The notes beneath the pieces were generated by a model that saw nothing but the letters and a program-made list of their open reading frames with translations, did no database searches and had not been told where the DNA came from. The position numbers and the translations under genes were made by a program. Shown here piece by piece: positions 1 through 64,000 of a DNA stretch of 64,000 nucleotides. Source of the stretch: Zootoca vivipara (taxonomy: Eukaryota); NCBI RefSeq assembly GCF_963506605.1, contig NC_083279.1, forward strand, positions 102,176,001 to 102,240,000, written 5' to 3'. The first letter of the stretch is position 1; the number at the start of each line of letters is the position of its first letter.

Positions 1-1004
1 TGGGAGGTGGGCTGGAAGGGGTGCCCCCCGCAAGGGCAGGCCCGCCCCAAGCCGCGCCCCCTGCAGCGCTTCCTGCTGGAGGAGGCGGGCATCCTCCTGG
101 CCCTGCTCAAGCAAGTGGGCCGGGACCTGTGCTGCGCCCAAGAGCACCTGCAGGGGGAGCCCTGCTCCTCCCGCCGCTGTAGCACCATCCTCTACCACCT
201 GAAGCAGGGCTGCCTGCCCAGCCCCTGGCGGCCCTACGCCCTGACCAGCCCCCAGACCCCCCAGGCCTGGCTGCAGACGCTCCAGCAGCGGACCCAGCTC
301 CTCTGCAGCTACCTGGGCTCCATCAGCGGGTCGCTCGTGGCGCACTACCAGCTGGCTGCCTTCCACCAGCCCCGCCGCCTCCTCCTGGCCGTGCTGCAAG
401 AGAGGGCTCGCGTGGAGAGGCAGGAGCTTCACCGCTACCAGCTGCACCAACAGGTAGGGGAGGGCGGGCCTGGGGTTGGGCACAGGGGCAAGCAAGCACA
501 GCAGCCCCGGTCCCTGAGTGCCCCCTTTCCCCCTCTCTTGGCCAGGTCCTTCCCAGTGGGCCACCCCCCACCAGCGCCCCAGAGAAAGGCATCTACCTGA
601 GTGGCCTGGAGCTGCGCCATGCCTTCTGGAAGGCCCACAGTGGGCTGCTGCAGGAGAGCCGCACAGCCGCGCCCTGCCCTCTGCCCACCATCTGGATCCA
701 GGCCACCCGCCAGACTTGGGAGATGGCCACTGCTGACCCCCCCACCAAGATGCCAGCCGACAAGTACCTGTGCCCCGTCTACCTGGGGGCCCCCGAGGTC
801 CCTGTGATGCTCAGCAGCCAGCACGTCATCCTGCACCTGAGCCTGCCTTCCAAGATGGCCCCTGAGTTGTGCCTCCAGCAGCGTGTTCATGCTGTCAGCC
901 TCTTGCGCTGGGAGGGGGAAAGTAGCGCAGGGCAAAGGCAGCGCCCTCCCCCCTCCCCCAGAGGCCCCTCCCCAGGCCAGCCCCCTCCCCCCTCCCAGGC
1001 TTAA
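1..1004 (+). CDS. DNHD1: Dynein heavy chain domain-containing protein 1, last two coding exons (partial; exons <1-452 and 546-1004)
   Basis: Donor CAG|gtaggg at 452/453 and acceptor ggccag|GTC at 545/546. The spliced product ...VLPSGPPPTSAPEKGIYLSGLELRHAFW...KYLCPVYLG...HLSLPS...RVHAVSLL resembles the dynein heavy chain C-terminal domain (GxYxxGLxLxxAxW, YxCPVY). Stop TAA ends at 1004, AATAAA at 1036-1041. Synteny with RRP8-ILK-TAF10-TPP1-DCHS1 supports the name. Confidence 0.85.
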
Positions 1005-1215
1005 CCCACATGACACAGAAAAAGCCATGTACAGAAATAAAGTGATATATTATTAGTGTGTACAAAAAGCAGACTTGGGTGCTCTGCCGCTCTGCCAGCT
1101 GCCCAGGGCCCTGCACGCCGGGCTATAAATAAGGTGCTCGGCCAGGCACCACTCACTCGCGCCTTGGGGGATGCCCGTCCCGCAGGCCCCCCTGCCAGTC
1201 CAGCCACCCCCCCCC

Positions 1216-4200
1216 TCATTTCAGGTCCACGTCAAAATCCAAAACAAGCAGCTTGGTCTCCTCGGTCCCGTTGCGGCTCCCCACAGCGCACACCAGCTTT
1301 GTGTTGGAGGCCCGGATGCGCCAAACCACCCCCCCGCTGCCGCCACTTTCCAGCGCCACCAGGTTGCGCACAAACTCGCCCGTCTTGAGGTCCCACAGCT
1401 TGACGGTGCCGTCGTCTGAGCTGGTCACCACAAACTTGGAGCTGAACTGGAGGCAGGTGACGGCACTCTGGTGCTTGCTGGGACCTGCAGAAGTTGCGGG
1501 GGGGGAGCAAGGAAGGTGAGAGGCAGTCACCAGCTGCCATGCCCAGCCAGCAAGTGCCCAGGCACCTCTTCTTGGAGGACGCCACTGGTGGCAGGCTCCC
1601 ACCCTATGCCTGCTTCCGTATCCCAAATGGGCTCTCCCCACCCCAAGGCCTTTGGGAGGGCTGATGGGGAGTTTCAGAGCTGAGCCAGCTGCCCACCGCA
1701 CCCACCTTGCAAGGTCTGCAGACACTGGCCCGTTTTGATGTCCCAGATCTTGACCGTAGAGTCGGCATTGCCAGAGACCAGGATGTTGTCGCGCAGCTCC
1801 ATGCCGCTGGTCAGGGACTGGTGGCCCATCAAGGTGTGCAGGCAGTTACCGCTCTCAGCATCCCACACCCGGATCGAGGTGTCCAGGGAGCCGCTCACAA
1901 TGTGGGTCCCATCAAACTGTGCAAGAGAGGGGTGGGAGAAGTGAGTGGCTGTGCGAATCAGGGGGTGGGGGGGTGGGGAGGGGAGGGAAGGGGTCGGGGT
2001 CCCTCACCTGCAGGGAGTAGACACGATTGGTGTGGCCTTGCAAGGTGTGGATGCAGCTCTCCGTCTCGGGGTCCCAGACCTTGACCGTGTAGTCGTAGGC
2101 GCCACTCACCACCTTGTGCCCGTCGTACTGGACACAGCGGACGGCGGCCACGTGGCCCATCAGCACATGCAGGCACTGCCCGGTCTCGATGTCCCAGAGG
2201 CGGAGGGTGGCGTCCCGTGAGCCACTCACCACCCTGCCGAGGGAGGAGAGACAAGCAGCTTGAGTCCCAGGCAGGAGCGGCAGGAGGGGTCCCTGGAGCG
2301 GCCTCCCCTCCCCCAACCTACCTGCTGCCATGGAGGTGCATGCAGCGCACGGTGGAGGTGTGCCCGTAGAGGGTGTGCACGCACTCGCCCGTGTCCGCGT
2401 TCCACACCTTCAGGGTGCGGTCTGTTGAACCACTGATCACGATGTTGTCCCTCATCTGGGAGGACCAGACGCCCCCCGTGTGCCCCACCAGGGTCTGAAC
2501 ACACTGCAGGAGGATGAGGAGGAGGAGGAAGGTGCTCAGAGCCAGGGAAGGCGGAGCCACAGCCGGCCCCGCCCACAGCACCATTTCCCAGACTCACCTC
2601 CCCGGTGACAGCCGACCACACCTTGAGCGTGTTGTCATCTGAGCCGCTCACAATGCGGTTGCCGCAAAACTGGAGGCAGGTGATGACATGGTCATCGTGG
2701 CCTTTCAGAACCTGGCACAGGGAGAGATTTAGCGGGCCAACTGGCATCACCCTGCACCCCCACAAAGAAAGTGCCCCCCCTTTCTCAAGTGGCCTTGAGT
2801 TCTCCAAGACAGGGCTCCAAGGCTTGAGACAAGGCCCAGCGGTCAGGAGCTGGCATCAAGCAGGCCGACTTCAAATTCAGCAAGGGCTGGACGTTCAGCC
2901 ACAGTGACAGCCCCAACTCTCTTCCCACCCCCCACCCCCCACATTTGTGAATAGCCAGAATAATTCAACTTTCTGGATCTTCTTTGCCAGAAGTCAAAGA
3001 TCCACCTAGCCCAGCAGGACCCACACTAACTGGCAGCAGCAGCAGCGGCTCTCAAGAGTTTGGGGCACAGGTCTGTCCCAGCCCACCACTGAGCCCTGGG
3101 CCCTGCCTGGTATAGGACAAGGACTGACAAGGACTGGGACCCAGCTGGGCACCCAGGCATTGAGTTGCTCTGGGTGAAGCGCTTGGAAGGAGACACCATC
3201 TTTTCCTCCAGAGCCTGCTGTTTGGCCCCCATTTTGCAGCCACCCCATAGATCCCATGGCGAGGTATGTCAACCCCAATGGTGGGGGTCAAGGGAGGTCC
3301 CCTACCTTGGGGGGACGGGCATCCCCGCCACGCCAGTTCATGTCAATTCGGTGCTGCCGCAGGAAGGCCAGTTTCCAGGGGCTGTACATGAAGCCTGGGC
3401 TGAGCAGCCGGCGCTTGCGCAGACTCAGGGGCTCCTCAATACCTGCAAGAGACAGAAGTGGCTGTGACAAGGAGGAGGCCCAAGGGCAGCCGGGAAGCAA
3501 CACTGGGCAGGAGCTGAGCTGGGCCTCACCTGCATCGCGGCACTTCTCCCGCCACAACAGGTTGTCCTCGGCCAAAATCCGCCAGTAGCGGCAGGTCTGC
3601 GCCGCCCGGAGCAGGTCCCGCGGCTCCAGGAATGAGAGCACGTAGAGCGCCAACTGCAAAAGGGGCAAGATTTCCTCCTGTGAAAGGCCTTCCTGGGTGC
3701 AAAGGGCAAGCCAGGCCCAAACCGGTGCAGCTGCAGAGAGAGCATGGGGCTGGGCTGGGCTGGGCAGCTCTTCTCTGGCTGTGGCCTGGAGGGCCTCCCT
3801 CTCGGGTGAGGCAACTTCCAACGTTCACCACAGCAATGGCCCCCGGCTTTGTGGCAATGTGGAGACTTTGCCATCTAGATGACCTGACACCACCAGGCCC
3901 CACACAGCTGGGAAAGGGGGTGAGGGGCTGCTGCCATCCTTTCACCCTCACCAGACGAACACCTGAAGCAGCCCTCCAATGCTCCTCCAAGAAGAGAGCT
4001 GGGCAAAGGCCCTTGGGAAGGCCAGTGGTCCACACCCTCCTCCCACAGCCCCTCAAGGCCCAGCCAAACGCAGCAGCTCTCAGGGCCCACCAGGACCCCC
4101 CCAATCCCAAACCCCGCAAAGGCCTCTCCTGCCTTTCCAATCCAGCACAGAGTCTGCGGCTGAGCTCCCTGTTCTGACCACCTGGGCCAATCTCTTGCCC

Positions 4201-7200
4201 TCCAAGCATCCTCCTGCCATTTCTCCTTGTCCTCCTTGCCACTCCCCTACCTGGTTGGGCTCTTTCTTTGGATGTGTTACAGAGGACTCCCTATGGCACA
4301 GCTTTTGCTCTAAAATGGTAGCCTGCACCTCACAAGGGAAGTTCTGCTTTGGCCTGGAGAGGCAGGGAGAGAGTGTCCGTTACATTAGCTCACCTACGCA
4401 GACGTTCAAGCGAGCTAAATCCATTCATTGACTGCTGTCTCTCCTCTCCTTTGACATCTTTGACAGCCTTCCCTTAATGTTCGTATATTTAAAAATTAAG
4501 GGGGGGAGCGGCTTTCGACTGAAAGTGTTCAGCCCATCTGCCATTTATGACAAGCACACCATTTAAAACCATTTAACAATCACTTTCAAAAAGACAAGAT
4601 TTTGTACTCTGCATCTGTTTACATTTTAAAGCCTAATTTGAGCATAAAGCCCAACTTTTGCCTTAGCAACCAGAAATCATTTGGATCCCAGAGGCCCAAT
4701 TTCCACCCCCCCCCACTTCCTCTTCTTTCCCATCACTTTCTGCTGCACACTGAGACAAGGCCTGGGACCCCCAGCCGCTTGCTCTTGGCCAAGCTCTCTC
4801 CTACCATCCCCTTCTGGGTTGGTCTGTTCTTCCTCCCTCCTGCAACGCCCTCGGCTGTTGTTCCTTCCCTTGGCTGCCTCATTCCTTTTCCTCCTCTTTG
4901 GCAGGAACTAAACTCTGGCTCTTAGCTTCTTGCCAGGCCTTCAGGTTCTCCGATAACTTGCCTTTAAAACTTTTCCAAGGCCTTGAGATCAAATCAAATA
5001 GCTCCTTCTCTGATGTATCTTTTATCTCTTGCTAAAGCAACTGGCTCTAGTCAATTTTCCTCCTGGTGCCACATTCGCACTTCAGATAAAGTTCTCTTCT
5101 TCCAGTTTCTCTCTGATGGAAGTTACTTCATCCTAGTGTTTCTGTGAGTTTTCATGGACACTTTAAAAATGTGTAGCTTGTATGACTAGTTCTGACTCTT
5201 ATTTGTTTTAGACACAAGTAGGTAGCCGTGTTGGTCTGACGCAGTTAAATAAAAAATAAAAACAAAAAAATTGTCCAGTAGTGCCTTATAGACCAACTAA
5301 GTTTGTTCTGGTATAAGCTTTCGTGCGCATGCGCACTGCTTCACTTCTTTTACAACTACCTATCGTGTCCCCTTATCCCCCCCTCTTGACTTTGGCCCAG
5401 ATTCTGATCTCTTGGCCTGTTGCTCAAGGCTTTCCAACACCGCCCTGCAAGCTCATTCTTCCACCATCACCTTTGGCCAACAACTGCCCTGCATTCTTCC
5501 TCCAAGACACTCCCCCCACCACCACCCACCAGACACTCACCTCTTTGGGCAGCAGTGATATGAAATCGCGCTGGAATTGGGGCTCGATCACTTGCATCAT
5601 GTGCTTGATCTGAGGAGGCTCACAGCGGTCAATGAGCTCATCCAGAGCCAGCAGCTTCTCTGGGCCACTCCAGCGCTGGCGGGAGAAAGGAGTAAGGGGA
5701 GATCAAGCGCAAAACCCAGGATTGCTACCCATCTCTGGGCCAGAACCAAGGCCGCAAAGCAGCCCACAAAAGCAATCCAAGCAAAAGCACCACCATTGCA
5801 TCAGCTCACTTTTAAGATCAACCCCCTAAAAAAAACAACAACTTGGAAATGAGAAACACACAACATCTGTGTGTTTGGCACAACATCTGCCAAACGCCCG
5901 GCTCGTGAAGGCTTTTGCCGAATGTCAGAAGGTCAGCACAAGCCAGCCAGGTGGCCATTCTGCAGCTGCCATCCAGAATGCGCAGCCCTGCTCTGCCTCC
6001 AGCCAAGGGCCTCGTGCATCACACACAGACACACACACATGAGGCTCTGTCTGCCGCTCACCTGGAAAGTCCGCAGCCAGTCCTGCAGCTCAGGGGGTGG
6101 TGTCATTGGGGGGACATGCCGGCAGCGTGCCTGGCCTGCCTTGGCATTCCGCAAATCCCCAAAGGTGGCTGTGGGGCTAGCGACACAGGGGCCCAGCACT
6201 CTGGAAAGGAAGCAAGTATGTCAGGAAAATGCCACGGTGGGGGTCCGAGTTGTTCTCCCACAAGCATTGGCCCAAGTCAAGAGTCCGGCTGGAGACAGAC
6301 TCCATGTCCCACCCGGCACCTTGCAGGAGCTCCCGAGCGCCACCCACAACCTCCTCACCTGCCCCTCTCGGAGCCCTTGCACAGCTTCTTGCCAGGCGAC
6401 TGGGCTCTGCCATCTGGGCCGCTCTCTGACTTGCGCTTCATCTGCAATGCAGAGAGATGGGGCAGAATGGAGTCACATGGATCCAGGCAATGCACACAGC
6501 TGAAAGTCAAGTGGGGCACTCTTCTTGCTGCCTCCACCACACAGTAGCCATGCCAGGGCCCCCCTGCCTCCCCAAAAGACGGGAAGGTTCAATAGCAGAA
6601 CACTTTCTCTCAGAACACAGATCTACAAACTGCGCTTTGGGACGACAACCTTGTAAGGGCAGGAGGTGGGGAATAAAGATGCAGCGCACAGCAGCCCTCT
6701 CCCCGCCTGACAGCTTTTGTCTTTCTTCCTTGGAGCCTTGATGGCCAGAACACACCTGAGAATCACAAGAGCCTGCTGGATCAGGCCAATGGCCCATCGG
6801 GCAAAGGTAAAGGACCCCTGGAAAGTTTAAGTCCAATCAAAGGTACGATGGGGTGCTGTGCTCATCTCGCTTCCCCCTGAGGGAGCCGGTGTTTGTCCGC
6901 AGATAGTTTTTCCAGGTCATGTGGCCAGCAGGACTACACCGCTTCTGGCGCAACGGAACACAGTGACGGAAATCAGAGCGCATGGAAATGCCATTTGCCT
7001 TCCTGTCCCAGCAGTACTAATTTATCTGCTTGCACTGGCATGCTTTCAAACTGCAAGGTTGGCAGAAGCTGGGACCAAGCAACCGCTCGCCCCGTTGCAC
7101 AGATTCAAAAAGGGATGTGCATGGGAGTGTGGTCTAAACCACACTGACCCTCTTGGGCTTGCTGATTGGAAGGCCCATCCAGTCCAGCCCTCTGTCCCCA

Positions 7201-8904
7201 TAGTGGCCAACCAGATGCCCATTATGGAAACCCACAAGCACAATTGGTGCCCAAGAACAACACCCCCACCCCCGGTCACCTGTGGCTTCCAGCACCTGGT
7301 TTTCAGAGGCATCGCTGCCTCTTACTGTGCAGGGCAGAGCAGAGCATGCTTAGCCATGGTGGCTAGTTGCCGCCAACAACTTCTCTTCCATGAATTGCAG
7401 ACTGAAATGCAGACTTAGAATCTGCACAGGAAAAATGTGCTCCAACTTCAAAAATTCCTCCAGTGAGCAAAATAAAAATCACAAACGAGGCATTAAATTC
7501 AAGAGCTCCCACCCACTTGTTTTGGTCAGCACAGTCCCTTGGCTGCACCCCCTGAGAAATGCTCAGCACAAGCATTGATGCCACAGCCATTTCCAGGGAG
7601 AACCTGAAGGCCCTGGCCAGCATCACCCTCCCCTCCTGCCAGCCTCCCTGGGCCAAACCGAATACTTGCACAGCCCCCCCACCCCCCACCCCCCTGCTGC
7701 CTGGCATGGACACTCTCGGCTGCCTGCTGCACCCCAGAGCCCCATCCCTGTCTCTGGGCTCCTTTCCCCAGGCACCTTCAGGAGAGGAGAAGTGTCTGCT
7801 GGATCTGGCCCCTCGCGGGCAGCCTCCTGCTCTCCCGGGGGTCTCGCAGGTGCCTGGGGCTCCCCCTTCCCTTTCTCTTCCCCCGCAGCCCCTTCTTCAC
7901 CTTGGGCCGCGTGTGCCGGATGAGGCCGCCGCCCTCCGTCCGCTCCAGGTAGTCGATCCAGCGCTCGTCCACCGTGTAGTAGAAGTAGACGTCGCCGCCG
8001 CTCTCCTCGCCATCGCTGCTGCCGCCGCTCGTCTCGTCCTCGGAATCGGGAGCCCCGGGCGGGTAGGAGCTGCCCGGCTCCTCCTCCAGCTCCGCCTCGT
8101 CCGCCAAGCAGGCCGGCGCCCAACTCTCCTGCTGCTGCTGCTGCTGCCCGGGACGCGGCGGCGGCGGCGGCGATTGACCCGCCTCTTCGCCCGGAGCCTG
8201 CGAGGGGAAGCGGGCAGCAGGGTTCAGGCAGCCTCGGCCCGGCCCGCCGCCCCGCCGCGCCCCCTCGGCCGGCACGGCTTCCTCCCGCCCGCCCCCCGCC
8301 CGCCCCGCAGCCTCGGAGAAGGTCGCCGCCAAGCCCACCTCGGTGGCGGCAGCGGCGCCGTCGCGGGGCGCGGGAGCCGAAGACGACGGGGAGGCGGCAG
8401 CTCTGGCGGGGTCCGGCTGCTGCGCGGAGCAGATCATTCGCTGGCTGTTGAGCTCCAGGATCCGCGCCGTGATCCCCTTGACGTGCAGCAGGTCGTCCAG
8501 GGAGGCGAAGCCCTTCAGTTCCTGGGGGGGAGGGAAGGGGGCGCCCAAGTCACGCACCGAGAGAGAAGAGGAACCCTCCCCCCCCGGAAAAGCCCCTCCC
8601 GGCAGGAACGGAGCCCCTCCCCTCCTCTGGGGGCCCTATTTTTGGGGGGGAGGCGCGGCGCGGCAGGTAAGCAGCCCCTCGGGGGGTTCGAGACCCGCTC
8701 AGTTCCGGGGGGGGGGGAGGAAGGTGGTGCTGGTGGGCCCCTTCGGACCCCTGGGTCCCTCACCTCCCTCTTGCGCACGATGCCCCTCGCCCGGCGGCGC
8801 CCGATGCCGACCAGCGCCCGCTCCAGCTCCGCCACGCAGGCCCGGTTGATGTCCAGCTTGCCCCCGCCGCCGCCGGGCCCCGGCCCGCCCGCCGATACCG
8901 ACAT
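1216..8904 (-). CDS. FBXW7-like: FBXW7 paralogue with N-terminal ComEA/EEPD1-like tandem HhH domain; 12 exons, 793 aa
   Basis: Exons 8904-8764, 8521-7901, 6441-6359, 6200-6062, 5675-5541, 3653-3530, 3442-3306, 2711-2598, 2503-2322, 2233-2008, 1916-1706 and 1484-1216. All junctions are GT-AG, total 2382 nt = 794 codons with no internal stop seen. Contains the FBXW7 common-exon start ([15 protein letters not shown]), dimerisation domain ([29 protein letters not shown]), F-box ([33 protein letters not shown]), WD40 repeats with the phosphodegron-binding arginines ([24 protein letters not shown]) and the C-terminus [14 protein letters not shown]. The FBXW7 core (exons 3-12) is certain; splicing of exons 1-2 onto it is inferred from phase-0 junctions. 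Confidence 0.88.
5220..5350. mobile_element. Probable Penelope-like element terminal fragment
   Basis: GGTAGCCGTGTTGGTCTG...GCCTTATAGACCAAC...ATAAGCTTTCGTG resembles the terminal repeat of reptile Penelope-like elements. Recalled from memory, not searched. Confidence 0.45.
6803..7106 (-). mobile_element. Degenerate Sauria-type SINE
   Basis: Reverse complement matches the copy at 26242-26596 (AAAGGTAAAGG tail, GCTCATCTC, GTCATGTGGCCAGCA, GCTTTCAAACTGC..GGTTGGCAG.AGCTGGGAC). Confidence 0.7.
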
Positions 8905-9420
8905 TGCTGCCGCCGCCGCCGCCCGGACTCGGCCGGACTGCGCTTGCGCCGGCCGCGCGCCGCCCCTGCCTCCCCTACAGCCCCCAGCAGGCATTGAGCG
9001 ACGAGACACTTCCGCTTCGAGAAAAGCACTTTATTCAGAGCGACGCGACGGCGGCCCAGACGAAGCCCCGCCCCCTGACGTCACCGCCGCTTGTAGAGGC
9101 AGGGGCGGAGCGCCAGTCCCGGAAGAGCCCTTTCGCCCCGCCCCTTCCGCTTCGGCGCTTCTGCCTTGCGCAGCTCGAAGGTGAAGAAGTGGCTGCCCGT
9201 CACGTCCTGGAAGGAGAGGAGGGGGAAGGCGATGCGGAGGCGCGCGCGGGCCGGAGGGGGCCTCGCGCGCGCCCGGCAAGGAGGACGGGAACCCCCCGCC
9301 CACGCCCCGCGGAAACCTACCTTGCTGAGGAGCCGGAAGCCGAGCCGGGCGAGCGCCGCCACGAAGGCCCGCACGTCCGGGAAGCGGCTGGCCACCTCGG
9401 CCACCAGGAGGGTCCCCCTG
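7850..9420. promoter_or_regulatory. CpG island and probable promoter of the HhH-FBXW7-like gene, overlapping the RRP8 terminal exons
   Basis: Very GC- and CpG-rich. NRF1-like TGCGCTTGCGC near 8939-8949, ETS-like CACTTCCG 9007-9014 and CCGGAAG 9119-9125, GC boxes at 9066-9075, 9102-9110 and 9136-9144, perfect CRE TGACGTCA at 9076-9083. Confidence 0.7.
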
Positions 9421-10516
9421 GGAGGGAGGGAGGGAGATCAGCCAAGGCGCCCCTTTGCCCCCCCCCCGCTGCAGCCCCTCTTCACCCTCCCAGCTCTGCG
9501 TCAGCAGAAATGACAGCTGAAAAGAGGTATAAAGGACTAAGTGTGATGCTGAGTGAATCCTCCAGCAGCCAGAAACATCCCCATCCCTTGTGTGTGTCAG
9601 GAGGGCACCTGCAGAAGCCAGGAGGGGCTGGGAGAAGGCTTGGCCTGGCCCCCCAAAGAGAGGGGCCCCAAATACGATATGCCATTGTTCTTGCTGGCAC
9701 TTTGAATGGTTAGCAATCATGTAATCCTTTCCCCCTAAGCAGTCCAGGGAATGCATGCTTATTTTATTACTGCATTTCATGTGGTCACCCGTCAGGAAAC
9801 CTCAGAGGATTCCTCAGAAGCAGCCCCTTCCCACCTTTGGAAATTTAAAATGTCTGTTTTACAATATTTTATGGCCTGTAACCCAGCCAGATGGGCGGGA
9901 TAGAAGTAATAAAATTATTATTGTTACTATTATTATTCACAGTGATCCAGAGCTGCTGCCTCTGATCCTGTGGCCAACATGTAGCCACTGACAGCCTTCT
10001 TTCTCTCTCCAGGGCTTCAGACCCAAGGGTCCTTCTCTAAGCTCTTATTGGAGCTGCCACGGGTGGGTGTGAGTGGGTGAGCCCAAGACCTTCTGCCTGG
10101 GAAGTCTGCACTCCCACCAAAGCTCTTCCTGGCCAGAGAGTCACATCCTCCTCCTCGCTACTTGTTTTCAAAGGCAATTGGTGCTGAGGACTGATTTTAA
10201 AGGATGCAAGCCAACTAGATCAGAGAGAGTGTTTTGGTACTGAAATAGAAAATACATGAATAGTGGTATTTTCAATATCCAAGTTAGTTATGCTGAAATT
10301 TTGCTTACAAGCAGATTTAGCTGATTCACGGGCTAAAGGCTCTTTGCAACCATCATTCATTGTCTGAAAATTAGTAAATTTATATTAACATAATCCTCTA
10401 CTTTAGTAATACGGTACCTTTTGTTTAAGTTGTTTGTTGTTACTTCAGTTTTCTGTACAACACTTAGAAATGTTCTAACTATATCTCTATTAGTAGAAAC
10501 CCAGTCAGATGGGCAG

Positions 10517-10569
<53 letters not shown>

Positions 10570-24119: not shown

Positions 24120-27100
24120 CTAGCCCAGCAGGGCAGACAGGAGCTCTGGGTAGTTTGGTGTCCCCCAGCCGGTGACAGGATCCCAGGAAGGAGCAGCGCA
24201 GAATCCTTGGCCTTGCACAGTTTCATCTAGACACGAGTAGTGGCAGCCCTTGGTCACCTGGAAGAGGAGAGAGGAAGAGCGTGTCATCAGGCAGAGCAGC
24301 CCCAGAAAAAGCCTCCCCCCTTTGCCCCATGCGGCAAACAAAAGGCTGCCCCCCCCCCACACACACACGGCTGGCCAAGCCAAGGACCAAGCTGCTTCAG
24401 CAGGATGCGGCCCCAGCCCCTTCCCACACTCACGTCATAGAGGGCGGTGCTGTTCCCCTTCTCCTGGAGCCGGTAGAGGGCAGGGTTGAGGAAGCCCAGG
24501 GGGGGCTGCCCTCGCTGGAGGCGCCAGTCATTGATCAGAGCTATGATGCCCCCCACCACAGGAGTCGAGGCCTGTCGGGGGAGGAGAGGCAGAGTGAGGT
24601 GCGGCACCCACAGGCGGCCCTGCCCAGGAGCAGGCACCAGGCGGGCAGCATCCTCACCGAAGTGCCCGAGACCCAGGGCATGGGGATGCGGTTGGTCACC
24701 ACCCAGTAGTTGTCAGAGAGAGCAGCCAGGTCCGGGTAGGCTCTGCCCGTCTTGTTGTAATAGCTGGAAGGTGGCAGCTTGGTGGTCGTGCTCAGGAACC
24801 GCTTCACAGCTGTTGTCTGTTGAGGGAAAGGCGGGAAGAGGAAGGAGGCAGAGCTGAGACGGGTCCTGGTTGAGGGATCCCAGGTCCCATCTGCCTGGAT
24901 CTTTCATTTCTGGTCTCGGGGGGGAGGGGGGGGGAGCTCCTGCGCTTCAAAATCCACCACTTCACCACAGTAAAAGCCATTTATGCAAATGTTCACAATT
25001 TACGGCAATGAGTTCCATAGTGATAGTGGATCCTGGAAAACCCCAAAGGGCCCAGGGGCTGCAGGCTGAAATCTGCCATGATGGGTCAGAGCCAGCAGGA
25101 AGCCCCAATGGCCCCTTGCAAGTAGAATGGGACTCACCTGGTACTTTGGCATCGGGAAGACGTTGCTGAAGCCTCCCCCGCTGATGGAGTCGGTGACCTC
25201 ATCACTGACCAGGAAGGGGTGCTGGAACGACGTCCCACCCACTGTGGTCACGTAGGGGCTGCGAGCACAGCAAGGCAAGGCGTCACAAAGGCACCGACAG
25301 ACCAGGGGGGTACCAGCCCCTCAGGATGACCAGGGAGATACAGGCAGTCCAAGGGTGGCAGAACGCAACAGCCCCCCCTCCCCCCCGAGAAGATTCTGCT
25401 TCCATCAAAGGGCAGGTAGCAGCGACCTCTGAAGCCCCCCAGGAGGAGGACTCCCCTGCCAACCCAGAGGCCTAACCCCACAGGCAGGGCTGGGCATTTT
25501 CAGTAAGGCTGCAGATTTCAGATCTAATATCTGCTGCAGAATTTCTGCATTGTGAAAAATATGCAAGTAGCTCACTGCCCTGGTTTCAGAGAAAGACTTG
25601 GAAAGGCAAGAGCCAGGCCTGCATAAAGCTGGGGGGGGGATGCAGAAGGGGCAGGCCTCTGTGGGTGGATCTGGGTCATGAGCCCCCTTCCCCAGCCCCA
25701 CCTTGACATGGGAAGAGCAGGGGTTTCTGCAAGCCCCTCACAGCGCCTTCCTCTCCTCTCACCTGGAGGCTGGGAAGCTGGGCCGGAAGGTGTGCTTCCC
25801 TCCGTGGACTGACCGACAACCTGCTCCAGAGTCACCTGCAGGGAAAGGGCAGCCAAGGACTTGGCCAGTTGGTCGCGGCACTTGCAAGCCACTTTCACTC
25901 TGTCCCCAAACATGCTGACCTCACCCCAACTCTGCCCCTTTCAGGCACACCATGGAAACTGCTTTATCGGCCCGGGCTTCTAATTGACAGCAACCTGAAT
26001 TTTATTGCCTTTGTGAAATGTTGCTGCTACACTATTTTATTGCCATTACTGTTTTATTCTATACCACTGATTCTATATTTGACGTTTTCAATTATACGCT
26101 TGGAAAACTGCCTTGCAATTGTTTTTGAAATTAACCACTGAGGTACAAATACTTCAGATTAATACATTTTATATTAAATGTACCAAAGCAGCCTACAACC
26201 TAACATTAAGGGACGTTTAAGCAATACTATGTATTAAAATAGGGACCCAGGTGGCGCTGTGGGTTAAACCACTGAGCCTAGGGCTTGCTGATCAGAAGGT
26301 CGGCGGTTCGAATCCCCGCAATGGGGTGAGCTCCCGTTGCTCAGTCCCAGCTCCTGCCAACCTAGCAGTTCGAAAGCACGTCACAATGCAAGTAGATAAA
26401 TAGGAACCGCTACAGCGGGAAGGTAAACGGCGTTTCCGTGTGCTGCTCTGGTTCTCCAGAAGCGGCTTTGTCATGCTGGCCACATGACCCGGAAGCTGTA
26501 CGCCGGCTCCCTCGGCCAATAATGCAAGATGAGCGCGCAACCCCAGAGTCGGTCACGACTGGACCTAATGGTCAGGGGTCCCTTTACCTTTACCTTATGT
26601 CTTGAAATAGGAAACTCTGAAAGCGCTCTAACACACAATATAAATCACAGCATAAAACCACAAGCTTGCCAAGGAGGGCAATAAAATGCCCCAAGTCAAC
26701 ATAAATCTTGCCCCTGCCTTCCTTCTACAATACAAGGCAGGCCTTAAGGGCCTGTTTGAAGTCAGTATCTGACCTGGATCTTGTGATCACCACCTGAGGG
26801 TGGCAACATGAGAAGGGCCTTTTCTGTAGTGACTCCTCGCTTGTGCGATCACGCTCTTTCCAGGGATGCTCGCCTGGCCCCTTCTTTGCACATCTTTAGG
26901 TGAAAGGCAAAAATGTTCCTCTTCTCCCAGTCCCAAAGGCCTTTTAAACTGTGAGTACTGTGGCTGGGGGGTCAGGGATGCTAGTGTTTTTGTTGGTTTC
27001 TATGGTCTGCATTTTTCTGCCTTTGTAGCGTGTGCTTTGTGTTTCGAGGGAGGGGAACCCAAGGGTTCAGGCTGCCTGCCCCCACCTACCTGAGGCAAAG

Positions 27101-30100
27101 AGGATGCTCATCCCTCGGGCAGCTGCCTTCATGAACTCCACGTTGACCCGCTCCATGTAGGCCCGGGACAGGCTGTCCTCATCGTCGCCATAGCTGACCG
27201 TGTGCACCCAGGGCAGGGCAGACATGTTGCTGAGCACAAGGAGCCACTGCAGGAAAGGCTCCTGGCTTTCATGCCTCCCTGGGGGAGAAGGAATATCAGC
27301 AGGGCCCATTGGGAGCCCACCTTGCACAGCAAACGGGGGAAAGTGGGTTGGGGGGGGGTAGCCTGCACTTCCACTGCAAGCCACGTCTCAACCCCACGAC
27401 TCACCCCCAGCCCCAGAGACACCCTTCTGCCTCAGCACCTTCCAATATAGCACTCAGCCCCGACTGGTCCCAGGATGAGGGTAGCGCAGAGAAAGCAGCC
27501 AGGCGGCCACATCACAGCCAGGAGTTCCTGCCCCACTCCACTTCCCAGAGAGGTTGGACCCCTTCCCCTTGGGGAGCTAAGGAAGACAGGGAGCCAAGCG
27601 GGCTGGTCAGTACCTCCGTTGCTGAAGACCCAGGTGGAGATGTTGGCCCCAGAGCTCATGATGTACTCCACGTCCAAGCTGGCTTCCACGCCGGCCTTGC
27701 CCCAGCCCTGGTGCCCCACCACCTGGTCCACACGCAAATGGTGAGGGAAACTCTTCCCAAAGAAGCCCATGAACTCAGCCAGGTCCGCTTGGTGGAAGTA
27801 CTGCTCCAGGAACTGGAGGGGAAAGAGAAGAGGCAGGCGTGGGGCACCCAGACCCATCACACCTCATTGCTAGCTGCACCCCTGGGGGCGGCTGGGCTGA
27901 GAGCAGCTGGCTCCAGGACACTGAAGGGGGGGGAGAACACCCCCTAGTTACCTGGGCACAGGCCTGGCTGTTGTTGGGGGAGCTGCCCACATCCTTGTCA
28001 GTCAGGTTGTACCGCTGCCGGATCACAGCCGGTGTCACCCCCAGGTGAAAGGTGGAGAGCAGCGCCTTTCCTGCAGTCCAGGCCCTACTCACTGCCTTCC
28101 TGTCGGCAGGGAAGCGATGGAGACCCCCCACTGAGAATTGGGAGGAGGAGGAGAATAAGCAGAGGCTGCAGTTATCCTTGGGGCAGAAGGAAGGGGGCAC
28201 CTAAAGCAGACTTGGCTCAGCCCAAGGCTCAAGGCTGACTGGGGGGGGGGCAGATCTGCTCAGTCAGGCCCGCCAGCCCTCCCTTCATCACCACCCACTT
28301 ATTCGCTGGGTGAAGAGCAGCTCAGATCCCCCACTCCTGTGGTGGGAAGATATTTGCCTATTTCCAGGGCTAGACACTCCCCCCCCCCACCGGATGTTCC
28401 CTGGGAGTCTGGGCTAATGCACACGGGGGGCAGAGGGTCCCATGCTGCCGCTCCCCATTTCCCCAAGGCTTCCGTACCAAAATCCACGTGCTCGGCCACC
28501 TCCTCCGCTAAGGTGTAGGCAAAGGGGGACCTCACGACGCTTCGCTCCCCGTTGACATAGCGCTGGAACTGTGCACCCGGGAGGAGCTGCTCTGCCACGC
28601 TGCATGGAGAAGCCTCGGGTCAGGGTCAGTTGCGGGGGGAGCTCAGGGTGCCTTCTGTGCCCTCCCCCTTGACCCAAGAGCCCCCACATCTCAACTCACC
28701 CGGCTGGCACCAGGCACTGCAAAAAGTCCTTGGTGCCCACGTCTGTGCAGTCCCAGATCCCATGAGCCTCCAGCCATTTGCGAACAGCATTCAGCGTTTG
28801 AGGGGAGGGGGCAACCAGGGCCTGCACCTCCGCTAGAGACAGGAACCGGCCTGCGAGACAAAGTGGAGTGGGGGGGGGAAGGAGACTTATGGTGGCCCAA
28901 CTACCTCAAAGGGTCACAGGGGTCTCCCTCCACCCCCACCCCCAACTGTCAGGGGAGCTGGGCAGCCAAGCAAGGGCACAGTCTTCCATCGCTGCTTGCC
29001 AACAATCTCCTTTCCCTTCCTTCCCCACAACAAACACTCTGTGAGGTGAATGGGGCTGAGAGACTTCAGAGAAGTGTGACTAGCCCAAGGTCACCCAGCA
29101 GCTGCATGTGGAGGAGTGGAGACGCGAACCCGGCTCCCCAGATTAGGAGTCTGCCACTCTTAACCACTACACCACACTGGAAGGGGGCTGAGAGCTCTGT
29201 TAGGGACTCCTAGACTAGCCAACTTCCGCCTCCCAGGAAAGAGAGTTCCCTGAGGAGACCAGAAAACCACCAAGATGGTCCTGTGATGTAAAGATGCCCT
29301 TGGAATTGGGAAGAGGAAATCTGCCTGCCTGCCTTCCTCCCACAAACCCTACGAGGTGCTCCTCCCAGGGAGCCACCAGAGCGCCAAAGATTGTGCAAGA
29401 GTAGCTGAGCAGGAAGTCATAGAATCCTAGAGTTGGAAGAGACCACAAGGGCCATCCAGTCCAACCCCCTGCCAAGCAGGAAACACCATCAAAGCATTCT
29501 TGACATATGGCTGTCAAGCCTCTGCTTAAAGACCTCCAAAGAAGGAGACTCCACCACACTCCTTGGTAGCAAATTCCACTGCCGAACAGCTCTTACTGTC
29601 AGGAAGTTCTTCCTAATGTTGAGGTGGAATCTTCTTTCTTGTAGTTTGAATCCATTGCTCCGTGTCCACTTCTCTGGAGCAGACAGGACCATGTCCTGCT
29701 TAGCTCAGTGGGACTCACTGCCTGGGAGACATTCTGAGAGCTGCATTGTGAGGGGCTGCCAGCCTTGGCCTCCAAAGTGCTGCAAGGGAGCCCAAGAACA
29801 GGATGTGCCTACCTTAGAGGACTGTTGCAAGGAGAACACTGTGCAGTCCTCTAAGGCCACGTGAAATGTGCCCCTGAGTCACAAGAAGGCTGGCTCTCTT
29901 GGCTGTACTGAGAGATCAGGGAAGCCCCAGCAAGAGGGGCAGAAGCAGGGGGGGCAGAGAGAGAAGGGGGGCATTACCATACTCTGAAGAGTCTGGAGAG
30001 GAGACTCGGTGCACCAGCTCCTCCAGGCGCCCCACATTCTGCTGCCGGAGGGCGAAGGTCAGGCTCAGCGCCTCCGAGGACGCCACTCGACCCAGACAGC

Positions 30101-30811
30101 TCCATCCCTCTGGGATCCTGGGAAAGAGACACGGCTGTCACAGGGGGAACCAAGCTGAGGAAAGAACAGTGCCCAAGCCTGGCAGCGCCAGCCAAATCCC
30201 GCTCTTTCCCCAGAAGAACTGGGAATTAACACCATGCGCCTATTTCACAGAAAAGGAGTCTCCTTCAGCAGACCGATGGGGATCCGGCAAGCTCAGCTGG
30301 CAAGGCCAAAGGGGCTTGCGTCCCCCAACCAAACCTACCCCCTAATAACAATAATAACATTATTATTGATACCCCACCCACCTGGGGGCGGGTCCTTCCT
30401 GCCACGCGGCCCCCAACTTGACTCCGCGGTCGGCCCCCCGCCCCCTCCGCTTCGCAAGTCGATCTCCCTGGGTCGAGTCCCGGCTCAAGCGCCCGTCGCT
30501 CGCCGCGATCGTCCTCCTGCCCCAACGGCGCCCTCCGCCCCAGGCCCGGCCGGGGTCCCCGCTAGCAAAGGAGCCCGCCGCGACGAGAGGCGGCCCGGCC
30601 CCGCCACCGCCTCCTCCCCGTCGCCCGGCCCTGCTGCGGCCGCTTACTGGAAAAGCTGGTCCGGCTCCGGAGCCCACCCGAAGGCGGCGGCGGCGGCGGT
30701 CTCCAAGCGGAGCAAGGCGGGCAGCTGGAGCAGCGCCAGCAGGAGACACCTGCACGGGAGAAACGGGAGGGGGGGTCAGGCAGCGGAACGGGAAGCTTCT
30801 GCCCCCCCATC

Positions 30812-30842
<31 letters not shown>

Positions 30843-30868
30843 TGGTACCGGCGGTCTAGGAGCCCCAT
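24120..30868 (-). CDS. TPP1: Tripeptidyl-peptidase 1 (sedolisin S53 family, CLN2); 13 exons, 576 aa
   Basis: Exons 30868-30849, 30749-30648, 30117-29978, 28850-28700, 28599-28478, 28130-27952, 27812-27614, 27278-27090, 25835-25763, 25258-25138, 24816-24658, 24571-24434 and 24257-24120 (1731 nt). Signal peptide, HLGVTP mature start, catalytic motifs [13 protein letters not shown] and GTSAS, and [16 protein letters not shown] on the - strand near 23012-23021. Confidence 0.96.
26242..26596 (+). mobile_element. Full-length Sauria SINE in a TPP1 intron
   Basis: tRNA-like head (GTGGCGCTGTGGGTTAA, GGTTCGAATCC) and (ACCTTT)n tail. Flanked by a near-perfect TSD of about 14 bp, TATGTATTAAAATA / TATGTCTTGAAATA. 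Confidence 0.9.
29010..29181 (-). mobile_element. tRNA-derived MIR/CORE-like squamate SINE
   Basis: The minus strand reads CCAGTGTGGTGTAGTGGTTAAGAG (A box)...GGGTTCGCGTCTCC (B box)...GCTGGGTGACCTTGGGCTAGTCAC (CORE-like). Confidence 0.65.
29418..29682 (-). mobile_element. CR1 LINE 3' fragment
   Basis: Encodes a typical CR1 ORF2 C-terminus ([51 protein letters not shown]) followed by the GGTTGGACTGGATG...CTTCCAACTCTAGGATTCTATG tail. Confidence 0.9.
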
Positions 30869-30904
30869 CGCAGCGCAGCCTCTCGCTCTTGGCAGGATCC
30901 GAGA

Positions 30905-31040
30905 TCTGAGTCACGTGAGAAGCTGCCCGTCACATGATTGCGGGGAGAGACATCCATATCACGTGACTCGCCCGCTGGGTTGCTTTGAGCTGCCTACACT
31001 TTGTGCGTGCTCAGAGGCTACACTGGCCGCCGGAAGCGAC
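30905..31040. promoter_or_regulatory. TPP1 promoter with clustered CLEAR/M-box elements (TFEB/TFE3/MITF)
   Basis: GTCACGTGAG 30910-30919, GTCACATGAT 30929-30938 and ATCACGTGAC 30958-30967, all within 100 bp upstream of the TPP1 ATG. ETS-like CCGGAAG near 31030. Confidence 0.8.
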
Positions 31041-32039
31041 GCCGGGGCGGGCGAGAGGGGGTGGAAGGAAAGGACAGGGCTCATTAAAAAGAAAGGAAAG
31101 CGCGTTTTTATTCAGCCCTGATGGTGGGGTCGCGAAATGTTGGGCGAAATGTTAGGAAATCCTTTCCGGGAAATCTGCGAATCGGGAAAGGAATAAATCC
31201 AGCAGCCCTTTCTAAAGCATTCGCCAGGTGAGAGTAATCCACGTAAGGCAGAACTCGGGCGCCTTTTCTCTCCCGGGGGCTGCGCTGGAAGCGGCAACGC
31301 TCGCCCTGGGGATCCTGATGGGGAGGAAGGCAACGGGACACCACCTTTCCCGCCACAATTGCACCACACGTGGGCAAGGGTTTATTTGGGCAACCTCCAG
31401 GCCCACAGCAAAGGCCCGCGAGATGCCCACTTGCGGTTTGAGGGCTATTGCATGACTAACTTTGCTTTTAAGAAAGGAAAAGCATTTTAGCAGGCATTGG
31501 AAGTGTGTGGGGATCAGAAAGGGAGATGAAATGGTGCCCATGCACGAGCATGTCAGAGTGCTGCCAGGCACACTTGCCCATCGTTCACATCACCAGCACA
31601 TCTCTTGGGAAAGAGAGGAGCCCTCGCCTCAGCTGCAGTCCCCGGCCGCAGAGAGTGGTCTGCTGCTTTGCCTTCCAAAACTACCTAGTAAGAAGCATCG
31701 CCTGCTGCGGAGAAAACACAGGCCCATGGGGAAAATCCCATGTTCTGTGGAAGGGGGACTGGCATTGGTTGGCACTGGCATCCGTTTCAAGGGTGGAGCC
31801 CAGATCCAGACTAGGTTAGAACCACAGCCTCAAAGGATGAACACTCCCCACAGGAGCCCTCCTGCTTCACACCCATCTCTCAAGTTAGGTTGGTGGGAGG
31901 GACCTGCAGAGGAAGACCAAAGGCCCATCTAGTGCAGCTCCCTGTTGTCTCTGTGGCCAGCCAGACGTCTCTGAGGAACCCGCAAGGGGGACTTGTGCTG
32001 TTCGCAGCAAGTGGTGTTCGTGTTAGAATGTAGCGTTGT

Positions 32040-32372
32040 GGGACATGGGTGGCCCTGTGGTCTAAACTACTGAGCCTCTTGGGCTTGCTGATCAAAAGGT
32101 TGGCGGTTCAAATCCGTGCAACAGAGTGTGTTCCTGTTGCTCTGTCCCAGCTTCTGCCAACCTAGCAGTTTTAAAGCATACCAGTGGGAGGAAATAAATA
32201 GGTAACGCTGCGACGGGAAGGTAAATGGTGCTCTGGCACTCGCCATGGTCCTCCATGCTCCAGTAGCGGTTTAATAATGCCGGCCACATGACCCAGAAAG
32301 TGCTGCACCCCTTAGTCGAATTTGACTGGACTTAACCACCGTCCAGCGCTCCTTTACTTTTACCTTTACCTA
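32040..32372 (+). mobile_element. Sauria SINE (diverged copy)
   Basis: Same head, body and CCTTTACC tail as the copy at 26242-26596. Confidence 0.85.
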
Positions 32373-33407
32373 TAATGCATGGGCTCCTTGCATTCAAGCT
32401 GGAGGGCCAGGAAAAGGACTGATCACTGCTCAAGATGCCAGAGATCTTCTGCCAGTCAGACAGCCCTGGGCTGCAAGGGCCAGCAATCTGATCCGGCCAA
32501 AAGCAGGACTCACCTGCACCCCACACCCCAGAACACCCTCCTTAGTCACAGGCTACTGCTAGACACATTGCAGTTCTCTGAGCACTGAAAAGCAGGGGCC
32601 GGGACTCCCCGCCCCCCAGGTGCAACTGCATGGTTTGGAGTTTCCATCCCATGTGAAAGAGGCACACCTTCTTCCCCCTGGCCTCTGACGCCCGAGGTGC
32701 ATGTCATCAGGACCCACCTTCTTCCTGTGACTAATTTGTTTTGAAATGCTTTTACGGTTGCTTACTAAATTGTCACAACCTGTGACCTGATGGTGAAATA
32801 AGAACAACTCCTCCAAGGACACATCCTGCATCCCAGCTGCTTCCTTCCGAAGGAAGTCCTGGGAGGCTTTTGACGTTGATGAAACACAAAAGGAGCCTGG
32901 CTGCAGGATCAGAGGAAAAGCCTGTCCGGTCAAGCATCCTCTTCTCAGATGTTCCCAGGGGAAGCCTGCAAGCAGGACATGAGCATAAAAGCCAGTCTTC
33001 CTACTCCATTTGGAGATGGGGAGCCTGTGGGCCTCCCAAGGTCACAGAGGCTGGTCATAAGTGGAAGGGTCACAGTATTCACAGTCCAGGAGATCTTGCT
33101 TCCCTGCGGAGCTTCCAGGGTGAACCCTGGAGGATTCTTGCAGAGAGAAATGCAGCCTTCCATGGGTCCCGTTCTCAACACAGTCTACATGCTACAGCTT
33201 CTTTGCAAGCAGCTTGATGCAACGGCGTAGCCAGGATCAAAACTAGGGGGGGGCAAGCCATGATCATTCAGGGGCGGGGCCACAAAGTGGGAACGTGGGC
33301 GGGGCTACAGGGCCAGCTGGCCTGACGACATAGTGGTGGCGGCAGCGGCGGCAGCGGCCACCTTGTGCTTCTGGGGCTGGCAACGGCGGCGGCTACCCTG
33401 CTTGGCT

Positions 33408-34355
33408 GGAGAGGACGGGAGGGTCGGGCAGGCAAGAGGGGGTGACAGGGTGGGCGAGGGCAAGGCAAGGCACGGCCGCAGTCACGACGGCTCCGAGGCG
33501 TTGATGGGCTTTCTATGTGGGGCTTATCTGCCCCCCCTATTTTATTAAGAATGGAAGAGGGAGGGAAGGAAGGAAGGAAGAAATAGAGAGAGGGATAACT
33601 CATATTTGTGGGTGCCTCTGGGTGACGCTGTGATGCTGGAACTCTGCAGCAAGAGGACGGGAGGGTCGGGCAGGCGAGAGGGGGTGGCAGGGCGGGTGAG
33701 GGCGTGGGAAGGCACAGCACAGTCACGACAGCTCTGAGGCGTTGCTGCATATCAGCATAATATTTCAACCATGTTTTGGGTTCAAGCCCCACCTTGGGGG
33801 GAAAATCCTGCATTGCAGGGGGTTGGACTAGATGACCCTTGTGGTCCCTTCCGACTACAATTCTATGATTCCATTGATATATTACCATAGCATATGCATC
33901 ATTCTGCTTTCTTGAATTGTCCTACTCCTAGGCATAGCAGCCAAATCCTAGAGGCCTAGGTGCCTCCCCCCCCCAATTACTGGTAAATACCGTATTTGAA
34001 AGAGTCACCCCCCCCCATTTTGATGGGCTTTCTATGTGGGGCTTATCTGCCCCCCCCAGTATTTTATTAAGGATGGAAGAGGGAGGGAAGGAAGGAATAA
34101 TAGAGAGAGGGATACCTCATATTTGTGGGTGCCTCTGGTGATGCTGTGAAGCTGGAACTCTGCAGCAAGAGGATGGGAGGGTCGGGCAGGGGAGAGGGGG
34201 TGGCAGGGCAGGCGAGGGCAAGGCAAGACAGGGCCGCAGTCTCGATGGCTCCGAGGCGTTGCTGCATATCAGCATAATATTTCAACCATGTTGTGGGTTG
34301 AAGCCCCACATTGGGGAAAAATTCCTGCATTGCAGGGGGTTGGACTAGATGACCC
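33408..34355. repeat. Imperfect tandem duplication (units up to about 0.5 kb, containing a CR1 tail), continued after the ERV at 44720-45012
   Basis: The block GATGGGCTTTCTATGTGGGGCTTATCTGCCCCC...CTCTGCAGCAAGAGGA recurs near 33503, 34022 and 44861. ATTACCATAGCATATGCAT... occurs at 33881 and 44720. Confidence 0.85.
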
Positions 34356-36329
34356 AGGGAAAAGACTGGTATTTGGTGAATAGGCTCTCAGTGGGAACAG
34401 TTGAGGGGGATTTTTCTCGGGAAGGCAGTGGAGTAGGGCACAACAAGGATTAGCACAATGTAAGGCACAGCAACACATAGACACACACAAAACACTAATA
34501 ACTAATATTGAAATAATCACCTTAAGTATAGACCTTACCCATCCTAAGTTGGGGAGCCAGCCCCATAGGTCAAAGTCTGAGAGTCCCTCATGTTGAATCG
34601 CTTCAAGTTGTCCTGCCAGTTTGTGGATGTTGTTTAGGTGTCCGGTTATGTTTAGGGTTTGGTCTGTCACGAACGTGCAGCATTCAGAGCCAATCAGAGC
34701 ACAGGTCCCACCCTCACTGGACAACAAGAAGTCCGTTGCAATTCTGTTCTGAATCGAGAGTTGGCGTACCTGTGACAGTTCTGTGGTGAGGGAGTCCGTG
34801 ATTTGTTCTGCTTCCTGCATGAATTTCAGAAGTACATCAGTAAGTTTAAGGATGTCCACATGGTTGGAGCCCGCTCCATATGCAGGGAATAATGCCCTGC
34901 CCCATGTTTCACCGTTGGCTGCCACATCGGAGAGATCTGAGAGGGATTTCTGCCCTCTCCTGTTCCTTTGCCTTCCAGCTGGTAAGTTGTAAGTGACTCG
35001 GATTCCAGGCACGATGTATCCGATGAAACAGGAACCAGACATGTGGGGGCTCACCCAGCTGTATGCGCGATGCCCACATACCCAGAATAACCCTGAGAGG
35101 TAGGATTCCATCCTTCCGGAAGCGAAGGGCCGCAGGAGCAAGGGGTTCGGGTTGTATGTAGAGTTTTTAGAAGGGCGGCCAATCACCGCGACCCATGCCA
35201 TTGAAAGATTGGGGTAAATGTGGGAACCTAGATGTGAGGAGATTGTCACCTGTCCAGAAGCATGGAGTTCGAGGTTGGTGGTGCAGGTGCTGGTACCTAT
35301 GTGGGCCCCGCCACCGGCGAAAAGTCGGCAGAGGGGGCCCTTAGTTGGACCCGTGAGGTACAGGTACTGATGAGTCAGGTTCATAGCGGTAAGATTCCAG
35401 GATGTCATGTCCCCGGAGCGGAATTGTTCTAGGGTGACAGGCACTGGTACCAGGGGTAGCCCTTGCCGCATGTGGCTTGGAGCATGGGCGCAAATCCAAC
35501 AGTCTTGTGGAGGGGCCTCCTTAGCTACCTGGCTAAGGAGTTGGAGGTAAGAGTTCTTGCCCCAGGAGGAGAGCAGATCAGGCTCCTCAAGAGTGGAGTA
35601 TCCACCGAGCTGTCTAGGAGCCGTTCCGATAGGATGGAGGGGGTCAGAGGTGCTTAGGAGGGTCGTATTCTTGGCGATTCCCCCACATCGCTGCGGTCCA
35701 TCGTGGTCCCACACTGGGGAATTGTTTGAAGATCCTACAGGGTGGTACCAGCCTTCAAGGTATTCCCCTCCTTTCCAACCCTGTGTGTAGCCCAAGTTCC
35801 ATAGACAACAGAAACGCCTTAAACAAACTCCCTGTAGCTGTGGTTTCTCCGGCTTCGGGGTCAAGAGGAGGCATTGGAACCCAAATATCAACCTTTCTGA
35901 TGGATGGTGGTTGTCTGTGTAAACGGGTTGGGCACCTCCCTTTTCCATCTCGGTCCAATTAGGGTAGCGGAGGATGTCCCTTTGCCCGTAGAGGAAGTAT
36001 GATCCATTGGTACAGTGAAGTCGGTAGTACTGCTGTTCCAAGGTGAGATTTGCAGATCCAATGCGCTGGTAGTTCCGGTCCCGTATGAAAAGTTCCCAGT
36101 ATTGGGTCCCACTGAGCCTTGGGACCAAGGAGTGACGAAGGAGGGTTCGGGATTCCGGGAGGCAAAAGTTGAAGTCGCCCACTCGGTCCGGGTTCTGGTT
36201 GCCCCCAAGGTCTGCGGTATGGTAGTCAAGAAAGCGATAGTCCGTCTGCAGACCGGAGCACTGGTCTGATAAAGGCATGGTAGGTGGGGCAAAGAGGAGG
36301 AGGATGAATAAGTGAAGGGTAGGTTCCAT
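34269..36329 (-). CDS. env: ERV Env (gamma-type, 686 aa from MEPTLHL); last 28 aa come from flanking host repeat
   Basis: Signal peptide MEPTLHLFILLLFAPP, CWIC (CxxC) motif, furin site RNRR, ISD-like IQNRIATDFLLSSEGGTC, CX6CC (CALIGSECC), transmembrane segment ILKVIISILVISVLCVSMCC. Confidence 0.93.
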   Translation of the reverse strand: MEPTLHLFILLLFAPPTMPLSDQCSGLQTDYRFLDYHTADLGGNQNPDRVGDFNFCLPESRTLLRHSLVPRLSGTQYWELFIRDRNYQRIGSANLTLEQQYYRLHCTNGSYFLYGQRDILRYPNWTEMEKGGAQPVYTDNHHPSERLIFGFQCLLLTPKPEKPQLQGVCLRRFCCLWNLGYTQGWKGGEYLEGWYHPVGSSNNSPVWDHDGPQRCGGIAKNTTLLSTSDPLHPIGTAPRQLGGYSTLEEPDLLSSWGKNSYLQLLSQVAKEAPPQDCWICAHAPSHMRQGLPLVPVPVTLEQFRSGDMTSWNLTAMNLTHQYLYLTGPTKGPLCRLFAGGGAHIGTSTCTTNLELHASGQVTISSHLGSHIYPNLSMAWVAVIGRPSKNSTYNPNPLLLRPFASGRMESYLSGLFWVCGHRAYSWVSPHMSGSCFIGYIVPGIRVTYNLPAGRQRNRRGQKSLSDLSDVAANGETWGRALFPAYGAGSNHVDILKLTDVLLKFMQEAEQITDSLTTELSQVRQLSIQNRIATDFLLSSEGGTCALIGSECCTFVTDQTLNITGHLNNIHKLAGQLEAIQHEGLSDFDLWGWLPNLGWVRSILKVIISILVISVLCVSMCCCALHCANPCCALLHCLPEKNPPQLFPLRAYSPNTSLFPGSSSPTPCNAGIFPQCGASTHNMVEILC

Positions 36330-36436
36330 GTCCAGTTCACGAGTGTTTGGCCTGCGTAGGGGTTGTTTAACAGAAGGAAAAATAAGTGGTTGTTGGGTGC
36401 CAGAGACGGGAGTTGTCAGACTAGTCCGAGGAGAAC

Positions 36437-36900
36437 AAGCTGTCAAACCGTGGCGGAGAAGAACGAGCGGCTGAGAGCTGTCAAACAAGAGCTGTCAAAA
36501 CGTGGCGGAGAAGAACGAGCGGTTGACAGCTGTCAAACAGGAGCTGTCAAAACGTGGCGGAGAAGAACGAGCGGTTGACAGCTGTCAAACAGGAGCTGTC
36601 AAAACGTGGCGGAGAAGAACGAGCGGTTGACAGCTGTCAAACAGGAGCTGTCAAAACGTGGCGGAGAAGAACGAGCGGTTGACAGCTGTCAACCAGGAGC
36701 TGTGCGTCGGCAGGAAGCAGGAACGAAGAGAAGCGAAGCGATGGCTGGAAGCAGGAACGATGAGAAGCGAAGTGATGGCAGGAAGCAGGAACGAAGAGAA
36801 GCGAAGCGATGGCTGGAAGCAGGAACGAAGAGAAGCGAAGCGATGGCAGGAAGCAGGAAGGAAGCGAAGCGAAGCGATGGCAGGAAACAGGAACGATGGC
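36437..36900. repeat. Two tandem arrays between pol and env: about 5 x 52 bp (36437-36702) and about 5.5 x 34 bp (36709-36900)
   Basis: The 52-bp unit carries the palindrome TTGACAGCTGTCAA at 36523, 36575, 36627 and 36679. The 34-bp unit is GGCAGGAAGCAGGAACGAAGAGAAGCGAAGCGAT. Confidence 0.95.
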
Positions 36901-36915
36901 GTCGTCGAGGGGGTA

Positions 36916-39900
36916 TCACTGGCGTTTCAGGCGCAGCTTGATTGCGGTGGGGTCTGGGACAATTTCCGAAGTCCAATTGTCCCACAAAGGCGTAGCGGCA
37001 AGGTCTTCCTCAGGTCCGGTCTGTAGAGCCCGATCTTGGCCCCGATCGTCAGGTCCGGTCTGTAGAGCCCGATCTTGGCCCCGATCGTCAGGTCCGGTCT
37101 GTAGAGCCCGATCTTGGCCCCGATCCGGGTCCGGAGTTGGGAGCAAGGGAGGCGGGTCAGGCTCGTTGTCCTCTAGGTCAGCAGCTGGGAGGGTTGGAGG
37201 TTTGTCAAAGGTACAGTCCTCCCCCTCCCCGTCCCCAGAGTCTGACGGTGGCTCGGCTTTCTTGCACCTGGTGTGGTGCACCCAGGAGCTCTTCTCCCCT
37301 ATTTTTAAAGCGGTAGGTGAGGTGAGGAGAATTTGAAAGGGTCCCTCCCAGGAGGGTTGAAGTGTCTGCTTGTGGTAAACTTTCACTAAGATCCAATCCC
37401 CTGGATGGAAGGAATGGGCCGGAACATCTATAGGCAGGTTCTGACCCTCTACAGCAGCGTAGGCATGGAGTCGCCGTAATTGCTTCTGGAGTTGGACGAC
37501 ATATGCCGTGAGTTCCGCTTCCCCGGTATCCAACTCAGCAAGCGGGAATTGTGTGGTATAGACTGGTGGCGGTCTCCCGAATAGGAGCTCGTATGGGGAT
37601 AATTTTAGAGCTCTTGTGGGAGCACATCTAATGTTATGTAGAACTAGAGGTAGTGCGTTCACCCATTTCAGCCCCGTTTCACTGCAGAGTTTTCCAAGTT
37701 GCAACTTGATTTCTTGGTTTATACGCTCTACTTGGCCAGAAGACTGAGGGTGGTAAGGGGTGTGTAGTTCCCACTTAATCCCGAGTGCCTGGGCAACATG
37801 TTGGGCCACCTCTGCAGTGAAATGGGTTCCTTGATCGCTGTCCAATTTACGGGGGATCCCATATCTAGGTATAATTTCGTGGATGAGAGTTTTAGCGACT
37901 ACAGAGGCCGTCGCCCGTCGGGTAGGAAATCCCTCTACCCAATGGGAGAACTTGTCTACAATGATTAGTGCGTGCTTGAATCCCTGGCATGGTGGTAGAT
38001 CGATGAAGTCTAATTGCAGGGTCTCAAAGGGGACGAAAGCCCACGGTCTAGCTCCTGGGGGCCGTTTAGGTTCCCGTTTCGGGTTAAAGTTTTGGCAAGT
38101 GATACAATTCTTGGTAGCTGCTGCGGCCGCGGCTGCAGTCCCCGGCGCATAGCAGTACCTTTGTATGAAGTCCGTTATCTTTCCCTTTCCCCAGTGGGTC
38201 TGTTGGTGAAGTGTCCTTGCGAACTTAGGCGTCCAAGCCTTGGGTAGAACTATTCTACCATCCGGCAAAGTCCAAATCCCGTCGATTTCGGACGCACCGA
38301 TAGAGATCCACTTTGCCAGTTCTTCATCAGTTATGGCCTGATAGATATCTTTCAGGTTTAAATCAGCTGGGAGTTGGATGCACTGAAAGTCCATTCCCTC
38401 TGAGGGAGGTTGGAGTGCAGCCATTTGGGCCGCTCTATCCGCCCGGCTATTCCCTTTGGAGATGGGATCCCTCCCTCTCGTGTGTGCTTTGCAGTGAACA
38501 ACAGCTATTGCCTCGGGTAGGTGGATAGCATTCAGGAGCCTCTCTACCAGGGCAGCGTGCGATATTTGGGAACCCGCCGCTGTCAAGAAGCCCCTTTGGA
38601 GCCAGATTTGCCCCGTGGTGTGCACCAATCCGAAGCAATACTTGCTGTCTGTGTAGATGGTGGCCCGTTTGCCTTCACTAATTTCACAGGCCCTGATGAG
38701 GGCTACAAGTTCAGCCGCTTGGGCACTATACTGCGGACTTATTGGGTTGGCTTCTATTATTTCAAAATCCGTGACCACTGCATACCCCGACTTCCTTTCC
38801 CCGTCTACAATTTTGGAGCTGCCATCGGTATACAGAATTAGGTCCGGATTTGGCAGGGGAAGATGATCTAAATCTTCTCGAGGTTTCTCTGCCTGACGGA
38901 CTATCTGGGTGCAATCATGGTGTGGGGTGCCATCATCTGGTAGTGGTAAGAGGGTGGCAGGATTGAGGGAGGTAACTCGTTTGATAGTTACATTCGAAGG
39001 GGTCAGAAGTAAGGCCTCATAGCGGTTTAGTCGCGAGTTTGAGAAGTGGTGCGAACCCTTCATTGTTAGGAGAATGGACACCGCGTGCGGAACATGTATG
39101 GTGATTTCATGTCCTAATACAGTTTCCTGAGCTTTCTCAAGAAGTGCGGCTGTTGCAGCTATAGCACGGAGACAGTTGACAGTTCCCTTAGCTGTGTTAT
39201 CCAGCTGAAGACTGTAGTAGGCTACTGGTCTTTCCCTATCACGAAAGGGTTGTGTGAGGACCCCTGATGCAACTCCCATTTGTTCGTGGACATAGAGATT
39301 GAAAGGGATACGGTAGTCTGGGAGTCCCAAAGCGGGAGCTGAGCGGAGTTCCCGTTTTATTCGTTCAAAGGAGGCATAGGCTTCCTCATTCCATTGGAGT
39401 TTATCGGGGTGGTCCTGTCGGGTCATGGCTGTCAGGGGCTTGGTGAGTTCGGCATAACCCGCTATCCATGATCGGCAAAATCCAGCCATCCCTAGGAACC
39501 CCCTGAGCTGTCTTTTCGTTTGAGGTAATGGGATTTTTGTGACTGCCTCAATCCTGTCAGTAGCTAGGCTTCTAGTGCCAACCCCCAGGATGTGGCCTAG
39601 GTATTTCACCTCTTGTTTGCAGAATTGCAATTTCTTAGGTGACACCTTGTGTCCCTTATGTGCCAATTCCATGAGCAGGTACTTGGTGTCCAGTCTGCAT
39701 GCTTCCTCACTAGTAGAACACAATAAAATATCATCTACGTATAAGAGATAGGTGGATCCCCCAGGAAGGTTCACATCCTGCAGATCTTGGTGGAGGACCG
39801 CAGAGAAGATTGCGGGTGATTCAACATATCCCTGGGGTAGCCGAGTCCAGGTTAGTTGACCCGGTCCCCATGTAAACGCAAATAAGAACTGACTTTCTGG

Positions 39901-40779
39901 GGCCACCGGGATGCTAAAAAAAGCTGAGCACAAATCCGCTGCACTATACCAGGTCGTGTCGGGCGGGATGGCGTTTAGGAGCGAGTTCGGGTTGCCTACC
40001 ACGGGGTGGCGAGGGATCACGAACTGGTTCACCAAGCGGAGGTCCTGAACAAAGCGATAACGGACAGGTGCGCCTTCCCCTCCCGGTTTTTTGATTGGGA
40101 GTACCGGGGTGTTACAAGGGGAGGCGGTGTGCACCAGTATTCCTTGGTCTAGAAAGTCCTGTATCATTGGCGTGAGGCCGTCTATAGCCTCCTTAGGGAG
40201 CGGGTATTGCTTTGTGCAGGGGAAAGGTACGTCAGTGCGGTAGGTAATTCTGACAGGTATAGCTGACTTTAGGAGTCCGACCGAGGTAGATTCGGTGCCC
40301 CAGAGCCAAGGGGGCATTTCTAGCTCGAGTTCAAGGGGTAAGTCCGGGAATTGGTGGCCCATTTTCGCCTCCTCCACGATGCCTTGGAAGGCTAGGAGGG
40401 ACTCTTCAGGGAGGTGTAGATAAATCCCTTCCTTATTACACTGAATGGTAGCTCTCAACTTGCAGAGAAGGTCCCTGCCTAACATGTTCACCGGGCTGTT
40501 AGTCAAAAGGAAGGTATGTTCTGCCAGCAGGGGTCCCAACCTTACTTTAGCTGGCTCAGAAAGGGGACAGGTTCGGGGTATCCCATCTAATCCAAACACT
40601 TTGCGAGTTTCCCTTCCCGGTTTGAGGTGACTGTCCGACAAGGTAGAAAAGGTGGCTCCCGTGTCCAGCAGGCAATCATAGGATTGTCCGTCTATGTTAA
40701 GGGTACAGACTGGGTCCTCAGGTGATAAGGCGAGGACCGGGCAAAGTGCGGAGGCTTGAGTGGGATACCCGGCTGATTG
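36916..40779 (-). CDS. pol: ERV Pro-Pol (protease, RT, RNase H, integrase), in frame with gag and expressed by stop-codon readthrough
   Basis: Open from the codon after the gag TGA (QSAGYPTQ...CLLDTGATFS). Motifs LPQG, YVDD, RNase H (YTDGS, QAAEL), integrase HHCC and DDE, and a GPF module (WEGPFQI). Gag-Pro-Pol would be about 1906 aa. Confidence 0.95.
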   Translation of the reverse strand, partial: QSAGYPTQASALCPVLALSPEDPVCTLNIDGQSYDCLLDTGATFSTLSDSHLKPGRETRKVFGLDGIPRTCPLSEPAKVRLGPLLAEHTFLLTNSPVNMLGRDLLCKLRATIQCNKEGIYLHLPEESLLAFQGIVEEAKMGHQFPDLPLELELEMPPWLWGTESTSVGLLKSAIPVRITYRTDVPFPCTKQYPLPKEAIDGLTPMIQDFLDQGILVHTASPCNTPVLPIKKPGGEGAPVRYRFVQDLRLVNQFVIPRHPVVGNPNSLLNAIPPDTTWYSAADLCSAFFSIPVAPESQFLFAFTWGPGQLTWTRLPQGYVESPAIFSAVLHQDLQDVNLPGGSTYLLYVDDILLCSTSEEACRLDTKYLLMELAHKGHKVSPKKLQFCKQEVKYLGHILGVGTRSLATDRIEAVTKIPLPQTKRQLRGFLGMAGFCRSWIAGYAELTKPLTAMTRQDHPDKLQWNEEAYASFERIKRELRSAPALGLPDYRIPFNLYVHEQMGVASGVLTQPFRDRERPVAYYSLQLDNTAKGTVNCLRAIAATAALLEKAQETVLGHEITIHVPHAVSILLTMKGSHHFSNSRLNRYEALLLTPSNVTIKRVTSLNPATLLPLPDDGTPHHDCTQIVRQAEKPREDLDHLPLPNPDLILYTDGSSKIVDGERKSGYAVVTDFEIIEANPISPQYSAQAAELVALIRACEISEGKRATIYTDSKYCFGLVHTTGQIWLQRGFLTAAGSQISHAALVERLLNAIHLPEAIAVVHCKAHTRGRDPISKGNSRADRAAQMAALQPPSEGMDFQCIQLPADLNLKDIYQAITDEELAKWISIGASEIDGIWTLPDGRIVLPKAWTPKFARTLHQQTHWGKGKITDFIQRYCYAPGTAAAAAAATKNCITCQNFNPKREPKRPPGARPWAFVPFETLQLDFIDLPPCQGFKHALIIVDKFSHWVEGFPTRRATASVVAKTLIHEIIPRYGIPRKLDSDQGTHFTAEVAQHVAQALGIKWELHTPYHPQSSGQVERINQEIKLQLGKLCSETGLKWVNALPLVLHNIRCAPTRALKLSPYELLFGRPPPVYTTQFPLAELDTGEAELTAYVVQLQKQLRRLHAYAAVEGQNLPIDVPAHSFHPGDWILVKVYHKQTLQPSWEGPFQILLTSPTALKIGEKSSWVHHTRCKKAEPPSDSGDGEGEDCTFDKPPTLPAADLEDNEPDPPPLLPTPDPDRGQDRALQTGPDDRGQDRALQTGPDDRGQDRALQTGPEEDLAATPLWDNWTSEIVPDPTAIKLRLKRQ

Positions 40780-42636
40780 TCAATAATTCTGCCCTCCGGG
40801 TAGCAAGGATTGGGTTGAAGGAGCTGGATTATGCTGGTACGAGTTTCCATACTGTGGAGCCTGTGTCTGATACCCTGAGAGGGGCCGGGGGTTGGTGGCC
40901 TGAATGTTTTGTCGGTTCCCAGAATTAGGGGGGTACCGCTGTCCTGAGGCCATAGGTCCGGGTGCCGGTTGGTGTGGGAAGGTGCTGGTAGGGGGGTTTC
41001 CGTAGGGAACTTGTGACGGGTAGTAACCCGAGCCAGAGAGGTACGGACAGAACTTTTTGATATGGCTTTCTTCCCCGCAATTGTAGCACCCCCCTGTGTT
41101 GGGTCCCCACGGCCTGGGAATTACTGGTGGTGCGCCTCCTCTACCTCTTCCCCGGGCCATGCCTCTTCCCCGGAACCCCCTAGGTTCCATGTTGAGGGCC
41201 AATACCTTCTCCTCCTCAGCTGACCCTTCTCGCTTGGTTTTCTCATCTCGTGAGTTGAAAATGGTCTTTGCAATGGACAGAATTTCGCCAATGGGCTTTC
41301 CATCATATCCTATCTGGAGGTTCAGGGCCTTCCTTATGTCTGGGGTGGCCTGGTCCTTGAAGAATCCTTTAACTATAATTTCATGCTCGGGACTTTCTGG
41401 GTTTATCCCACCCCATGTTTTTATCGCAGTTGTTAGTCTACTGAAATAGTCGGAGGGGTGTTCGTTTTGTCCTTGCTGGACCGCTTGGACCTTGGTCCAA
41501 TTGACTACCCGTTTCCCGGCCGCCCGGATCCCTTCTAGGATTGCCCTGGTGAAAACCTCTAGACACCAGGTATGATCTGGATTGTTATAATTCCATGAGG
41601 GGTCATTTCGCAGCACGGTGGCTGTGAGAGGTGCGACGCCTCCGGGTCGGTTAGGTTGAAAGTCAGGGAGATTCAAGGCTTCACCTGCCTTGGCTAAGAT
41701 GTCTGCCTTCTCAGCCTCGTTAAAGAGGGAGTTCAGGAGTACCTGAACATCTGCCCAGGTAGGGTTATATGAAGAGAAGATGGCGCTGACTTGCCGGTGG
41801 CATTTATCGGGGTCATCTCTCAGGGAAGGCATCAAATTAGACCAGGTAACAAGATCAGTGGTGGCGAATGGTCGGTGAGCGTACACCATCCTAGGTGGAC
41901 CGTCAGGGGCGGAAGGAGGGATGGGTAACCCTCGTAGGGGCATCTGTGCGTCCCCTTGGCTGCTAGGACCGGCCCCATCATTTACTGACGTTAGCTTGGA
42001 CTTTGCCTTTAACTCTTTCTTAGTCTTTTCCCTTTGCGCCAAGGTCGAAGCCCTGGCTGTTCTTCCTTGCCCTTCGCTGCCACTCATTCCATCATCAATT
42101 TCACCCTCACTGCTAGTATCTTCAGAGGTGGCCGTTGGGTAGTAAAAGGGCAAAAGGGACTGATCGAAGGAGTCGCTGTCATCTGCTGGGTCCTCATAAG
42201 GAGGGGGTGGCGGCAGATTCCTTTGGGACCTAGGTCGGCGGGCTTTGGATTTCAAGACCGCTAGGTGTCTCGGATTTCCTCGTCCTGAGCAATCCGGGAC
42301 CGCTCTCTCGGCGGCTTCAAAGAGACTTAAATATTGCAGCTGCCGGGGCTTTTCTTCCCTTAAGTGCTTCTTTAAAATCTTAATTCGATCCACGTTAAAG
42401 GATCCCTCCGGTGGCCAACGGAGTTCAGGTCTTGTAGTCGTAGTTAACTTTGGCCAGGAAGCCTGACAGAGGTCTTCCAATTTCCGCTTTGAAAGGGTTG
42501 CATGTCCTGGAAGTTGACTCCAGCGGGCTAGCACGAATTCAAGGGGAGAGTCGGGGTCCCGCTGGGATAGAGAAGGCGTCCTCGAAGCCTTCTTCCCAGA
42601 GGGAGTCCGCTCTGGCTTCGAAGCACAAGTGCCCAT
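40780..42636 (-). CDS. gag: ERV Gag (618 aa)
   Basis: Myristoylation start MGTCAS, PPPY late domain (LPPPPPYED), major homology region (VQQGQNEHPSDYFSRL), single CCHC knuckle (CYNCGEESHIKKFC). Confidence 0.95.
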   Translation of the reverse strand: MGTCASKPERTPSGKKASRTPSLSQRDPDSPLEFVLARWSQLPGHATLSKRKLEDLCQASWPKLTTTTRPELRWPPEGSFNVDRIKILKKHLREEKPRQLQYLSLFEAAERAVPDCSGRGNPRHLAVLKSKARRPRSQRNLPPPPPYEDPADDSDSFDQSLLPFYYPTATSEDTSSEGEIDDGMSGSEGQGRTARASTLAQREKTKKELKAKSKLTSVNDGAGPSSQGDAQMPLRGLPIPPSAPDGPPRMVYAHRPFATTDLVTWSNLMPSLRDDPDKCHRQVSAIFSSYNPTWADVQVLLNSLFNEAEKADILAKAGEALNLPDFQPNRPGGVAPLTATVLRNDPSWNYNNPDHTWCLEVFTRAILEGIRAAGKRVVNWTKVQAVQQGQNEHPSDYFSRLTTAIKTWGGINPESPEHEIIVKGFFKDQATPDIRKALNLQIGYDGKPIGEILSIAKTIFNSRDEKTKREGSAEEEKVLALNMEPRGFRGRGMARGRGRGGAPPVIPRPWGPNTGGCYNCGEESHIKKFCPYLSGSGYYPSQVPYGNPPTSTFPHQPAPGPMASGQRYPPNSGNRQNIQATNPRPLSGYQTQAPQYGNSYQHNPAPSTQSLLPGGQNY

Positions 42637-43553
42637 TTTAAAGGGTTTTCTGGTGAAAGAAAGGAGGACGGATAAAGGGTAAGGGCTGGGTCACTCTAAC
42701 GTCTAGATTTTTAACAGGAAACAATCTATCCTATCAAGTTATACTTTTCCTAAAACTCCTGCGGGTTTTCCTTCCCACTCTGCCGTGTCCCCCTAGGCTT
42801 CCGCTAGGCTCTTCCCTCCTGGCAACCTCCTACCTATCTCTACAATCTGAAGAAAGAGGAGAGTCCTACTGAACGCCCGCGAGATGCGGTGCCAGATCGG
42901 GTGCTCTCCGAATAGAGTTTTGCGATCCGGAATACCCCCCTTGCTTTCAGAAGCGAGTTCACGCACGACACGCGTGTTACGTGACTCGACTGGTGCGGCT
43001 GGGGTAGAGACAGTGCAGGAAGGCTCCAACCAGGTGGTTGGAGGGTGGAAAAAGAGCTCTGGCCCCTTGCTTTCGCTGGAGATCGTGCCCCAACGGTGCG
43101 GCTGGTCAGAGTCCCCCACTCTCACCTGGTCCCTTGCTTTCACTGGAGATCGCGCTCCAGCGGGGCGGCTGACCAGCTGAGGGGGGGTTCGAGGAAACAG
43201 GGATAGAGCTCAGGACTCCCGTTCGAGTCGAGCGCGGCACTCGGTCCGAAGAGAAAGGCAGAAGGTAAGATAGGTAAGAGGGCAGAGAATTCAGTTGCCA
43301 GGAGATACCACCCGCTTCCCACCAGTGCACTGGATTTAACCTTATACTCACACACCTCCTCCTGAGAAGATCCCGGGATCGATGAGGTTGTCCGGCCGGT
43401 CCCTGGTTTTGCTCCCTGGCTGGGTCCTTCGGGGACCTGTAGATTACCGCCCGGTTGGTGGCCGGAGGTCCGGAAGATCCCCACAGGCAAAAGGTGCCTG
43501 ATGCCGGCTTGAAGACCTCAGGGCCCCCGGTCAGCAACTCGGGAGAACCGCAG

Positions 43554-43571
43554 GTCCCTGTTCGGGCGCCA
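43554..43571 (-). other. Primer-binding site complementary to tRNA-Lys3 (UUU)
   Basis: The minus strand reads TGGCGCCCGAACAGGGAC, the canonical 18-nt tRNA-Lys3 PBS. Confidence 0.92.
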
Positions 43572-43573
43572 AA

Positions 43574-44719
43574 TGTTAGGGCAAAATCTGGGTGCAAAGC
43601 AGCCGGACACCCAGCACGTCAGGCGAGGGCCTGCGGTGATTGCGGACAGCAAAGGAAGGAGGCCAGCCAGAGGTAGAAGCAAAAACACCAAGGTTTATTG
43701 CTGCGCAGCAGGTTCAATGCAGAGAATGAACCCCGAACAAAAGGTTACAACAACTTTTAAAAGTTCTCAACATTTCCCATAGAACACTGCAGAAAGTGTC
43801 ATACATACATCATTGATACATCATGGACACGTCACGAAAGGGGAAGGTACAGAACACATTTCCATATGGGTAAACAAGTTTTATGGCCAAGGGGTTGACA
43901 GACGACCCCATGATGGGTTACTCGATGGCCCAGGCATTGAAATCTCCAGGAAGATGAGTATTGGTGGATGTTCCAGATATGCACAGACAGGAGGTAACAA
44001 AGGAACCCTAGAGGGGAGGATATTCAGGGATTATACCTGATGGGTTTGTGTACAAGGTGGAGGGGACATTTTCCTGTGTACGTGACTCCGCGCTTTGGGG
44101 ATTATGTCGGAGCCTGGGGTCTTGGAAAGGCCTTGGTGTCTGTATCAAAATATCGTTGGTTCCGAAGGAATCCATGTTTGCAGTGATTTTATATGATTTA
44201 ATAAAGATTCTTGAGTTCCCCTATCTGGACTTGCTGTCTCGTTCATTGCCTGGGTAGCTTGGATACATTGTAGCAAGTTCTAATTGGATTACCAGCTTCC
44301 GAAGGTTCGAAGAACTGTCAGTGATTGTTCTCCTGTCATCGCCTTGTCAGAGGCTTACTCAAGCGTGCAGAGCTAGCTGAGCTAGGCTCTGCAGAGAGAT
44401 TGCAATCATCTGATTGGCTAAGACGCAGCGGACAGGAGAAGGGGGTTTCATTCATAATTTTCGCTACACTCATAACTTGGTTTCATTCATGGGTTTGTGA
44501 CAGTGTTACTATCATATAGAGAGGGTTATACAGGGGAGAGGGAGAAGCGGGAATGGAGAGAAGCCTTTATTTTGACAGGGCTCATTCCCATGGGTTGTGG
44601 GTTTACTTGTGGTGTGCCTGTGGGGATGTGGCCTAGCCTGGCGGGGTCATCTTGGGGTCCACTTCGGGGTCCAAACTAATCCTCGTTTGGTTGCCCCCCC
44701 CCCGTAAAATTCCCTAACA
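43574..44719 (-). repeat. ERV 5' LTR (1146 bp)
   Basis: Terminal inverted repeats TGTTAGGG...CCCTAACA, AATAAA on the - strand at 43694-43699, TATA-like TTTTAAAA near 43755. The PBS follows after a 2-nt spacer. Confidence 0.88.
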
Positions 44720-45073
44720 ATTACCATAGCATATGCATGATTCTGCTTTCTTGAATTGTCCTAGGCATAGCAGCCAACTCCTAGAGGCCTAGGTGCCTCC
44801 CCCCCCCAAAAGAAATTACTGGTAAATACTGTATTTTAAAGAGTCCTCCCCCCCCATGTTGATGGGCTTTCTATGTGGGGCTTATCTGCCCCCCCCGTAT
44901 TTTATTGAGGATGGAAGAGGGAGGAAAGGAAGGAAGAAATAGAGAGAGGGATAACTCACATTTGTGGGTGCCTCTGGGTGACGCTGTGATGCTAGAACTC
45001 TGCAGCAAGAGGAAGATACCGGTACACCTGTACAGGAGCCTTGTAAGCAGCTTTCTCTCTGCTTGATTTACAG

Positions 45074-45409
45074 CAGGCACATCCAACAGGTAGATTGTGA
45101 TCTACCAGTAGATCACTGGATGTCTGTGGTAGATCACTGCTAGATCACTGGCACCCCTAAAAAAAGCTCACCCAAATTTTTCCTCCTCCCTAAAAAAAGC
45201 TGAACTATGACCTGAAGCCCTAAACAAAAATGGGCCTCCCTCCCTCCTAAAAGAAGCTCAACAAGTTTGACCTAAACCCCCCAAAACAGGGCTTCCCTTC
45301 CTTAAAAAAACTCAACAGCTTTGACCTGAACCCCCCAAAAGGGGGTAGATCACTCCCAGTTTTTAACTCTGTGAGTAGATCAGAGTCTCTTGGGAGGTGG
45401 CCACCCCTG
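45074..45409. mobile_element. Nested hAT-like MITE
   Basis: Ends CAGGCACATCCAAC and GGTGGCCACCCCTG, subterminal GTAGATCAC repeats, perfect 8-bp TSD ATTTACAG at 45066-45073 and 45410-45417. Confidence 0.75.
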
Positions 45410-46679
45410 ATTTACAGTATACAGATGCAGGAGGAGGGGCAGACTGGAACACCACTGCTTTTTATAAACATCACTGTGTCTATCAAAGCTACAGCCCCCC
45501 CCCCTTCTTATTCACTTCCTTTTAGCCTTGCAGGGCCACCTTAGTCAAATTGAATCCTCTGCACCCTCATTAAATCGCCAATAGAACTGTTAATGCGATC
45601 CCTGAATGCCCATTAACAACTCCCACTGAATAACAATAGGGTGAATAGGGTGGACCTTGCCTGAAGGGATATTCTGCTCCATTGTCTTAACTGCTTAAGT
45701 ACTGGTAGCTACTTTGCTTTATTTATTTGATGTGTTTTTGTTACAGCTGTGTTCCCGCCCCCAGCAAGTGGAGAGCTGCTCTTGCTAAAGCAAAGCCCTT
45801 TCCACTTCAGTTTTTGGAGGGGCAAAGTATTGGTTATGGTCTGTAAAATACAATAATTTTTTGCTTCTAGGGGGGGGGCAGCTGCCCCCTCCTGCCCCCC
45901 CCTGTCTACACCCATGGCTTGATGACATCCTTTCCCACAGAGAAGGTGGATCCTGGGGAAGGAAAGACAAAGGAAAGACTTGCCCTACCCCCAGCTGTTG
46001 GCTTCCAACTTACACAACAAAAAAGAACCATCACAAACTAGGCCAGTTGACTTGAAATCAGTTCATAGCCTGACCCAGCAGGCTCTCCTTATGTTCTTGT
46101 TTGACTGGTTTTTTCCCTACATAAGTGAGAGCAAGAACAACAGGAAGGAAGAGAAGGCATCCCGACACCACAGGGATCAGAAAGGTATTTGCCCAGATGT
46201 CTTCAGCCAGTGGCCAGACTTGGGTTTTAGCAAATATCAGGCAGAAGAGAGATCCAGAACCAGGGAACAACTATGGTAGAAAGTGCTCTACTTGCCCTTG
46301 ATGCTTAAACATGTCACAAAGAGGAACTGCTCAGGGGCGGCTGCTGCTGGAGATCACAGTGGTGGCCGCCCAAGGTCTGAGACCCACGACAGACTCAGAG
46401 CAGAACCTTTGCTCTTAGAAGGCCTCACTAGCTTAGGTCTACCAACAAATGTACCTTGAGCAGAATTTAGTCAGATACAGACCCATTCTTAATTTAAGGG
46501 CATAATGGTGCAGACTTTGGATGGATTTTATGGAGAGCTTCCCAGGTGGAGCCGGCTGCTGTGCTGGGCGGCTGGAAGTAAAAGATCTCCCCAAGTTGTA
46601 ATTTGATAAGGCAAAGGAAACGGAGGGCCAGGGCCACCCAAGTGATGCCTGGTGTCATGGCCCTTCATAGTTAAAGATG

Positions 46680-49103
46680 AGCCTCCATGGGGCTGTCCCT
46701 GAATAAGTCTGGCCCAACTCATAGCCGCGGACATGCCTTGGACCTGGTGTTTACCTCTATGGATGTTGGTGATATGACACTAAGTAAAAGTGAAACTAAA
46801 GAAGTGCCGTGGTCAGATCACTACCCGGTGCAACTGGACTTCTCTGTGACCCTTCCCCTCTGCTGGGAGGTGGGACCAATTCGGATGGTCTGCCCCCGCC
46901 ACTTAATGGATCCAAATGGTTTCCAGAGAGTGGTAGGGGATGCTTTATCCCATGTTGATGGCCTCTCAGCCGATTCCCTGGTAGCCCGCTGGAATGTGGA
47001 GTTAACCAGGGCTAATGACTGTTTGGCTCCGAAGCACCCTCTCCGATTGCATGGAGCCTGGACAGCCCCGTGGTTTTCCACAGATCTGAGGGCAATGAAA
47101 CAATCGCTGAGACGGCTAGAGCGCCGGTGGCGTATAACTCATTCTGAAGCTGACCGGACATGGGTTAGAGCTCAATGTTGAGCCTACCAAGTGGTGGTAG
47201 CGACAGTGAAGAAGACTTTCTCCACCGCCTCTATTGCATCTGCATAAAACAGCAGCAGGAGACTCTTTCAGGTGGTTCGCAATTTAGCATAACCACCTGC
47301 TCCATCGGGGTCCAGCACGGGCCACATGATCTCCGGCAATGATTTTGCAAAGTTTTTTGCAAATGAAGTCGCTCAGATTTGGGAAGAGGTAGACTCCACC
47401 GTGGGCGCAGGGCTGGGGCGGGGGAGTGCTAGAGATCTGTCTAGTCATGTTGCGTGGGATCTATTTCAATCTATTACCTCTGAGGATGTGAACAGGCTGC
47501 TTGGACGAGTGAAACCAGCCACCTGTCTCCTTGATCCTTGCCCATCCTGGCTTATAAAAGCTAGCCGAGAAGGGCTGGGCGATGGGCTTTGTGGGTTGGT
47601 GAATGCTTCTCTCCGTGAGGGAGCCTTCCCAGACACGCTGAAAGAGGCGGTTATTAAACCGCTTCTTAAAAAACCATCTTTAGATGCAGCCAATATGGCC
47701 AACTATCGCCCAGTCTCAAATCTTCCATTCTTGGGCAAGGTGATTGAGCGAGTGGTTGCTGAACAACTCCAGGCACGCCTGGAAGAAGCGGACCATTTGG
47801 ATCCCTTCCAGTCGGGATTCAGGCCTCATCATGGGACTGAAACTGCCTTGGTCGCACTGGTCGATGATCTCTGGCAGGCTAGGGACGAAGGTGAGAGCTG
47901 TTTCCTAGTTCTGCTGGATCTCTCAGCGGCTTTTGACACCATCGACCATAACATCCTTCTGGACCGTCTAGAGGGCTTGGGAGCTGGGGGCACTGTCATA
48001 CAGTGGTTCCGCTCCTTCCTCCTGGGCCGTGTTCAGAAAGTGGTGGTGGGGGATGAGTGTTCGGACCCCTGGGCTCTCACTTGTGGGGTGCCTCAGGGTT
48101 CTGTACTCTCCCCCATGCTTTTTAACATCTACATGCAGCCACTGGGAGAGATCTTCAGGGGGTTTGGGCTCATCAGTATGCGGATGATACCCAGCTCTAC
48201 CTCTCTTTCAAATCAGAACCAGTGAAGGTGGTGAAGGTCCTGTGTGAGTGTCTGAAGGTGGTTGGAGGATGGATGGCGGCTAACAGATTGAGGTTGAATC
48301 CTGACAAGACAGAAGGACTGTTTGTGGGGGGCAGGAGGCGGGCAGGTGTGGAGGACTCCCTGGTCCTGAATGGGGTAACTGTGCCCCTGAAGGACCAGGT
48401 GCGCAGCCTGGGAGTCATTTTGGACTCACAGCTGTCCATGAAGGCACAGGTCAATTCTGTGTCCAGGACAGCTGTTTATCAGCTCCATCTGGTACGCAGG
48501 CTGAGACCCTACCTGCCTGCAGACTGTATTGCCAGAGTGGTACATGCTCTAGTTATCTCCCGCTTGGACTACTGCAATGCGCTCTATGTGGGGCTGCCTT
48601 TGAAGGTGATCCGGAAACTACAACTAATCCAGAATGCGGCAGCTAGACTGGTGACTGGGAGCGGCCGCTGAGACCACATAACACCGGTCTTGAAAGATCT
48701 ACATCCGAGCACAATTCAAAGTGTTGGTGCTGACCTTTAAAGCCCTAAACGGCCTCGGTCCAGTATACCTGAAGGAGCGTCTCCACCTCCATCATTCTGC
48801 CCGGACACTGAGGGCCTTCTGGCGGTTCCCTCTTTGCGAGACGCCAAGTTGCAGGGAACCAGGCAGAGGACCTTCTCGGTAGTGGTGCCCGCCCTGTGGA
48901 ACGCCCTCCCATCAGATGTCAGAGACAAAAACAGCTACCAGATTTTTAGAAGACATCTGAAGGCAGCCCTGTTTAGGGAGGCTTTTAATGTTTAATCGAT
49001 TGTTTTCTTTGTTTTGTTTTGTTTTTCTGTTGGAAGCCGCCCAGAGTGGCTGGGGAAACCCAGCCAGATGGGCGGGGGTTAAATAATAAATTATTATTAT
49101 TAT
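46680..49103 (+). mobile_element. 5'-truncated, decayed L2-clade LINE (APE C-terminus and RT, with stops and frameshifts)
   Basis: APE motifs THSRGHALDLVF and SDHYPV. RT motifs NYRPVSNLPFLGKVIE, QSGFRPHHGTETAL, LLDLSAAFDTIDH and GVPQGSVLSP, with YADD in a shifted frame near 48177. 3' tail GAAGCCGCCCAGAGTGG...CCAGATGGGCGG followed by (TTA)n. Confidence 0.9.
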
Positions 49104-49444
49104 ATATCTTTTTTTGGCAAGAGAGATCAACAGCAGCTTCCACCGTGCTCTGGATAAACATGCTTACACACTTCCAGGCTCTAGGCAGTGGCCCACAGGT
49201 CTGGGCCCCATGGAGCACTTGCAGCAACAGTGGGGCCCGTCCCCTCCCCTGGCTTCTATACCTTTCACTGACAAGGTGCGTGCCTCCAACCTGACCTGAG
49301 ACTTCTCCTGCCAGGAAGTCATCACTGCTCTTCCCTTTTCATGTCCTTCCTGGTTAGAATAATAGAATCTTAGCATTGGAAGGGACCCTAAGGGTCATCT
49401 AGTCCAACCCCCTGCAGGAATCTCAGCTAAAGCATCCATGACTA

Positions 49445-49722
49445 CTACTACTACTAATAATAATAATTTATTGATACCCCGCCCATCTGGGCAGCTCCCA
49501 GCAGAATATTAAAAATAGAATCAAACATTAAAAACTTCCCTAAACAGGGCTTCCTTCAGCTGTCTTCTAAAGTCACATAGTTGTTACCGGTAGCTCCTTG
49601 ACATCTCACGGGAGGGTGTTCCACAGGGCGGGTGCCACTACCGAGAAGGCCCTCTTTCTGCTTCCCTGTAACCTCACTTCTTGCAGGGGGGAACCGCCAG
49701 AAGGCCCTTGGCTCTGGACCTC
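49445..49722 (-). mobile_element. L2 3' end fragment (other L2 tails near 9880-9935, 10497-10575, 59955-60010)
   Basis: Reverse complement matches 48810-49100. Confidence 0.75.
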
Positions 49723-52700
49723 AGATGGCCATCCAACCTGTTTAAGAACTTCCACCTTCCTCTCGTGGGAATCTCTTCCACTGCTGAACAGCTCTTACTG
49801 TCAGAAAGTTTTTCTGAATGTTTAGTCGGAGCAACACGGTTCCTCTGCTCTCTCCGGTGCCCTCCAGCTGCTCGCCCACGAACTGCGACAAAGGCTCGTG
49901 CCCGGGGCAAACGCTGCAGGGGAGCCTCCACCCCCAAGCCCCTTCCCAGTGGGCGCGTCTGCTCCGCGGGGTTTCCCCCTCACCTCCTGGAGGGTTGCGA
50001 GAGGCGGCGCGCTCGGCTGGGTTCGGGGGCTCCAGAGGGGCGTGAAGACAGCGGGGCTGCCTGGCTGGTTCGTGCAGCTGTAGAATCATAGAGTTGGAAG
50101 GGATTCCCCAGGGTCATCTAGTCCACCCCTGTCAGGCAAGACTCGCAGCTCAAGCGTCCAAGTTCACCCGGAGTTCACGTCTGCCGGCCGGGGTGTGTGT
50201 GTGTGTGTGTCTTCGGGCCGCTCTGGCTAATCCTGCCAATTGGCCGCCGCGGGGAGCTGAGCCGGCCTGATTAGGCGCATCTGCTTCGGGGCTTAGGCTA
50301 AGCGGATGAAGCTCGGCGCCCCCGAAAGCTGAGCGCGCGACGGGGCGGGAGCTTGGACCAGGCAGGACCGCTGGCTGCAGCGGTCGAGGGTCGCGCGGGT
50401 CGCGAAAGCCCCCGTCCGCCGTCCAGTCAGGGCCTCCGGAAGCAGCCCCGACCCCCAGCTTTGGTTCTGCCTTCGCCCACTGCGCCGGCCGGGGCTTTTC
50501 CTTGCCGCCGCAGGTCTGGGCGTCGGAGTGGGGTAACCCGAGCAAACTGCACTTGGGGGGGGGAGGGGCGTTGGAGGGAACAGCCATCCAGGAGGAAGAG
50601 AGGCTGCTCAGGCGATGGAGGGGCGAGAGCCCCGTCGGGGGCAATCGGGGGCTAGAGCCGCCACGACTATGCTTCGACTCTGCAGCTAGAGGCAGCCCTG
50701 CTTTTGCCTGCCCGTGGCTGGAAGCACAGGAGGGGCGAAGGCTCTTGGCTCGGATCCTGCTTGCCGGCTTCTTTTGGGGGCGTCTGGTCGGCCACTGCGA
50801 GGACAGAACAGGATGCCGGATCCTGGACCCGAAAGCTCTTCTTTTCTGGCCCATTAAGATGCCACCCCGAAGGGGCCCGCCCCAAGGTTGCCTTGGGGGG
50901 TACGGGCCCCGTCTTATCCCCTCAGCGACCCCCCCCCAAGAAGACGAGTCCTTACAAACACGGTGTGGTTTATTAAGGCATTACTTCAAAAAGTTGGCAC
51001 TTGGATCTGGTCCCTGCTCAAAAGGAGGGCAAGGGAGGGGGTGGGCGGGGCACCCGGGACTTCTCATGCTGCGGGTGCTCAGCAATACAAAAAGATACAA
51101 AATGCTGGAAATAGGAAACAGATTACAATAAATAAACAGAGCCTGCCAGGCTGGGCTGCAGTCAGGAAAGAGAAAGGCCGGGGGCGGACGAGGATGCCAG
51201 AGAGGGAGGCTTCAGGACATGTCTCGGTGGGGGGACAGAGGGCCACCATCCCTCGCCCGCTCAGCAGGGGTCTCCTGTGCTTGTAACCTCAGAAAGTCCT
51301 GGGCCAGTGGTCTTGAGCATGCAGGCAGCAGTTCTGCTGGTAGAGCTTTTCCCGGCCTGGAGAGGAAGTGCCCTTGGCTGCCACCCCCACCCTCCTGTGC
51401 AGGAGCCTTCTGGGAAGCCTCTGGGCAAGGAGCAAACTTGTTGCAGCTTCCGTCCCCTTCCCGCCCCTGCCCTGATGGGGTCTCTCTGCCATGCTTCCTA
51501 TGCTTCTTCAGCATCCTGCCCAATGCACCCATCAACTCTTCCCATTTGCAGCTTTCAAGCCCCTGTGGCCCCTCAAGGTCCTTCCCTTCCTGACATGCTA
51601 GCTTTCCATCTGCAGGGCATTTTACTTTGTGCGGGAACATGGCCTCTTGCCAGCACTGGCAGGGAAGGGTGGAGCAGCTGCTTGGCATGCAGAAGATCCT
51701 GGGTACAAAACTTGGCAGCCTCTCCAGTTTAGGCCTGGGAAGGTCCCCTGTCTAGACAGCTGCTACCAGCCAGAGCTGGAGGGGTTCAGGAGAGGCCGCT
51801 CCCTCTGCTTGCCCTTATTCTCATGTATGTGCCTGTAGGGCAGGATGGGGGTGGACAGTCAGGGTTGTTTAATTATTGCTACTGTAGTACCATTCACTCC
51901 CCTCACTGAAAAAAAGAAGCCAAGGGAGGGGCACTTGGTTATTGCAAGTGGCCAGTCTGTGCTGGGGGGGGGGAGGTATTGCTTTGAAGGAGAGTTGTGG
52001 GGAGTCTGGGGTCCCCTGCTTCAGTCTCAGACAAAGAGCAATGCGGACAAGAAGGTTATTGGTGCTGTATCACCCCAAGACCCCATGGCCCTCACACCCA
52101 GTGCCAAGCTGTCAGAGTGCTGCCCTTCCTGGGCAGCACCCAGTGTGAGCGAGCAAAGTGAAGGTGCCCTCTTCCTAGGTTAAGATTTGCTTGTGTGTGT
52201 GTGTTGGGGGGGGGAAACCAGCCCCCCAAGGCATGCATATGCCTGTGCAAAGCAAGCAGTGGGAGGAAGGCACAGGGGCCCCTGGCATGGAAGGGGAGCT
52301 GGTGGCACGGTGCGGGACTGTGAAGGGCAGAAGTTGCACCTACCTTGGCAGAGAGAGAGAGATGCTTTGGTCAAGCAAAGAGGCCCCTCCATGCTGGCTG
52401 CCCCCTTTGCTGCTTTGGGGTGCCTTTGAGTCCCATTGCAATTGCTGACTCTACAGGAGCAGCTTGGAACAGCAGCAGCATCTCACGGGTCTGGAGGGGG
52501 CAGTGACAGCCCTGAGAGGCAACAGCGGCTTCAGCCAGACGCCCCTTCAGCAGACCCAGCCCAGCCAGCTCCGTGTGCATGGGGGAGCAGTGCCACATGG
52601 GGGTGGGTGGGGGTGGAACAATACTGAGAAGGTGGTGTGTGTCTTCCTGTGAGTAGCGTCTGTACATGGGTCGGGGGCAGTGGAAGGATGGCAATGAGAT

Positions 52701-52978
52701 CTGTCACATGGAATGCCCCCCTGGGAGCGCAGCCCATGTCCTGCCACCACTTTTGCCAGCCAGTTGCCTGGAGAGGGACGCATTCTGCCCCTCACAGCAT
52801 CCCTTTGCATCGAGGAAGAGGTGAGGACGGTGATGCCAGGGCAGTTTCTGCAACCCACGACTCTCCTGCAGGCAGAGCTCCCCAGACGCAGGAGCCAGCC
52901 TAGCAAAGTCCCAGTCTCGGCTCCAGGAGTGCGGGGAGGGGGCTTGTGCTCAGTCAACACCCTTTCCAGAGTCCCAAG

Positions 52979-55900
52979 CTAAATGCGGAGCTCGGCCTCC
53001 TCAGAGGCCTCCAGGGAATGCTCGGTGCTGATGGCGGACGTCGAGGGCCCCTGGGAGACCCCGAAGGGTGAGACCATGGGGGATCGCGCTGCCAGTGGGG
53101 AGAGAGAGGGAGAGAAGCTGGGTGACATGGCGGCCGAGGAGAGGGAGCCCTCATGGCTGATGGGGGAGCGTCGCAGAGAGGAGGAGGAGGCTGTGGCCAG
53201 GTGGGGGAAGGCTCGCCCCACGGCCGGCTTGGGGGGCACTGACTTGGCGCCCGGGTGCGCCACGGAGGTGATGAGTGGAGGTGGGTCGATGCGGGGCTTG
53301 GGCTTGGTGGGGAAGGGCTTACGCAGGGAGCTCTCGTCCTTCAGGCGGGCAATTTCTGTGAAGACGCTGGCCAGTGGCTGAAACTGGGGGCACCAGTTGA
53401 GGAGGTAGTCCCAGTTGTAGCTGCCGCGAAGCTCCTCATCACTGGCCACAATGGCTGTCAAGGACCCATCCACACATGGCTTCCCGTCCTCCGGAAAAGA
53501 GTAGTCTTTGGGGGCGGAGGAGACGCTGAGCCCACAGCCGGCCCCCAGGTAGGGACCGCTGCTGCCCCCGTCCTCCCGGTAGAGCTGGGGGGGCTGGCCG
53601 GGAAGCAGCAGGCCACCGGGCCCCTTCCGGTTCTTGAACCAGTGAGCCGCATCCAGGGTGGCAGGCTCGCAGGAGACGTCAGAGAGACGGTCTGCGTCCG
53701 TCTGGATGCCGGAGTCAGGTCCGCGAGCCGCCAGGTGCTCCTGCAGGGAGGAGGTGACGCTGGACATGCGGGGGCACTCATTGATCATGCGGATTTCATC
53801 ATCCTCGGCTGCCTCGGCTGAGCCTCGCCCGCTGGAGTGGGAAGGGTCCAGAGACCCACCCCGGGTGTAGGGACCGGCCGGTTCCGTGCCATAGCCAGGC
53901 AGAGCCTCGTGGTAGAGGCAGTCACCGCCGGGCAGGGCTGGCTCGCTGTGGCCCAGCTTCTGCATGGAGCCGCTCTGCACATGGGCCAGATCCACCTCCT
54001 TGGGGCCACGGCTCTGCCGTGAGCGGACCAGGGCCAGCACAATGGCCACAGTGGCCAGCACAACCACCACGCCGAGGGAGGCGGCCACGGCCACCACCAG
54101 CAGCAGGTTGAGGTCAGGCACCAGGCCGAAGGAGGTGTGCGTCACGTCCACGGTGACCTGGGTGGAGGCCGAGCGCGAGGCGGGCAAGGGGCTGTGGGCC
54201 TGCACCTCCAGCACCATTTCCCGGGGCTCTTGCTTGGGAGGCCCCCCCGAGGGCGCCTGGCTGTCCACACGCAGGTAGATGGTGCCACTGGTTTGGTTGA
54301 TCCCGAAGAAGGGAGACTGCTTGAGCAGCGTGTAGAGCACCACGCCGTCGGGGCCTTCGTCCTCATCTGTGGCCACCACGGCCCCAATGCTCTGCCCCCG
54401 CTGGGCACCCTCGGGGACCTCGAAGCTGTAGGCTGGGCTGAGGAACACGGGGTCATACTCATCCTCCCCAGTCACCAGAATACGTACAGTGGCCGTGGCC
54501 GACGTGTTGCCAACATCCGTGGCCTGCACCCGCAGCTGGATGGCCTTCGTGCGCTCAAAGTCAAAGGGCTGGAGCGCGTGCAGTTCCCCGGAGCTGCTGT
54601 TGATGGCGAAGGCCTCCCTCCCCTCGGTCGGCAGCAGGGCGTAGTGCAGCTCCCCAAAGGCTCCCACGTCCAGGTCCACGGCCCGCACAGTGGTGACCAG
54701 GCTCCCTGGCGGCAGGTTCTCCCGCAGGCTGCAGCTCAGCACCTCCAGGGGGAAGTAGGGGAGGTTGTCATTGACGTCCTTCACCTCCACAGTGACGGAC
54801 GCTAGGGCAAAGTGGCCGCCTGCTCCATCCGAGGCCCGCACCACCAGGCTGTGCAGGGCCTGGGCTTCGCAGTCCAGCGCCTTCGCCAGGCGCAGTGCCC
54901 CTGTGGATGGGTGCAGCTGGAAGAGCCCGCCAGGGTCCCCGGAGCTGATGGTGTAGCGGACCTGGCCGTGGGCCCCCGAGTCAGGGTCCTGGGCTCCCAC
55001 ACGCAGCAGCTCTGCCCCGGGCACGGTGCCCTCGCTCACGGCCACGTGGTAGGCAGAGCGTCCAAACACCGGGGGGTTGTCATTGACGTCCAGCACAGTG
55101 AGAAGTACGGACACCACGGCGCTGTGCTGAGGCACTCCCCGGTCTGACACGGCCACCGTCAAGTTGTAGACCGCCACGGCCTCAAAGTCAAGGGGCTCCA
55201 CCAGCACCAGGGCGCTGGCGCCCCCGGAACGGCCCTCCAACTGGAAGGCGTGGCCACTGTTCCCGCTGACAATGGTGTAGTCAAGGGCCGCATTCTCCCG
55301 CGTCACGTCGGCATCTATGGCTTCCAGGGTGAGCAGGGTGGTCCCCGGGTGCAGGTCCTCTGACACGCAGGCGTTGTAGTGCGGCTTCAAGAACTGAGGC
55401 CCGTGGTCGTTCACATCCAGCACTTGGATCTGCACCGTGGTCCAGGCCGAAAGGCTGGGTGTGCCCCGGTCATGAGCCTCCACTAGGATGTCCAGTGTGG
55501 AGCACCCCGGGTCCAGCACCAGGAGCTGCGTGGTGAACAAGGTCCCTAGGAGGGCAGAGAAAGGGCAGTGAGGAAGAATAGGAGGAGGAAGAGGAGGAGG
55601 TGGAAAAGGAGAAGAAGGAAGAGAAGAAGAAGGAAGAGAAAGAGGAGCAAGAACATCACAGAGGACAAAGAAGAGGAGAGAGATGAAGAGGAGAAAGGAG
55701 GAGAAGGAAGAGCTCAGCCAAAGTCCCCCCCCCCACTTCAGAACTGCCCCTGCCCCTCCAAGGCGTCTCACAGGGGCCTTTCTGTGGATACAGCCTCCTC
55801 CCACTGCTGCCTTCCTACCGTTGGTCCGGTGGATGGAGACCAAGCGGCTTGGCCTGGCCAGCTGGTAGGTGACCTCCCCATTGGCGCCCGAGTCCAGGTC

Positions 55901-58900
55901 TGTGGCGCTGAGGGTCAGGATGGGGCTGCCGGCTCGGATGTGTTCTGGCAGTACAACCTGGGAGGACACAGGGGGTTACCAGTCATTCCTTGGCATTTAT
56001 TTGCCCTCCAAGGTTGTGGGGAAAACCCACATGTTGGCATGAGCTGCCCCCCCCACCCAGGGCCTCCTGGGTTCCCTTGGGTGCCTGTGCGAGGAGCCAA
56101 AGGGGGAGCAGAGCAGAATGAGGGCAATGAGGAGGGTGTCGGGGAGGGAGGCGTGGTCTCTCTGGCACATGACTGAGCCATGTTGAGCTGAAGGGGGCAA
56201 CTCACACCCAGATACTTTTCCATATTTGGCGTAAGTGACGTTTAAACTAAAGCAGCAACATAGCGATTTGCATCGAGGTTTGTAACTGAAGGTGCTGTCG
56301 CTGCTCCGCCCTCTGAATCCTATGCTCTGAGCCTCTTTTCTGCATTTTTCCACACGGCATTTGTGTGGAACCGCTGCAGAACTCCCCTAGGCAGATCGCT
56401 TTGGGAATGGCCTTCTGACAGGTTCTGCCCTGCCTGGCAAAGGACGTGCGGCCCCTGAGGGGAGAAGCCCGAGGGCGAAGGCTGCACACCTGATACAGGG
56501 CCTGGGAGAAGACCGGAGGGTTGTCGTTGACGTCTTCCACCAGCACCGTGACGTTGGCCTCCGTCTCGTGCTGAGAGTCTGAGGCGCGCACGGTCAGTGC
56601 ATATCGGCTGCGCTGCTCATAGTCCAGCGGCCCCAGCAGAGTGATGCGGCCCCCGTAGCGCAGGATGCTGAAGGTGCCAGCGGTGCCACTGTCCAACACC
56701 AGCATGTAGGAGAGCTGTGGCCCGCAGTCCACGTCGTTGCCCGTCACCATGGTGATCTCGGTGCCCAGCAGGGCATCTGTGGAGTGGGGAGGGGGTCAGA
56801 GCTGGGCCTGCCGGGGGCAAAGGCCATGTGAAGCTGTTTGGGGTTGCCCAGGGGGGCAAGGCTTCTCCTCCCCCATCTCAATGGAGGGCTCTGTGCCAGC
56901 ACTAAGAGAAAGAATCTCTGCACACGCTCAGAGGTGCTCATGTCTTCAGGTTCTGCAAGAGTTTCCCAGGTGACACCCTCTGGGCCCGCTTTTGAGGGGA
57001 GCCCTGCAGAGAGCGCCCCGCTTCCCCACAACGCCCCTCCCCCACCAGCCAACCAAGGGGGGCTTCCATCTACTCACTCTCAGGCACTCGCACCTCCCAG
57101 GGGGCAGGGATGGTGGGGCTGTTGTCATTCACATCCATCACCAGCACCGTGAGGGTGGCAGAGCCCACCAGGGGAGGGTTTCCTCGGTCTGTTGCAGTCA
57201 GCACCAGGCTGTGGGCGGGAGGGAAGCAGGAGCGTCTCAGGGACCAGAAGGCACAGGTGACGTCTGCCTGGGGAATGGGGGTCAGGGCCAAGGAGAGGCC
57301 CACAGGGTGCCTTTGTGGGGGCTGGTGCCCCTCCCCCTTTGGCATCCTGTGGACTGGCAGCCTTCAGGAGGACCCCACAGGCACCCCTGCTCTTCCAGGG
57401 AGCGCATGGCGGTGGCAGAAGAGGGAACTGGCCCGGCCTGGCCCAGTCGCAGACCTACCTTTTTGGGCCCCTGAAGCTTGAAATGTCACGGGGGGCCCTT
57501 GGCAACCAGCAACGAGGTCTGGGTAAGCCCTGTTCTCTTCTTCATTGATAGAACTGACACCTTTACAACATCTGTGCTACTGACTCTTGGACTTTGGTGT
57601 TGTTGAAATACATACAACAAAAACTTAGGCTCAAATCAATGCAGCTCAGATTGGGTCTACTAGACCCCAAAAATTTAAGCATCGTGGACTAAAGTTGCTT
57701 CTGGGGTCCCTCTGGGATTAAGAGCCCTGAAGCTGAAGCTTCATTAGTTTCATAGTAGATCTGTCCCTGCCCGTCCCCCAATCCCCCAATCCCTGCCCTT
57801 TGTGGATTGGCTGCCTCTCCATGGTTCAGTTCAGTTCAGTTCAGAGTTGCTTCCTGTGAGGAATCCCAAAGAGATTCACCCCGCAGTAGAAACACATCTA
57901 TCAAAACTATTAAAAGCATCACACACACACAATTTAATCACCACTTCTCTCCCTCTACCCAACATCAACAGAGCCCCACATGGGCTCCTCGCGAGGCTTG
58001 TGGCCATAGTCGATCCATGGCCTCCATGGCTGGAAGTGGGGAGGACAAAGGGCAGACTCACCGGGTCTGGGCCCAAATCTCCCTGTCCAGAATGGCCGCT
58101 GTCGTGATGGCGCCCGTCTGGCTGTTGATGCGATAGAGCCCATTCATGGGCAGCGTCTGGTTGATGGTGTACGTCACCTGCCCGTTGGGACCCTGGTCCA
58201 AGTCATCTGCCACAACCTGCCGTGAGAAGGCATGGAGAGTCCTGCCGCCGCATGGACCTGGCCCAAATGGCCCCCCCAGGACTCCCCCCCCAGAACTCCC
58301 CCCCATCCCCATTGCTGCTCAGCCAAAGAGCCAGCCACCCCAGAGCACCCCTTCCCTTCCCACCTGGATGACAGGCGAGTCATAGCCCTGGGCCTCCCAG
58401 ATGAAGGCCACGTAGTTGGGCAGCCGGAAGCACGGGTGGTTGTCGTTGACGTCCTGCAGGTTGACGTTCACAGCCATGAAGCTGAAGGAGGAGGCGGACT
58501 CTGCCTGCAGCACTAGGCGCAAGCGGGGGCTCAGCTCAAAGTCCAGGCTGCGGGGATTCTGCACGGACACCAGGCCTGCCAGGGCAGAAAGGGGGAGATT
58601 GGCCACCTGCGCCACCCTCTCTCCACGCAGGGAGGGTCCCCAGGGGAAGCTGTGTGGCAGGGGCCACCCTCTCCCTCTCCCGCAGCCGAGGCTCCTCCTC
58701 GCCTACCCTTGAGAGCAACATGGGGGCTGCTTGGGTTCCTTTGCCATGGAGGCCTGCGCTCCGAGTCTGGCAAGGGCAGCCTGCCAGCAAGGTCCCTGGG
58801 CAGCGAGAAAAGCTGGACCCAAATGGCCAGATCAAGGAGGAGAGAGGCCCTTGCACCCTGCAGCAGGAACACGTCCAAGCAAGTAGTGGAGAAGAAGGGG

Positions 58901-60010
58901 AGCCAGGAAGGAAGGGAGCGGCCCCCGAAAAGCCTTCAGCTCTCACCTCCTCCAGGACAAAGCAGGCTTTCATGGGGGCCGTTTGACCCAGAGATGAAGC
59001 CGCCTGAGAACAACAGGGCCCAAGGCCTCTCCTCACACCCTGTGGGGCCTGTCTGGCCTTGTCCTCACGGGCCCCTCCATACCTGAGCTGGGCTGGATGT
59101 GGAAAGCGCCCTTCTCATTGCCACTGATGATGCTGTAGCTGATGCGGCCTGAGGAGCCGGCTGTGTGGGTGGCTGGGGTGCTCAGCACGGTGGTGCCTGC
59201 AGGGGGAGGGAGCCAGGGGGCAGGCCTTTAGAAAAAGAACATCCCCTTCCAGAAGGAAACCTGCTTTGCTGCTATTGGAAGATTCAGAACAGGTAACAGC
59301 AAGCACTTCTTCCTGCAGCACAGAGTTAAACCATGGAACTCCCTCCCACAAGAGGAAGGGATGGCCACCAACTCGGATGGCCCTGAAAGAGGCTTAGGCA
59401 AATCCATGGAGGAGGAGGAGGAGGCTCCTGAGGGCCACTAGCCAGGATGCCTATGCCCACCTCCAGGGCCGGCCCTACGGCCAGGCTGGGTGGCGCAGGG
59501 CGCCAGGGGGGAGGGGGTGCCACGGAGCTGCACCTGCCCGCCCGCTGCGCTCTGCACTGCGCCCACCCGCCCAGCTCCGGCCGCCCAGCTCCGCCCGCCT
59601 GCCACGCTGGGAAACGGGGCAGGGCGGGGGCACCGGAGGGATCCGTCGCACCACGGCGCCAGGGCGCCAGATATACTTAAGACGGCCCTGCCCACCTCCA
59701 CGGTCAGAGGCAGCCCTGCTTCTGAATGCCAGTTGCTAGAAACCGCCGGAGGGGAGAGTGTTGCTCTTGTGCTCTGGTCCTGCTTGTGGGATTCCTATAT
59801 TATCATTATCATTATCATTATTCCACCCGTTATCAAAAGATCCCAGAGTGGTGTACAACATTAAGGACACATTTTATGGGCAACTGTTCAGCCCCTGTGA
59901 GAACTCTGAAGTTTCTTATGCTCAATAAAATACATTTTATTGTATTTTAATCTTTGCTGGAAGCTGCCCAGAGTGGCTGGGGAGACCCAGCCGGATGGGC
60001 AGGGTACAAA

Positions 60011-60043
<33 letters not shown>

Positions 60044-63000
60044 CATTATCATTATCATTATCATTATCATTATCATTATCATTATCATTATCATTATCAT
60101 TATCCCCTTGCCCATACCTGCCACAGCGTTCTCTGGCAGCGTCACATCGCTGGTGCTGCGGGGGAAGCGGACCCCCCGGAAGCCCTCGTCTTGCAGGTGG
60201 ATGACCACCACTCCGATGGAGGAGAGCGGGGGCTCCCCCAGGTCGCTGGCCAGGACGAAGACAGTGCGCTGGCGCTGGGTGAGGGTGCCCAGGGGCTGCA
60301 GCAGCTGAATGGCACCTGTGTAGGTGTTGATGGCAAAGGCGGGGCTGGGGGCGGCCAGGCGGTAGAGGAGGGAGGCGTTGGCGCCCGCGTCATGGTCCTC
60401 AGCCCGCAGCGTGGCCACCACCCGCTTGGTGGGCATGTTGCGGGGCAGCGTGACAGAAAGTGGGCTGAGCGGAAAGGCCGGGATGTGGTCGTTGACGTCC
60501 TGGACGCTGACCGTGACCTGCACGGAAGCACTGCGGGGGCTCAGTGGGGACGAGTCCACGGCCACAGCCACGAAGCGGTAAGAGTCTCGGTGTTCCCGGT
60601 CCAGTGGCTGTGTGGTGGTGAGGCGGCCTGTCTGAGGCTCCACCTGGAAGGTGCCCAGCGACTCGTTGGCCAGGAAGTAGGAGATGCGTCCATTGGGCCC
60701 TTCGTCCGGGTCCTTGGCCTCCAGCTGCAGCACCAGCGCCCCCACGGGCAAGTCCTCGGGCACCTCGGCCACATAGCTTTCCTGGGCAAAGTGAGGGGCA
60801 TTGTCGTTCAGATCCAGCACTTCCACGTGGAGCGCCAGGCTGGCGCAGCGTGGGGGGGAGCCGTGGTCACAGGCCTGGACAGTCAGGGCGTAGCTGGCCA
60901 CACGCTCCCGGTCCAGGCCTCGTGCTGTGGACAGCTGGCCGGAGACGGGGTTCAAGGCGAAGTCTTCCTCAGAGTCTCCAGCTGAAAGGGAGGAGCAGCA
61001 GGAGGAGGAGGGTGAAGCTTTCCTGGACCGGCACATGGCTGCCCAAACTACCCCTAATGCTGGCTTCTCAGTTGCCCTCCCCTGCCTGAAGGGGGCCCAA
61101 CATGTTTGCAAAAGATTGCCTTACCCACTTCATGGAATTGACACTACTGACACCCCATAATCCCCTTTCAGCATTTGAAAGAACTTAGCCTGGAACTCCT
61201 TGCCTACTGCTATCAAACAGGCAGCTTCCCTATATTCCTTTTGACATTCTTGTTCAGGGAAGCTCAGAAATGCTGATGTAGATTTTATCTGCTCTAGTGT
61301 TTTAACTTTTTGTAGGGTTTAAAACATCGCTGCAAATTTTTCTTGATTTTCTTCTTTCATCTTTTTGTAAACTACTTTGAGGTTGTTTTTCCACAATTGA
61401 GCAACGTATAAATTTTAATGTATGGTAATGAATGAATAAATAAAATCTCTAAGGCTTAATACGGCTCCAAAGTAGGAAATGGAGGCTGCATGGACCCACT
61501 CTGAAATGAAGGGGGACCAGGAGAAGGAGCCCCTTCCCCTGGTGGGGTGGGAAACCTTTCCTTCTACCTGCATCATCCCAGGCAGGGAGTTTCCCTCCCT
61601 CCCCTCACCTGCCAGGCGATAGGTGAGGCGCCCATTTTCTCCTGCATCGTGATCCGTGGCCCGCACGGTGGTCAGCTCCACCTGGCTCTGGTTCTCTGGG
61701 ACCTCCAGGGAAGAAGCCTCAGCCTGGAAGGTGGGTGCATGGTCGTTGTCATCTGCCACCAGGATGCGGACCGTGGCTTTGGCCTGGCGAGGGGGCAGCC
61801 CCTTGTCCCGTGCGTACACTGTGGGGGGAGGGGGAGCAGGCTGTGAGCCAGCAGGGGAAAGTCTCCTGGGGTGGGGACAGGGAGTAAGGGGGCTGCCAGG
61901 CACTGGGAGGGGCACACCGGCTATACCTGGCCCTCTGTGCACATTGAAAGGGGCTTCTGGGAGCACCTTCAGCTCCTTCCATTTGCCAGGTGCGGATTAA
62001 CTCATTGTAACAGAGAAACCTCAGGACAGCAAAGCAGAAACACACAGAGGCAGCAAAAACAACAAATTCCATACAATGCCAATTGATACAAGTTTGTAAT
62101 GGGATACACATTTAATAAACACTTTATAAAACTGACTCAGATTTTAAAACACTAGAAAGGAACTTGAGCAAGTCCCACCACAGGACTGCCTTTGCCCAAA
62201 TGCTGCACCCAGAGCTGGCCTGTCCTTGTGTGCTCTCCGAGGCAGAAGGGGCCTGGGTGTGTCTTGGAAATAGAAGGAGCCCCTGGCCTGTGGTCCCAGA
62301 AGAGGACCCCCCCCTCTCCCCCACTTACCTGTCAGCAAGTGCTCTGCCCGCTCCTCATGGTCTAGGGAGCGCCGGGTGCTGATCAGACCTGTGTGGGGGT
62401 CGATGGAGAACTCGTCCCCAGAGATGCCGCCATAGGACACCTGCCCATTGGATCCTGGAGAGATATGCAAGGGAGGCTGAGCATGGGCCCTACTCTTCCC
62501 CCACATAGCTGCTCTGCTCTGGGCACAAGGGCCCCTCTTCCAGACCCTCCCAACCCCACTCGGCTGACCCCCCCCTCAGAGCCCCACTGCTTACCCTCCC
62601 CACCCCAACAAAGCCAGAGTGTTAGCAGGGCAGAGACTGGGGCCCCAGCTGTGGCAGCTGCCAGAGGCTGGCGTGTTTAAATTGCGCTTCAGAAGCCTTT
62701 CAAGATCAGCCTGACATGGAAACGGGGAGCTTCCTAGTCCAACCCCAGATGCCACCTTGGTACCAAGGCGCACACAAGGTCTCTGCCACATGGGGAGTGG
62801 GGAGGGTTGGAGCAAGAGGAGGTGCTCCAGCAGGCACCCACAGGCGGGCACCAGCTAGGCCAGGGGCACCTGTGCTTGCCACAGACGGGTGGCCAACCCA
62901 ACACTGGGCATTCTGGCTATTTAGTTGGGGTTGGTCTGCTGGGCTGAAGCCATCTTGGCTAAGGGCCTGCCAGCCTCCTCTGTGGCCTGCCTTGCATTTG

Positions 63001-63620
63001 CACCCTCCTTTTGCTCCAAGGATTATCACCATTTAATTCTAACAACCCTCTTGTGAGGGAGGTTAGGCTGAGATGTCCTGACCAGCTGGCCAACAGTCTC
63101 CATGAGTCAAGTCCAACCTTTCCTCCCCTGGCCCACTCAGGTACCCTCAGCCCAAGCTGGCAGAGGTTCTCCACCCACTGATGCCCAGGAGTTCAGAGGT
63201 CTGAAGTTTCACAAACAGCAGGTGGCCTTTGGCACAAATATGCCACAATGCGCCCCCATGGAAAGGGGGCTTGTGTTCTCTGGGTGACCCCATTGTCTGG
63301 CCAGACACTCCTCCCCATCCCTTCCACTTCTGGGGTGGATGACCCTGCAGATTACCACAGGCAGAGGGCCAGGCTCTTACCCAGGTCGGGGTCGGTGGCA
63401 TGCAGCTGCAGCACCGGAACACCAGGGGGCAGGTTTTCTGCCACACTGGCTTCGTAGCTGTTTCTCTCAAAGGCAGGCGCCTGGTCGTTCACATCCAGCA
63501 CATGCACATGCAGGAGTTGCGTGGCAGAGCGCCGTGGCGACCCGTGGTCCGTGGCTACCACTGTCAAGTTATGCTGGGATACTTCCTCCCGGTCCAGTGT
63601 CCTCACGATGGATAGGGCGC
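52979..63620 (-). CDS. DCHS1: Protocadherin-16 / dachsous 1, 3' portion (11 exons in window; gene continues beyond the window end)
   Basis: Exons 63620-63381, 62454-62329, 61818-61609, 60981-60118, 59196-59083, 58575-58364, 58216-58062, 57208-57078, 56776-56490, 55957-55819 and 55545-52979. Cadherin repeats (DxNDN, LDxE, AxDxG), transmembrane segment (LLLVVAVAASLGVVVVLATVAIVLALV), conserved cytoplasmic motifs SSGRGSAEAAEDDEIRMINE and GSYNWDYLLNWCPQFQPLASVFTEIARLKDE, ending EAELRI*. AATAAA on the - strand at 50969-50974. Confidence 0.96.
60010..60104. repeat. (ATTATC)n microsatellite next to a DCHS1 splice donor
   Basis: About 15 hexamer units following an L2 tail. Confidence 0.95.
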
Positions 63621-64000
63621 CTGGGAGGAGAGCAGGAGGCTAACGTTTGAGATTGAGATGATGCAGGAAAACATTTTGCATCAAGACCTACAAAAGGGGG
63701 TTGCAGGGATCTCATAGTTCTGGGAATCAACTCTGCAAGACTCTGCCCTCAAATTTCTGGCCAGGTTACTCCAGTTGGAGTGCAAGGAGGAGTTTCATCT
63801 TTTTATGTAAAAAAGTATTCTTCTGCAAAAGTCCAATTCCGAGAAGGAAGAGAATAAAGCAGTTGTTATCCAGAAACCCTTGTCAACAATCACTGAAAAG
63901 GATCTCAGTAGCATTCTAGAACAACCAAAAGATGGAATTTCCCCCTTTGTTTTCTGCCAGAACCATCATAAGGAGCTGTTGCCCCAAAGGCTTAGCCCCC

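Follow-up and report, generated by a model that had tools for sequence, protein, structure and literature searches.

A Second, Expressed FBXW7 Gene with an N-Terminal (HhH)2 Domain in the Lizard Zootoca vivipara

Introduction

FBXW7, the human CDC4/AGO/SEL-10 orthologue, is produced as the isoforms alpha, beta and gamma, and its structure is represented by PDB entries 2OVP, 2OVQ and 2OVR. Several other F-box proteins carry domains directed to DNA: KDM2A/FBXL11 and KDM2B/FBXL10 have a CXXC domain, and FBH1/FBXO18 has a UvrD helicase. Because such proteins are known already, an F-box receptor with a DNA-directed domain is not in itself a novelty. Outside the F-box family, the HhH module of KIF22 tethers another activity to chromosomes. 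F-box proteins of Xenopus include UvrD and YccV domains (PMC4556705), and in the vertebrate protein EEPD1, flexibly tethered (HhH)2 domains work jointly with dimerisation (PMC12988330).

Here, we analyzed a window of 64,000 nucleotides from Zootoca vivipara (contig NC_083279.1), in which exons for an HhH domain stand before the exons of an FBXW7-type gene, called FBXW7-like below. The locus had been put forward as a candidate new system. This description does not hold, since the gene model is already RefSeq XP_034970875.2, and the combination of HHH_3, F-box and WD40 is annotated in about a hundred species, in which the orthologues are labelled "FBXW7-like" or mis-merged as "RRP8 isoforms". 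Our literature search found no paper on this architecture, and it appears that the gene, although in RefSeq, has never been studied.

Gene Model and Splicing

The gene has 13 coding exons on the minus strand (8904-1216), which all have AG/GT sites, contain no stops, and add up to 2238 nt (746 codons). Coding exon 1 (8904-8764, 47 codons) begins with the ATG at 8904-8902, ends at a GT donor, and encodes the first half of the (HhH)2 domain. Coding exon 2a (8521-8339, 61 codons) lies between an AG acceptor before 8521 and a GT donor; it encodes the second half of the domain and the start of the linker, and RNA depth and junction reads were found on both sides of it. After an in-frame GT..AG intron of 141 nt (8338-8198) comes coding exon 2b (8197-7901, 99 codons), which encodes a Pro/Gln/acidic linker and a conserved aromatic block and ends with AAG before the gt of its donor (7901/7900). 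The first FBXW7-type common exon, the "MKRK" exon (ATGAAGCGCAAG), occupies 6441-6359, with its acceptor before 6441. It is followed by a common exon that precedes the dimerisation (D) region and extends into it (6200-6062), the D-domain exon (5675-5541), the F-box exon (3653-3530), and a linker-helix exon between F-box and propeller (3442-3306), which was placed by its exon boundaries and its RefSeq match. Five WD40-propeller exons (2711-2598, 2503-2322, 2233-2008, 1916-1706, and 1484-1219), with AG/GT boundaries and RefSeq matches, complete the series, and the stop codon (1218-1216) ends the last of them.

RNA data of Zootoca vivipara, consisting of one contig run and three stranded runs of raw RNA-seq reads, were aligned to 6000-9450. 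All RNA junctions were GT..AG on the minus strand, and the read orientation agreed with minus-strand RNA. The three raw runs contributed 6, 1, and 10 reads across the junction of the 141-nt intron (8341/8199), which a contig also crossed, and their depth was zero over 8204-8319, inside the intron. Because this intron is removed, the N-terminal module has 207 residues (47 + 61 + 99), not 254. The first-pass annotation had joined exons 2a and 2b into one "exon 2" of 207 codons, of which the outer ends stand and the single exon does not; its bounds for exon 1, its positions 8521, 7901 and 6441, and its phases agree with the sequence. The translations of all exons occur without a mismatch in XP_034970875.2, which reads the 141-nt segment as coding; the segment is absent from Podarcis muralis isoform X2 (P0177). 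Further downstream, junction 6359/6200 was present in RNA, and in run X21, 23 reads passed from 6062 into the start of the following exon. Annotations for sharks and some lizards also include shorter isoforms that begin at MKRK, which counts against the explanation that we prefer below.

The FBXW7-Type Body

The F-box exon (searched as 3653-3531) scored 55.2 bits with Pfam F-box-like, for which the cut-off is 24.3 bits, and 32.3 bits with F-box. The WD40 repeats are intact, and 7 Pfam WD40 stretches are found in the same-species RefSeq protein P0172. The two propeller exons that were searched against the PDB (2503-2322 and 2233-2008) aligned without gaps to positions 150-286 of 2OVP chain B. 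In this alignment, R465, R479 and R505 have conserved counterparts in R54 of the exon-9 translation and in R7 and R33 of the exon-10 translation (2OVP_B positions 203, 217, and 243); we take the offset of 262 in this numbering to come from a 263-707 construct, which fits the chain length of 445 residues. The F-box, the propeller and the three arginines are therefore as intact as had been claimed. In the AlphaFold2 model of the gecko orthologue, the propeller had pLDDT values above 90.

We also compared the lizard exons with the two Podarcis proteins. In tblastn, the D-domain exon shared 92% identity with Podarcis FBXW7-like and 84% with the canonical FBXW7 of Podarcis. For the three WD40 exons with an unambiguous HSP (2233-2008, 1916-1706, and 1484-1219), the identities were 98-100% and 89-91%, respectively. 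Across 33 aligned FBXW7 and FBXW7-like proteins, the D region was nearly invariant, and MKRK was invariant in 33/33.

The N-Terminal HhH Module

Pfam HHH_3 (PF12836) matched the turtle orthologue P0001 with 47.5 bits (E = 1.9e-12; residues 13-69, profile positions 5-60 of 65), where the curated cut-off is 27 bits; this full-domain score belongs to the turtle orthologue and not to the joined lizard sequence. Lizard exon 1 alone gave 23 bits (E = 8.4e-5) over profile positions 5-35 of 65. Precomputed annotations assign PF12836 to proteins of squamates, birds, turtles, amphibians, lungfish, and rays, among them Podarcis P0054, to whose 90% cluster P0172 belongs. In a sequence search of the PDB, the module matched only EEPD1 (9yi2, E = 3.3e-7) and ComEA (8dfk, 8dss, and 2duy). 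The Pfam and PDB results support the proposal of a ComEA/EEPD1-type (HhH)2 domain.

AlphaFold2 predicted five helices for the domain in two independent models (pLDDT 81-91). Structural comparison was carried out with a small domain in a mostly disordered model; the best Foldseek match, ComEA 8dss_B, was non-significant (E = 0.46), and VIA-align against 48,161 chains gave Z values of at most 3.5 without a clear winner. The weak top Foldseek neighbours were ComEA, the KIF22 C-terminal domain, and polymerases lambda, mu, and beta. A comparison of 17 species (rays to lizards) showed almost no variation in the HhH domain and the aromatic block, while the linker is free to vary; the block itself is kept from sharks to birds.

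Proposed Role and the Nature of the HhH Contact

The product consists, in order, of the (HhH)2 domain, a disordered acidic linker, the aromatic motif, and a full FBXW7 body (MKRK, dimerisation region, F-box, and eight-blade WD40 propeller). The explanation that we consider probable is that this second FBXW7 gene encodes a putative SCF receptor, whose (HhH)2-bearing N-terminus would contact DNA weakly and concentrate the ligase on chromatin. Judged from its sequence, the protein would be a SKP1-CUL1 substrate receptor for Cdc4-type phosphodegrons. By analogy with the isoform-specific N-termini of FBXW7, its N-terminus may set the site of action. The (HhH)2 domain probably makes a weak, sequence-independent contact with dsDNA, and this putative contact would be stronger because the receptor is predicted to dimerise and so to carry two (HhH)2 copies. 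The ligase would thereby be concentrated on chromatin. We infer in this way a predicted coupling of DNA binding to phosphodegron-directed ubiquitylation. In EEPD1, the removal of one (HhH)2 domain or of dimerisation lowers DNA binding, which favours the avidity idea (PMC12988330).

It is possible, though rather unlikely, that the gene and its SCF-receptor role are the same and that the HhH domain instead mediates protein interaction or localisation (in the nucleolus or on a partner, for example) or binds RNA, with the basic stretch serving mainly as a nuclear-localisation signal. XPF-ERCC1 and MUS81-EME1 heterodimerise through (HhH)2 domains. The hairpins read L.GIGRRRA and VKGIT, and in the second of them T replaces the second G of the usual G-h-G. 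The conserved aromatic block, which is disordered or of low confidence and undocked in the AlphaFold2 models, resembles a partner-binding linear motif. Moreover, the isolated (HhH)2 region of EEPD1 shows no stable DNA binding (PMC12988330), which, like the non-significant structural searches, also counts against our preferred explanation. However, the nearest sequence relatives with solved structures, ComEA and EEPD1, bind DNA, and the structural neighbours named above, though weak, are DNA-binding HhH modules. The hairpin glycines and the basic residues around them are also invariant from sharks to birds.

Neighbouring Genes and Transcript Boundaries

The gene lies between RRP8 and a dynein-heavy-chain gene, as had been claimed from the sequence. 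Pfam matched Dynein_C in a plus-strand exon at 7-600, the C-terminal exon of a dynein heavy chain, and Methyltransf_8 in a minus-strand exon at 9404-9084, the last coding exon of RRP8, upstream of FBXW7-like, with its stop at about 9083. The RRP8 AATAAA signal (9035-9030) is only about 125 nt before the FBXW7-like ATG, and 8900-9015, the surroundings of the transcription start and the ATG, has almost no RNA coverage to mark a separate start. The latter counts against our explanation. In NCBI models of many birds, turtles, and lizards, RRP8 exons are spliced onto exon 2 of the HhH module, an arrangement that would disrupt this domain and that also counts against our explanation; "RRP8 isoform X" models of this kind are predicted for Colius, Falco, Aquila, Strix, Natator, Podarcis, and others. 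Transcripts of this type may be made too. From these data it could be argued that the main product is an RRP8-FBXW7-like conjoined protein, in which the penultimate RRP8 exon is spliced to exon 2a, and that exon 1 and the intact HhH domain are minor. We consider this improbable. The last intron of RRP8 is normally spliced in the lizard runs (junction 9205/9320), no RRP8-to-8520 junction was reported in them, and exon 1 is spliced to exon 2a in RNA (junction 8763/8520; one contig with a short side of 113 nt, and 1 read in each of two runs). Exon 1 is also almost invariant from sharks to birds, which is unexpected for a rarely used exon.

That the HhH exons form a separate small gene, joined to FBXW7-like by a prediction artefact or rare read-through, is most improbable, because the independent gene models of 206-296 residues in two turtles (Mauremys mutica LOC123363112 and Terrapene LOC115271300), which extend into the intron that follows exon 2b, are opposed by junction 7901/6441 in 3/3 raw runs (2 reads each) and one contig, by the fused form in the many annotated species, by a phase-0 join with the residues ...RPK before MKRK kept in 17 species from rays to birds, and by zero RNA depth at 7740-7855, just downstream of the exon 2b donor, so that the HhH exons do not end there as a separate transcript.

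The junction read counts are low (1-10 per run), and this too counts against the (HhH)2-receptor explanation. Junctions 8763/8520 and 7901/6441 link exon 2 on one side with HhH exon 1 and on the other with the MKRK exon, and place the HhH exons and an intact FBXW7-type gene on one transcript, as the first-pass annotation had proposed. The locus is a real, expressed second FBXW7 gene in the lizard.

Paralogy, Age and Distribution

The IQ-TREE analysis separated an FBXW7-like clade from a canonical FBXW7 clade at 100/100; the tree is unrooted, has no invertebrate outgroup, and leaves out the joined protein of the window. Lungfish, turtles, squamates, and birds occur in both clades, and the FBXW7-like clade tracks the species tree from sharks to amniotes. 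The assignment of the gene as the canonical FBXW7 orthologue was rejected, based on this split and on the closer identity of the lizard exons to Podarcis FBXW7-like than to Podarcis FBXW7. The tree thus upholds the view that the gene is an old FBXW7 paralogue.

The HhH form is present in sharks, rays, lungfish, salamanders, caecilians, turtles, an alligator, birds, and squamates. Searches of protein databases found no copy in mammals, frogs or teleosts, which, as far as these searches go, agrees with the suggested absence from human. Judged by these sequences, the FBXW7-like gene predates the divergence of cartilaginous from bony vertebrates, and is about as old as jawed vertebrates.

Comparison with Known Systems

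FBXW7 is the system most like the product in its body, sharing MKRK, the dimerisation region, the F-box and eight WD40 blades. Identity over the shared part is about 82%, the degron arginines are kept, and the isoform-specific 5' exons of FBXW7 alpha, beta, and gamma are spliced in at the position where the HhH exons of FBXW7-like join. However, FBXW7-like is a separate gene adjoining RRP8 with its own clade, no mammalian copy of it was found in protein databases, and it evolves faster, whereas the canonical gene is nearly frozen. Its (HhH)2 and aromatic-motif N-terminus occurs in no FBXW7 isoform.

For the N-terminus, the tandem (HhH)2 of EEPD1 (9YI2) is the best PDB sequence match, and both of its HhH domains align, with modest per-domain scores of 17 and 14 bits. 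In contrast to FBXW7-like, with a single (HhH)2 and an F-box/WD40 receptor, EEPD1 has two (HhH)2 domains per chain and an EEP-fold domain. The DNA-binding domain of ComEA (8DFK, 8DSS, and 2DUY) belongs to the same Pfam family, HHH_3, and gave the best single-domain alignment (25 bits), with up to 42% identity over 55 columns in a Foldseek match that was structurally non-significant. ComEA differs in that it serves DNA uptake as a receptor in the periplasm or anchored in the membrane, has an oligomerisation domain, and has no link to ubiquitylation. The C-terminal HhH of KIF22 (Kid; PDB 2EDU) is the second-ranked structural neighbour, with a weak match (E = 2.0) and an unrelated protein context.

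KDM2A/FBXL11, KDM2B/FBXL10 and FBH1/FBXO18 illustrate the same principle as the proposed role, in which one of the domains of an SCF receptor recruits it to DNA. They differ in that their DNA-binding fold is not HhH, and in that it is combined with LRR or helicase, and not with the phosphodegron propeller of FBXW7.

Gene Structure and FBXW7 Core

The FBXW7-like gene lies on the minus strand and opens with an ATG at 8904-8902; the 47 codons of exon 1 end at 8764, before a GT donor. From 8521, which follows an AG acceptor, the frame is open up to AAG followed by gt at 7901/7900, and the acceptor after exon 2b precedes ATGAAGCGCAAG at 6441. When the sequence was re-read, all these sites were as the first-pass annotation had described them. 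The other exon boundaries were set by eye and then checked by script, exon by exon.

The N-terminal module is encoded by exon 1 (8904-8764; AG/GT check) and by exons 2a (8521-8339) and 2b (8197-7901), which are backed by the AG/GT check and RNA junctions. RNA junctions also back the MKRK exon, the first FBXW7 common exon (6441-6359), and the coding exon joined to it (6200-6062). These are followed by the dimerisation-region exon (5675-5541; boundary check), the F-box exon (3653-3530; Pfam), coding exons at 3442-3306 and 2711-2598 (boundary check), propeller exons at 2503-2322 and 2233-2008 (alignment to 2OVP chain B, the solved structure of canonical FBXW7) and at 1916-1706 (tblastn), and the last coding exon at 1484-1219, with the stop codon at 1218-1216 (tblastn and boundary check). 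Each of the 13 minus-strand coding exons lies between AG and GT, no stop codon is found inside, and the sum is 2238 nt (746 codons). Every exon translation is contained exactly in XP_034970875.2 ("F-box/WD repeat-containing protein 7 [Zootoca vivipara]", 793 residues), so the window comes from the common lizard or from identical sequence.

The F-box and the propeller, which the first-pass annotation had called intact, are so. Pfam F-box-like matched 3653-3531 with 55.2 bits, and exons 2503-2322 and 2233-2008 aligned without gaps to positions 150-211 and 211-286 of 2OVP chain B. The equivalents of R465, R479 and R505 are all present, as the arginines in STVRCM, GSRDAT and AAVRCV; the residue numbering presumably follows the 263-707 construct of 2OVP chain B, which agrees with the 445-residue chain. 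The dimerisation-region exon is 84% identical to that of canonical Podarcis FBXW7.

Transcription and Splicing

We mapped RNA data of the same species over 6000-9450, namely a contig run whose kind is uncertain and three stranded RNA-seq runs of raw reads. The two joints proposed earlier, exon 1 to exon 2 and exon 2 to the MKRK exon, were both seen. Junction 8763/8520 (exon 1 to exon 2a) is carried by a contig with 113 nt on its short side and by one read in each of two runs, junction 7901/6441 (exon 2b to the MKRK exon) by a contig and two reads in each of three runs, and junction 6359/6200 (the MKRK exon to the next exon) by a contig and reads in two runs. All three are GT..AG on the minus strand. 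Over the exons, first mates lie on the plus strand, which is the expectation for minus-strand RNA in usual stranded libraries, and 23 reads of one run pass from 6062 into the start of the following exon. The RNA counts are small, and the putative start site, with 8900-9015 around the ATG, is almost uncovered. A separate stand-alone HhH gene was rejected, because RNA joins the HhH exons to the MKRK exon and depth is zero directly past the exon-2b donor (7740-7855), so that these exons do not form a short transcript of their own.

The first-pass annotation had read 8521-7901 as a single exon of 207 codons. Its outer ends stand, but RNA removes an in-frame segment of 141 nt from it (8338-8198, GT..AG). 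This intron was spliced in 6, 1 and 10 reads of the three raw runs and in the contig, and depth in the raw runs is zero over 8204-8319 inside it. Thus, the N-terminal module consists of 47 + 61 + 99 residues. XP_034970875.2 also contains the translation of the 141-nt segment as an exact substring; that is, RefSeq already has the earlier model, including the segment removed in RNA-seq. Version 1 of XP_034970875 belongs to a cluster entry that is 539 residues long and lacks the HhH exons, and isoform X2 of Podarcis muralis (XP_077782918.1, 736 residues) is the spliced form without the segment.

Some differences from the assembly were observed in the RNA. Reads over the 141-nt intron junction, from the contig run and from two raw runs out of three, have six additional letters at 8341 (CGGTGG, plus strand), in the GCC-rich coding repeat of exon 2a. 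An indel polymorphism of two codons (Ala-Thr) or a repeat collapsed in the assembly would explain them. Single-base differences shared by all covering reads or contigs occur at 8036, 9117, 9124, 9359 and other positions; the change at 8036 (G>A) is at a third codon position in exon 2b. They fit a different individual rather than RNA editing.

The intron between exon 2b and the MKRK exon holds an interspersed repeat (6696-7275). RNA depth there is very high, the summed contig depth peaking at about 1250, and at 6767/6798 and 7041/7083 hundreds of reads leave the repeat for unrelated sequence. Their loose-end consensus, ...GGGATTCGAAC, resembles the reverse complement of a tRNA T-arm and suggests a tRNA-derived SINE. 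The small "joints" inside the repeat are probably other genomic copies.

The HhH Domain and the Aromatic Block

Exon 1 alone matched Pfam HHH_3 at profile positions 5-35 (23 bits, E 8.4e-5), and the 207-codon exon 2 alone had no Pfam match, since half a domain and a low-complexity linker fall below detection. We used the database orthologues P0001, P0020, P0058 and P0172 (the last from the same species) in place of the joined window protein. In P0001 (KAH1185786.1, turtle), where exons 1 and 2 are joined, HHH_3 reached 47.5 bits (E 1.9e-12, cut-off 27) over positions 5-60 of 65. PF12836 is also precomputed on squamate, bird, turtle, amphibian, lungfish and ray FBXW7-like proteins. A sequence search of the whole PDB matched only EEPD1 (9yi2, E 3.3e-7, both its HhH domains) and ComEA (8dfk, 6.5e-5; 8dss, 2e-3; 2duy, 0.6), in agreement with the ComEA/EEPD1 type assigned from the first pass.

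AlphaFold2 predicted five helices for the turtle N-terminus (pLDDT 81-87), and the HhH helices of a full-length gecko orthologue had pLDDT 85-91. Searches with the HhH model were not significant, either in Foldseek (top match ComEA 8dss_B, E 0.46, 42% identity over 55 columns; then the KIF22 HhH domain and polymerases lambda, mu and beta) or in VIA-align (Z <= 3.5). The family is therefore assigned from profile matches and the predicted arrangement of helices; no structural match underlies it.

The region upstream of MKRK was aligned for 17 species. From rays to lizards, the HhH domain hardly changes (D.NRA..EL..AL.GIGR.RAR.IVR.REELKGF.SLDDLL..KGIT..LE.N.). The acidic linker varies freely in length and sequence, and the aromatic block, with MKRK directly after it, is conserved and close to invariant within bony vertebrates. 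As judged from this alignment, the N-terminal module is old and constrained. In the AlphaFold2 models of the turtle N-terminus and the full-length gecko protein, the aromatic block is a short low-confidence helix docked on nothing, and in the latter neither it nor the HhH domain docks confidently on the propeller or D region. This neither supports nor counts against autoinhibition or a pseudo-substrate. Our guess is that the block is a partner-binding linear motif.

Paralogy and Distribution

By tblastn, propeller exons 2233-2008, 1916-1706 and 1484-1219 (those with an unambiguous HSP) are 98-100% identical to Podarcis FBXW7-like and 89-91% to Podarcis canonical FBXW7. An IQ-TREE analysis of 36 proteins trimmed to the common part, with no invertebrate outgroup and the window's joined protein left out, separated the FBXW7-like clade from the canonical clade with support 100/100. 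The former holds rays, sharks, lungfish, newt, caecilian, turtles, birds and squamates, and its branching follows the species tree; the latter holds gar, teleosts, sturgeon, lungfish, frog, caecilian, reptiles, birds and mammals. Lungfish, caecilians, turtles, squamates and birds are on both sides. These identities and the split reject an orthologue of canonical FBXW7 and bear out the paralogy first proposed. Should the tree be rooted between these clades, the gene would have duplicated before cartilaginous and bony vertebrates parted.

Further members in the cluster listings are many turtles, squamates and birds, Alligator mississippiensis, three caecilians, three salamanders and about 20 sharks and rays. 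None of the searches, which covered protein databases rather than genomes, gave an FBXW7-like protein from a mammal, anuran or teleost. A phmmer search with exon 2 over 1.84 billion representatives matched just 16 entries, all fragments or chimeras; it understates the distribution, because the fused proteins are probably grouped, at 50% identity, with canonical FBXW7 as their representative. Zebrafish workers sought a second fbxw7 gene and found none (PMC3404928), which fits the lack of any teleost match. The "Fbxw7-like" genes of Xenopus are frog-specific and only moderately similar, with no HhH domain listed (PMC4556705), and no anuran is among our matches; they were rejected as the same gene.

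Neighbours and Annotation

As first suggested, the gene lies between RRP8 and a dynein-type gene. The open frame at 7-600 (+) has a Dynein_C match (Pfam, E 1.9e-15) and is presumably the 3' end of DNHD1, convergent with FBXW7-like; the two 3' ends are about 600 nt apart. On the other side, 9404-9084 (-) matches the RRP8-type methyltransferase family. Both the RRP8 stop (about 9083) and its AATAAA signal (9035-9030) precede the FBXW7-like ATG on its strand, by only about 125-180 nt. At about 10400-10600, within an intron or flank of RRP8, there is a long trinucleotide microsatellite rich in AT, which several frames translate to poly-Ile or poly-Leu.

Many NCBI bird, turtle and lizard models splice an RRP8 exon to HhH exon 2, and the name "ribosomal RNA-processing protein 8 isoform X..." is used in many birds, turtles and Podarcis, a common annotation error that probably stems from how tightly the two genes are arranged in tandem. 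In the lizard runs, the last RRP8 intron is spliced normally and no RRP8-to-8520 junction was reported, with coverage of 8900-9015 almost nil. Three incompatible annotations occur across species, namely FBXW7-like, an "uncharacterized" stand-alone HhH protein reading into the intron, and RRP8 isoforms; mixed records include Mauremys (P0001/P0023), Terrapene (P0265), Colius (P0004, P0017, P0019, P0021) and Pogona (P0005). The conflict is a systematic problem at this tandem pair, and in practice FBXW7-like is often merged with RRP8 or split off as the "uncharacterized" protein.

Significance and Proposed Function

FBXW7 is among the most studied tumour-suppressor ubiquitin-ligase receptors and is generally treated as single-copy in vertebrates. 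A second, strongly conserved FBXW7 gene is present in most non-mammalian jawed vertebrates (chicken-type birds, turtles, lizards, salamanders, sharks), with a DNA-binding-type N-terminus of its own. The paralogue may therefore act as a buffer when FBXW7 is knocked out or its substrates are studied in such animals. The pair is also a natural experiment, in which an N-terminal module would redirect the same degron-reading propeller. The value is limited in that no mammalian copy was found, the sequence is already in RefSeq and the function is wholly inferred.

F-box proteins with DNA-directed domains are known, such as KDM2A/B and FBH1. UvrD and YccV domains are listed among Xenopus F-box proteins (PMC4556705). 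RefSeq and UniProt already contain the sequence and architecture from about a hundred species, one of them Zootoca vivipara. Hence the "candidate new system" of the first-pass annotation cannot be upheld. We found no description of an FBXW7 paralogue with an HhH domain in the open-access literature and bioRxiv, and we rate the gene as undescribed in the literature found, yet not a new system.

In FBXW7, the F-box binds SKP1, the D region dimerises and the propeller reads Cdc4-type phosphodegrons. The same parts would do the same here, and the conserved core makes it very probable that FBXW7-like works as an SCF receptor. The alpha, beta and gamma first exons of FBXW7 determine its compartment, and by analogy the HhH N-terminus may set the site at which the receptor acts. 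(HhH)2 domains contact the phosphate backbone of double-stranded DNA through both hairpins. Tethering to DNA or chromatin is slightly favoured, and a role of the domain away from DNA seems unlikely. Candidate substrates on chromatin may include transcription factors, replication proteins and repair proteins. The boldest picture as a whole, which we consider less likely than not, is a chromatin-tethered SCF receptor, a dimer on double-stranded DNA that would ubiquitylate phosphodegron proteins in place, with the aromatic motif recruiting or gating a partner; in mammals, frogs and teleosts, where no copy was found, this division of labour might have disappeared or been taken over by FBXW7 isoforms.

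The closest comparison is with EEPD1, in which the isolated HhH region does not bind DNA and several copies joined by dimerisation are needed (PMC12988330). An FBXW7-like dimer would carry two (HhH)2 domains on long flexible linkers, and its contact with chromatin may be weak, avidity-driven and sequence-independent.
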